Part shown: in pieces, positions 1 to 64,000 of the stretch
Layout of the letters: every line of letters starts with the position of its first letter
How positions within the stretch are numbered: position 1 is the stretch's first letter
Origin: Squalus acanthias
Taxonomy: Eukaryota
DNA: 64,000 nucleotides
Assembly (NCBI GenBank): GCA_030390025.1
Contig: CM059452.1
Coordinates: 8,432,001 to 8,496,000, forward strand
Direction of reading: 5' to 3'
Made by a program: the position numbers and the translations under genes
The notes under the pieces: generated by a model
Seen by the model: only the letters and a program-made list of their open reading frames with translations
The model's database searches: none
Told to the model about the DNA's origin: nothing

Positions 1-1553
1 AATTTGGACTATTAAAATTCAATCTGTTAGTTTATGAATAACAGGGACAGATTTACCCCAAACACTAGTTAAAGATAAGTTGTTGAATAAATATTTATTT
101 TACAATATGATTCTCATCCGGCAACTTTAACGTTTTTAGACTGTGAGTTAAAGCTGACTTTTTACTGATGGCAACTGAGTTCATACAATAGAGATTGGTT
201 CACCTCCCCTCTCTCTGGTGGGCGAGTGGGGGTACAGTGGCTTCACAATTACCCTTTCCCCTCTCTGGTGGGGGAGTGGGGGGTACAGTCGGTTAACAAT
301 TGCCCTTTCCCCTCTCTCTGGTGGGGGAGTGGGAGGTACAGTGGGTTAACAATTGCCCTTTCCCCTCTCTCTGGTGGGGGAGTGGGAGGTACAGTGGGTT
401 AACAATTGCCCTTTCCTCTCTCTCTGGTGGGGAGTGTGGGTACAGTGGGTTAACAATTGCCCTTTCCCCTCTCTCTGGTGGGGGAGTGGGGGTACAGTGT
501 GTTAACAATTGCCCTTTCCCCTCTCTCTGGTGGGGAGTGTGGGTACAGTGGGTTAACAATTGCCCTTTCTCCTCTCTCTGGTGGGGGAGTGGGAGGTACA
601 GTGGGTTAACAATTGCCCTTTCCCCTCTCTCTGGTGGGGAGTGTGGGTACAGTGGGTTAACAATTGCCCTTTCCCCTCTCTCTGGTGGGGGAGTGTGGGT
701 AGAGTGGGTTAACAATTGCCCTTTCCACTCTCTCTGGTGGAGGAGTGGGAGGTACAGTGGGTTAACAATTGCCCTTTCCCCTCTCTCTGGTGAGGGAGTG
801 GGGGTACAGTGGGTTAACAATTGCCCTTTCCCCTCTCTCTGGTGGGGGAGTGGGGGGTACAGTGGGTTAACAATTCCCCTTTCCCCTCTCTCTGGTGGGG
901 GAGTGGGGGGTACAGAGGGTTAACAATTGCCCTTTCCCCTCTCTCTGGTGGGGGAGTGGGGGGTACAGTGGGTTAACAATTCCCCTTTCCCCTCTCTCTG
1001 GTGGAGAAGTGGGTGTACAGTGGGTTAACAATTGCCCTTTCCCCTCTCTCTGGTGGGGGAGTGGGGGTACAGTGGCTTAACAATTGCCCTTTCCCCTCTC
1101 TCTGGTGGGGGAGTGGGGGTACAGTGGGTTAACAATTGCCCTTTCCCCTCTCTCTGGTGAGGGTGTGGGAGGTACAGTGGGTTAACAATTGCCCTTTCCC
1201 CTCTCTCTGGTGGGGGAGTGGGGGTACAGTGGGTTGACAATTGCCCTTTCCCCTCTCTCTGGTGGGGGAGTGGGGGTACAGCGGGTTAACAATTGCCCTT
1301 TCCACTCTCTCTGGTGGGGAAGTGGGGGGTACAGTGGGTTAATAATTGCTCTTTCCCCTCTCTCTGTAGGGGGAGTGGCATGTACAGTGGGTTAACAATT
1401 GCCCTTTCCCCTCTCTCTGCTGGCGCAGTGGGTTTACAGTTCGTTTTCGTGTGTGGCCTCATTTCAGGTCCCCGAGAGTGCGATGCTGCAAATAAAACTG
1501 GCCCCAATTCTGAAGGGATGGACAACACGAGAAACAGGGACACCGAGATCTAA
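1..1553 (-). repeat. Inverted paralog of the IgM Cmu4-TM1 intron segment at 27742-31095
   Basis: The unique flanks on both sides of the minisatellite match in reverse complement (1-200 vs 30890-31095; 1433-1553 vs 27742-27865). Confidence 0.9.
204..1420. repeat. ~59-bp G-rich minisatellite (ccctttcccctctctctggtgggggagtgggggtacagtgggttaacaattg)n
   Basis: About 20 near-identical tandem units read directly; explains the repetitive ORFs at 293-1395. Confidence 0.95.
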
Positions 1554-1704
1554 AATCCGGAAACGTCCATAATTATCGCTTTTTTCAACCTGAGTGAGCT
1601 GCCGTGTACTACTGTGCACTGAGGCCCACAGTGAGAAGGGCCTCGGGACTCCTCGTAGATTAACCTTGTTCTGTGAGATCACCTTAAACGAGATTCTTTA
1701 AACC

Positions 1705-1723
1705 CGGCCACCAGGTGACGCTG
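1705..1723 (+). promoter_or_regulatory. CTCF-like motif
   Basis: cggccaccaggtgacgctg resembles the consensus TGGCCACCAGGTGGCGCTG. Confidence 0.55.
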
Positions 1724-2367
1724 ACTGAGCGCGGATTCTCACCGCCCGTTACCTGATATCAACAATACTGACTGACACTTTCTCAATATAAATTAACGTA
1801 AAATTGCTTTTGATATCATATTTATGCTTATTAATGTTATACATTCAATTACAGTTTTATAATTTCAGAAGTTAGTGAAGTATAAACGAGATGTGCGCCT
1901 CCAGAACCTTGGGTTCGTTTGCCGTTTTGCTCTATTTCCCACCGCCAGTTACAGCCCCTGGTTTTAACCCACTTTACTGATGAAGATATCGTTAACTTTT
2001 GAATAATATAATAATTCTGCGATTCCTATCGCTGGCCTGCTTGCCCCGAATTTTTAACGAATTTGAAAATAGCTCATATCTTATAGAGAGGCAGAGTTAT
2101 ATAATTTACGAAGGGGACATTATTATTGAATTCAGTTCCTCACAGGTGGATCCCGCGTGACATCACTGCCCGCGGCAACCCCGCCCACAGTTTCCGATTG
2201 CTGCTCTCGCTCTGACCCGCCTTGCCTGCAATGTGTTATTGGAGAGATTGCTGCCGCTGTTCCCTGTTTGGCATTGGTTGGATCAGCAGTGTAGTGGGGC
2301 GGGAATCTGTATTTCTGCTCCGACGGAGAATTTCCCGGACTGCAGCGTTACAGACTCAGGGAGCATC

Positions 2368-3768
2368 ATGCGGAAACGTCTCACTCCTCGTCCTTATATC
2401 ACTACTCAGTAAGGATTTCCTTCCCAGTGAAAACCCATTCTCCCCTTGACTGCTTTAACGCCGATGTTATTATTGGTAATATGCTGCTTCTGATGATGAT
2501 GTTGATGGTGGTGATAATCACTATTACTATTATTTTGTTTTGGAATGGAGCCACCAAGACACAGTGGAACAGACGGTCCCTGAAATGACGGTTGAAGAGG
2601 AAAGTAATGTCACACTAACCTGAACCTTGAAAACAAGCTATCCTAGCTCTACAGTGTTCTGGTACAATCAGTACCTTGGCCAGCCACCACAGGAGGAGGG
2701 AAGCCTCAGGCTACAGGACGATATAGACGGGTTGGTCAGATGGGCAGAACAGTGGCAAATGGAATTTAACCCTGAAAGGTGTGAGGTGATGCATTTTGGG
2801 AGGACTAACAAGGCACGGGAATACACAATGAATGGGAGGATCCTAGGAAGGACAGAGGATCAGAGGGACCTTGGTGTGTATGTACATAGATCCCTGAAGG
2901 CAGCAGGACAGGTAGATAAGGTGGTTAAAAAGGCATATGGGATACTTGCCTTCATTAGCCGAGGCATAGAATATAAGAGCAGGGAGGTTATGATGGAGCT
3001 GTACAAAACGCTAGTTAGGCCACAGCTGGAATACTGTGTGCAGTTCTGGTCGCCACACTATAGTAAGGATGTGATTGCATTGGAGAGGGTGCAGAGGAGA
3101 TTCACCAGGATGTTACATGGGCTGGAGTGTTTCAGCTATGAAGATAGACTGGACAGGCTGGGGTTGTTTTCCTTGGAGCAGAGAAGGCTGAGAGGGGACC
3201 TGATTGAGGTGTACCAAATTATGAGGGGCATAGATAGGGTAGATAGAAAGGAACTTTTCCCCTTAGTAGAGGGGTCAATAACCAGGGGGCATAGTTTCAA
3301 TGTAAGGGGCAGGAGGTTTAGAGGGGATTTGAGGAAAAACTTTTGCACCCAGAGAGTGGTTGGAATCTGGAACTCACTGCCTGAAAGGGTGGTAGAGGCA
3401 GGAACCCTCACAACATTCAAGAAACATTTAGCTGAGCACTTGAAACGCCATAGCATACAAGGCTACGGACCAAGTGCTTGAAAATGGGATTAGAATAGAT
3501 AGGGCTTGATGGCCGGCGCGGACACGATGGGCCGAAGTATCTCTTTCTGTGCTGTATAACTCTATAACTCTGTGACACAGTACGTCGTTTATATTATTGC
3601 AGGGATAGTAAACAGGAACCCCGACTTCACTGACCGATTCTCTTCTACGTTAATAAAACTACCAAGGTTACTGAGCTAAGGATCGGCAAAATCCTGATCT
3701 CCGCCGTGTATTTCTGTGCCATGAGCCCCACACTGCTGCAGAGATACAGCGGATCCCGTGCAAAAACC
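2368..3768 (+). pseudogene. TCR alpha/delta V pseudogene interrupted by a CR1 LINE
   Basis: Leader 2368-2408 (41 nt, +1 frameshift, gtaagg donor); acceptor appears mutated (tgg at 2541-2543); V reads DTVEQTVPEMTVEEESNVTLT*TLKTSYPSSTVFWYNQYLGQPPQ with the first Cys codon as TGA (2621); resumes after 3580 to ..AVYFCAMS; RSS cacactg(3729-3735)-24 bp-gcaaaaacc. Confidence 0.85.
2693..3575 (+). mobile_element. 5'-truncated CR1 LINE (RT C-terminus and 3' UTR) inserted in V FR2
   Basis: WAEQWQMEFNPERCEVMHFG..LYKTLVRPQLEYCVQFWSPHY is CR1 ORF2-like; short-repeat tail ctataactctataactct; cacag on both sides (2688-2692, 3576-3580) as probable TSD. Confidence 0.9.
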
Positions 3769-3789
3769 CACACTGAGAGTTCCAGTTAG

Positions 3790-3808
3790 TGGTCACTAGA
3801 GGGCGCTC
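3790..3808 (+). promoter_or_regulatory. CTCF-like motif just 3' of the V RSS
   Basis: tggtcactagagggcgctc, about 20 bp after the nonamer. Confidence 0.6.
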
Positions 3809-4253
3809 TCACACAGATAAACGGAAACGACAATTCAGCCTCCACAGTGACAGTCACAGGGACCTTCTTAATAGGGCAACAAAACACAACACTCAACAAT
3901 AGGTGACTTCCATTGGCGCAATTATATTAGCCGGTGACTTCAACTCCCATTTATAATAAAAAAAATAACTTCGCAAATCCATCTGTGGCGCCTTACCTCC
4001 CCTTTTGCCTTTCGCTGCCCTTTCCTTGCCTGCCTGTTCCTTCTCATATCTTGTCTCTACTCTTCATCCATAATCCTGTGAACTTCCTTCTTCCAGTCTT
4101 TAGTTTAACGATGTAAAACCTTTGCTGCTTCTCTGTACATTAATTCAGAACCGCTCCAACCCAGCTTCCCATAAACAGGAACTGCAGACAGGGCAGTGAA
4201 TAAAGACAGGATTTCTCACACCCTGTCCACCGACATCCGAACAGTTCTCAGAT

Positions 4254-4272
4254 TAACCACCAGGGGGCGTCA
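4254..4272 (+). promoter_or_regulatory. CTCF-like motif
   Basis: taaccaccagggggcgtca contains the CCACCAGGGGGCG core. Confidence 0.6.
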
Positions 4273-4934
4273 GATCTCAATATTCCTTTTTTGGATCAGA
4301 TCCCGGGGCTTTGAGTTAAATGCTGTTTCTCTAATTGTTGTGCAAATGTTGGAATGAATTGAAGATTAATATTTGAAATCCACTATCACAATGGGCTGGG
4401 TCGGAACGTCGGGCAATAATCATCAGAAAACGACATCCATCATATCGTAAGATTGAATTTTGATACTAACCAGTGGGCAGGACCAGTGAGTGGACGGATG
4501 TGGAAGATGGGGAAAAGAATATTAAAATGTGAATGAAAGACACCCTGAGATCTGATTTCTGAAGACATTAAGTGCACCGATGGTGGTGATCGATGTTAAA
4601 GGAGCGAAAGACAAACCGAAACCGCCCGTGTTGTGTTTGTTTTTTCTGCGCCACTTCCTTTTCTTACATGAGTGAAAGTTGGAAGGAATTTTTTACGCCC
4701 TGCTGGTGTTGAGCTCCTGTTAACGAGAACCCGCCCTGCACCACACCCTAGGGGCTTTGAACCCGCTCCCGCGCTCTGCTCCCGGGAACCTAAAGCAGAT
4801 GAGCGGTAAATTACTGAAAAGCACCGATGCGCCGCCGCCTCCATTCTCTCTAATTGCAAATCCAGAATCTGAAGATTATGGATCCCTAAATTAATCATTA
4901 CAGGCCCTAAGTAGGTCACAAATCACCAGAAATA

Positions 4935-5370
4935 ATGAAAGAAAGCCTTGCATTTATGTAGCGCCTTTCAAGACCTCGGGACGTCCCACAGCTCTTTAAG
5001 CCAATGAAGTACATTTGACGCTTCACTATTGTAATGTCGGACACGGATACGCGGCAACCAATTTGCGCAATGCAAGCTCCCACAAACAGCAATGTAATAA
5101 TGACCAGATATGCTGTTTTAGTGATGTTGATTGAGGGATAAATATTTGCTAAGACACCGGGGAGAACTCTCCTGCTCTGCTTCGAAATCGTGCCACGGGA
5201 TCTTTTAGTTATCGCTTGAGAGAGCAGACTGTGCCTCGGTTTAACGTCTCCTCCAAAAGCCATCAGCTCCGACAGTGCAGCGCTCCCTCAGTACTGCACT
5301 GGAGTGTCAGCCGAGACTTGATCCCACAACCTTCTGACTCACTGGCGCGAGTGCCAGCACTGAGCCACAC
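4935..5370 (-). mobile_element. Shark SINE (DeuSINE/SacSINE-like)
   Basis: Blocks cttgcatttatgtagcgcctttca, gtgccacgggatctttt and gtactgcactggagtgtcagcc; related pieces near 21910 and 37400-37490. Confidence 0.6.
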
Positions 5371-6641
5371 AATACACAAGATAACAAGATAAGACATTTT
5401 TCACACTCATTACCATTCTAAAAGCAGGATTTTTTATCAATTGCTATTTGCATCAACTGATGCTTACAGCGTAACTGCGGCATTGTAGTGTTTCAGCAAA
5501 GCTCCCACAATATCATCGTTTTGATGTTAATTATGGTTCTCTACAAGCAGTTAATGGAATATACTGCGAGACTAAACATAAACACCTTCAATATCCAGTT
5601 CTCAAAGTAATCATTGTTCTGCGTGGGCCATTTTCGTTGCCCCATATATAATTGCAAGTCCCATGCTCTGAGCAAAAGGTGGCTAAAAGGTGTTAACTTT
5701 TTGGATCAGTTCCATGCTGAACTGTGATTCGGTGGGCACGCAAAAGGTATTTCAAATGTGAGTTGGGCAGTTGTTTTGCGCCAAAACAGTGGCCAAATTT
5801 TGAAAAGGGTGGATATTAGGACCCTGCGGCAGCCTATCCGGCGGTGCTGAGGTCATGGTTCAAGGCTCTGTTCAACACGTAATGTTCCTGTGACGTGCTG
5901 TCGTCCATGATTGTGCGACGCACCCCACGCCGTGGCCCTTAACTCGGCTTTTGTCCTTTGACGCCCTTTCCCTGCCTGCCTGCAATATTGTGCAGCCCTT
6001 TACAGATCTCAACTGTCCGTTTCCCGGATCCTTTGATCGCGGCCTGTACACAGGGTTTATTTGATCAGAGTATGTTGCTGGGTCAGAGACTGTTTATACA
6101 CAATCAACAGATTTCACAAGGTAGTGATTGTGCTCTTTAAAACAAGCACCAAGCACAGAGTTCCCCCAATGTCCATTGCCCTTCCGAGTGTCGCTTCATT
6201 CTCTGTCACTGCTCCTGGAAAATGTGACTATTGGAATAAGAGCGGGGGATTCTGCCGGTGTCCTGGGCCCACATTCCACCCTCAACAAACACCACCCAAT
6301 AAAACACATGAACCGACCTCCCAGCTCATTACTGCGGGGCAAAGGACAGCGGCAGCCTCTGCTGACAGAACAACTCCACCCTGTACATCAGACTAATGTG
6401 GGAGGGGCTTTCACATCGGGCTCAAAGACCCAATGAAGAGCCTAAAAAACTGCAGGTTCATTATTTAAACCTGTCACTTATGCACACAACACACACCCAG
6501 AGATCCGCGAACCGTGAGGCCCATCAATGATCTCCGGGACACCGCCCTGTGCTAATCAACTCGACCCCCTAAAGTATTTCAATCCAGCTCTGAGGTACAG
6601 TCTCCCAGAACAGTCCAGGGCTGCAGTCTCGAGTTCCCTGC

Positions 6642-6649
6642 CATATAAA
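6642..6649 (+). promoter_or_regulatory. TATA-like box of the NAR-TCR V
   Basis: catataaa about 30 nt upstream of the leader ATG (6674). Confidence 0.45.
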
Positions 6650-6673
6650 CCATCCGCTCCAGGCAGCAGAACG

Positions 6674-7150
6674 ATGGGAATCCTCCTTGTTTTCACCCTG
6701 TGTGTCTGTTTACCCCGTGAGTACCGCTCAAACAAACCGACATTGTGTGGACTTAATATAAAGCTGCCCGGTCCATCCGAATTACAGACACTGTCTGGGT
6801 TTTAGCCCCGTTGTGTGGTTCGGCTCTGATGGCCCATTAAACTCTCGCTGTTTAATTTCCAGGCTCTTTCAGTCAGTCAGTGGCACAGACCCCGCCAGCG
6901 GTGACCAGGGAGGAGTGTCAGTCTCTTACCATCACCTGTGTTTTCTATGGTGGTTTTTGGGGTTATAATTTCATAATGGACATTTCTTCAGACGAACCCA
7001 GACCGGGACAGAGTGGGAGCGGATCTCGAGCGGAGGGCGATTTGTTGTGAGGAAGAGTAAGGCAGAAAATACATTTTCGTTGGAAATTCGGGATGTGCGA
7101 GTTGAAGACAGCGCCACCTATTACTGTAAAGCTGGTACAGGCGCCATCCT
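6674..7150 (+). pseudogene. NAR-TCR V (IgNAR-like V segment) with leader; 1-nt frameshift near CDR1
   Basis: Leader MGILLVFTLCVCLP 6674-6716 (gtgagt donor, phase 1); V exon from 6863: RSFSQSVAQTPPAVTREECQSLTITCVFYGGFWGYNF, then in the -1 frame NGHFFRRTQTGTEWERISSGGRFVVRKSKAENTFSLEIRDVRVEDSATYYCKAGTGAI; the ERISxGGR motif, absent CDR2 and extra FR1 Cys are NAR-TCR V hallmarks. Confidence 0.88.
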
Positions 7151-7178
7151 CACAGTGGATGAGACCTGAGCAAATACC
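7151..7178 (+). other. 12-RSS of the NAR-like V
   Basis: cacagtg + gatgagacctga (12 bp) + gcaaatacc. Confidence 0.85.
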
Positions 7179-7491
7179 TGTGTACAATTAAAACATAAAT
7201 TCCCCGGGCCCGGAACCTGAATTGTAGGTTTGATCTTATTATCGCTGTAATCTGGTTTAATTTTATTGTAATTTGCTGCTCCCAGTTATCTTTCTTTGAT
7301 ATTTTCTCCGTTTCTATGAAGCGCCCATCTCCGGCCTGTGTTCCTGGGCCATTTTACTGAGAGCTCAGAGTCTCACAAACAACAGTTTGAACCGACGGGG
7401 ACTGTGGAACACGGAATATTTATTGATCCCTCGAATAATTGGGCAGCGCCGACTGTCTGGTGATGTGTGTCCGGCAGATTGAGGGGTCGGC

Positions 7492-7530
7492 GGTTCTTGT
7501 ACCGGGGTGACTGAGAGTGGTGTCACTGTG
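7492..7530 (+). other. 23-RSS of the NAR-type J
   Basis: ggttcttgt + 23 bp (7501-7523) + cactgtg. Confidence 0.9.
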
Positions 7531-7581
7531 GTTATTATAAACATGTGGATGGATCCGGGACGGTGGTGACTGTCACAGCCG
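7531..7581 (+). CDS. NAR-TCR J segment
   Basis: YYKHVDGSGTVVTVTA then gtaagt donor (phase 1); DGxG instead of W/FGxG, as in NAR-type Js. Confidence 0.9.
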
Positions 7582-8082
7582 GTAAGTGATTTCAAACCCC
7601 GCCGTGTTACAGACTGTCCCGGTTAATGTTTACCGTCAGTTTATTATTGTGATCAGTATCACCTCCATCCCTTCGAAATAAAACAGAGCGGTTTTCCACG
7701 GGTGGGTGGAGTTCATTGCGGTTTTCGATTGGGGAGCAGAATATGAACCGGGGTCGGGTCTGGGTCTGAGTCCGGAGAGAGAAGGTGTCAGAACCCCACG
7801 GAGCCGCCATTCTACAGGGTCTAACCCCATCTGGAGCATCATTCGTTTAACGGGGACCTCCGGGATCCCATGAAGTGACCGAAATCTCTCTCACTCTGAT
7901 CCCCCCAGTTGGTTTAAATGACCGCAGATTGTCGACACTCCGGCTTCCGCTCTCGGTGTTAACTGTGACTGAGGGATGGCAGGGAGTCACAGAGCTCCGT
8001 CCTGGGTAGGAGATTGCAGTCCGAGCCAGGCAGTGTGAATGATATACCGGGAGAGTGAACACAACACTACAGCGGCCCATCT

Positions 8083-8475
8083 GACACCTGCAGCGACCCG
8101 TCCGATACCTGCAGCGACCCGTCCGATACCTGCAGCAACCTGTCCGATGCTTGCAGCGGCCCGTCCAATACCTGCAGCGACCAGTCCGATACCTGCAGCG
8201 GCCCGTCCGATACCTGCTGCGGCCCGTCCGATACCTGCAGCGACCCGACCGATGCGTGCAGTGGCCCGTCCGATACCTGCAGCGACCCGTCCGATACCTG
8301 CAGCGGCCCGTCCGATACCTGCAGCGGCCCGTCCGATACCTGCAGCGACCCGTCCGATGCTTGCCGCGGCCCGTCCGATACCTGCAGCGACCCATCCGAT
8401 ACCTGCAGCGGCCCGTCCGATACCTGCAGCGGCCTGTCCGATACCTGCAGCGACCCTTCCGATACTTGCAGCGGC
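8083..8475. repeat. 21-bp GC-rich minisatellite (ccgatacctgcagcggcccgt)n
   Basis: About 18 units; explains the ORFs at 7847-8558. Confidence 0.95.
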
Positions 8476-8709
8476 AGAAACTCATGAGCACCACACGGCG
8501 GGGCTTCAGATACAAGAGTTCCGCCTGTAGGTCTAGATGACATTTCATTATTGGACACTTAGTGACTTAAATTAGTTGTATTGTATCTGACATTTATTCC
8601 AATTGCCTTTACATAAATAATCATTTTTCCTCCGCGGTTCTCGTCCAAGTCGAAATTTAAAGCTCCGAACGACAGACACGTTTCTATATTATTTATATTG
8701 TTAGATATT

Positions 8710-9830
8710 TTCTAATCAATCCAATGGGAAATTCAGGAGGAACTTCTTTACCCAGAGAGTGGTCAGAATGTGGAACTCGCTGCCACAAGGAGCAGTTGAG
8801 CCGAATAACATCGATACATTTAAGGGGAATCTAGATAAGTAGGTGAGGGAGAAAGGAATAGAAGGATATGTTGATGGGGTGAGATGGAGTAGGGGTGGGA
8901 GGAGGCTCGTGTGGAGCAGTAACACCGGCATGGACCGATTGGGCCCAATGGCCTGTTTCTGTGCTCTACATTCTGTGTGATGCTGTGTAATATTTAATGA
9001 TCATGTTTGAGAGATCGGATTGCAGTAATTTATCTGTATCCATGGTTACTGTTAACTGAAACAACACTGGGCAGTGAGCGAGTGAGGGCGAGGTTCTAAT
9101 GTTCCTATAAAGGAGAACAGGAACACCCGAGGGAACAAGTACGGACTGGAGGGAAGCCCATTTAGAACCAGCAAGAAATCATTCACCGAAAGGGAGAGAA
9201 ATATCGGACTTCACCGGCCGGGCGGGGGTGTGGAGACACCGGTCTCTGGGCCGTTCAAAGCACAATCCGACACCGGGGCAGTGAGATTTACTGGAGGGAC
9301 GGGCTGCGATTGGGCACCGGCCCTTTTCTCAGCTTTGGATTTCTTGCACTCCTGAGAAAAGACATCAGCAGCAATCCACACATTTCTGGAAAGATTGAAC
9401 AGGCGGGGGGTCTATTCTCTGGAAAAGAGGAGAAAACGAGGAGACCTGATGGAGGTGATTAAATGATGAAGGGGTTCGATAGGGTGCACGTGGGGAAACT
9501 GTTTCCATTGTGGGTGAGTCCAGAACAAGGGGCCACAAATATAAGATAGTCACTAACAGAACAAATAAACACATTGGGAAGAATTTATTCACACAGAGAG
9601 GCGTCAGAATGTGGAACTCGCTGCCACACGGAGCGGTTGGAGCAGATAGCGTTGATGCAATTAAGAGGAGGCTTGAAAAATACAGGAGGGACAAAGGAAT
9701 CGAGGGACACAGGGGTCAGGGTGGGAAGTGGGAATTAGAGTGGGAGGAGGCTCGTGTGGAGTATAAACACCGGCACAGACCAGTTGGGCCGAATGGCCTG
9801 TTCCTGTTCTGCAGATTCAGTATAATGTAA
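8710..9830 (+). mobile_element. Two decayed CR1 3'-end fragments (about 8710-8990 and 9385-9830)
   Basis: FTQRVVRMWNSLP-type sequence and CR1 3' UTR. Confidence 0.75.
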
Positions 9831-10409
9831 AACTCAGAGAAAACTCCGCCCGGAGAACACGGGAGAAAATCAGCCAATGGGCTGAAGGAATTGAAGTTGT
9901 CAGAGAGCCGGAAGAGCCAGTTTCCAGTGAGTAACAGTAAAACCACTGCGGAAATTGCACAGACGGAACCCAACCGACAACCGAGAGACTTTGTGACAAG
10001 TTCTCAGGCTGGCAAAAAACCACAAACAGCACAAAGTGAGCGACCCAGATGTAGAAATAAAATTAAACTAACTGTAAATAATTCAAATTAAATTGCAATG
10101 GGGTAAAACGGGCCCCACTGATGGAAGAAAAGAGACAAATAGAGCGAGAGGCAGACAGGAGCTCCCGTGAACTGTTAAACTGCAGTAAAAGATTGACCTT
10201 TGACCCACAGATTTTCAGTGTCAGTTTGGCTCAGTCGGTGCTGATGAATCTCACTGCTTTCTGTTGGATCTTGCTGTGCGCAGTGACATAACACAGCCGG
10301 GGTACTCCCGGTCAAACATCATTGGAATGTGGTTGTCTCAGTGAGGAGGAGAATGGACTATTATTTTTTTCGGGTTTGACTTTCGCCAAGAAAAATAAAA
10401 ACAGAAATT

Positions 10410-10660
10410 CAATAGAAATCACAGAATCATACAGCAGAGAAGGAGGACATTCGGCCCACCTTGCCTGTGCGGCTCTTTGAATTCGATATTCAATTAGGCT
10501 CATTCGCCTCGCTCTTTCCCCATAGCCCTGACAAATTTTCCTTTTCGAGTATTGATCTAATTTCCTGTTGAAAGTTACTATTGAATCTGCTCCCACCACC
10601 CTTTCAGGCAGTGCATTCCAGATCACAACGGCTCATTCCGTAGATAATTTTCTCCTCAGT
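10410..10660 (-). mobile_element. CR1 3'-end fragment
   Basis: IWNALPERVVGADSIVTFNRKLD. Confidence 0.7.
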
Positions 10661-10850
10661 GCCCCTCTCGCCGCCCCCCCCCCCCCCCAACCCCACGCCG
10701 GTTCATTTGCCAATGACAGTGAATAAAGTTGGAACAGGCTTCAAATGAAGAACCGCATGAGCGCGCGAGACAGAACTATTCCTGTGATTGACAAGTGTCC
10801 CCGGTAACCAACAGCCAAATAAATAACATTTCCCCATTTTAATCCCGCAG

Positions 10851-11156
10851 TTTCCAGTTTCTCGGTGTCCCAGGGTCCGCCTCTACAATCCTCTGCTGCC
10901 GGTGACACCGTTACTTTAAGCTGCGAATATTCAGGGTTCTGTCAGTACACAGTACATTGGTACCGTCAGTCCTTAGGGCAGGCTCCGAAATACCTGCTTC
11001 AGAGACACACTTCAGGAGAGGGGAATAAAGAAAACGCTGCCGGGGGCCGAATTTCTGCTTCTGTCGATGGTGCGCAGAAAATCAGCCGGTTAAACATCGC
11101 GAAACTGCAACTGAGTGACTCCGCTGTGTATTACTGTGCACTGAGTCCGCGCACAG
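10851..11156 (+). CDS. Leaderless supporting TCR-delta V of the NAR-TCR cassette (open frame)
   Basis: Acceptor ..cccgcag at 10850, phase 1 matching the NAR-J donor; VSSFSVSQGPPLQSSAAGDTVTLSCEYSGFCQYTVHWYRQSLGQAPKYLLQRHTSGEGNKENAAGGRISASVDGAQKISRLNIAKLQLSDSAVYYCALSPRTA; extra CDR1 Cys; no leader exon seen. Confidence 0.92.
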
Positions 11157-12028
11157 CACAGTGATACAGAGCACGGAGAGAGCCGTACAAAAACGTGAAC
11201 ATGGTGGGATTACAGACACACAGTGATACAGGGCACGGAGAGAGCCGTACAAAAACCTGAACATGGTGGGGATTACAGACACACAGTGATACAGAGCACG
11301 GAGAGAGTTCACAAACCTGAACATGGTGGGGATTACAGACACACAGTGATAGAGAGCACGGAGAGAGTTCACAAACCTGAACATGGTGTGGATTGCAGAC
11401 ACACAGTGATACAGAGCACGGAGAGAGTTCACAAACCTGAACATGGTGGGGATTACAGACACACAGTGATACAGAGCACGGAGAGAGTTCACAAACCTGA
11501 ACATGGTGGGGATTACAGACACACAGTGATACAGAGCACGGAGAGAGTTCACAAACCTGAACATGGTGGGGATTACAGACACACAGTGATACAGAGCACG
11601 GAGAGAGTTCACAAACCTGAACATGGTGGGGATTACAGACACACAGTGATACAGAGCACGGAGAGAGTTCACAAACCTGAACATGGTGGGGATTACAGAC
11701 ACACAGTGAGAGAGAGCACGGAGAGAGTTCACAAACCTGAACATGGTGGGGATTACAGACACACAGTGATACAGAGCACGGAGAGAGTTCACAATCCTGA
11801 ACATGGTGAGGATTACAGACACACAGTGATACAGAGCACGGAGAGAGTTCACAAACCTGAACATGGTGGGGATTACAGACACACAGTGATACAGAGCACG
11901 GAGAGAGTTCACAAACCTGAACATGGTGGGGATTACAGACACACAGTGAGAGAGAGCACGGAGAGAGTTCACAATCCTGAACATGGTGAGGATTACAGAC
12001 GCACAGTGATACAGAGCACGGAGAGAGA
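11157..12028 (+). repeat. Tandem array of 15 RSS-containing ~60-bp units
   Basis: cacagtg at 11157, 11219, 11282 and every 60 bp to 12002; unit 1 has 23 bp + acaaaaacg, unit 2 has 23 bp + acaaaaacc, units 3-14 mostly 22 bp + acaaacctg. Confidence 0.95.
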
Positions 12029-12769
12029 AAAAATATTCTTCTTGGATGCATTCTGGACGAATCTTCGCGTTTTACCCTACAGAAACAACGGATTAATCCC
12101 ATCAAGTCTACACTCTTCTTATCGCTCCTCCCACCCTTTAATATTTCCTTCTTTCGAATCTCCTATCCAATTCCCCAGTTAAAATATTTGATGCATTTAT
12201 TCCACATTTTCACTTCCTTCTGTGTAAATAATTGTTTTTCTCAACTGAAACATTTATGTTTTGCCGAGTGATATTTCACCCTCGGGGTTATATTTATTGT
12301 CCGCCTGTTTTCAAAGTTTCATCTTTCCTTTTCTTTGGTTCAATCCGTCTTTCAACGCTTGGGTTGATGAGCGGTCACCACCTCCTGGGATTTCCCGGAT
12401 TTGGTGTGTAATCTGCTCAGAGACTCTCTCCGCTCAACAGGACACCCGCAGTCTGTCCGGACCAACAACCCGGCCAGCTCCCGACTGAAGGAGTTTGGGT
12501 TCGATTCACTGAGTTAATGACTCGGCCATGGAGGGCTGAGGATCCCACAATTCACAGCGGCAGGGAAAAAGGCCCATTGTGACACGGGCTGCGCTGCACT
12601 CTGGGAGAACTGTCCGCAAATTTGCACCTCAGAAAACCTTTTAATGACAACCATTTTATTCTCTCTTATTCCAGAATTTCACTTTAATCGATTAAGATCG
12701 AGCATTTATTTTGATGGAAACTGATGTAAATTTGTTTTTCAATCGCGCAGCGGTTATACGTCACACAAA

Positions 12770-13830
12770 CATTACCGACTCCATGTCACACAAACATGGC
12801 CAACGCAGGTTTGCCCTGCAGTTGATGACGCCATAATATCTCAGCATGTCACAGCAACGTTATTGGCGGTTTCCCCCATTGATTCAGGGTTAGGAGATCA
12901 CGGGGCGTCTCCAGCCTCCGCTCAGCGCTAAAGAGCCCCAGTTTGTGGCACCTGTGACCCCTGACTCAGTCCTATGAACCCGAGGACGGGCGGGGGCAGC
13001 ACGGGGCCTCTTAAAGGGACACTGCACTCCATGAGAATCACCGAGCCCGGAGTCAGTGAGAGCCTGGGAACAGGGATGTGAGACGAGGGTGATATTGGAT
13101 GGGATGGCGGCCCCGGATAGGGGGAGGGGTGAGAAATGTTGGCAGAGACGGAGTTAAAGCACCAACTCCATACATTCACAATCTTCCTTCAGACGGTCTG
13201 TTAATTCTTCTCTCTCTTAACCCGATGTCATATTCAACTGTGGGAGACCTCACGCCTGAATTCAAGGAGTTTCGAAGAGAAGCAGAACCGCATTTGAAGG
13301 AAAATGCCAGAAGATACTCGGGCCTGGCCAGAAACCTCTGGAGATGTTCACGTGGCACGGTGTCACCGAACTAATCTGATGAGATGGTGAAGGACGTGGA
13401 GCGAAAGTTCAAGGAAACAGGGAACAAAGATCTGAAGGTCACTGCGGATCTCGGAGGTGATGTTCAGTGAGTTCAGGTCGATGGTATGAGAGGGAACGGA
13501 GGAAAGCAGAGAGAAAGGATCCCTGAGGTGATGTTCAGTGAGTTCAGGTAGATGCTTGGAGAGGGAATGGAGCAAGAACAGGGAGAACGGATCCCTATGG
13601 TGATGTTTAGTGAGCTCAGGGAGATGATGTCAGAGGGAATGGAGCAGAGCAGGGAGAAATGTCGTCAGGGAAACAGGAGACAGAGGGCCAGGGTGAATGG
13701 GTGTGGCTGAGATTGAAGAAGGCTTGGAAGTGGTTACCCCAGTGCTGGGCCTACTTTGCTCCTTTGCTCTGTGTGGACCAATTGAACTCGGGTCTCCTTT
13801 AAAGGGGCGATTCCAAAACAAAAATATATT
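12770..13830 (+). repeat. ~1.1-kb V-associated segment, copy 1, with an interrupted small ORF (13225-13470)
   Basis: Reverse-complement similarity to 37880-38990 along its length; ORF has an in-frame TAA at 13372. Confidence 0.8.
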
Positions 13831-14104
13831 CCACTAGTGCCCACCCGAGAGGAGGGCTCCACTCGCACACTTGGCCTGAACAAAACTAAAATTATATTCC
13901 ATTAGAATTTGATTTTATCACAAACTTTATCTAGTTGTGCCCACTGGACGCAGAAGGCTCCAAATGTGTCTGTGGACACCGCGCGATCCCTCATCTCCTC
14001 TCCCTCAAATACAGTCTAAAAGCTGGAGAGATGCCGTGTCAGATAGGCCCCAGGCTCTGGGAATCATCCCCAGGGTTTGTGCTTCCTGGTGCATCTGTGT
14101 CAGA

Positions 14105-14916
14105 TATCTATCCCGTGATGTCCCTGCCCTGGGAGTGTTTGATGGGACAGTGGATAGGGACCTTTACTCTGTATCTAACCCGTGCTGTATCTTCCCTGGG
14201 AGTGTTCGATGGGATAGTGAAGAGGGAGCTTTACTCTGTATCTAACATGTGCTGTACCTGCCCTGGGAGTATTTGATGGGGCAGTGGATAGGGACCTTTA
14301 CTCTGTATCTAACCCGTGCTGTACCTGCCCTGGGAGTGTTTGATGGGACAGTGTACAGGGAGCTTTACTCGATATCTAACCTGTGCTGTACCTGCCCTGG
14401 GAGTGTTTGATGGGACAGTGTATGGGAGCTTTACTCTGTATCTAACCCGTGCTGCACCTGCCCTGGGAGTGTTTGATGGGACAGTGTATGGGAGCTTTAC
14501 TCTGTATCTAACCCGTGCTATACCTTCCCTGGGAGTGTTTGATGGGACAGTGTAGAGGGAGCTTTACTCTGTATCTAACCCGTTCTGTACCTGCCCTGGG
14601 AGTGTTTGATGGGAGAGTGTAGAGGGAGCTTTACTCTGTATCTAACCCGTGCTGTACCTGTCCTGGGAGTGTTTGATGGGACAGTGTAGAGGGAGCTTTA
14701 CTCTGTATCTAACCCGTGCTGTACCTGCACTGGGAGTGTTTGATGGGACAGTGTAGAGGGAGCTTTACTCTGTATCTAATCCGTGCTGTACCTGCACTGG
14801 GAGTGTTTGATGGGACAGTGTAGAGGGAGCTTCACTCTGTATCCAACCCGTGCTGTAACTGCCCTGGGAGTGTTTGATGGGACAGTGTAGAGGGAGCTTT
14901 ACTCGATATCTAACCT
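14105..14916. repeat. 67-bp shark minisatellite (ctgccctgggagtgtttgatgggacagtgtagagggagctttactctgtatctaacccgtgctgtac)n
   Basis: About 12 units abutting the JH; degenerate copies at about 18435-18720 and, inverted, about 37365-37540. Confidence 0.95.
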
Positions 14917-14966
14917 ATCTATCCTCGACTACTGGGGACAAGGCACCACGGTGACGGTGATTGCAG
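14915..14966 (+). other. IgH JH segment lacking an RSS
   Basis: LSILDYWGQGTTVTVIA then gtgaga donor (phase 1); WGQG motif; no cactgtg or ggtttttgt upstream. Confidence 0.9.
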
Positions 14967-15009
14967 GTGAGAACCATTCACTCTTTCAATAACTGTTGTA
15001 TTTGTGTCT

Positions 15010-16270
15010 TTATTTTATATTTCTGTTTATTTCAGCAATTCATTCATTCCCTGAAACTTGTGTTCGCGGGGTTCTGTTTTGAGATTTTTTGCAATGCTTC
15101 ATTTGATTCTGCTGAAACGGGTTCATAGAATTAAACTGCTTCTTCAGAAAAATATATTGTTGAGGGATTGAGCCCCTGATTGATGTGATTTGGTGTTTAT
15201 CTGCTGATGAGACCGGGCGCCTGGGTTACTTTAAATACCCAACGGTTGTTGAACTGTTTGGCGATTCTACAATGTTTAATCTGGGTGAGAACTAATGGTT
15301 GCCGGTTTTCTGATCAAATGTAAAAATTTCTGTGACTAAATGTGTTTGAAATAAGATTGTAGGCAGAAAATAGAAAGCTTTAGCGGTCAAAAATATTTTA
15401 AAGATATTTTGACGTATTTCTATTTGTGATATTTACATTATCATCTATTAATCTAATGTCCACCAACGGTCATATTCAATACATGAAATGTTACTGTAAT
15501 TTATAACTAAATAATTAACAAATTTGTTGCCTGAATCAGTTCTAAATTAATATAAATTAAATTAATTTATTGTAGTAATATCACCCAATATTACAATAAT
15601 ATGCTATATCAATTTAAATTTATTAAACATGATCCGTCTACTCACAATTCCGCTGTCATTATTTTATATTTATGTTTATTTCAATAATTAATTCGTTAGG
15701 TGATAGATGGGTTCGCTGGATTCTGTATTGAGATTTTTTTGCAATGTTACATTTGATTCTGCTGAAAGGGTTTATAGAATGAAGCTGCTTCTCCACAAAA
15801 CGTTCTGTTGCGGGATTCAGCCCCTCAGTGATGTGATTTGCTGTTTATCTGCTGAGGAGAGTGTGTGCCTGGGTTACTTTGAATAACTAAAGTTTGTGAA
15901 ACTGTTTGGAGTTTCTGCAATGTTTAATCTCGGTGACATCGAACTGCTGCAGGTTTTCACATCTGTTTAAAACTGTTTGAAAGATGATTGTCGGCAGACA
16001 TCGTGTAGGTTTTATAAATCAAAAATCATTTTAAAATAATTTAATGCATGTTTTGATTTAAGTGAGAGTTACAGATTCAACTATTAATCTATGGTTTACG
16101 GTGCTCACATTTAACAGGTGAAATATTACTAAATTACGAATTATATAATTAACAATTGGCAGGTTGAAGGAGAGTTAAATTAATATAACTCAAACGATTA
16201 TAATGCGGTAATATTGCCCAATATCACTCAATATGCTGTAGTATTAATATTAATGTATTAAACATTATTC
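15010..16270 (+). repeat. Old ~650-bp tandem duplication in the AT-rich JH-Cmu intron
   Basis: 15010-15620 aligns by eye with 15660-16270 (e.g. gagattttttgcaatg..catttgattctgctgaaa..gcctgggttacttt). Confidence 0.75.
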
Positions 16271-18831
16271 ACCTTCCATAATTCTGCTCTAAACTGGTCA
16301 CAATTAACCTGAGCGGAGAATTTTAAAGGCTGGAGACAATTTCTGATTATGTCTGAAATTATTTTAATAACAGCAGACTGATTCCACCGCAGTGTTCAGT
16401 TTAATGAGGGGTTTGAAATTAATTGTTATCTCCCTATTTTACACAGATGACTGACAGATTGTATTTAATTATGCATTAAATGCGAGTTGTAAATAGCAGT
16501 TCGTAAATGTAATAAATCTGCCGGGTTATTAAATTCTTACTGAACAGCGGAAACCATTTTATTCCTTCAATATTATTTGTTGTTTGATAGCGAGACAATT
16601 ATCACTAAACTAATCTTAAACAGTTTGTAAGATCTCAGGCTGAGCGGTCGCTGGCAGTCAAATAATTGTTCATATAATTCCATTTAAAATCAAGGAAGGT
16701 GCCGACTGCGAAAGGCTGGAGACAAAAATTGACATTCAAGTAGATTAATTTAATTACAAAAGGTTAATATTAGTTTTGAATTTAATAACAACATCCTGTC
16801 TCCTATAACTGTGCTGTACACGGGATAGAATTTTGACAGTGAACAGATTACATCTGAGAGTTTTGTTTAATTCTCATTAATGTTAAATTGATCGACAAAA
16901 TCTCTCCTCCATTTGCTCATTAAATTTCAGTGTCGCAGATGGTCTGATTGATTTGTTCTCCGCCAGTTTTACATTAATCATTCTGGAACTGATTTTCAAT
17001 AAATTGCAGAATATATTTAATAATTAATTTACGGGCATTGTGTGAATTACTGGAGTAAAATATAAAAATATTGTCTGTGTTATTAAATAGCGGAGGCTCT
17101 GTTACTGACTACAAACTGGCCGGTTGTCTTTTAATTCATAAAAATAGTTTTTTATAGCTAAGATTGAGGATAATGTTTAAACTCGAGAGCCCTGCTTTAG
17201 TAAACATACGGTGTTACAGCTCATCGGTAGTTAGTGAGATGTGACCACGGCCAGACTTTGAACTATTTAAAATAGTCCACTCCTAAATGCATCATGTGAA
17301 ATCCACTCTGAGAAAAGATGGAGTTTTGTTTTGTATCAGAGAGTTCAGAAACATACAGAGTTTGCAAGTGTTTAGATAGAGAGCGGGAATGTATTAGAAG
17401 TTCGTGAGCATTTTAACTTATTCAAATGTGATTTGAATTAAGTAAAAATAATATATTTGTCTGAATGTCTTTATCTATTAACATGATTCTTCTTATTTTA
17501 ATATTGATAAATGCCATGTTAATTTAATTGAAGCCATAATAGTTCACAAGTTACCAGGCAGAAACAGGATTAAAATTAATTTTACCTAATTTTATAACAA
17601 TCCAGTATAACATCAGCTAACATCAATATTAAATTAGAGTATAATATCAGTGCGAATTTATTAGACATAAATGACCTCCCACAATTGCGTTGTACACTGG
17701 ACAGGATTACGGTTACTGCAAAATCTCAAGGGTTGGAGAGAATTTTAAATTATGTCTAAAATTAATTTAGAAACAATACAAGTCTTACTCAGCTGTGCTG
17801 AGCTCGAGAAGGTGTCGTCGCAGATTTTAATGAATTAACTTCGTGTTTTGCCTCGATCATTTTTCAGGTTATATTTAATGATGAAATTATATTAACCCAG
17901 TGGGTAATCGGTTTTCAGTGTAAATGTCTCCTGATTTGTTAAATTCTTGCTCTGTCACGGAGTCCCTGTTATATGCAGCAAATTACCCTGGAATGTGAAT
18001 TATTTCAGTAAACTTGTTTTCAGGGAAACAAAATCTTACTCGGTTTGTAAGATTGTAGACAGGGAGGGGGAAATGGTTGGAAGTCGAAGAGAGCTTTTCA
18101 AATTAATACCAGTTTAATTTCAAAAAACGTGCAGACATGAGGTGATAGTTTGAACAGATCTATCTGCCGAGAACACGATTGTTGCACCGTTTGTGTCTGT
18201 TCTGTTTCTGTGCGCCTGCTCACTGTCTGAGAATCAGGAGTCCTCCTGACTGGTTATAAACCTACTGGTTTATTCCCTTATGGAGTACAATTCGACTCAT
18301 TTATTTCAGAAGCTTGTATCCGGGAGAAATGCGACAGCTGGACGTTACGTTTGAGGAGGCGTCTCAGAAATGTGATCAGTAACCCAGTTTCAGACAATCA
18401 GAAGGAGCATTTCAGAAACACTTCTGGCAGACTGCAGAGGGAGCTTTAGTCATTTTCTAACCCGTGCCGTACCTTTCCTGGGAGTGTTTGATGGGACAGT
18501 GTAGAGGGAGCTCCACTCTGTATCTAACCCGTGCTGTACCTGCCCTGGTAGTGTTTTATGGGGCAGTGGGCAGGGAGAATTTACACTCTACTTAACCAGT
18601 GCAGTACTTTACTGAGAGTGTTTGACAGTGCCGTGTAGACTTGGTTTTGCTCGCAATCAATCCCTTGCTATACCTAACCTTAAAGCATGGCAGGTCAGTG
18701 CAGAGGGAGCTTTACTCTATATTACCTATACTGTAACAGACCTGAAAGTGCTTTGTCCCGTGTTGTTCAAGGATTCTTAATCTGCATCCAACTAATAAAG
18801 TGTGAGTTCTCAAGCCGGATATATAAAAATG

Positions 18832-18960
18832 TTCTGATGAAAGGTCATCGACCTGAAACGTTAACTCTCTTTCTCTCTCCACGGATGCTGCCTGGCCTGC
18901 TGAGTTTTTCCAGCGTTTTCTGTTGTTATTTCGGATTTCCAGCATCCGCAGTATTTTGCT
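18832..18960 (+). mobile_element. Penelope-like terminal fragment with a minimal hammerhead-like motif (second copy 44948-45050)
   Basis: ctgatga-a-aggtc-atc-gacct-gaaa-cgtt followed by ctctctccacggatgctgcctggcctgctgag. Confidence 0.55.
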
Positions 18961-19629
18961 ATCGTATATAAAAAAAACCTTTCCATAGCTCCGATGAAAC
19001 AACCGCGCATTAATTGATTTTAACCTTATTACAAAAAACACTGCCCAATTATTAATGAATTGATAAACTTTAAACATTTTGAGTATCAGATAATGATTTA
19101 ATGAGATTGACCTGATCCTGAGCTCACTTTCAGAACAAACAGTTTCAGGAAGTGACTGTAACGCTCCAGAAAGCAGCGCCTGTTCTGATCTGATGGGAGG
19201 CTGGTTATTATTTTGACAATTTAAATGGAGAATGTCGAGACTCCCGCTCCAAATAACCATCCTGGGAACATTATGTTTGAAAGCATTATTTCATTCAATT
19301 GTTTTTAAAAAGGTACCAGGCCGGGACAAACTCGGGTGAGGTGCAGCTATTGGACTGGGTCACAGCACAAGGCTCACAGTCACTGAGCCGCACCTCTGTG
19401 AAACATTTAAAGAGAAACAGTCAGCCTGCGATGAGTCGTCATTCACAATAAGCTTTAAGACTCTGTGACGGGATCCGATTGAATCATTTTTGAGACAAAT
19501 TCCACAGTTCCTTTATTTTAAATATCCTCTTGTATTATAAGAAACAATAAAATAGATCAGATAGAGGTGTTCAACATTATGAAGCGTTTCCTTCCATTAA
19601 ATCGGGAAGAACTAATTCCGCTGACCCGT

Positions 19630-20760
19630 GTTGAATCACAGAATCTCAGAGCACAGAAGGGGCCATTCGGCCCGTCTTGCCTGTGCTGGCTCTGAAAGAG
19701 CTGTCCAATCACGTCCCAGCTTTTTCCTCGTAACCCTGCAAATGAGTCTCTTCAAGAACATGTCCAGTTGCCTTGTGTATTCCAGAACTTAACAACCCTC
19801 CTCATTTCCGCTCTAGTTCTTTTGCCAATTATTTTAATCTGTGACCTTTGGTTACCGACCTGCTCGCCAGAGGAAACCGTGTCTCCCTATTTTCTCTGAC
19901 AAAACCTCTTACAATTTTGAACACCTCCATTAGGTCTCCCCTTAACTTTCACTGCTCCAAGGAACAATCCCAGTTTCTCCAATCTATCCGCATAACTGAA
20001 GTCTCTCATCCCTGGTCTCATCCTGGTCAACCTCCTCTGTACCCTCTTCAAGGCCTTGTCATTCTCCCTAAATTTTGGTGGTCAGAATTGTATACCCTAC
20101 TTCATCTGATGCCTAACCAGTGATTTGTAAAGTTTTAGCATGACTTCCTTGTTTTTTGTATTCAATACCCCCTTTACAATGGCAAGTATCCCAACACACT
20201 TCTGTAACCGCCTGATCATCTTGCCCTGCCACCTTCAAAGATTTGTGACTATGCACCCCAAGGTCCCTCTGCTCTTGCACCACCCTCTGGATTATACTGT
20301 CTCTCCCTGTTATTCCTCCAAAAGTGAATCACTTAACACTTATCTGCATTAAATTGCATCAGCCACATGTCTGCCCATTTCACCAGTCTGTCTATGTCCT
20401 CCTGAAGTCCGCTGCATTCCGGCTCACTAGTTACCACGTTGCCAAGTTTTGCATCATCTGCCAATTGGAAACTGTACTCCCTATAAACAGTTCCAGGTAA
20501 TTTATATATAAAAAAGGAAAAGCAATCGTCCTAACACCGACCTTAGGGACCCCACTGCATACTTTCCTCCAGTCAGAAAAACATCCGTTCCCTGCCTCCT
20601 CTCCCTCAGCCAGTTACATACCCAAGTTACCTCCATGCCTTTAATCCCATGGGCTTCTATTTTCCGAATAAGTCTTGTATGAGATACTTTATCAAATGCC
20701 ATTTCAAAGTCTATATGTACAACATCTACTGCAATACCATCATCAACCCTCTCTGTTACT
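19630..20760 (-). mobile_element. Decayed CR1 LINE fragment
   Basis: AFDKVSHTRLIRKIEAHGIKG and a CR1 3' end. Confidence 0.8.
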
Positions 20761-22555
20761 TCACACTGTTGACCGAGCTTTCAGTATCTGACCAATAAGC
20801 CGCAGGTATTTGAGTTATCCGCACAAACCAGAAGCCAGAGTTGCCCACATCAGCAGTCAGCACATTAGTTATTGTTTGTCCATCTTTGCATAGAACCCAC
20901 TGATACCCAATCAAGTTACAATGTTTAAGGATTGCCAATATTAGATATTTGGAAAAGAAATCTCTCCCGATGTTTAGATTATGTTCGGTACAAACAGCAA
21001 CAAGAAGTGACTGTAACGACCCAGGAAGCAGCGCCTGTTCTCACTGGTGGGAGGTTGGAAAGTAATTTAGAAAATGAAATGGAGCATTTAAAGAGCATCG
21101 TTGCATATAACCGGCTTTGGGAATCGTATATAATTCGGATAATTTAATTGAGTGAGTGGGAGGAGGAAAGTCAGGAGACATCCATTCAGTAGAATGGGAC
21201 AGAGGACAAGTCACACTGCATCGGTCTTCCTCCAATTCTGAGAAGGAAAGAGAGAGACTAGAATCAATCCCGATTCATCTAAATCTTGAATCTTAGAAAC
21301 CAAGCTGTGCAAAAGTTCCCTATTCAAATCTGTGCGCTAAATTATTCCGTTCACATTTTGAAGGAGACTTCAACCATTTATTGTAAACGTCCTTTATTGT
21401 CATGGGAACAAAGAAGATTTAGAGGAGGTCTGATAGAGGGGATTTTCGAATTATGAAGGGTTTTATGAAGGGATTCGGGAAACATATTTCCCCGGGTCGG
21501 TGAGTTGGTGAGTAAATGGCACTGATTGAAAATCAGCAGCAACAGAATAAAGGGAGAGGTTTTATTCTACTTTTCTACACAGGGGGCTGTTAATCATAGG
21601 ATGTCCTATCAGAAAGAGGGCTGCATGTAAAATCCACAATAGCTCGATAAAATTGAACATTTGAGAAGAAGATTGGAAATTGGAAGGTACACGGGATTGG
21701 TGGAGAGACCTTTCAGAGGTGTGATCGGCCGAATAGCCTCCTTCTGTGCTGTAACGTTGTATTATTTTATAATTCTGGTCATGCTTTATTAACGATGCTG
21801 GGATTTGTTTTAAAGGTAACACAACTAGTAGATCTAGCTGTAGGAGTTGTGTGCTTAGGAGAACTAACCCCACCGCTATTCAAACAAGTCTATCCCCTGA
21901 AAACAACAACTTGCATTTAATTAGCGCCTTTAACGTAGTAAAACGTCCCAAGACGATTCACAGGAGCGTCAGCATATAGAATCTGACACCGAGCCACATA
22001 AGGAGATATCATTTTTATTTCTTTAGTATGGTTGGTAGTTATACTGACAGTTGACCAAAAGTTTGGTGAAAGAGGTAAGTTTTAAGGCAGCATCTTACAA
22101 TGGAGAGAACACGACACTTTGATATCATGGAATGGCCTGATTCTGTGCTGATAATAAGAGGCTGACAGCAAAAGGATGTAGGGAGGAGCTCAGTGGACAG
22201 AATGTGAAAGAATCTAATGTGAAAGTGGTTGGGGAATGAGGGGAGTGTTCCACAACAGGGAATCAAGAGCTGGAGGAAGTCCACGAAACAATATTCCGGC
22301 ATTCACTCGGTATAAAGGGGCCTCATGGACAGAATGCTCCTTTCAGACTCCTGACATCTCTTATGTACAAGACTGGAGTCACATGAAGGCGTTTCACGTC
22401 GGGTCTCACAACTCACAGAAACTCAAATGCTGATCTAGGTTTGGATCGGCAAATGGTGGAATTAGTTCATTCTGTAGTCACATTTCGAGTTCTTTGGTTA
22501 TGTTATAAGCACGGATTACAGAGTCTAACTTGTTCAATTGGCCATTCTTTCCCAG

Positions 22556-22855
22556 CGACACAGTCTCCTCCCACCCTCTACGCCCTGCTCTCCTCCTGTG
22601 AACAACCCAACACCGGCGGCCCCGTCACGTACGGCTGTTTGGCGATGGACTACTTCCCGGAAATCACCAGCCTTTCCTGGAGTAAAGATAAAGAGCCGAT
22701 CACCACTGGATTGAAGACCTACCCGTCAGTGTTCAACAAGCAGGGCACCTACACCCTGAGCAGCCAGTTAACCATCACAGAGTCAGAGGTGGGGAGCAGC
22801 GCCATCTACTGCCAGGTTCGACGAAGTGGGTCGGACTGGAGCGTCCAAATGCGAG
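22556..22855 (+). CDS. IGHM: IgM heavy chain Cmu1 exon
   Basis: [100 protein letters not shown]; ag/gt borders, phase 1; shark mu CH1-like. Confidence 0.95.
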
Positions 22856-22879
22856 GTTAGTGTTGTGGGATACAGGGGG

Positions 22880-23630
22880 AAACTGTGAAAAGCAGAGAAG
22901 TTATGTTCAACTTCTATACAACTTTGTTTAGACCAGACTTAGAGTACTGTGTACAGGTCTGGTCTCCATATCACACTTAGAGCACTGTGTACAGGTCTGG
23001 TCTCCATATCACACTTAGAGCACTGTGCACAGGTCTGGTCTCCATATCGCACTTAGAGCACTGTGCACAGGTCTGGTCTCCATATCATACTGAGAGTACT
23101 GTGTACAGGTCTGGTTTCCATATTATAAGAATGATACAGAGGCACTGGAGAAGTGCAAAACTGATTGACAAGGACGAACACAGAACTGAAAAATTGTAAC
23201 TGTCAAGAATGATTGAACGGGCTTGGGATATTTTCTCTAGAAAAGAGAAGGCTGAGGGGTGACCTAATAGGGGTCTTTAAAATTATGAAGGGGTTGAAAG
23301 GTTAGACGTAGCGAAAGTATTTCTGCTTGAGGAGGAGCCCGATACTGGGGGCCATAAATATAAGATAATCACTAATAAATCCAATTGGGAATTCAGGAGA
23401 AACTTCTTTACCCAGAGAGTGGGTAGAATGTGGAACTCGCTACCACAGGGAATGGTTGAGGTGAAAAGCATAGATGCGTTTCAGGGGAATCTAGATAAGT
23501 ACAGGAGGGAGAAAGGAATAGAAGGTTATATTGATGGGGGAGATGAAGTAGGGAGAGAGGAGGCTCATGTGGAGCATAAACACCGACCTGTTGGGCCGAG
23601 TGGCCTGTTTCTGTGTTGTAGATTCTGTGT
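22880..23630 (+). mobile_element. CR1 fragment with an internal 33-bp tandem repeat (about 22940-23125)
   Basis: LVRPDLEYCVQVWSPY motif reiterated; CR1 3' end. Confidence 0.75.
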
Positions 23631-23701
23631 AAAAAACGCTTTAAAGTTCTTAATTGTTTGGATTGCAACAAATAATCCCAATAAAATGTATTTTCTTGCA
23701 G

Positions 23702-24010
23702 ATCTTGTGGTACATCATCCAACTGTGATCCTCACCCTGAGTTCCAGTGAAGAAATCATCAGCAGCAGGTCTGCAACCGCCGTGTGTTCAATCATCGATT
23801 TCCATCCAAAGGCAATGACCGTGAATTGGCTGAAGAATGGACAGCTCATGGATTCGGGCTTCGTCACCTCTCCCGTCTTTGAAGTGAACGGGAACTTCTC
23901 GGCGACCAGTCGGCTGACATTCACCGCCGGGCAATGGTTCGCCGGCTCGGTCTATACCTGCCAGGTCTCTCATAAAGGGTTCACCCAAAGCCGAAACATC
24001 ACCAGATCCG
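23702..24010 (+). CDS. IGHM: IgM Cmu2 exon
   Basis: [67 protein letters not shown]; ag/gt, phase 1. Confidence 0.95.
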
Positions 24011-24064
24011 GTAACAGACACCAGGCAGTTCCAGATAATTCTGAGCGCCGCACTCAGTCAGGAG

Positions 24065-24670
24065 TCATAAAAGCACAGAAGGATGTCATTCGGCTCATCG
24101 AGTCCGTGCCGGCTCTCTGTTGAGCAATCCAGTCAGTCCCATTCCCCAGCTCTATCTCCGTAGCCCTGCAGGTTTATTTCCCTCAAGTGCCTATCCAGTC
24201 TCCCCTTGAAAACATTGAGTGTCTCCGTTTCCACCACTTCCGTTGGCAACGAATTCCATGTTATCATCACTCTCTGCGTAAAAAAGTTTTACCTCACAAC
24301 CCCCCTGTATCTCTTGCCCAAAACCTTAAATCTGTGTCCCCTAGTCCTTGTGCCATCAACTAGTGGGTACAGCCTTTCCCCCTGTAGCCTATCCAAACCC
24401 GTCATAATCTTGTACACTTCTATCAAATCACCCCTCAACCTCCTTTGCTCTAATGAAGATAAATCCATCTTCTCCAAACTGTCCTTGTAGCTAAGATCCC
24501 CCATCCCCGGAACCATTCTGGTAAATCTCCTCTGCACACTCTCAAAGGCTTTCACATCCTTCCTAAAGTGTGGTGACCGGAACTGGACACAATGCTCCAG
24601 TTGTGGCCTGACCAGCGCTTTATAAAGCTTCAGCATAACTTCTCTACTTCTGTACTCAATACATCTATTG
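24065..24670 (-). mobile_element. CR1 fragment
   Basis: LYKALVRPQLEHCVQFRSPHF..RLRGDLIEVYKIM. Confidence 0.85.
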
Positions 24671-24964
24671 TTTTATTGGACTTTTATTGGAATTAGTAAA
24701 AAGCACAGATATATTTCTAATTTCCAATCATACAGTTTGTGTTTTATTCCGATGTCAGTGCTGACTCAGGGTTCCTCACGGTTCAGGATTCCAGCACTTC
24801 GCCAAAGGTTTCCCTCAGCTGTGATGTCAGACAGTGAGTGAGGTGTCCTTAGTCTCAGGTTTATCTTGAGTTGGCTGATCATATTCGGAGCGGCAGTAGG
24901 TGTCTGGGACCCTTTTCCCGTAACTGTCTCGGGACCCACTGCTAGAAAGGACATCTACCCTATT

Positions 24965-25510
24965 TAGAGAACTGCGTTCAATTCTGGGCACCGCCCATCA
25001 GGATGGATATACTGGCTTCAGAGGGTGCAACCCAAATTCACCCGAATCATACCGGGGCTGAAAGGGTTAAATTATGAGGACAGGTTGCACAGAATAGTCT
25101 TGTATTCCTCTGAGTATAGAAGATTAAGAGGTGATCTAATTGAGGTGTTTAAGTTGATAAATGGAATTGATAGGGGAGATAGAGAGAAACTATTTCCTCT
25201 GGTGCGCGAGTCCAGAACAAGGGGCATAACCTTAAAATTAGAACCGAGCCGTTCAGGGGTGATGTCAGGAAGCACTTCTTCACACAAAGGACAGTGGAAA
25301 TCTGGAACTCGCTCCCCCCAAATGCTGTTGAGGCTGGGGGTCAACGGAAAATTTCAAAACAGATATTGATAGATGTTTGTGAGGCAAAGGTATCAAGGGT
25401 TACAGAAACAAGGCAGGTAGATGGTGTTGAGGTGGAGATCAGCCATGATCTCATTGAATGTCGGAACAGGCTGGATGGGCTGAAGGGACTGCTCCTGTTC
25501 CTATGTTGCT
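24965..25510 (+). mobile_element. CR1 fragment
   Basis: RRLRGDLIEVFKLING..IWNSLP. Confidence 0.8.
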
Positions 25511-26208
25511 ATTACTGCCCTGCGGTCATATTTCCTTCTGACTCTCTCACCAGACATGTTAAGTGCTCACTAATGACAGAAATGAACAAACTACTTCACA
25601 TCGGCAATACACATTATTCTCCACCACAAAAGACCCCTTGGAACACCATTCTCCCGACCTTTCACTTCTCCTCTGATGGGGGCTGCAACTGGTTCCTGCA
25701 CATTTTCATCGCCCCCAAAAATCGCAACAAGGCACCAAAAAATTAATTTTGTTTCCTGTTGCACCTAAAATCCTGGACTTCATTTGACACTCGTTTTCAA
25801 CGAGTGTAATTTTCGTGTAGAGCTCTTGACCCTGGGGCGGAACCATTATAATAATCGGAAATGCGTTCGGGCACAAGGATCTACAGACGGGCGTAAAGGA
25901 GCAAGGGATTTCAGGAGGAGCGCTACTCAGTGCGTAAGACAATTGCGCCCGAATGTATTTTTTTTTTACGCCGGGTATTTGCTTCACAGCCCATTACAGG
26001 AGGCTCTGGGAGCAAATACACAGGAAATGTTAAAGAGTCTCCCGGAATCGTTGTCAATTCGTTGTCCTTCCAATAACGATGGTGTTTAAGCAACAACGAG
26101 AGGTTGATGTCTCAAAGGTGATTTATTCTCCCTGAGAGAGTGAAGGCTGAATACTGGTGTCCTGATTCTGAAGATGGAGCTTTGCTTGAATTTCATTTCT
26201 GTTCACAG

Positions 26209-26517
26209 ATGAGATCCGATACAACGATCCAGAAATCACTCTTCCGCAACCATCACTAGAACAGGTCTTACTGGAGGCGACGGTGACCTTAACCTGCGTC
26301 GTGTCTAATGCTCCTTATGGAGTCAACGTGTCCTGGACCCGAGAAAAGGAGACTTTGAAATCAGAGATTGCCGTCCAACCCGGAGAGGCTCCCAACAGCG
26401 TGATCAGCAACTTAAACATCTCGACACAAGCCTGGTTGAGTGGGGATAAGTTCTACTGCGTGGTGAGCCATCAGGATATGCCGACTCCTATAAGAGAATC
26501 CATCCACAAGGAAAAAG
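26209..26517 (+). CDS. IGHM: IgM Cmu3 exon
   Basis: [65 protein letters not shown]; ag/gt, phase 1. Confidence 0.95.
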
Positions 26518-27034
26518 GTGAGCGGTGAGATTGTAGCAATAAGTGAGATTCTGTGACTATTTCCGGTGCTTGTGCACGGGCCAATTCGTTCTATTAAGTG
26601 TTTTAATGGACTGCTATGATAATTCAATGGGTAATTCCACTAACTAAACCACCTGGACCCCAGATGATGCATTTAAGGGGAAGCTGGATAAATCAATGAG
26701 GGAAAAAGGACTAGAAGGAAGGGTTATTAGGGTTAGATGAAGTAAGGCGGGAGGAGTCTCGTGTGGAGCATAAACAGCGGCATTGACCAGTTGGGCCGAA
26801 TGGTCTGTTTCTGTGATGTAAATTCTATATAATTTTCCAGTCCAACTCTTCAAGCTCCCAGAGAAAAGGATTGGAGTCCCCTTTTCCCCGGGCTGGAAAA
26901 CCGGACAAGACACAGAGGGGAAAAGGGAATCCTTTAAAACTCAGCGCAAAGCACATTTCTCTCACATCTAACCGCCGGTTTCATTGTCTCTGGAATTCTC
27001 CAGTTTATTGACCTTTATTGTGATTGTTCTGCAG

Positions 27035-27459
27035 TTAAAGATCCGCGGGAACCGTCCGTGTCTGTCCTCCTGCCCCCGGCAGAAGAAGTCTCCGCTCAGA
27101 GGTTCGTCAGCCTCACCTGCTTAGTGAGAGGTTTCTCCCCCCGAGAGATCTTCGTCAAGTGGACCGTCAATGACAAGCCGGTGAATTCCGGCAACTACAA
27201 GAACACCGAGGTGATGGCGGAGAACGGCAGCAGTTCCTTCTTCATGTACAGCCTGTTATCCATTGCAGCGGAGGAGTGGGCCAGCGGCGCTTCTTACTCC
27301 TGTGTGGTGGGACATGAAGCGATCCCCTTGAAGATCATCAACAGAACGGTTAATAAATACAGCGGTAAACCCAGTTTTGTCAACATTTCCCTTGTTCTGA
27401 TGGACACCGTCAATTCTTGTCAACTAGAATCTCTCGATTGCATTTCAGTTCTTAAATAA
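27035..27459 (+). CDS. IGHM: IgM Cmu4 exon plus secretory tailpiece (membrane-form donor after 27364)
   Basis: [97 protein letters not shown]; aataaa at about 27455 and 27465. Confidence 0.95.
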
Positions 27460-27867
27460 AAACCAATAAAGGCCTTTTCTTCCAATCGTCAGTTACACAC
27501 ACAGCCGCTCAATTAATTTTGTTTCCCATTTTTGCCAAGGGGAGGGCTGTTTATCTGAAGCAGGATATTTGCCGGTCTCGGGCCCAAGGCTTGTACAGCC
27601 AGCGCTCCCAGCTCAGATACACCACGGGTTAGAGACAGACTGAAGCTCTTTCATGACAGGATTCCTCAAAGTCACTTCAGCAACTTTCCTCCCGCTGGGG
27701 GAATCAAAAAGTTCCCATTTCAGACAAACAAACGCAGCACATTTAGATCTCGGTGTCCCTGTTTCTCGTGCTGTCCATCCCTTCAGAATTGGGGTCAGTT
27801 TTATTTTGCAGCATCACAACCTCTGGGATCTGAAATAAGGACACACATGAACCCTAACTGTAAACTT

Positions 27868-30800
27868 CACTCCCCCACCAGAGAGAGGGGAAAGGGCAAT
27901 TGTTAACCCACTGTACCCCCACTCCTCCACCAGAGAGAGGTGAAAGGGCAATTGTTAACCCACTGTAACCCCACTCCCCCACCAGAGAGAGGGGAAAGGG
28001 CAATTGTTAACGCACTGTACCCCCACTCCCCCACCAGAGAGAGTGGAAAGGGCAATTGTTAACACACTGTACCCCCACTCCCCCACCAGAGAGAGTGGAA
28101 AGGGCAATTGTTAACCCACTGTACCCCCACTCCCCCACCAGAGAGAGCGGAAAGGGCTATTGTTAACCCACTGTACCCCCACTCCCCCAACAGAGAGAGG
28201 AGAAAGGGCAATTGTTAACCCACTGTACCCCCACTCCCCCACCAGAGAGAGGGGAAAGGGCAATTGTTAACCCACTCTACCCCCCACTCCCCCACCAGAG
28301 AGAATGGAAAGGGCAATTGTTAACCCACTGTACCCCCCACTCCCCCACCAGAGAGAGGGGAAAGGGCAATTGTTAACCCACTGTACCTCACTCACCCACC
28401 AGAGAGAGGGGAAAGGGCAATTGTTAACCCACTGTACCCCCCCCCCACTCAAGGCGGATAAATCACCTGGACCTGATGGCTTACATCCTAGAGTCTTGAA
28501 GGAAGTGGCGGTAGGGATTGTAGATGCATTGGTAATAATTTTTCAGAACTACCTGGATTCCGCTAATGTCCCGGCAGACTGGAAAACTGCTAATGTAACA
28601 CCCTTATTTAAAAAGGGCAGTAGACAGAAGGCTGGTAACTATAGACCGGTTAGCCTAACATCTGTGGTAGGTAAAATTTTGGAGTCCATTATTAAGGAAA
28701 CAGTAACAGGACATTTGGATAATCATAATTTAATAGGACAAAGTCAGCATGGTTTTACGAAGGGGAAGTCATGTTTGACAAATTTGCTGGAGTTCTTTGA
28801 GGAAGTAACATATAGAGTGGATAAAGGGGAACCAGTAGACGTAGTGTATTTAGACTTCCAAAAGGCATTTGACAAGGTGCCACACAAAAGATTATTGCTA
28901 AAGGTAAAAAATCACGGGATTGGGGGTAATATTCTGGCATGGATAGAGGATTGGCTGTCTAACAGAAAGCAAAGAGTTGGGATAAATGGTTCATTCTCAG
29001 ACTGGCAATCAGTAACTAGTGGTGTTCCACAGGGGTCAGTGCTGGGTCCCCAACTCTTTACAATCTATATTAACGATTTGGAGGAAGGGACCAAGTGTAA
29101 CATATCAAAATTTGCAGATGATACTAAGATGGGAGGGAAAGTAGTGAGTGAGGAGGACATAAAAAACCTGCAATGGGACATAGACAGGCTAAGTAAGTGG
29201 GCAGAGATTTGGCAGATGGAATACAACACTGGAAAGTGTGAGGTGATGCACTTTGGCAGGAAAAATCCTAGAGCAATTTATTATCTTAATGGCAAGAAAC
29301 TGGAGAGTACTGAAGTGCAAAGTGATCTGGGGGTCCTGGTGCACGAAACTCAAAAGGTTAGTATGCAGGTGCAGCAAGTGATTAAGAAGGCAAATGGAAT
29401 GTTGGCTTTCATTGCTAGGGGGATAGAATATAAAAATAGGGAGGTATTGCTTCAGTTGTACAAGGTATTGGTGAGACCGCACCTCGAATACTGCATACAG
29501 TTTTGGTGTCCTTACTTAAGGAAAGACATCCTTGCTCTCGAGGCAGTGCAAAAAAGGTTCACTCGGTTAATCCCGGGGATGAGGGGGTGGTCATATGAGG
29601 AGAGGTTGTGTAGATTGGGACTCTACTCATTGGAGTTCAGAAGAATGAGAGGCCATCTTATTGAAACATATAAGATTGTGAAGGGGTTGGATCGGGTGGA
29701 TGCGGGGAGGTTGTTCCCGATGACGGGTGAGACTAGAACTAGGGGACATAGTCTTAGAATAAGGGGCTGCTCTTTCAAAACTGAGATGAGGAGGAACTAC
29801 TTCACTCAGAGGGTGGTAGGTCCATGGAATATGCTGCCACAAAAAGCTGTAGAAGCTACATCATTAAATAAATTTAAAACAGAAATAGACAGTTTCCTAG
29901 AAGTAAAGGGCATTAAGGGTTACGGGGAGCGGGCAGGAATTTGGACATGAGTCTAGGTTCGGATCGGTCATGGCCCTGTGGGTAGTGGAGCGGGCCCAGG
30001 GACCGTGTAGCCTGATTCTACTCCTATTTCGTGTGTGCAATTCTGTTAGATGCAGGAGATGGTTCTGTGATAGTAGATAGTAGATTGGCGGTTAGGATCA
30101 GATTAGCCATGATCTTATTGAATGGCGGAGCAGGCTCGAGGGGCCGATTGGCCTACTCCTGCTCCTATTTCTTATGTTCTTATGTTCTCCCCCACCCGAG
30201 AGAGGGGAAAGGGCAATTGTTAACCCACTGTACCTCCCACTCCCCCACCAGAGAAAGGGGAAAGGGCAATTGTTAACCCGCTGTACCCCCACTCCCCCAC
30301 CCGAGAGAGGGGAAAGGGCAATTGTTAACCCACCTTACCTCCCACTCCCCCACCAGAGAGAGGGGAAAGGGCAATTGTTAACCCGCTGTACCTCTCACTC
30401 CCCCACCGGAGAGAAGGGAAAGTTCAATTGTTAACACACTGTACCTGCCACTCCCCCGCCAGGGAGAGGGGAAAGGGTAATTGTTAACCCACTGTACCCC
30501 CCACTCCCTCACCAGAGACAGGGAAAGTTCAATTGTTAACCCACTGTACCTCGCACTCCCCCGACAGGGATAGGGGAAAGGGTAATTGTTAACCCACTGT
30601 ACCCACACTCCCTCACCAGAGAGAGGGGAAAGGGCAATTGTGAACCCACTGTACCCCCACTCCCCCACCAGAGAGAGGTGAAAGGGCAATTGTTAACCCA
30701 CTATACCTCCCACTCTCCCATCAGAGAGAGGGATAAGGTCAATTGTTAACCCACTGTACCTCCACTCTCCCATCAGAGAGAGGGATAAGGGCAATTGTTA

Positions 30801-30890
30801 ACCCACTGTACCTCCACTCTCCCATCAGAGAGAGGGAAAATGGCAATTGTTAACCCACTGTACCCCCCACTCCCCCACCAGAGAGAGGAG
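27868..30890. repeat. ~59-bp minisatellite (reverse of 204-1420) split by a CR1 insertion
   Basis: ccccaccagagagaggggaaagggcaattgttaacccactgta units at 27868-28450 and 30188-30890. Confidence 0.95.
28451..30187 (+). mobile_element. Young 5'-truncated CR1 LINE with an uninterrupted RT domain
   Basis: About 500 open codons from KSPGPDGLHP, including NYRPVSLTS, YLDFQKAFDKV, GVPQGSVLGP and FADD; cttatgtt-repeat tail. Confidence 0.93.
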
Positions 30891-31449
30891 AGGTGAACCA
30901 ATCTCAATTATATAAAGTCAGTTGCCATCTGTAGAAAGTCAGCTTCTAACTCAATGTCCGAAAACATTAAACTTGCCGCATGGAAATCATGTTGTGATAT
31001 AAATATTTAGTCAAAATATTATCTTTAACAAGTGTTTGGAGTAAACCTGTCCCTGTTATTCGTAAACTAACAGATTGAATTTTAACAGTCCAAATCTAAC
31101 TGGTGATTGAATCCTGTGCGGGTTTCTCACGGTTGTGTCCCTGATGGTTCTGAGGCCCATCGGTTGAATTGTTGCATTCCATCGGTTGACGTCACATTGC
31201 GTCTCACACAGAACACATTTACACAGAGCGGGGAAGAATGCGTGTAAAAGTGAGTGTGTCTGTGCTTATGTGGAAGTGTGTTTGCGATTTTGTATGAGTG
31301 TGTGTGTTTTTGTGTAAGTGCACACTTACACACAAGCACACAGAGACTTACACATGACCACACACATTAACACACTGACACAGTATATTACACATACCCA
31401 GAATATAATACGCAGCGTCATTATCAGACCCAGTTATTGGTACTCTCTG

Positions 31450-31770
31450 AAACTTTGAACAATAGCAAAAATACACACACACACGCTTACACAAAACACA
31501 CACAAACACAAGCATTCACACACACACGCATGCATAAACACAAACAAATACACAATTACACACAAACACACACACATACATGCAAACACACACAGTTGCA
31601 CTTAAATACGCACGCGCTGACACGTAAATATAGACACACACTTACACAAAACACACACACACTTAAACATAAATACACACACACTTACACATCAACACAC
31701 ACATTAACACAGAAACTCAGACTAAACCAAAACAAAAGTTCGTCATACACACAAACACAATCACTAAAGC
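31450..31770. repeat. CA-rich low-complexity microsatellite
   Basis: Degenerate (CA)n. Confidence 0.85.
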
Positions 31771-32408
31771 GCACAAAAAACGTCAGGCTGTCGACGAATG
31801 TAGAATAAAAATGCAGTTTTTACGGACACAGTCTTCAACGATTGTTCTGAATAAATTATTCCTGATAACGTAACATCTCACATTTCTCTATTCTGGTCCT
31901 ACTCATACACTGAATCACTGTTCTTGTTGGAAACTGATACAAGTTAATTTTGTTCAGAGCATTGCCGTAAGAAATAAATAATCAAGATTATAACTCACAT
32001 CTGATCTCTTTCCCAGCCCCCTTGATAGTCTCCAAATAACTATCTGCATAAACCTATCGTTAAAATAATCGATATCAGTCAGCAAACATCCCTCGATATT
32101 TTATCATATTATCCCCGACTGATGGATCGTAGGAAATTGATGCAAAATCAATTAGCGTGTGTCATTGAAGAAAAAATGTCATATTTTCCAACACGGACTA
32201 TAGGAGGATAATAAAGGAAGATCGACTGTGGAGTTAGGAACAGAGATAGATTGCTGAGAGTGATTACATTAACACAAGATATACATTGAAAATTAAATTA
32301 GAGAATAAACTAATAACTTAAGGAAAAGAAAGGAGAATATATAATAATAATATGATATATTGGATTAATAAACGATCTGAATATACTTCCTCCTCTACAT
32401 CCCCGTAG

Positions 32409-32536
32409 ATTCATCAGACCACATCTTGATTGAAGACTATGAGGAAGAGAACGGCAACATCTGGACAACCGCTTCCACATTCATCATCCTGTTCTTCCTG
32501 AGCATTTCTTACAGCGCTGCCGTCACTCTCGTGAAG
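32409..32536 (+). CDS. IGHM: IgM transmembrane exon TM1
   Basis: DSSDHILIEDYEEENGNIWTTASTFIILFFLSISYSAAVTLVK, CART-type TM; ag/gt borders. Confidence 0.95.
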
Positions 32537-32549
32537 GTGAGAAGTGGAA

Positions 32550-35500
32550 GGAGCCGCACCGCGGGATACACTCACTGGAAGGAGACGCGCCGTGGGACAC
32601 ACTCACTGGAAGGAGATGCACCGCGGGACACACTCACTGGAAGGAGACACACTAAAAGGAGGACGGGATCCAGGAGCGAGAACGAGGCCCAGGAGCGAGT
32701 TCGGGACCCAGGAGCGAGGTCGAGGCCCAGGAGCGAGGACGAGGCCCAGGGGCGAGGACGGAGCCCAGGAGCGAGATCGAGGCCCAGGGGCGAGGTCGGA
32801 ACCCAGGAGCGAGAACGGGGCCCAGGAGCGAGGTCGGGACCCAGGAGTGAGGACGGGGCTCAGGAGCGAGGACGAGCCCAGCAGCGAGGTCGAGGTCGAG
32901 GCCCAGGAGTGGCGCAGCGTGGACCAGCAGCGGGGTCGGGGGGACCACACTGCAGCGTGTGAAACCCAGGCAGAGACGACTGCGGGAGGAGGGAGGAGGG
33001 CAGTTGGAGTATGTTTGTGTGTGTGCGCTAGGCCGATGTAGCAGAGCCTGGTCTCCAACCGTCTTGGATCCCCTTGCCATTGGACCAAGATCTTGTTCTG
33101 TCAAGCCCGTGTGGTAGCTGGTGTGCAACGGCCACCCCACATTAAAAGAATTCACGCACAGGCATCTTCCACCCTTTAAAATGAAGCTCGGGACCTGGAA
33201 TGTCAGGACTCTCATGGACAACCCCAACAGCAACACGCCGGAATGCTGTACTGGTATCATTACCCGGGAGCTCAGACGTTTCTACATTGACATCGCTGCC
33301 CTAAGCGAGACCCGGCGGGCAGGGGAAGGCCAGCTCAAGGAGCAAGGCGGTGGTTACACCTTCTTCTGGAAAGGCATACCTGAAGAAGAACGCCGCCTCC
33401 ATGGGATAGGCTTCGCCATGAAAAATGAGCTAGTTGAACGTCTCAGAGACTCCCCTTGTGGAATAAATGAACGCCTCATGATTGTACGGCTCACTCTAGC
33501 CCAGAACCAGCGCGCTATGGTAATCAGTGCCTACGCCCCAACACTGGAAGCCACAGACGAGACCAAAGAGGAATTCTACTTCAGTCTCCAACAATCCCTG
33601 TCCCGAGTCCCAAAGGGCGACAAGCTGATCCTCCTTGGAGACTTCAACACCAGAGTTGGAAAGGACACAGACCTCTGGGGTGGTGTGATTGGCAGAGAGG
33701 GGGTAGGGAAAGCCAACTCCAATGGTACCCCTCCTGACGAAATGCTTAGAACATGGCCTTGTCAAAACCAACACCTTGTTCCATCAGAGAGACAAGTACA
33801 AGGTTTCATGGCAGCACCCTCGCTCCAAGCACTGGCATCTGCTGGACTACGTCATCGTCCGAGCGATGGCCCGCAAGTATATCCATATCACCCGCGCCAT
33901 GACAGGAGCTGACGAATGCTGGACAGACCACCGCCTAATCCGGTCTGTCATCTCCATCAATGTAGCCCCAAAACAGCGGCAGCAACAGAAACAATGCCGC
34001 AGGAAAATCAACGCTGGAGCACTCAAACACCCCGCTGAGAAAGCCCTATTCAGCCTGCGCCTCACAAACAACGTGACGGCTCCCAGTGATGCAGAGACAC
34101 AGAGTGTCCACAGCGCTTGGTCTGCACTCAAGGCCTCCATAATCAGCACATGTGAACAGACGCTCGGTCACTCGACCAGGAAACACCAAGACTGGTTCGA
34201 CGAGAACGACCAGGAGATCCAGGAGCTAATAAGCCGCAAGCACAAGGCATCCTGATCTGGAAACAGCAACAGAACTCGAGAGCAAGAAAGCAGCTCTACA
34301 GACGCCTGAAGGCCGAGGTCCAAATAAACTGGCGACCTAAAGAACAGATGGTGGGTGGAGAAAGCGCAGGAGATCCAGCAGCTAGCCGACAACCACGACG
34401 TGCGTGGATTCTTTCGCGCAGTCAAGACCACCTAAGGCCCAAGCACCCAAGGTCCTACCCCACTGCGGGCCAAGAACAGAGACGTACTCATCAAGGACAG
34501 AGAGGCAGTCAGTGCCCGCTGGAAGGAGCACTTCGAAGATTTCCTTAACCGAGACTCTGTCTTCAACGCGAGTGTCCTCAACTCCATCCCGCAGCATGCT
34601 ACCCGCCACCACCTCAGCACAACCCCAGCCCGGCATGAGGTTGAAAAGGCCATCCGACAACTGAAGAACAACAAGGCCTCAGGAGCAGATGGAATCCCAC
34701 CGAGGCGCTGAAGCATGGCGGAGAAGCACTATTGGTGCGAATACATGAACTCATTTCTCTTATTTGGAAGAAGGAGGGCATGCCAGGGGATCTCAGAGAC
34801 GCCGTAATGGTGACCATCTTCAAGAAAGGTGACAAGTCCGATTGCGGTAATTACAGAGGAGTCTCCCTGCTGACTGCCACAGGGAAAGTCATCACAAGAA
34901 TCCTCCTCAATCGCCTTCTCCCAGTGGCTGAAGAGCTCCTCCCAGAGTCGCAATGAGGATTCCGCCCACTAAGGGGCACAATGGACATGATCTTCACCGC
35001 GCGTCAACTACAAGAGAAATGCAGGGAACAGCACCAACCGCTGTACATGGCCTTCTTTGACCTCACAAAGGCCTTCGACACCATCAACCGTGAGGGATTA
35101 TGGAGTGTCCTCCTCAAATTCGGCTGCCCTCAAAAGTTTGTCACCATCCTCTGCCTGCTTCACGACGACATGCAAGCCAGTGATCCTGACCAACGGATCT
35201 ACCACAGACCTAATTCACGTACGACGGGGTCAAGCAAGGCTGTGTCATCGTACCAACGCGCTTCTCGATCTTCCTGGCTGCAATGCTCCATCTCACCCTC
35301 AGTAAGCTCCCCGCTAGAGTGGAGCTAATCTACAGAACAAACGGAAAACTGTTCAACCTCCGTCGCCTCCAGTCCAGATCCAAGGTCGTCCCATCCTCTG
35401 TCATTGAATTACAGTATGCAGACGACGCTTGCGTCTGCGCACACTCTGAGGCCGAACTCCAAACCATCGTCAACACCTTCACCGAAGCATATGAGAGCAT

Positions 35501-36400
35501 GGGCCTTACACTAAACATCCGTAAGACAAAGGACCTCTACCAATCTGCCCTCGCCACACAATACTGCCCCCCGATTATCCAAATCCACGACAAGGCCTTG
35601 GACAACGTGGACCACTTTCCATACCGCGACAGCCTACTGTCAACAAGGGCAGACGTCGATGACGAAGTCCAACACTGCCTTCAGTGTGCCACTGCAGCCT
35701 TCGGTCGCCTGAGGAAGAGAGTGTTTGAAGACCAGGGCCACAAACCCAGCACCATGCTCATGGTCTGCAGAGCAGCAGTGATACCCGCCCTGCACATGGA
35801 CCATGTAAAGCAGGCACCTCAAAGGACTGGAGAGGTACCACCAACGCACCTCCGCAAGATCCTGCAAATCCATTGGCAGGATAGGCGCACCAACGTCAGT
35901 GTGCTCGCTCAGGCCAACATCCCCAGCATCGAAGCTTTGACCACGCTCGATCAGCTCCGATGGACGGGTCACATCGTCCGCATGCCCGATACGAGACTCC
36001 TAAAACAAGCGCTCTACTCGGAGCTCCGACACGGCAAGAGAGCCCCAGGTGGGCAGAGGAAACGCTTCCAGGACACCCTCAAAGCCTCCTTGAAAAAGTG
36101 CAACATCCCCACCGATACCTGGGAATCCCTGGTCCAAGATCACACAAAGTGGAGAAGAAGCATCCGTGAAGGCGCCGAACACCTCGAGTCTCTTCGCCGG
36201 GAGCAAGCGGAAGCCAAGCGCAAAGAGCAGAAGGAGCGCACGTCAACCCAAGCACCCCACCCACCCGCCCCTTCAACCACCGTCTGCCCCACCTGTGACA
36301 GAGACAGTAGGTCCCGCATTGGGCTCATCAGTCACCTGAGAACTCATTGTTAGTGTGGAAGCAAGTCATCCTCGGTTCCCAGGGACTGCCTAAGATGAGA
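32550..36400 (+). mobile_element. Near full-length RTE-clade LINE (GC-rich repeat 5' end, APE endonuclease, RT), frameshifted
   Basis: KLGTWNVRTL..AALSETR..LLGDFN; NYRGVSLL..FFDLTKAFD..QYADD; C-terminal C2H2-like CPTC..HLRTH; probable 10-bp TSD agaagtggaa (32540-32549) / agaagttgaa (36401-36410). Confidence 0.9.
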
Positions 36401-36535
36401 AGAAGTTGAAAAGACTCAATCCATTCACACTTCGATCTGACTGAAGTGGTTTGACAAAGTTTCATTGATAAATCCCTGAGATAAATGCCACAAACCACTA
36501 AATCTCTGCTTCATTCTTTTATCTCTCTGTCACAG

Positions 36536-36544
36536 GTGAAGTGA
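36536..36544 (+). CDS. IGHM: IgM TM2 exon (VK*)
   Basis: Polypyrimidine tract + cag|gtg aag tga, completing the KVK tail; aataaa at 36608. Confidence 0.88.
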   Translation: MK

Positions 36545-37879
36545 ACGGTTGAATTTCGGACGCCGTGGATTTTCCTCATCTGTTTATTAACATCTCTGTG
36601 TCATGAAAATAAAATATGTCCTCTTGGTGATTCTCAGAGTCAAATGCCTTCAGTTAATAGATCCGAATCTGTAGCTGAGAAAATCATAACCGGGATTTCC
36701 GTCTCTGTGTTTGAAATGTGTGAGATCATCGTGACTATAATAGAAATGCATCTTACAGTTGTTTGAATGTTTCATGTGTAAATAATAACTTTTCTCGTTC
36801 CTAATCCACGATTGTTCCCTTCCCTTTATGTAGAGCCCCTGTTTTCTCTCCCTGGTGTCTGTTACAGTTGTACAGATAACTGGCAGCTCAGACCGCCTGT
36901 GATCTGGTCTCAATGTGACGCTCAGTTGTTATATTCACTTTGATGTTAACTTTTTAAAAACTTCTCTGTAAATTGTTCTGTGTGAAATTATTAATAAATC
37001 TGGAATGACAAATTAACTAACTTGGACTTTGCTGAATTCCTTTCTCCAAGGCTCCTCCACACCGCTCCCTTTTGCCTATCACACTTTGTTTTATTTCCCT
37101 GACAGGTATTTTTCACCCGTCCTGTCTGGGTTGTGTTTGAACCCAAGTCTCTCCCGTTAAGGAGCCACTGCGCCACCCAGTGTCCCATCAGAGTAACGAC
37201 ACCTTTACCCCTGCCTTTTCATGTCAAGGCCCAGAGGCGGAATGACTGCACAGCGACCTCGCAGTCCCCTCTAATATTATGGTCTGTCACAGTCACATGA
37301 CAGGTTCTATTAAAGAGCAGGGCTCTGCTCCATCACAGCCCTACAGTACAGTACATGGCAGAGTAAATCTCCCTCTACACTGTCCCTACATTACAACAGT
37401 GATTACACTTCAAAAAGTACTTAATTGGCTGTGAAACTCTTTGGGACGTCCGGTGGTCGTGAAAGGCGCTATATAAATGCAAGTCTTTATTTTTCTTTCT
37501 TTCCCATCAAACACGCCCAGGGCAGGTACAGCATGGGTTAGATATCTGACACAGGCACACCAGGAAGCACAAACACTGGGAATGATTCCCAGAGACTGGG
37601 CCGAACTGACACACAGACTCTATCGCCATCTGTTTTGTTTACACACACTCAGACGCCCAAGGCAGAGAGGAAAGAAGGAGAGACTGTATTTGATAGAGAG
37701 CAGGTGAGGGATCAAGCGGTGCCCACAGGTACATTTGGAACTTTCTGCGGCCGGTGGTCACCGCTGAATACAGGTTTTATGAAAGACGGGCAAAATTCAA
37801 TTATTATGGAATATCATTTTGGTTTTGTTCAGCCAAGTGTGCGAGTGGAGCCGTCCTCTCGGGATGGGCACCATAGAAT

Positions 37880-38990
37880 GTATTTTTATTTTGGATTCGC
37901 CCCTTTAAAGGAGACCCGAGTCCAAATGTTTCACACGGACCGAGGAATAAAGTAGGCCGAGCTCTGTGGTAACCAGTTCCAACCCTTCTCCAATCTTAGC
38001 CACACACATTAACCCTGACCCTCTGTCTCCTGTATCCCTGTTGACCTGTCTACCTGCTCTGCTCAATCTACCTGAACTCACCTAACTTCACCCCAGGGAC
38101 CATTTCTTGCTGCTCTGCTCAATGCCCTCTGAAACCATCTACCCGAACTCAATGAACATCACCCCAGGGATCCTATCTTCCTGCTCTGCTCCATTCCCTC
38201 TGATACCATCTACCTGAACTCACCGAACTTCACCCCAGGGATCATTTCTTGCTGCTCTGCTCAATGCCCTCTGATACCATCTACCCGAACTCACTGAACA
38301 TCACTCCAGGGTTCCGTCAGTGACCTTAAGATCTTCTCTCCCTGTTTCACTGAAGTTTCGCTCCTCCTCCTTTACCGTCTTATCGGATTCTTTCGGAGCC
38401 TCCCGGCCACCTGAACATCTCCAGATGTTTCTGGCCAGGCCCGAGTATCTTCCTGAATGTTCCTTCTGCTGGGGCGCTGCTTTTCCTCGAAACTCCCGGA
38501 GTTCAGGCGTGATATCTCTTGTGGTTGAATAGCACATCAGGGTAAGGGAGGGAAGAATTAGCGGCCCTTCTGCAGGGCTCGGAAGGAAGTTTGGGAATGG
38601 ATGGAGTTGGTGTTGAAACTGTCTCTGCCGCAGTCTCTCTCCCTCCCCTCTAAGCTACAATTACTTTTAGCAACCATCACTATGTCTCCCCGTCCCTGTC
38701 CTGACCCCAGGCTCGAGGACTCTCTGGCGGTGCAGGGCCCCTTTAAGACGCCCCGGGGTGACACATTCCCCCGTGGTCGGAGCCCTGAGTCAGGGGTCAC
38801 AGACTGCTCAAACTGGAACACTTTAGCTTAGAGTGGACGCTGTAGACTGCCCCTGACTCTGTCCGTGACTGAATGTGAAAAGCAGCCAATTACAGTACTG
38901 TGACATTTAGAATGGATTGTGGCGTCATCCACTGCAGGGCAAAGCGGCGGCGGCCATGTTTGTGTGACGTGCGATGTGACGTGTGACTTC
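37880..38990 (-). repeat. ~1.1-kb V-associated segment, copy 2
   Basis: Inverted homolog of 12770-13830, with an internal ~66-bp repeat at 38040-38310. Confidence 0.8.
38301..38537 (-). CDS. Hypothetical 78-aa protein of unknown family
   Basis: MCYSTTRDITPELREFRGKAAPQQKEHSGRYSGLARNIWRCSGG..; colinear without indels with the 13225 copy. Confidence 0.3.
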   Translation of the reverse strand: MCYSTTRDITPELREFRGKAAPQQKEHSGRYSGLARNIWRCSGGREAPKESDKTVKEEERNFSETGREDLKVTDGTLE

Positions 38991-39364
38991 AATTTCCACG
39001 AAAGAAAAAGTCTCCCTTTCTTAATAAAAAGGAGAAAATATGCGACAGAGATAAAGATACAGATAGCGACTTTTAACGCGGTTGACGAGTGGCGCATGTG
39101 CGAACAGTGCTCCCATTGTGCAGCGCGGCCCGTGGTCGACAAAGGAGCTTTTCTGGTCCGCTGTGCATTGTGGGAAACTCTGTCCTGCATGGCCGCTTTA
39201 ATCATTGATAGGGTGTGATACAACTGAACCACTGAATGGCAATTTATTCCAGCCTCCAGAGGGAAAGCTGAAGCACGGACAGAGCTCATTAAATATCCGG
39301 GTTCGAAGGAATACACTGAAAGAAATAACACACACAGGCAGAATATGGGAACCAGATCCTGTCC

Positions 39365-40375
39365 TATAGGTGAGGTGAGAGTGACTGCCCTTGACATTAA
39401 GGCAGCATTTGACCGAGTGTGGCATCAAGGAGCCCTAGTAAAACTGAAGTCAATGGGAATTGGGGGGAAACTCTCCACTGGCGGGAATCATACCCAGCAC
39501 AAAGGAAGATGGTTGTGTTGGTTGAAGGTCAATCAACACAGCCCCAGGAAATCGCTGCAGGAGTTCCTCAGGGCAGTGACCTAGGCCCAACCATCTTCAA
39601 CTGCTTTATCAATGACTTCCCTCCAACATAAGGTCAGAAATGGGAATGTTCGCTGATGACTGCACTGTGTTCAGTGCCATTCACAACTCCTCAGATAATG
39701 AAGCAGTCCATGCCCGCATGTAACAAGACCTGGACAACGTTCAGGCTTGGGCTGATAAGTGGCAGGGAACATTCGCGCCACACAAGTGCCAGGCAATGAC
39801 TATCTCCAACAAGCGAGAGTCTAATCACGGCAATTTTACATTCAACGGCATTACCATTGCCAAATCCCACACCATCAACATCCTGGGGGGTCACCATTGA
39901 CCAGAAAATTAACTGGACCAGCCCCATAAATACTGTGGCAACAAGAGCAGGTCAGAGGCTAGGTATTTTGCGGCAAATATCTCACCTCCTGAATCCCCAA
40001 AGCCTTTCTAACATCTACAAGGCACAAGTAAGGAGTGTGATGGAATACTCCCCACTTGCCTGGATGAGTGCAGCTCCAACAACACTCAAGAAGTTTGACA
40101 CCATCCAGGACAAAGGCGCATGGACACACCACCACCTCCAAGTTCCCCTCCAAGTCACACACCTATCCGACATGGAAATATATAACCGATCCTTCATCGT
40201 CCCTGGGTCAAAATCCTCGAACTCCCTCCCTAACAGCACTGTGGGAGTACCATCACCACACGGACTGCAGCGGTTCAAGAAGGCGGCTCACCACCACCTT
40301 CTCAAGGGCAATTAGGGATGGCCAATAAATGCTGGCCTTGCCAGGAACACCCACATCCCATAAACGAATAAAAAA
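39365..40375 (+). mobile_element. Non-LTR retrotransposon 3' fragment (CR1/L2-group RT)
   Basis: ALDIKAAFDRVWH, GVPQGSDLGP, FADD; A-rich tail. Confidence 0.85.
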
Positions 40376-40720
40376 ACGGAGCGACCAGCAGGAAGTTCCT
40401 GGCGCTGTCAGCAACCTCTTTCTCGGAGCTGATCTGAACATCGATCTATGACTTTAAGGGAAAACAGCTGATCAGCAGCAGAAAGGACAGTTTAACCGGT
40501 CGGTTCATTCTGTGATCGATCTTTCGGGCCGATTGGATTCTGCAGTTTGTTTTCTCGGCCGCTCCTGGAAACAGTTGGGTGACAGTTTGATCCGAGGTTA
40601 ATTTGGTTTCCTCTCGGTGTGTGTTTGAGCGCCTGACAGCGCGCTGCACATTGTGGCTGCATCTGCCCGCGATTCTACACAACCCCAACAGACAGGAGCT
40701 CCGCCCTACAGTCCAATGGC

Positions 40721-40759
40721 AGTTTTTGTCCGGGGGTGAGACTGCTTTCCATCACTGTG
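40721..40759 (-). other. 23-RSS
   Basis: cacagtg + 23 bp + acaaaaact on the - strand. Confidence 0.92.
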
Positions 40760-41221
40760 AGTCCCAGGGCGCAGTAATACACGGCAGCGTCAGTCAGCTG
40801 CAGCCCGGAGATGGTTAAACTGGTGAATTTAGTCGAGGTCTGGAGCACAGCAGAGAAACGGGTTTTAGCAAAATCTGCTTTATCTTCAGAACCGCTCGAG
40901 TATTTCCACAGAATAAACTCGCGCTGTGTGTCTGGGTGTTGCCGGTACCAGTATAAATAATAGCCGCTCACTGTAGTATCATAGGTACAGGTTAAAGTCA
41001 CCGCTTCTCCTTCTGTCTTAACTCCTGAGGACAGCGGCTGAGTGACAGAATCTCCAAGACTCAGATCTGAAAAACATGTTCAAACAGGAAAAGATCAGAC
41101 CGGCAGGTGTTTAAAATTCAGATTTAAATCATATCAGAAATGAGAGAAAAGATGAAATGTGGTTGGCCCTCAATTACCTGTCAGAAATGCCCCACACAGC
41201 CCAGATGCTGAGTAGCCGCAT
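40760..41221 (-). pseudogene. TCR delta/alpha V gene; V exon open but leader has +1 nt
   Basis: V exon 41066-40760: DLSLGDSVTQPLSSGVKTEGEAVTLTCTYDTTVSGYYLYWYRQHPDTQREFILWKYSSGSEDKADFAKTRFSAVLQTSTKFTSLTISGLQLTDAAVYYCALG; leader 41221-41178 is 44 nt (phase 2); removing one G from the gggg run gives MRLLSIWAVWAFLT in phase 1. Confidence 0.85.
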
Positions 41222-41559
41222 TGTCGCTGTCCGCTCTGTAAAAGGGGGGTTGGATATTTGAAGACACCCGTTCTAATCCCCGCCCTCCATAATCTGCTGT
41301 CATGTCCCAGGATGCTCTGACCTCACTTCCTGGTGTCCCCAGTGGTGCTGTGAGACCGGTAGGCGGTGAGCTGGCTGCCAGTGAATGGAAACACCCGAGC
41401 TGGACTACAGTCAGTGTCCTTATCGGGGAATGGTTCCGCTTTTAGAGACCGGGGGTGGAAAAGAGATCATTTTCTGGTTATTGTAACCGGGAAGCACAGG
41501 GTTATTAATTGGTTTGGTTTATTCCGGGGTCAATTCGTTCTCTAGAATTCCGTTCGCCA

Positions 41560-41596
41560 TACCGTCAGGACACTGGTAACCGTGACTCCAGTGAGT
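41560..41596 (+). pseudogene. Possible decayed J relic
   Basis: aca ctg gta acc gtg act cca (TLVTVTP) followed by gtgagt; no intact GxG motif or heptamer. Confidence 0.3.
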
Positions 41597-42129
41597 TTTC
41601 TCTCACGGGTCAGTGAACTAAAGAACTAACAATGATCCCGTCTGTTGTCTGAGTGATTTATAGATCCGTGATATTAGAACGATGTCGTCTGCTGTTCATG
41701 AACAAACAATTTAACAGACTTAAAGAATAAACTCTCCCTGTAATTTAAACATCATTTCAAACACCGACCCCTCCTGTGGTTTGCATTTAAAGTGCTGTTT
41801 AAAATCGATCTGGTAAGTTCTGACCTTCTTTGTGCCTGTAATGATTAATTTAAGGTTCCATAATTTTCAGATTTTGGATTTGCACTGAGAGAAAATGGAG
41901 GGAACAGCCGAGCGGCGCTTTTCAGCAATTTACTGCAAATCTGCTTAAATTGCCCGGGAGCAGAGCGCGGGAGCGGGTTCAAACCCCCAGGGTGAGGTGT
42001 AGGGCGGGCCCTCGTTAACAAGAGCTTAACACCAGAAGGGCGTGAAAAAGTGTCTTTACAACTTTCACTCACATTAGAAAAGAATGTGGTGCAGAAAAGG
42101 AAAGAAGCTACACACGGTTTCGGTATGTC

Positions 42130-45100
42130 TTTTTTTTATTCGTTTATGCGTTTTGGGCGTCTCTGACCAGGCCAGCATTTAGTGTCCATCCCTCATTGCC
42201 CTTGAGAAGGTGGTGGTGAGCTGCCTTCTTGAACCGCTGCAGTCCGTGTGGTGAAGGTGCTCCCACAGTGCTGTTAGGGAGGGAGTTCCAGGATTTTGAC
42301 CCAGCGTTGATGAAGGATCGACGATATACTTCCAAGTCAGGATTGTGTGTGACCTGGAGGGCAACTTGGAGGTGGTGGTGTTCCCATGCGCCTGCTGCCC
42401 TTGTCCTTCTAGGTGGAAGAGGTCGCGGGTTTGGGAGGTGCTGGCGAAGAAACCTTGGCGAGTTGCTGCAGTGCATCTTGTAGATGGTACACACTGCAGC
42501 CACGGTACGCCGGTGGTGGAGGGAGTGAATGTTTAAGGTGGTGGATGGGGTGCCAATCAAGCGGGCTGCTTTGTCCTGGTTGGTGACGAGCTTCTTGAGT
42601 GTTGTTGGAGCTGCACTCATCCAGGCAAGTGGAGAGTATTCCATCAAACTCCTTACTTGTGCCTTGTAAATGGTGGAAATGCTTTTTGGAGTCAGGAGGT
42701 GAGACACTCGCCGCAGAATACTCAGCCTTTGACCTGCTCTTGTTGCCACAGTATTTATGTGGCTGGTCCAGTTAAGTTTCTGGTCAATGGTGACCCCCAG
42801 GATGTTGATGGTGGGGGATTCGGTGATGGTAATAACGTTGAATGTCAAGGGGCGGTGGTTAGACTCTCACTTGTTGGAGATAGTCATTGCCTGGCGCGAA
42901 TGTTACTTGCCTCTTATCAGCCCAAGCCTGAATGTCATCCAGGATTTGGTGCATGCGGGCATGGACTGCTTCCTTATCTGAGGAGTTGCGAATAGCGCTG
43001 CACACTGGGCAGTCATCAGCGAACATCCCCACTTCTGACCTTATGATGGAGGGAAGGTCAATGATGGAGCAGCTGAAGATGGTTAGGCCTAGGACACTGC
43101 CCTGAGGAACTCCTGCAACGATGTCCTGGGGCTGAGATGATTGACCTCCAACAACCACAACCATCTTCCTTTGTATGACTCCAGCCAATGGAGCATTATC
43201 CCCCTGATTCCCATTAACTTCAGTTTTACTAGAGCTCCTTGATACCACACTCGGTCAAATGCTGCGTTGATGTCAAGGGCAGTAGCTCTCACCTCACCTC
43301 TGGAATTCAGCTCTTTTGTCCATGTTTGGACCAAGGCTTTAATGAAGTCTGGAGCCGAGTGGTCCTGGCGGAACCCAAAGTGAGCGTCGGTGAGAAGGTG
43401 CCGCTTGATAGCACTGTCGATGACACCTTCCATCAATGTTCTGATGATTGAGAGTAGACTGATGGGCCGGTAATTGGCCGGATTGGATTGCTCCTGCTTT
43501 TTGTGGACAGGACATACCTGGGCAGTTTTCTGCATTGTCGGATAGATGCCAGTTGTGTAGCTGTACTGAAACAGCTTGGCTAGTTCCGGAGCAGAAGTCT
43601 TCAGCACGATAACCGGAATGTTGTCAGGGCCCATAACCTTTGCTGTATCCAGTGCGCTCAGTCGTTTCTTGATATCACGTGGAGTGAATCGGATTGGCTT
43701 CTGTGATGGTGGGGATGATATGGATCATCCACTCAGCACTTCTGGCTGCAAATGTTCAACCTTGTCTTTTGCGCTCGCCTGCTGGGCTTCGTCATCATTG
43801 AGGATGGGGATATTCATGGAGCCTCCTCCTCCCATTAGTTGTTTAATTGTGCACCGCCATTCACGACTGGATGTGGCAGGACTGCAGAGCTTTGATCTTT
43901 TTTTTTTGTTCATGGGGTGTGGGCGTCGCTAGCAAAGCCGGTATTTATTGCCCATCCCTAATTGCCCTTGAGAAGGTGGTGGTGAGCCGCCTTTGTGAAC
44001 CACAGAGGGCAATTAAGAGTCAAGTACATTGCTGCGGGTCTGCATTCATATATAGGCCAGACCAGGTAAGGACGGCAGATTTCCTTCCCTAAAGGACATT
44101 AGAGAACCAGATGGGTTTTTACAACAATCCGGTGGTTTCATGGTCACCATTACTGATACTAGTTTTTAATTGCAGATTAATATAATTAATTGAATTTAAA
44201 TTCCCCAGCTGCCTGTGGTGGGATTTGAACTCATGTCTCCTGATCATTAATCTAGGGTCTCTGGATCACTAGTCCAGTAACATAACCACTATGCTACCGT
44301 TCTCTGATCCGTGAGATTGTGAGATCGCTTAGCTCAGTCTATAGCATGCTGCTTCCGCTGTTTAGTATGCCTGTAGTCCTGTGTTGCAGCTTCTCCAGGT
44401 TGGCACCTCATTTATAGGTGCACCTAGTGCTGCTCCTGGCATGCTCTTCTACACTCTTCATTGAACCAGGGTTGATCCCCTGGCTTGCTGGTAATGGTAG
44501 GGTGAGGGATATGCCGGGCCATGAGGTTACAGATTGTGGTGGAATACAATTCTGCTGCTGCAGATGGCCCACAGCGCCTCATGGATGCCCAATTTTCAGC
44601 TGCTGGATCTCTTCTGAGTCTATCCCATTTAGCACGGTGGTAGTGTCACACAACACGATGGATGGTATCCTCAGTGTGAAGAGGGGACTCCACAAGGACT
44701 GTGTGGTGGTCATTCATACCAATACTGTCATGGACAGATGAATCCACGACAGGTAGATTCCGGAGTCTGAGATCGAGTAGTTTATTCCCTGGTGTTGTAT
44801 ATCTCACCACCTGTCACAAGCCCAGTTTGGCAGTTATGTCCTTCAGGACTCGGCCAGCTCGGTCAGTAGTGTTGCTACCGAGCCACATTTGGCGATGGAC
44901 ATTGAAGTCCCCCTCCCAGAGTAGGTTCTACACCGTTTATCCCCACCGTTCTGACGAAAGGTCTTCGACCTGAAACGTTAACTCTGTTTCTCTCTCCACG
45001 GATGCTGCCTGGCCTGCTGAGTTTTTCCAGCGTTTTCTGTTGTTATTTCCGTTTATCTCCTCGTTGCTTCCTGCAAGAGGTTTTCAACATTGCACAGTAC

Positions 45101-45450
45101 CGATTCATCAGCTGAGAGATGGTGGGGTGGTAATGAACAGGAGGTTTCCTTCCCCTTGTTTGAGCTGAAACCATGCGCGTCATGGAGTACAGCATCAACA
45201 TAGAAGACTCCCAAGGCCACCACCCCTAGACTGTATACCGTCACCTCTGGTGGGTCTGTCCTGCTGGTGGGACAGGACATACGCAAGCATGGTGATGGAG
45301 GAGTTTGGGACCTTGGCTTGTCGGTATGATTCTGGGATCATAACTATGTCAAGCTGTTGATGAACTACTCTGTGAGACAGCTCTCCCAACTTTGGCGCCA
45401 ATCTCCAGATGTTAGTGTGAAGGACTTGGCAGGGTGGACTGGGCTGGGTG
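42130..45450 (-). mobile_element. Decayed non-LTR retrotransposon, same family as 39365-40375, with nested inserts
   Basis: GPDNIP..NYRPISLL..ALDINAAFDRVW..FADD; endonuclease-like remnants near 45200-45430; SINE-like insert about 43900-44300. Confidence 0.85.
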
Positions 45451-45990
45451 TGCTTTTCTTGTCTCCGAATTCTGTGATTATGTCGCAGCCAATGGTCCAT
45501 CCGATTATATTCTTTTGTTCCTTTGTAGCTTTTTGATACAAGTGACTAGGTTGCTGGGCCCCTTCAGAGGGCAGTTAATGGTCAACCACGTTGGTATGGG
45601 ATTGGAGTCACTTTTCGGCCAGACCGGGTATGCACAGGAGGTTTCCTTTCCTAAAGGATGCAACGTTTCCCTTTAAAACTCTGTGACCTCTATGTTTATC
45701 CATTCTATTGCATTAAAAATGAAGGTAAAATCGACTGCATTAACTTGTTTGTTCAATGACTGTAACTAACATTAAAGGTAATGAAACCTATTCTATTTCT
45801 TCAATGACTGCTGCTAACATAAATGGTGATGTCACCTAAGATGTTTGTTCAATGAGCGTGACTAACATTAATGTTGATTCTATCTAATTATGTCCATGGG
45901 GGGTTAACATCAGGTATAATAAGCGATCCTTCGAATGTCGAACAGAGCGCGTGTGGGATCCCGAACAGACATCGCTGCTTCTCACAGAAA

Positions 45991-48813
45991 ATGCACGTCC
46001 CGCCCGAAGGCCCGGTCTATGCCATTTACTACACTGCCCTTGCAGCTATCGCTGTTCCAGGTAAAGTACTGCAGCAAGCTAGTCATTAATTAATGGATTG
46101 TTAGCTGTTATCTCCTAGTGCTGGAATACCAACGCCCTGGTCAGACCGCATCTGAAGTACTGTGTTCAGTTCTGGGCACCGCAACTCAGGAAGAATTCAT
46201 TGGCCTTGGAGGAGGTGCAGGGCAGATTCGCTACAATGATACCGGGGCTTAGAGGGTTAAATTATGAGGACAGGTTGCATAAACGTGGTTTGAATTCCCT
46301 GAGAATAGAAGATCAAGAGGTGTTTACGATGATAGGGTAGATAGAGAGAAACTTTTCCTCTGGCGACAGAATCCAGAACAAAGGGGCATAACCTTAAAAT
46401 TAGAGCTCGGCCGTTCAGGGGTGAAGTGAGGAAACACTTCTTCACACAAAGGGTAGTGTAAAACTGGATCTCTATCTCCAAAAATTCTGTTGAGACTAGG
46501 GCAATTGAAAATGTCAAAACTCAGATTGAGAGATTTTTTTTAGGCATGGGCATTAAGCGATACGGAACCGAGGCGGGTAAATGGAGTTAAGATTCACATC
46601 AGCCATGATTTAGTTGAAAGGCGGAGCACGCTAGATGGGCTGAATGGCCTCCTCTTGCTCCTAGTTTCCTAATCTGTTTAGCGGCTGTGAAACAGGCAGT
46701 GAACTCCAACATGTGTAATATTGTGAAAAATGCAGTAACTTTGCCCACATGTTCAAAGTCCATCCCACCATTAAACTGAAGAACCCGCAGATCATGTGAG
46801 TGGAAGATAAGGTTGGGGAACTTGGTATCCTGGCCATCTCAAAATTGAACAGGCCACGAGAATACAAAGGGCCAACAATTAATGGACATGACTGTATGAC
46901 GTGAATGGAATTGCTATTTGTCTTGAGTTAACATTTATTTTTACCAGATTTAATACCGATTCAGAAATATGTCGTTCCTGGCTGAATTTCTCAAATGCTT
47001 TTATCACTAACTGCTTTGATTAAATAATTAATAAATTAAGATTTGGTGAGTTCATTCAATAAGTAATGAAATTGTGATTTGGTGTTAAGGAATTAACTTA
47101 TTGCAGTAAGTTATAGCTCATTGTTATTGATAATTCACAACAATGAAGTACGTGACTGGATTCAAGAATAGCCCATTTCCCAGGAACTTCCATCCCGGGC
47201 TCCCTGCTCGGTTTCTCTCTCCCTGCTCTCCCCATCCGTTCGGTTTATCTCTCCCTGCTCTCCCCATCCGTTCGGTTTATCTCTCCCTGCTCTCCCCATC
47301 CGTTCGGTTTATCTCTCCCTGCTCTCCCCATCCGTTCGGTTTTTCTCTCTCCCCGCTCCCCCCATCCGTTCGGTTTATCTCTCCCCGCTCCCCCCATCCG
47401 TTCGGTTTATCTCTCTCCCCGCTCTCCCCATCCCTTCGGTTTATCTCTCTCCCCGCTCTCCCCATCCCTTCGGTTTATCTCTCCCTGCTCTCCCCATCCG
47501 TTCGGTTTATCTCTCCCCGCTCTCCCCATCCGTTCGGTTTATCTTTTCCCGGTTTCCCCATCCGTTCGGTTTATCTCTCTCCCCGCTCCCCCCATCCGTT
47601 CGGTTTATCTCTCCCCGCTCCCCCCATCCGTTCGGTTTATCTCTCTCCCCGCTCTCCCCATCCGTTCGGTTTATCTCTCTCCCCGCTCTCCCCATCCGTT
47701 CGGTTTATCTCTCTCCCTGCTCGACCCATCCGTTCCGTTTATCTCTCCCTGCTCTCCCCATCCGTTCGCTTTATCTCTCTCCCTGCTCCCCCCATCCGTT
47801 CGGTTTATCTCGCCCTGCTCTCCCCATCTCTGACCAATAATTCCGTTAAATATATTCCTTCTGCTGGGAGTGTACTCTGTAACTTCTCTTCTTTCGCTCT
47901 CTTTCTTACAGTTAATTTAGTGGCGATTGTGATCCTATCCCGAGGAAGGTGCGGTCTCTCCAGATGTATCACTCGGTACCTGGTGTCCATGGCGGTGACG
48001 GATCTCCTGGTAATTATCACTGCTGTGATATTAAACCGGATTCCGAGCATTTATTTTCCAGGTAGCTTCCTGTCCATTACTCCCGTATGTAGCCTCAGCA
48101 TTGCGTTAATTTATGCAGCCAGAGACAGTTCTGTCTGGTTAACAGTCACTTTCACCTTTGATCGATTTGTAGCCATTTGTTGCCAGAAGCTGAAGGCAAA
48201 ATATTGCACCGAGAAAACGGCGGCTGTTGTTATAGGAACGGTTTGTGCGCTGGGATGTTTTAAAAGCGTTCCCTGGTATTTTATATACGAACCCATCTAC
48301 ATAATTAACAATGTCCCGTGGTATTGCAGACAGAAGGATATCCGTTATACTTCGCTTGTATGGACAGTATTTGATTGGTCTGATCGTCTTTTAACCCCAT
48401 GTCTCCCGTTCTTCCTAATATTGCTGCTCAATGCTCTGACCGTCAGATACATTCTAGCAGCCAGTAGAGCCCGCAGGAGACTCCGGGCCAACAGCAATGG
48501 AGAGAATCAGAGTGACCCAGAGATGGAAAGCCGGAGAAAATCCATCGTTTTACTCTTCGCCATTTCGGGTAGTTTCATCCTGTTGTGGATGACGTATGTT
48601 GGACAATTCTTTTATGAGCGATTTACAATTGATTATAAAATCAACGGTTTCAGTGACCCCAAATTTATCCTCCTAGAAAGCGCAAATATGCTTCAGCTGT
48701 TGAGTTGCTGCACAAACACGTTTATTTATGCAGTGACTCAGAGCAAATTCAGGGAGCAGTTAAAGAATATGGTGCGATATCCGCTGGGCCCCATAGGTAA
48801 ATTAATTAAATAA
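45991..48813 (+). CDS. GPR139/GPR142-like class A GPCR, two exons (45991-46060, 47912-48813), 323 aa, intact
   Basis: MHVPPEGPVYAIYYTALAAIAVP|VNLVAIVILSRGRCGLSRCITRYLVSMAVTDLL..SVWLTVTFTFDRFVAICC..PFFLILLLNALT..CTNTFIYAVTQSKFR; seven hydrophobic segments; phase-1 gt/ag intron. Confidence 0.9.
46130..46670 (+). mobile_element. CR1 fragment in the GPCR intron
   Basis: LVRPHLKYCVQFWAP; CR1 3' UTR. Confidence 0.75.
47200..47830. repeat. ~33-35-bp pyrimidine-rich minisatellite (tccccatccgttcggtttatctctccctgctc)n
   Basis: Tandem units inside the GPCR intron. Confidence 0.95.
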
Positions 48814-49049
48814 AGAAAAAAATTAAGTTCCAGCAACAATTCTGCCTTTTCAGAATAGCTCGAGCCTGCTTTACATTTGGAAAAAAAAAATTTCCGCCGC
48901 TGGGAATGTATTGATGTAAACAGGAAACATCTCCCTGTTCGGTGGCATACAAATATCACCATCTATATTAGTGTAAAGATAAGATTCCAACAGTGCAATG
49001 AGCAGCATAGAGTTGTGGAATGGGGTGGAGACCTTACATCCCAATTTAC

Positions 49050-49965
49050 TATCAGGTGACCTTTCTGTACCAGTGACCCAATTTACTGATAGGTGACCTT
49101 CCTGTACCAGAGACACAAACATCCCAATTTACCGACAGGTGATCTTCCTGTACCAGAGACACAAACATCCCAATTTACCGACAGGTGGTATTTCTGTACC
49201 AGGGACACAAACATCCCAATTTACTGACCGGTGACTTTCCTGTACCAGAGACACAAATATCCCAATTTACTGACAGGTGACCTGCCTGTACCAGAGGCAC
49301 AAACATCCTAATTTACTGACAGGTGACTTTCCTGTAACAGAGACATAAACATCCCAATTTACTGACAGGTGACCTTCCTGTACCAGAGATACAAACATCC
49401 CAATTTACTGACAGGTGACCTTCCTGTACCAGAGATACAAACATCCCAATTTACTGACAGGTGACCTTCCTCTACCAGAGACACAAACATCCCAATTTAC
49501 TGACTGGTGACCGTCCTGTACCAGAGACAGAAACATCCCAATTTACTGACAGGTGACCGTCCTGTACCAGAGACACAAACATCCCAATTTACTGACAGGT
49601 GACTTCCTGTACCAGAGACACAAACATCCTAATTTACTGACAGGTGACTTCCTGTACCAGAGACACAAACATCCCAATTTACTGACAGGTGACCTGCCTG
49701 TACCAGAGACACAAACATCCTAATTTACTGACAGGTGACCTGCCTGTACCAGAGACACAAACATCCTAATTTGCTGTCAGTTGTCCTAACTGTACCAGAG
49801 ACACAAACATCCCAATTTACTGACAGGTGACCTGCCTGTACCAGAGACACAAACATCCTAATTTGCTGTCAGTTGTTCTAACTGTACCAGAGACACAAAC
49901 ATCCTAATTTGCTGTCAGTTGTCCTTACTGTACCAATGACAAAGACATCACTATTTTCTGACAGG
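49050..49965. repeat. ~46-bp minisatellite (acaggtgaccttcctgtaccagagacacaaacatcccaatttactg)n
   Basis: About 19-20 units. Confidence 0.95.
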
Positions 49966-51099
49966 TGAGCACTAATTTCTCAGTCAAGCGCTTTGCAGAT
50001 GTTGTGCCCTGAATTTCTCTGCTACAGGCGGGAATTTTAATGAGAGCATGAGCTCAACGTCCGTTCAAGGTTATCCCATGACTCACTGTTTGACAATGGA
50101 AATTGTGTCGTTATTTTACTTTGTGTATCATCTGGTAGTTGCTTATTAAATCTGGAATACATCTGTTAATTTTCTATTGCTGTTTTATTTTTGTGCTCCC
50201 TTTCTGGTAATGAGGAGTCCATTGCTCTGGAATCTCTGTGTGACATCATAGTTCATGGTCCCTCTGACTGGGATTAGTTTGGGACTGATACAGTGCTATC
50301 GGGAGGGAGCGGGATGGTTTTTTTTTTGGATTGTTCCAGGCCTTTGGAGAGAGTGTGAGACTGAGGGGTGAGTTTGGGATTGATACAGGATTAAGGGGAG
50401 GGAGAAGGACAATGGGTTTCGTCTGAGATTGAAAAAAGTCTATGGGGAGTGCGCGGAACTTGAGATTAGTTTTGGATTGCCAGGCGGAGAGAGCATGGCG
50501 ATGAAATTCGTTTTGGATTGATCCAGGGATTTGGGGAGTGTGCGGGGTAGTTGGAATAGTTTGGGGATTTATACAGGTCTGTTCATAGAATGTAGAAGTG
50601 TGATTAGTTTGGGACTGATACCAGGCTATGGGGAGAGAGTGGGCAGTAGAATTAGTTTGGAACTGGTACAGTCGCCGAGATTTTCTGGTGGTGGGGTCAG
50701 TGGGCGCGATCGGAGGCGGGTTGGGTGGACCCGACACGCAGCGGCGGGGGAGCCAATTTAAATGATTAGTGGCTTGTTTACAGCCACTGAACAATGGTTT
50801 TAAACTGACCTTTTGAATGTGACAGCTCGCTCACGGGTTTCACGCTGTGCCAAGACCTCTTCTGTGAAGCTGAGGAGGTAGGTCAGTGGCCATTGAATCA
50901 GCTGATGAGTCGACAACTTCAAATGTCAAGTTAAAGCTCCCACCTTACAGAGATATCTTCCCTCAGCCACAAGCTCTTCCTCACTGCATTTTCACAACAG
51001 AATCACCATGCTGCAATCTTCACACAAATCTACATCCAGTTTAATCTCATTACCGATCTCACCATTGACAGATCGCTTCTGTCATCTCTAATTCACCTG

Positions 51100-52300
51100 C
51101 CATCTATTCCATCAGCAAAGGTGCCCTTTATATTCCCTCACCTTGGTCCTCAGGATCCCAGCACGATCAGCCCCAACACCAACAGCACCAGGCACACCAG
51201 CAGCACCAACAACAGCACCAACCTTCTCCGCAATCAACTGATGCTGCACAGGACAGAGGGCAGCAGCAGCCGTCCACATTGCTGCCCAGGAGGCCAGGGG
51301 TAGCCTCACCATGGCCAGAGTTACTTCACTTGACTCTGTATACTCACATGATGCGCCAGGTTGGCACCACCCCACACCAACACCATAAAACATCCCCACA
51401 ATGCCCAAGCCATTCCTTTCACACTCATCACCAGTACGGGGGTTACCGTTATGTCTCAACATTCACTGCAACTCACTAAGCCACTTCTAAAGGGGCACAC
51501 AAATCTGTCCAAGAACGCAGTGCCTACCCTTGTGTGTTGTTAATTGGTATGATTACACTAGGCTGGGGTTGAGTGTGAGGCGCGGCTAGGGAGATGGTGA
51601 TGTAGTAATATAGATAGATAGAGATGGATGGGTAGAGGTGCAAGTTAAGTTGATATGTGTAAGGATGTGCAAGAGCAGGATAGGGAAGGCAGAGTGATGG
51701 GGATGTGATGAGAGGCACAGTAGGATGAGGTTGAGTGTGGCTTTGTACGAACGTTTCGTGATCTACTGAGATAATTGAAACGTTTGCGGCACTGCAGACT
51801 GGTCCTCCTGACCACATCCCTGCTTGTGCCCTCCTCTGCAATGTGCAACCAGCCTGTTTAGGTCTCCTGGGGAGGTCTCTTCTGCCCATGGGAAGGGTAG
51901 ACGACGTCCCTGCGTGCTTTGACTACCTCCAAATGCATATGGAGGGAGTCATGGGAGAGCCTGCGTGCAGCCTTGTGCATCTGTGCAGTCACTGTAAGTG
52001 TTTGCAGCACCTCAATGCTGCAGAAACTGACAGCACAAATGTCAAGGTTAAGTTGGCCATGGTCTCTTCAAGGAAACCGGCTGATGACGCGTCATCAAAT
52101 GACGTCACCAGACCCGCTTCCTCGAATTGGACCGGGAAACGCGTGGCCGGCCTTTACGAGCCACATCAATGGAAAATCATTTTACACAGCCGAATGGAGC
52201 GGAAACCGGGGTCGGGACTCGCCACCGACATCGGCCGCCGAGGTCAGAAAAATCGCGGCCCTTGTTTCCATTTATCCACCCTTGGGATTAAAAGTTCTCC
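51100..52300 (-). mobile_element. PIF/Harbinger-type transposon fragment with a decayed Myb/SANT-like ORF
   Basis: RLSHDSLHMHLEVVKARRDVVYPSHG..WLHIAEEGTSRDVVRRTSLQCRKRFNYL; paralog at about 56550-57520. Confidence 0.65.
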
Positions 52301-52589
52301 TGTGGACGGATTATCTTCCAGTGAAATTCACCAAACGAACTGACCCTTTGAAGACAGCATTTGGGGAGAGTGAACCATGAACTGTGCCCATCTCACCTTG
52401 AACACAGTCAGATCATGGTCTGAAGACCAGAGAGTCAAGTTTCAATAATAATTTTACGTCTCTTAATATTATACTGCCTGATCAATGTGGTGATGTGCAG
52501 GGTATGTGATTCACGCACACACGCCACACAAACTGAGCCCAGCTTCTCTTTCACTGCCTGGGAAAGCGCCGAGCTAAACACAGCACATA

Positions 52590-53600
52590 ATAAGCAATGG
52601 GAGGATGTTTCCCCTGGCTGGGGAGTCTAGAACCAGGTGTCACAGTTTCAGAATAAGTGGTCGGCCATTTAGGACTGAGATGAGGAAAAAAATCTTCAAC
52701 AAAGGGTTGTGAATCTTTGGGATTCTCCACCCCAGAGGGCTGCTTTGATGAATGTTTGAGTACATTCAAGACGGAGATAGATATATTTTTGGACTCTAGG
52801 GGAACCAAGGGATATGGGGATCGGGCGGGTAGGTGGAGTTGAGGTACAAAATCAGCCATGATCTTATTGAATGGTGGAGCAGGCTCAACGGGCCGAATGG
52901 CCCACTCCTGCTCTTATTTCTTATGTTATGTAATATGTGACCTCCTTATTTTACTTACCAAAATGTATTGCCTCACACTTATGCGTTGAAATTCGTTTGC
53001 CAGTTATGTGCCCTTTCTGGAAGTTTATTAATGTCTTCTTGTAATTTGTTGCAACCTCCTCAGTATTGACAATCCCACCCCACCACCCCCCCCCCCCCCG
53101 CCCCAATTTGGTTTCATCCGCAAATTTAGAAATTGTGTTTTTGATTCCAAAGTATAAATCGTTAATATAAATTGTGAACAACCGTGGTCCGAGCACTGAT
53201 CCTTCTGGGACCCCACCTTCCACCTTCTGCCATTCAGAATAGCTAGCCTTTATCCCTACACTCTGCTTTCTGCCTTGAAGCCAGCTAGCTCTCCATTCTG
53301 CTATTGTCTGATAACTCCGCATGCTCTGACCGGGTTCATTAATCAGTTATGTGGCACCTTATCGAAGGCCTTTCGTAAATCTAGATTAATTACATCAACT
53401 ACATTACCCATGTCTACTTTCTCTATTAGCTCTTCAAATATTTAAATCTGGTTCGTCAAGCATGAATTAACCTTTTGAAATCCATGCTCACAATTCATTA
53501 TTATAGTTTCGGTTTCGAAATATTTTTCTAATTTCTCATTTAACAAGGATTCCATTATCTTTCCTACCACCGATGTTAAATTGATTGGTCTATAGTTCCA
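52590..53600. mobile_element. CR1 fragments (+ about 52590-52930, - about 52950-53600)
   Basis: GVPEGSVLGPRLFTIYINDL..SKFADETKLG. Confidence 0.8.
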
Positions 53601-53854
53601 AAAGTGAGGCGATTAGCACAGATGCTATTTAAGGGGTAGCGAGATAAGAACATGAGGGAAGAACGAAAAGGAGGATTTCCTGATAGAGTAAAAGCTGACA
53701 CGACTTGTTGGGCCAAAAGGGGCGAGGCGGGGCGGGACTGGTCCCTCTGTCAGTTTACTGTTCACAGGCGGACGAGCCGCTGAGGCCCACCGCCCCCTGG
53801 AATCCTCGGGGAAACGGGCTCGGACCAAACTGCAGCCGGGAGGTCTGCTTCGGT

Positions 53855-54565
53855 GCTGCAGACTCTGTAACTCTGTGTAAAGTGATGTGTGAGGAGAAGG
53901 GCGGTGCTGCAGACTCTGTAACTGTGTAATGTGATGTGTGGGGAGAAGGGCTCTGCTGCAGACTCTGTAACACTGTGTAATGTGATGTGTGGGGGAGAAG
54001 GGCTGTGCTGCAGACTCTGTAACTCTGTGTAATGTGATGTGTGGGGAAAAGGGCTGTGCTGCAGACTCTGTAACTCTGTGTAATGTGATGTGTGGGGAGA
54101 AGGGCTGTGCTGCAGACTCTGTAACTCTGTGTAATGTGATGTCTGGAGAAGGGCTGTGCTGCAGACTCTGTAACTCTGTGTAATGTGGTGTGGGGAGAAG
54201 GGCTGTGCTGCAGACTCTGTAACTCTGTGTAATGTGATGTGTGGGGAGAAGGGCTGTGCTGCAGACTCTGTAACTCTGTGTAATGTGATGTGTGGGGGAG
54301 AAGGGCTGTGCTGCAGACTCTGTAACTCTGTGTAATGTGATGTGTGGGGGGAAGGGCTTTGCTGCAGACTCTGTAACTCTGTGTAATGTGATGTGTGGGG
54401 GAGAAGGGCTGTGCTGCAGACTCTGTAACTCTGTATAATGTGATTTGGGGAGAAGGGCTGTGCTGCAGACTTTGTAACTCTGTGTAATGTGATGTGTGGG
54501 GGAGAAGGGCTGTGCTGCAGACTCTGTAACTCTGTGTAATGTGATGTTTTGGGAGAAGGGCTGTT
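53855..54565. repeat. ~49-bp minisatellite (ggagaagggctgtgctgcagactctgtaactctgtgtaatgtgatgtgtg)n
   Basis: About 14 units; explains the ORFs at 53625-54644. Confidence 0.95.
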
Positions 54566-55159
54566 TGAAATGCTGATTCCGGGTCAACCACAGATCTGGG
54601 CGTGGTCTGCAGGGCACCTTTGTGATGTCACAAAACTCAGGCACAGATGCACGGGAGTTTCACCCCTTTGCGACATAACATATACTGAAGTTCCTAGCAA
54701 CCAACCTAGCACCCAATTAAATAAATTAACCACTTTAAACAAAAAATTAAATTTTTGAAAAAATTTAAAATCTTTTTAAAAGTTATAAAAATAAACTTAC
54801 CTTTCTTTAAAGTCTCTAAAAAAGATAAACCTGTTGAAAAAAAATTAAAATAACACTTAATTAACTACTTACCTTGTTAAAAGGGGGTCCTACGCCTGCT
54901 TTCTTTATGTGTAAAATCTTCACCACTTACCTGCGCGTTCAAACCTGAAAAAAAAACTTAGTGCACAGTGTGCGCGCAACCTGTAGCGCGCACGCAGTTC
55001 ACTTAAGAACCGCCCCCTTTGCAATACACGAAGTGCCGGTTTCCCGCGCATGCGCAGTGCATGCAGGAAACCGGCAATTCTGGAACTAATACGCGAGAGT
55101 ACACAGTGCGTACTCTCGCGTATCAGGTCTAATTTTCGGGCCTATGTATCTACATTTGC

Positions 55160-56080
55160 TTACGATACAATGCTAGGTGGGTAACTAACTTGTGAGGAGG
55201 ACACAAAGAGCCTGCAAATGGATAGAGACATATTAAGTGAGTGGGCAATAAGGTGGCGGATGGAGCATAATGTGGGGAAATGTGAAATTATCCACTTTGG
55301 TAGGAAGAATAGCAAAGCAGAATATTTTTTAAAAGGTGAGAGACTAATAAATGTTGGTATGCAGAGGGATTTGGGTGTCCTTATACTCGAATCACAGAAC
55401 TTTAGCATACAGTTACAGCAAGCAATTAGGGCGGCAAATGGCATGTTAGCCTTTATTGGAAGGATTTGGAATACAAGAGTAAGTAAGTATTGCTGCAATT
55501 ATACAGGGTTTAGGTGAGACCACACCTGGAGTACTGTGCACAGTTTTGGTCTCCTTACCTAGGAAGAATATACTTGCCTTAGAGGCGGGTGCAATAAAAG
55601 TTCACTGGATTGATTCCTGGGATGAGAGGGTTGTCCTTTGAGAAGAGATTAAGTAGAATGGGCCGATAGTCTCTGGAGTTCAGAAGAACGAGATGCGATC
55701 TCATTGAAATGTATGACATTTTTATAGGGTTTGACACGGTTCAGGCTAAGAGGCGGTTTGCCCTGGCTGGAGCGTCTAGAACCTAGTCTTGGGATAAGGG
55801 GTTGGCCATTAAGGACTCAGATGTGGAAGAATTTCTTCACACAGAGGTTTGAGAATCTTTGGAATTTTTTCTGCCCCGGAGGGCTGTGAATGCTGAGTCT
55901 TTGAGTATATTCAAGACAGAGATAGATTTTTGGACAATAAAGGAATCAAGAGTTGTGAGTATAGGGCTTGAAAGTGGAATTGAGGTAGAAGATCAGCCAT
56001 GATCTTATTGAATGGCGGAGCAGGCTCGAGGGGCCGTATGGCCTACTCCTGCTCCTATTTCTTAGGCTCTTACGTTTTTA
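55160..56080 (+). mobile_element. Decayed CR1 fragment
   Basis: LSEWAIRWRMEHNVGKCEIIHFGRKN. Confidence 0.8.
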
Positions 56081-56167
56081 TGATATATCGGAGTTGTGTC
56101 GATATACTTTGGATGGCAGAATCCACTGTATGTTCTTTGGGAGTTACCTAACCAACACTAAGCTTTG

Positions 56168-56186
56168 CAGCGGTAGGTGGCGCTTT
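56168..56186 (+). promoter_or_regulatory. CTCF-like motif
   Basis: cagcggtaggtggcgcttt. Confidence 0.45.
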
Positions 56187-56549
56187 ATTCAATCCCCAGA
56201 TCCTTCATTCCCAAAGTAAACCACTTCCTTTCTTTGTTGACTGATTCAACAAATCGTCCTCCAAGAGGAATGTTTTCCGACTGTGATTTCCTTCTGGATA
56301 CCGATAGTTTACCCAATTTCTAGTCACCGTGGAAATTCCAGGTGCTGGTGACAGACTGATGATCCTTCTACTCACTAAAATTGGTCTCTATTATTCTCTG
56401 ACTGAAGTCACCTGAAAGGGAAACAAGTCCAGCGAGTCTATTTAAAGAGACTTCAATATCCAATAATACTGTTAGACGAATAGCAAGAGAGCGCTACAAT
56501 CCGAATACATTAAAGCAAGCGCTGCAATCGAGTACATTATATCAAGCAC

Positions 56550-57520
56550 AACAATCCGAGTACAGCCGCGGCAGCACCACAACCAGCCACAAGAGCAGCA
56601 CCAGCACCAGGAGCGCCAACCTCATCCTCACCCACCTGAAGCAGCACTGGACACAGGGCATCAGCCCCTGACAAAATTGCTGTCCGGGTGGCCAGGATGG
56701 CACCACCAATGCTAGATTTTCTTCACTTGATGCTGTAAACCCTGGCTTCCACATGATGCGCCAGGTTGACACCATCCCTCACCAGCACGTGAAGCATCCC
56801 TTTAATGTCCAAGCCATTCCATGCACACTCTTCACTATAGCGGGACGGGGGGAGGGGGAGTAAAACACTTCTCAATGTGCGTACAGATCTGTCCAATAAG
56901 GGACATTTTTGGTAAAGGATATTACACTGTATGACAACACATTACCAGAAACTTCACATGGACATTGGTTAAACCTCTCAAGTGCCTACCCTTGTGTATT
57001 GTTAGTTGGTATGCTTGCAGTAGGATGAGGGTGAGTGTGAGGGTGGCTAGTGAGATGGGGAAGTCATATAGATATAGAGGGTTGGGTGGAGATTCCAGGT
57101 AAGTTGGTATTCTGGGGAGGACTCTTCCGCCCTTAGAAGGGAAGAGAACCTCCCTGCCTGCTGTGACTCCCTCCATAAGTATATGGAGGGAGTCATTGGA
57201 GAGCCTGGGTGCAAGTGTTCACCTTTGTGCAGTGATTGTCAGTGTTTGCAGCACCTCATTGCTATCAAACACTGACAGATCAACTGTCAAAATAAAATTG
57301 TGCATGGTCCCTTTAAGGAAACCGGCAGATGTCACGTCATCAAATGACGTCATCAGACCCGCTTCCTGTTAATTGGCCGGTAAACCCGCAGGGCGGGGCT
57401 CAACAAGGCCAATCAAGGGAAAATCACATCTGCAGAGCGGAGGCAGCTGGGGGCGGGATCGGAACGCGGAAACCATCTGTCCCGCTCCCATCCCACCTCC
57501 ACAATTAAATTCGCGGCCAA
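56550..57520 (-). mobile_element. Second Harbinger/Myb-SANT fragment
   Basis: Similar to 51100-52300 (MEGVTAGREVLFPSKGG; shared cgtcatcaaatgacgtca block). Confidence 0.6.
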
Positions 57521-58010
57521 TGAGTCTACAACAGACCCAGACATGAGGCGAGGAAAACCCCAGTGGTGGAGAGCTTTGGAAACTGTAGGTCCAAAGTCAC
57601 CTCTTCCTCCCAAGCATTCTGCACTTATCACACGTCATGTCTCAAATTACTCACACACTGTCTCCCAAAATCTTATTCTATGAATGACATCGGTCCAATT
57701 TGCATTTGAATGAATCGACACTAATTGTTTCCACCGTATCCCGAGGGAGCCTGTCCCATAGATTGACCACTCACTCACTGAAATATTGTTGCAGCAGCTT
57801 GGATTTGAATTTACTCCCTTCAACCTGCACCCCCAAAACAAGTGAACCTCTTATTTATCTCGTTTGTTGTTGGTGGGATCCAGCTCGGCGCAAAATGCCG
57901 ACCATGTCTGCGTCCGAAGAACAGTAATTACTCTTCAAAATGCAATTCACCAATTTTAAAGCGCTTTGGAGGGCGCTGGAGACCTGAAACGAGCTGAACA
58001 AATGCACATT

Positions 58011-58196
58011 GGGGTAGATTTTCACTCTGTGGGACAGTGTAAAACCGGTAAGAGCGAGTCGGCAGCCCGGTTTACATCTCCCCCGATGTGTAGTTCCACT
58101 GATGTCAATGGAAATATTAATCAGCACAGATGTAAAACGGGCTGCCGATTCCCTATCACCCGGTTTACACTATCGCACAAATTGAAAATCTACCCC
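58011..58196. mobile_element. MITE (Harbinger/Tourist-like)
   Basis: TIRs ggggtagattttca / tgaaaatctacccc, long imperfect palindrome, 3-bp att TSD on both sides. Confidence 0.8.
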
Positions 58197-58238
58197 ATTC
58201 GTTCTTCTTCCTAAACATACGATCCAAAAAGCAGCCCC

Positions 58239-58277
58239 GGTTTTTGTACGGACTCTGTCGCTCCTTATTACACTGTG
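58239..58277 (-). other. Perfect consensus 23-RSS
   Basis: cacagtg + 23 bp + acaaaaacc on the - strand. Confidence 0.95.
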
Positions 58278-59417
58278 TGTACGACACAGAAGTAGGTCGC
58301 GGTGTCTGTCAGAAGTAAGGCCGCGATAGTCAGGGAGCTGCGATGCTCCGAACTTCGACTGACGGCTGTGAATCGACCTTTATGTTCACCCTTTTCCGAT
58401 GCCATTATCAACAGCTTTGGGCTCTGGTTTGGAGGCTGCACGTACCAGTATATCGCGGTGAACGGAGTGGTTGTGTGACAGTTCATCGATATGGTTTTCC
58501 ATTCACTGGGAGTCTGTGACGGAAATGTTTGTACAACTTCCTCTTTACCTGTGAAAAACAATGTTATTAATGGAGCAAAGCTGACAACACCAGTCAGTTC
58601 CAAAAGATATCTCAGGAATATAGCCGTTCCCGATTAGAGGGGATATTTTCTCCATTTCTAACGTATCGAATACGTTTAACATTTGAAAATCCTCAATATT
58701 TTTACACAAGGGAATACAACCCAAGTTTATGCAACCTGTCCTCATAATTTAATGTTCTATGCCCCGTTATCATTCTGGTGAATCTGCGCTGTAACCGCTG
58801 CAAGGCCAATCTATCCTTCCTGAGGTGCGGTGCCCAGATCTGAACGCAGTTCTCCAGATGCGGTCTAACCGGAGCTTTACACAATGGAAGCAGAACTTTC
58901 AGCCCTTTGTATTCCAGCCCCCGCGAGATAAAGACCAACATTCCATTAGCCCCTTTGAATGCACTTTGTACACGTCTAGTTGCTTTTAATGATTTGTGTG
59001 CTTGGGCTCCTAATTCACTTTGCACCTCGACAATACCTAGTTTCTCACCATTTAGAAAGTACTCCGATTTATCTTTCTTAGGTCCAGGGTGGATGTCCTC
59101 ACCTTTACCCACGTTAACTTCAATATGCCCCAGTTTTGCTCACTCATTTAATCTATCAACTTCCTCCTTATATCTGCACTACTTACTTACTGGCCCTACT
59201 AATTTAATGTCATCTACAAATTTGGATATACAACTCTCTGTTCCTTAATCCAAGTCATTAATAAATATGATAATAAATATCTGTACCCATCTCCAGGGAC
59301 ACAGTGTAATGTAACTGGACACGAACTGTCGCTGTTAGCTCACACAGTTCAAAACTTACCTGTCATAAAGCTGACTGGAATAAGAAGCATTAACATCCAT
59401 CTGAAAATCTCTTGCAT
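58278..59417 (-). CDS. Apparently functional TCR alpha/delta V gene (leader 59417-59360, V exon 58548-58278)
   Basis: MQEIFRWMLMLLIPVSFMT|GKEEVVQTFPSQTPSEWKTISMNCHTTTPFTAIYWYVQPPNQSPKLLIMASEKGEHKGRFTAVSRSSEHRSSLTIAALLLTDTATYFCVV; phase-1 intron; CRE-like tgacatca near 59562. Confidence 0.9.
58700..59270 (-). mobile_element. CR1 fragment in the leader intron
   Basis: APVRPHLENCVQIWAPHLRKD. Confidence 0.8.
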
Positions 59418-60104
59418 CTTGTGCGCTGACAGCTTCGGTACAATTGCGATCAGAGTATTGTGGCAGGAATTACTGAGAAGTGTTACGGGAACAATAACAT
59501 TCAAATGCTTCACTGGTTTATCCTGCCGGAAGAAAAACACATGCACAACCTCGATCTGATTTGACATCATTATGTACTGGTCACGTGGGTCAGTTTCGTC
59601 ATTTAGAAAAGGAACACGATTGGTGCAAAATTAAACGGCGTCGTCATATGCTACCCAGCTGGTATTGTTGGCGGATTAACAGCCAAGATTTAACACATTC
59701 GCGTAACGGAAGTGTTACCCGGATTACCATAATGGACTAACATTTCCGTAAAGGGATGTTTAACCGACAAGTTGCTCATTGATCCTACTAATATAACAGC
59801 AGCAATTACTAAGGGTTGTTTGATTCCTAGCCGTTCGGTTTCTTTGTATTTCACTTTTTCATCTAAAATCTTGGAAAACATCACTGATTCGAAACATGAA
59901 CAATATTGTTTAGTGTATTTAGCAAATCAAGCGTGCAGTTCTCCTGAACTTTGTAGCTGTTTTAAATTTAATGAGGTTTCAAGCAGCCATTCCGCGGCAT
60001 TGGTCACCGTGACTAGGGTTTTATCAACAGAGAGTGAAAGGGATCTTTTTAGCGGTAGTCGGTGTGACAATTGCAGGAAGTGGCCGCTGTACCCAGTCTG
60101 TTAC

Positions 60105-62930
60105 TAGTGAGGTTCAATCTCAAGAGGGCAGAATTAGAGGAGCGCAGATATCTCGCGGGGGGTGGGTGGGGGTTGTGGGGCTGGGGACGATTACAGAGCT
60201 AGGGATGAGAATTTTAATATCGAGTTGTTGCTTAACCGGGAGCCAATGTAGGTCAGCGAGCACAGGGGTAATGGGTGAACGGGACTTGGTGCGAGTTAGG
60301 ACACGGGCGATCGAGTTTTGGATGACCTCAAGTTTCCGTAGGGTAGAGTGTGGGAGGACTGCCAGGAGTGCGTTGGAATAGTCATGTCTAGAAGTAACAA
60401 TGACATGGATGATGGTTTCATCAGCTGATGAGCTGAGGCAGGGGCGGAGACGGGCGATGCTACAGAGGTGGACATAGACGGTCTTAGTTATGATGTGGAT
60501 ATGTGGTCGGAAGCTCATTTCAGGGTCAAATACGAAACCAAGGCTGTGAACAGTGTGGTTCAGCCTCAGACAGTGGCCAGGGAGAGGAATAGAGTCGATG
60601 GCTAGGGAACAGATTTTGTAGCAAGGACCAAAAGCAATGGCTTCGGCCTTCTAATATTTATTTGGAGAACATTTCTGCTCATCCAGTGCTGGATGTCAGA
60701 CAAGCAGTCTGACAATTTATTGAATGTGAAGGGGTCGAGAGAAGTGGTGGTGAGTTAGAACTGGGTCTCATCAGCGTACATGTGGAACCTGACGCTGTGT
60801 TTTCGGATGATATCGCCGAGGGGCAACATGTAGATAAGAAATAGGAATGTGCCAAGGATAGATCCTTGGGGGACACCAGAGGTAACGATGCGGGAGCGGG
60901 AAGAGAAGCCGTTGCAGGTGATTCTCTGGTTACGATTAGATAGATAAGAATGGAACCAGGCGAGTGCAGTCCCACCCAGCTGGACAATGGTGGAGAGGCG
61001 TTGGAGAAGGATGGAGTGGTCAACCGTGTCAAAGGCTGCAGACAAGTCGAGAATGACGAGAAGAGATAGTTTACCTTTATCACAAACGATGTAATTTGTG
61101 ACTTTGATGAGAGCTGTTTTCGTACAGTGGCAGGGGCGGAAACTTGATTGGAGAGATTCAAACATGGAGCTGCGGGGAAAATGGGCACGGATTTGGGAAG
61201 CGACAACACTTTCAAGAACTTTGAAGAGGAAAGGGAGTTTGGAGATGGGGTGGGAGCTTGCGAGGACAGAGGGGTCAAGGGTTGTTTTTTTAAGGAGAGG
61301 AGTGATGACGGCAGATTTGAAGGAGAGGGGACAGCTGTAAGATTCTCAAAATTCACAGATCCCCCTAAACTCTAAGAAAACCCCTAAGGAAAAAAGACTT
61401 TGGACTCTTTCCTAGCTATTACAGGGTGGTGAAGTGCATTGGGCCTAACCGAAGGACTTTTCGAGCAAAAACCAAGATTTGGGATTTTAAAAGACATGTC
61501 TGGACTTGTAAGGGAGAAAAGGCTGTGAAGGAAGATGGGTTCAACCTCTGTAAAAACAGTTTGGGTATTGGAGCTAATGGGAACTGTCTCGGAACCGCAT
61601 GATCTCGCTTGGAGTTTAAATCGGCCCCTATCAGACATTAGCATCCTAACAATAAACCCGAGGAAAACCAGTCTCCACCCCAATTTACAGAGCCCATTAA
61701 AGACATGCATATGGACAATCAACTACACTTAAACAACAGATCGACAGGATGGAGCCTTCCTGAAACTACTTCACACGTTAACAAACCAGTTACTGTTTAC
61801 GAGCCCTCCAAAATCTTACAATGACCAAGATTTGATTTGGCATGCAGATAAGGAAGCTTCAATGGGTATAATTGAAGGCCCTGTTTTCTCAAGAAGTCAG
61901 TTCAGCAGTTACAACAAATTCTTAAGTTCGAGTTCAAGGGTGGAGCAGTTACACAGGAACAACAGAAAGGTGTTCTCGAGTACAGTTACACAGTTCAACA
62001 GAAACAAGTTACAGCAAGCAGCAGGGAGTTCAGCAAGCAGTCCGGCAGAAGGCACTTCCACAGTTCTGCAAAAAGGCAGTTCCACAGCTCTGAAGAAGAC
62101 AGTTCAACAAGGCGAGGGGGCAACAGAAAGAAGTTCAACAAAGAAGGCCAACAGCTCCACAAGTAGGCCGACACGCAAGAAGAGACCAGAGCGACCGCCT
62201 CAGTGACCATCGGACACCTTGCGGCAACAAGGGCCTTACGAAACTTTTTACTTAAAAAGACTCTAAACCCTATCTCAACTGTCAAGGATTCGTTTGGTGA
62301 GCATTATCCCTGGTTCTCTAGGGTCCAACCTAGCTAGTGAAGTGGGATTGGGAGGGGTGAAATATTCTCCTAATGTTATTTCCCTCGTTTGTACCGAAGT
62401 GTTCCCCATTTTATTAGAGTGTTAAGATTGTTGTGTTGTATTTTACTTTCTTGAATAAAGATCAAAGTTCTTGCATCAAAACCAGTTGTCTGCTGCACTT
62501 TTTGTCACAACCTCCAAATAAGTCCAAGGTCTAGAACCAAGGGACTGGGAGCGATTCGAACCGCTCAGAAGTCAGAGGTGAAGCTGACACAAACCACCAC
62601 CCCCTACACAGCACCTGACCAGAGAGAATCGTTAACAATGTCAGCTGACATGGGAGCCAGAAAAGGAAGTTGGGTGTTCAGCAGTTTGGTGAGAATAGGG
62701 TCGAGGGAGCAGGAAGAGGGTCTCATGGTCAAGATGAGCGTGAACAGGTCATGAGGGGAGATCGGAGAGAAACTGGAGAAAGATGCAAGTTCATGGCTAG
62801 GGCAGGGGGGAACCTTAGAGGAAGTTTGGCCCTGTGGGCTAGGGGAAGGAAGGGAAGTGGCAGAGGCAGCTGATCGGATGGTTTCAATCTTAGAGACAAA
62901 GAAGTTCATGAGCTCCTCACACTTGTGAGA
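60105..62930 (-). mobile_element. L2-type LINE fragment split by a solo LTR
   Basis: FESLQSSFRPCH..LDLSAAFDTVDH..GVPQGSILG..HMYADETQ; continues after 62612. Confidence 0.85.
61336..62608 (+). mobile_element. Solo LTR (1273 bp)
   Basis: Begins tgta, ends taca; 4-bp TSD cagc (61332-61335, 62609-62612); aataaa at about 62454; the L2 sequence is contiguous when it is removed. Confidence 0.85.
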
Positions 62931-63249
62931 TAAGTCTCCATTATGAATATAGAAATAAGAATTTATAGTAGAAATGTTGACACAGCATTTGCAGGAATAC
63001 GTCAAACATTTAATATTTGACTAGCTGGCCTTCGTGGTGTTCTACATAGAGAATGATACCCGTTGCCTGCAATTCCTATGTCATGTGGGAACTCCAGGAC
63101 ACTCCATGTGACCTGGATCACCGCGTGCGCAGGAAGTGCCTCCAGTTGCACGAAGTCGAGCTCAGGATTTTTGAGCTTGAAGGGCGGCTGGAATCACTGC
63201 AGGGCATACGGCAGAATTACAATTTCCTGGAGCACGTATAGGACATAAT

Positions 63250-64000
63250 TTAAAAGATATACAGGGCATAATTTCAAAGTCTGCAGATGATAGGAAACTC
63301 GGAAATGCTGTAAACAATGAGGTAGCTAGTAACAGACCTCAGAAGGCCATAGACATACTGGTGATATGGCAGACACATGGCAGATGAATTGTAACTCAGA
63401 GAATTGTGAAGTGATACATTTTGGTAGGAAGAATGAGGAAAGGCAATATGAACTAAATGGTGCAATTTTAAAGGGGGTGCAAGAACAAACAGACCTGGGG
63501 GTGTATGCACAAATTTCTTTGAAGGTGGCAGGATAAGTTGGGAAGGCTGTTCAAAAAGCTTATGGGCTCCTTGGATTAATTAATAAAGCATAATACAGGA
63601 TAAGTGCTCGTCCATTTAGGACTGAGATGACAAGGAATTTCTTTACTCAGACGGTTGCGAATCTTTGGAATTCTCTTTCCCAGAGGGCTGTGGAGGCTCA
63701 GTCGTTGAGTATATTCAAGACAGAGATGGATAGATTTTTGGGCACTAAGGGAATCAAGGGATACGGCGGGAAACGGGAGTTGATGGAGAAGGACAACCAT
63801 GATCTTACTGAATGGTGGAGCAGGCTCAGGGGCGGTATGACCTAATCCTGCTCCTATTTCTTATTTCTTATTTCTTATGAATAGAGTTTAAAATAAAAGG
63901 AAGTCATGCTAAACTTTATAAAACACCGGTTAGGCCTCAGCTGGAGTTTTGTGTTCAATTCTGGGCACCACGCTTTAGGAAGGATGTCAAGGCCTTGGAG
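63250..64000 (+). mobile_element. CR1 fragments
   Basis: RNFFTQTVANLWNSLSQR; [14 protein letters not shown]. Confidence 0.75.

Follow-up and report, generated by a model that had tools for sequence, protein, structure and literature searches.

A minisatellite built on a recombination signal behind the NAR-TCR supporting Vδ genes of Squalus acanthias

The repeat and its cassette

V segments carry, as a rule, one recombination signal sequence (RSS) each. In the 64,000-bp window of the Squalus acanthias genome analyzed here, the last base of a V exon (10851-11156) adjoins a whole stack of heptamers, which raises the question of whether the extra copies act as signals for RAG or are a repeat that happens to have been made from one. 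TRF reports a tandem array at 11157-12027 with a period of 60, 14.4 copies, 96% matches, and a score of 1555. Between 11157 and 12002 there are 15 perfect CACAGTG heptamers, the number given by an earlier sequence-only reading of this DNA and here counted as assembled; in the whole window the heptamer occurs 32 times, compared to an expected 11.2 ± 3.2. The 15 copies resolve into two full RSSs, 12 shortened ones, and one stub. With head-to-tail units in the range of 10-100 bp, variant repeats, and a copy number that varies between paralogs and between twin cassettes, the array is a variable-number tandem repeat. Tandem repeats make up 13% of the window, in 20 arrays. The cassette and its array are laid out as follows, all on the plus strand unless stated.

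6674..6717, +: NAR-TCR V leader exon, its end approximate, MGILLVFTLCVCLP; matches at 88% the leader in a horn-shark NAR-TCR model
6864..7150, +: NAR-TCR V with D germline-joined; one base fewer than in the twin cassette, which shifts the frame
7151..7178, +: 12-RSS on the 3' side of the NAR D, CACAGTG-12-GCAAATACC
7492..7581, +: 23-RSS (7492-7530, minus strand), CACAGTG-23-ACAAGAACC, and NAR J segment (7531-7581)
10851..11156, +: supporting Vδ exon with splice acceptor, CDR1 cysteine, and open frame; Pfam V-set, 8e-17
11157..11218, +: array copy 1, the gene's own 23-RSS (11157-11195) and a 23-nt linker, 62 bp; nonamer score 15.1
11219..11281, +: array copy 2, a second canonical 23-RSS in a 63-bp "A" unit; consensus heptamer and nonamer, spacer 23, score 19.2
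11282..12001, +: array copies 3-14, twelve 60-bp "b" units with perfect heptamer and the nonamer homologue moved to spacer 20; score -14 to -16 at spacers 22-24
12002..12027, +: array copy 15, a 26-bp terminal stub of heptamer and 19 nt of spacer, then the 3' flank shared by the family

By its sequence, the V at 10851-11156 is the supporting Vδ of a NAR-TCR, in agreement with the sequence-only reading. It has a cysteine in CDR1 (SCEYSGFCQY), a residue that PMC1845163 describes as conserved in NAR-TCR-associated Vδ; a NAR V-(D)-J lies upstream, in the same order in 18 of 18 cassettes; and two-V models from numerous sharks and rays have a second V that is 65-85% identical to it. The splice acceptor is at 10849-10850, homologous models splice J to V, and no leader match was found between the NAR J and the supporting V in this cassette. 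The same arrangement, a NAR V-D-J and then a second V that carries a cysteine in CDR1 and undergoes its own rearrangement to TCRδ D and J segments, is described for cartilaginous fish in excerpts of PMC1845163, PMC6795676, PMC5931798, and PMC12227049. Those excerpts are silent on repeated signals, whereas in the family examined here a minisatellite with the RSS as its unit follows every intact member found.

The window's NAR V lacks both its 22-RSS and the 5' 12-RSS of the D, unlike unjoined paralogs, so V and D are joined in the germline. Near position 6970 it is one C shorter than the open frame of the twin (L054) and hence out of frame; the missing C may be a true lesion or an assembly error. 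The twin's frame reads TREEC, with a cysteine in the a-b loop, and HFFRRT, without the W of WYRK. The NAR J reads YYKHVDGSGTVVTVTA, then a GT donor. A germline-joined NAR V lies directly upstream of the supporting V in 10 of the 18 cassettes, as V-D in four and V-D-J in six (window 6864-7178; L054, L056, L062, L063, L066, L067, and L089-L091), and five of the six V-D-J joints have nearly the same CDR3. Ahead of a constant exon, the D-J region on contig C911 holds a single D (GGGATACG, 12/23) and, each with a 12-RSS, 14 distinct J; no D or J was found at C911:345-545 kb.

Elsewhere in the window, four C1-set exons with a secretory tail (22387-27459) and a transmembrane-like exon (about 32400) follow the cassette in the same orientation. 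We take the C1-set exons to be IgM-like from their sequence features. Neither a V nor a strong RSS was detected in the interval from the array to the exons, which might form an orphan constant region that serves the NAR V-J as a splice partner. CTCF-like motifs at 1708, 3793, and 4257 lie shortly behind the signals of two V remnants (1627 and 3729), the second of which is interrupted by a LINE fragment. Two further TCR-type V segments carry single 23-RSSs (40760-41079 and 58278-58633), a NAR-V-like match lies at about 56161-56424 on the minus strand, and a single-exon rhodopsin-family GPCR frame (47900-48813) stands behind a 32-bp minisatellite.

Signal quality of the copies

Copies 1 and 2 consist of a heptamer, a 23-bp spacer, a nonamer (ACAAAAACG in copy 1, ACAAAAACC in copy 2), and a linker. 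The earlier reading of the unit, as the 23-RSS of the V gene itself followed by a short flank, therefore stands, although the flank is 23-24 nt in these copies and not about 22 nt. Scoring each copy had also been proposed, and we did so with a position weight matrix built from 40 of the 41 distinct signals of other V families in the same region, leaving out one with four nonamer mismatches. On the nonamer side, copies 1 and 2 reach 15.1 and 19.2 bits, compared to a leave-one-out median of 17.6 and a minimum of 4.5 bits for the 40 ordinary V signals. At spacers 22-24, the scores of copies 3-14 drop to -14 to -16, which 39% of random flanks also attain, and no nonamer above background was found in copies 3-15 at spacer 23 ± 1. 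Since only copies 1 and 2 combine a CAC heptamer, a spacer of 23 ± 1, and a nonamer, they are predicted to be the only true 23-RSSs of the array. The better nonamer of copy 2 was seen correctly but carries little weight, because both scores fall within the ordinary V range and the near-identical twin cassette has a consensus nonamer in its copy 1.

The b units had been read as signals with a 22-bp spacer. The letters at that distance are as reported (ACAAACCTG in 10 copies, ACAATCCTG in two), but the register is not, as the homologue of the nonamer, TCACAAACC, sits at spacer 20, where it keeps seven of nine nonamer positions and scores 8.0 bits. Relative to a full RSS, the b unit has a 3-bp spacer deletion and two substitutions in the nonamer; the amplified unit is thus an RSS three bases too short. 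Spacers of the other V signals are 23 or 24 in 58 of 58, and the NAR V uses 22. Copy 15 has no nonamer. The b units do retain a perfect heptamer with the preferred AT beside it, and beyond CAC they match at 9 of 13 positions at spacer 22 and at six at spacer 23. Nine matches is the cutoff for a strong site at spacer 12 or 23 in PMC11153149, which also reports that bare CAC sites join at a very low level; PMC10536018 states that the nonamer is not absolutely required for cleavage, and in mouse, heptamers without a nonamer are cut at a low level.

The V reading frame ends RTAQ*, with the TGA spanning the end of heptamer 1, just as the sequence-only reading had it. Its corollary is also correct: joins at distal copies would retain the in-frame TGA and leave the proximal signals intact.

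Several other identities for the unit were considered and rejected. Read as a 12-RSS, it scores -5 to -12 at spacers 11-13. Tandem TCRδ D segments do not fit, as the linker shares only GGGAT with the D, there is no 5' 12-RSS, and the spacer is unrelated; a hybrid joint with D as the origin of the linker has the wrong orientation and, again, an unrelated spacer. An RSS-associated CTCF element or CTCF spacer was dismissed because the best CTCF-like match in the unit has four mismatches to the consensus and the same consensus finds none within 300 bp behind 16 arrays (one of 16 within 3 kb). By eye, the consensus unit has no TGTGGT core that would link it to RUNX1. A PDB search matched only generic antibody V domains. 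The second commonest variant, at unit position 11 (414 of 2,126 units), creates TGATAG, a GATA-type motif that is probably due to chance.

Distribution within the family and beyond

Among the 150 of 1,515 candidates scored in a genome search, 18 paralogs of the supporting V stood at 88-99% identity, the next candidate reaching 47%. An array follows all 18 intact paralogs found, with 15, 20, 33, 35, 5, 11, 3, 6, 625, 7, 3, 43, 17, 28, 570, 21, 25, and 97 units. The comparison of paralogs thus does away with the idea of a device tuning only this cassette, and, as the 18 genes share descent, it points to one origin and not 18. The arrays of 625 and 570 units run to contig ends (37 and 34 kb), so that their counts are lower bounds, and a 607-unit array begins where the assembly has a gap, the assembled sequence there containing no V. 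Of the three longest arrays, the one at C29:6051831-6089072 measures 37 kb, begins at a gap of 200 N, and contains two identical SINE-like insertions of 410 bp; those on C210 and C3620 end at contig ends. Two of the three may be one array of 70 kb or more. Cassettes whose supporting V has an open frame differ about 200-fold in unit number, from 3 to at least 625. One truncated V is followed by five units, and four cassettes without a V (L069-L072) keep one and a half units, the V having been lost at a breakpoint inside the first remaining unit. That remnant comprises a nonamer, the linker, and a terminal unit in which spacer 26 is followed by the nonamer-like ACAAATATT, a hint that a full second signal may once have stood where the terminal stub is now.

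Altogether the family carries about 2,180 units, or about 130 kb. All 1,167 unit-junction matches in the genome fall within 24 loci of the supporting-V family (including one array separated from its 5' side by a gap), and this genome-wide junction search found no copies away from the family, which removes a dispersed satellite from consideration. Nor does the repeat stand behind any of 56 testable signals of other V genes; these come from 58 signals, two of which had under 50 bp of flank, at 48 loci (12 supplied and 36 hand-picked) from the remaining 132 candidates. Four of these signals have one further heptamer within 400 bp.

The window's cassette and its twin (L031, L054; C29:9.54-9.56 Mb) lie 1.1 Mb apart in inverted orientation and are 99.5% identical over 10.8 kb, with 15 units in the window's array compared to 20 in the other; they may be a recent duplication or an uncollapsed haplotype. 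Their single-base differences fall in short runs, and three of the longest arrays stop where a contig does or at a gap, both of which might suggest an artefact of assembly. However, variant patterns differ unit by unit and between paralogs, and the unit together with its head-to-tail junction occurs in contigs of independent public runs under seven organism labels. An assembly artefact is for this reason exceedingly improbable as an account of the class.

These contigs came from 8 of 23 listed public runs, compared with a 3-unit paralog (L036). The 60-bp unit type is present in seven, each under a different organism label, some of them close relatives, and was not found in the eighth, which we guess to be RNA. 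In the seven runs, unit bins are roughly 15- to over 500-fold deeper than V bins, a depth that does not give copy number. In run X17, guessed to be RNA, the V is deeply covered, coverage drops across the RSS, and at least one contig leaves the V end into other sequence; this single contig, from another organism, fits a join at copy 1.

Read-through gene models extend the comparison, with 12 tails fitted to the unit by minimum codon mismatch. Back-translated predicted proteins indicate a second unit in Rhincodon, Stegostoma, Hemiscyllium (up to three units), and the ray Pristis, and the start of one only in the sawshark Pristiophorus; the tail in Chiloscyllium is too short to show it. By the same approach, model P0064 implies five units with a period of 61 and near-canonical signals, and the extra signals of P0051 also look near-canonical, so crippling of the extra signals is not universal. 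In models from whale, zebra, and epaulette sharks, the second heptamer often back-translates with CAC broken, as it starts with Gln or Tyr codons in several carpet-shark models. From these models we infer that a second unit stood behind the RSS before sharks and rays split, dated to 306 Ma (252-387) or 261 Ma in PMC3692497, and the stack looks to be about 250-300 million years old.

Turnover, origin, and possible roles

Within the arrays, canonical 63-bp units are rare. They account for 11 of 2,138 internal units, in 6 of 18 arrays with one to three each, all within the first 22 units; the shortened form makes up 99.5%, 12 of the 18 arrays have no extra canonical unit, and eight further internal units reach the score threshold at spacer 22. 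Across 2,126 internal 60-bp units, the heptamer window is no more conserved than the rest of the unit, ranking 8 of 60 by distinct changes and 13 by all changes, on the conserved side but not significantly (Mann-Whitney p = 0.12 and 0.30), and heptamer changes spread as often as changes elsewhere (singleton-versus-spread p = 1.0). Among arrays of seven or more units, the b consensus differs at no position in 91 pairs, while divergence amounts to 11.5% in the 3' flanks (45 pairs), 9.9% in the introns, and 4.9% in the V exons. Such identity requires either exchange between arrays or selection. Because it spans the whole unit and not the positions that RAG contacts, exchange is favored over selection for RAG binding. 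Variant units are also common to several arrays. Array length shows no link with the joining state of the NAR V among the 18 cassettes (Kruskal p = 0.75).

The array had also been suggested to be neutral slippage. In a simple simulation of neutral slippage with copy 1 held fixed and roughly one event for each unit, 34% of arrays gain an extra A unit and A units make up 5%, approximating the 6 of 18 arrays and the 11 of 242 units (in arrays of up to 43 units) observed. With more turnover, the model predicts that the canonical type takes over, which exchange with giant b arrays or selection could prevent. The purely local version of slippage is an incomplete account, as the array is tied to one V family, is apparently old, and shares its consensus despite flank divergence of about 11%. 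Selection against extra canonical copies, as a danger to the NAR D 12-RSSs, found no support: of the eight unjoined cassettes, three carry extra A units, nor does the simulation call for it.

We propose, with a probability of roughly 0.55, that the array is a passenger minisatellite, homogenized between cassettes and grown from an old short stack. This reading rests on the 2 of 15 copies that are RSS-grade and the background scores of b units at spacers 22-24, on the scarcity of canonical internal units without heptamer-specific conservation, and on a wide copy-number range that differs even between twins and is unlinked to joining state. The SINE-like insertions inside one long array, the tandem-repeat share of the window, the near agreement of the simulation with the observed A units, and the broken CAC of carpet-shark second heptamers point the same way. 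Against it stand the restriction to one family (18 of 18 compared to 0 of 56), the identical consensus, the apparent age, and the near-canonical units of P0064; the nine matches at spacer 22 and the low-level cutting of nonamer-less heptamers in mouse may also count against it. The unit is the supporting Vδ's own 23-RSS plus a 24-nt linker, and under the passenger reading it would have multiplied from an old stack of two to a few copies. A 60-bp variant that had lost three spacer bases and two nonamer bases would have taken over by slippage and unequal exchange, and exchange between cassettes would keep its consensus identical. RAG is predicted to join the gene through copy 1, paired with the 12-RSS of D or J. 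The 60-bp units would be at most weak cryptic heptamers, rarely cut, so array length would cost little, and the array could grow and shrink cheaply in a region rich in tandem repeats. Extra 63-bp copies such as copy 2 would compete with copy 1; a join at copy 2 would be non-productive, keeping the TGA, and would leave copy 1 usable for a later V-to-J join.

The sink, landing-pad, and stepwise-rearrangement ideas of the sequence-only reading all require that copies be RAG targets. Only copy 2 is RSS-grade here, and the 11 of 2,138 canonical units, the range of array length, and the lack of heptamer conservation tell against them. As a landing pad or scanning brake, extra heptamers with displaced nonamers would bind or stall RAG beside the real signal, raising the use of an apparently leaderless supporting V that must rearrange in step with the NAR V, and giant arrays would be an overshoot of a useful short stack. 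The strict family restriction suits this explanation, as do the apparent age of the stack in sharks and a ray and the fact that none of the 18 intact genes has fewer than three units; so do the near-canonical signals indicated for P0064 and P0051 and b units that keep the heptamer, its AT, and the 8.0-bit nonamer remnant. Units more uniform than their flanks are why we still regard a RAG-recruiting role as possible, if doubtful. Its difficulties are a heptamer without specific conservation, a 200-fold length range unlinked to cassette state, an apparently broken CAC in the second unit of several carpet-shark models, and the missing CTCF-like motif in the unit or close behind the arrays. More speculatively, and with less confidence, the stack could be an elasmobranch cis-element of cut-poor signals, kept since before the shark-ray split, that loads or stalls RAG and couples both NAR-TCR rearrangements, its length a heritable dial on NAR-TCR usage.

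It is improbable that the array is a decoy or sink in which distal copies capture the 12-RSSs of Dδ or Jδ in non-productive joins, lowering or delaying use of the cassette, after which copy 1 could still join a downstream J. Copy 2 has the sequence of a perfect 23-RSS, one to three such extra units occur in 6 of 18 arrays, and the single D and 14 J of C911 would offer partners, their 12-RSSs allowing a second V-to-J join under the 12/23 rule; nevertheless, two-thirds of the arrays have no extra canonical unit, nearly all internal units are shortened, and a distal join gives no new coding product. Quite improbable, too, is a role without RAG in which the arrays are homology blocks for unequal exchange or gene conversion in the birth, death, and homogenization of NAR-TCR cassettes. 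The identical consensus, shared variant units, the inverted twin, and the four V-less cassettes broken inside the first remaining unit are as this would predict. However, other V families of the region are multi-copy without arrays. Homology between the twins extends well past the array on both sides, so the twin duplication did not break within it.

How the first duplication arose may involve RAG itself. Germline RAG activity is described in sharks (PMC2193156), and the 5' edge of the array at the RAG cut site, together with the 10 of 18 germline-joined cassettes, makes such an origin possible. Slippage is an option too, given the short ACAG match that flanks the junction on each side, and a search for a RAG-made first duplication found no joint structure, P or N bases, or donor. 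Among known systems, the mouse gamma-satellite is likewise a tandem repeat with RSS-like sites. Of three of its cryptic 23-RSSs put to the test, two gave weak recombination, and cells showed breaks (Cowell 2003, PMC2193808). In contrast to that dispersed repeat, whose RSS likeness is tied to no gene segment, the shark array starts exactly at the heptamer of a V gene, derives from it, and occurs nowhere else in the genome. Studies of RAG scanning (PMC11153149; bioRxiv 10.64898/2026.09.01.748595) describe cryptic RSSs with bare CAC and very low-level joins, the expected ceiling for b units, but those are scattered chance motifs and the array sets hundreds of phased perfect heptamers beside a true signal.

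No published description of the array was found in a literature search that covered part of the key NAR-TCR papers. New here are the full census, the exclusivity, the arrays of 30 kb and more, the placing of the nonamer homologue at spacer 20, the tests of conservation, and the signs of a second unit in a ray. The 30-kb-plus arrays coincide with three assembly breaks at the locus. From 3 to over 600 phased heptamers, the family forms a natural dose series for asking what spare or nonamer-poor signals do to RAG, whether they attract it, stall it, or distract it. Should the array prove inert, spacer length would strictly shield the locus against perfect heptamers in their hundreds; should it prove active, it would be a new kind of control element for the sharks' only two-rearrangement TCR chain.
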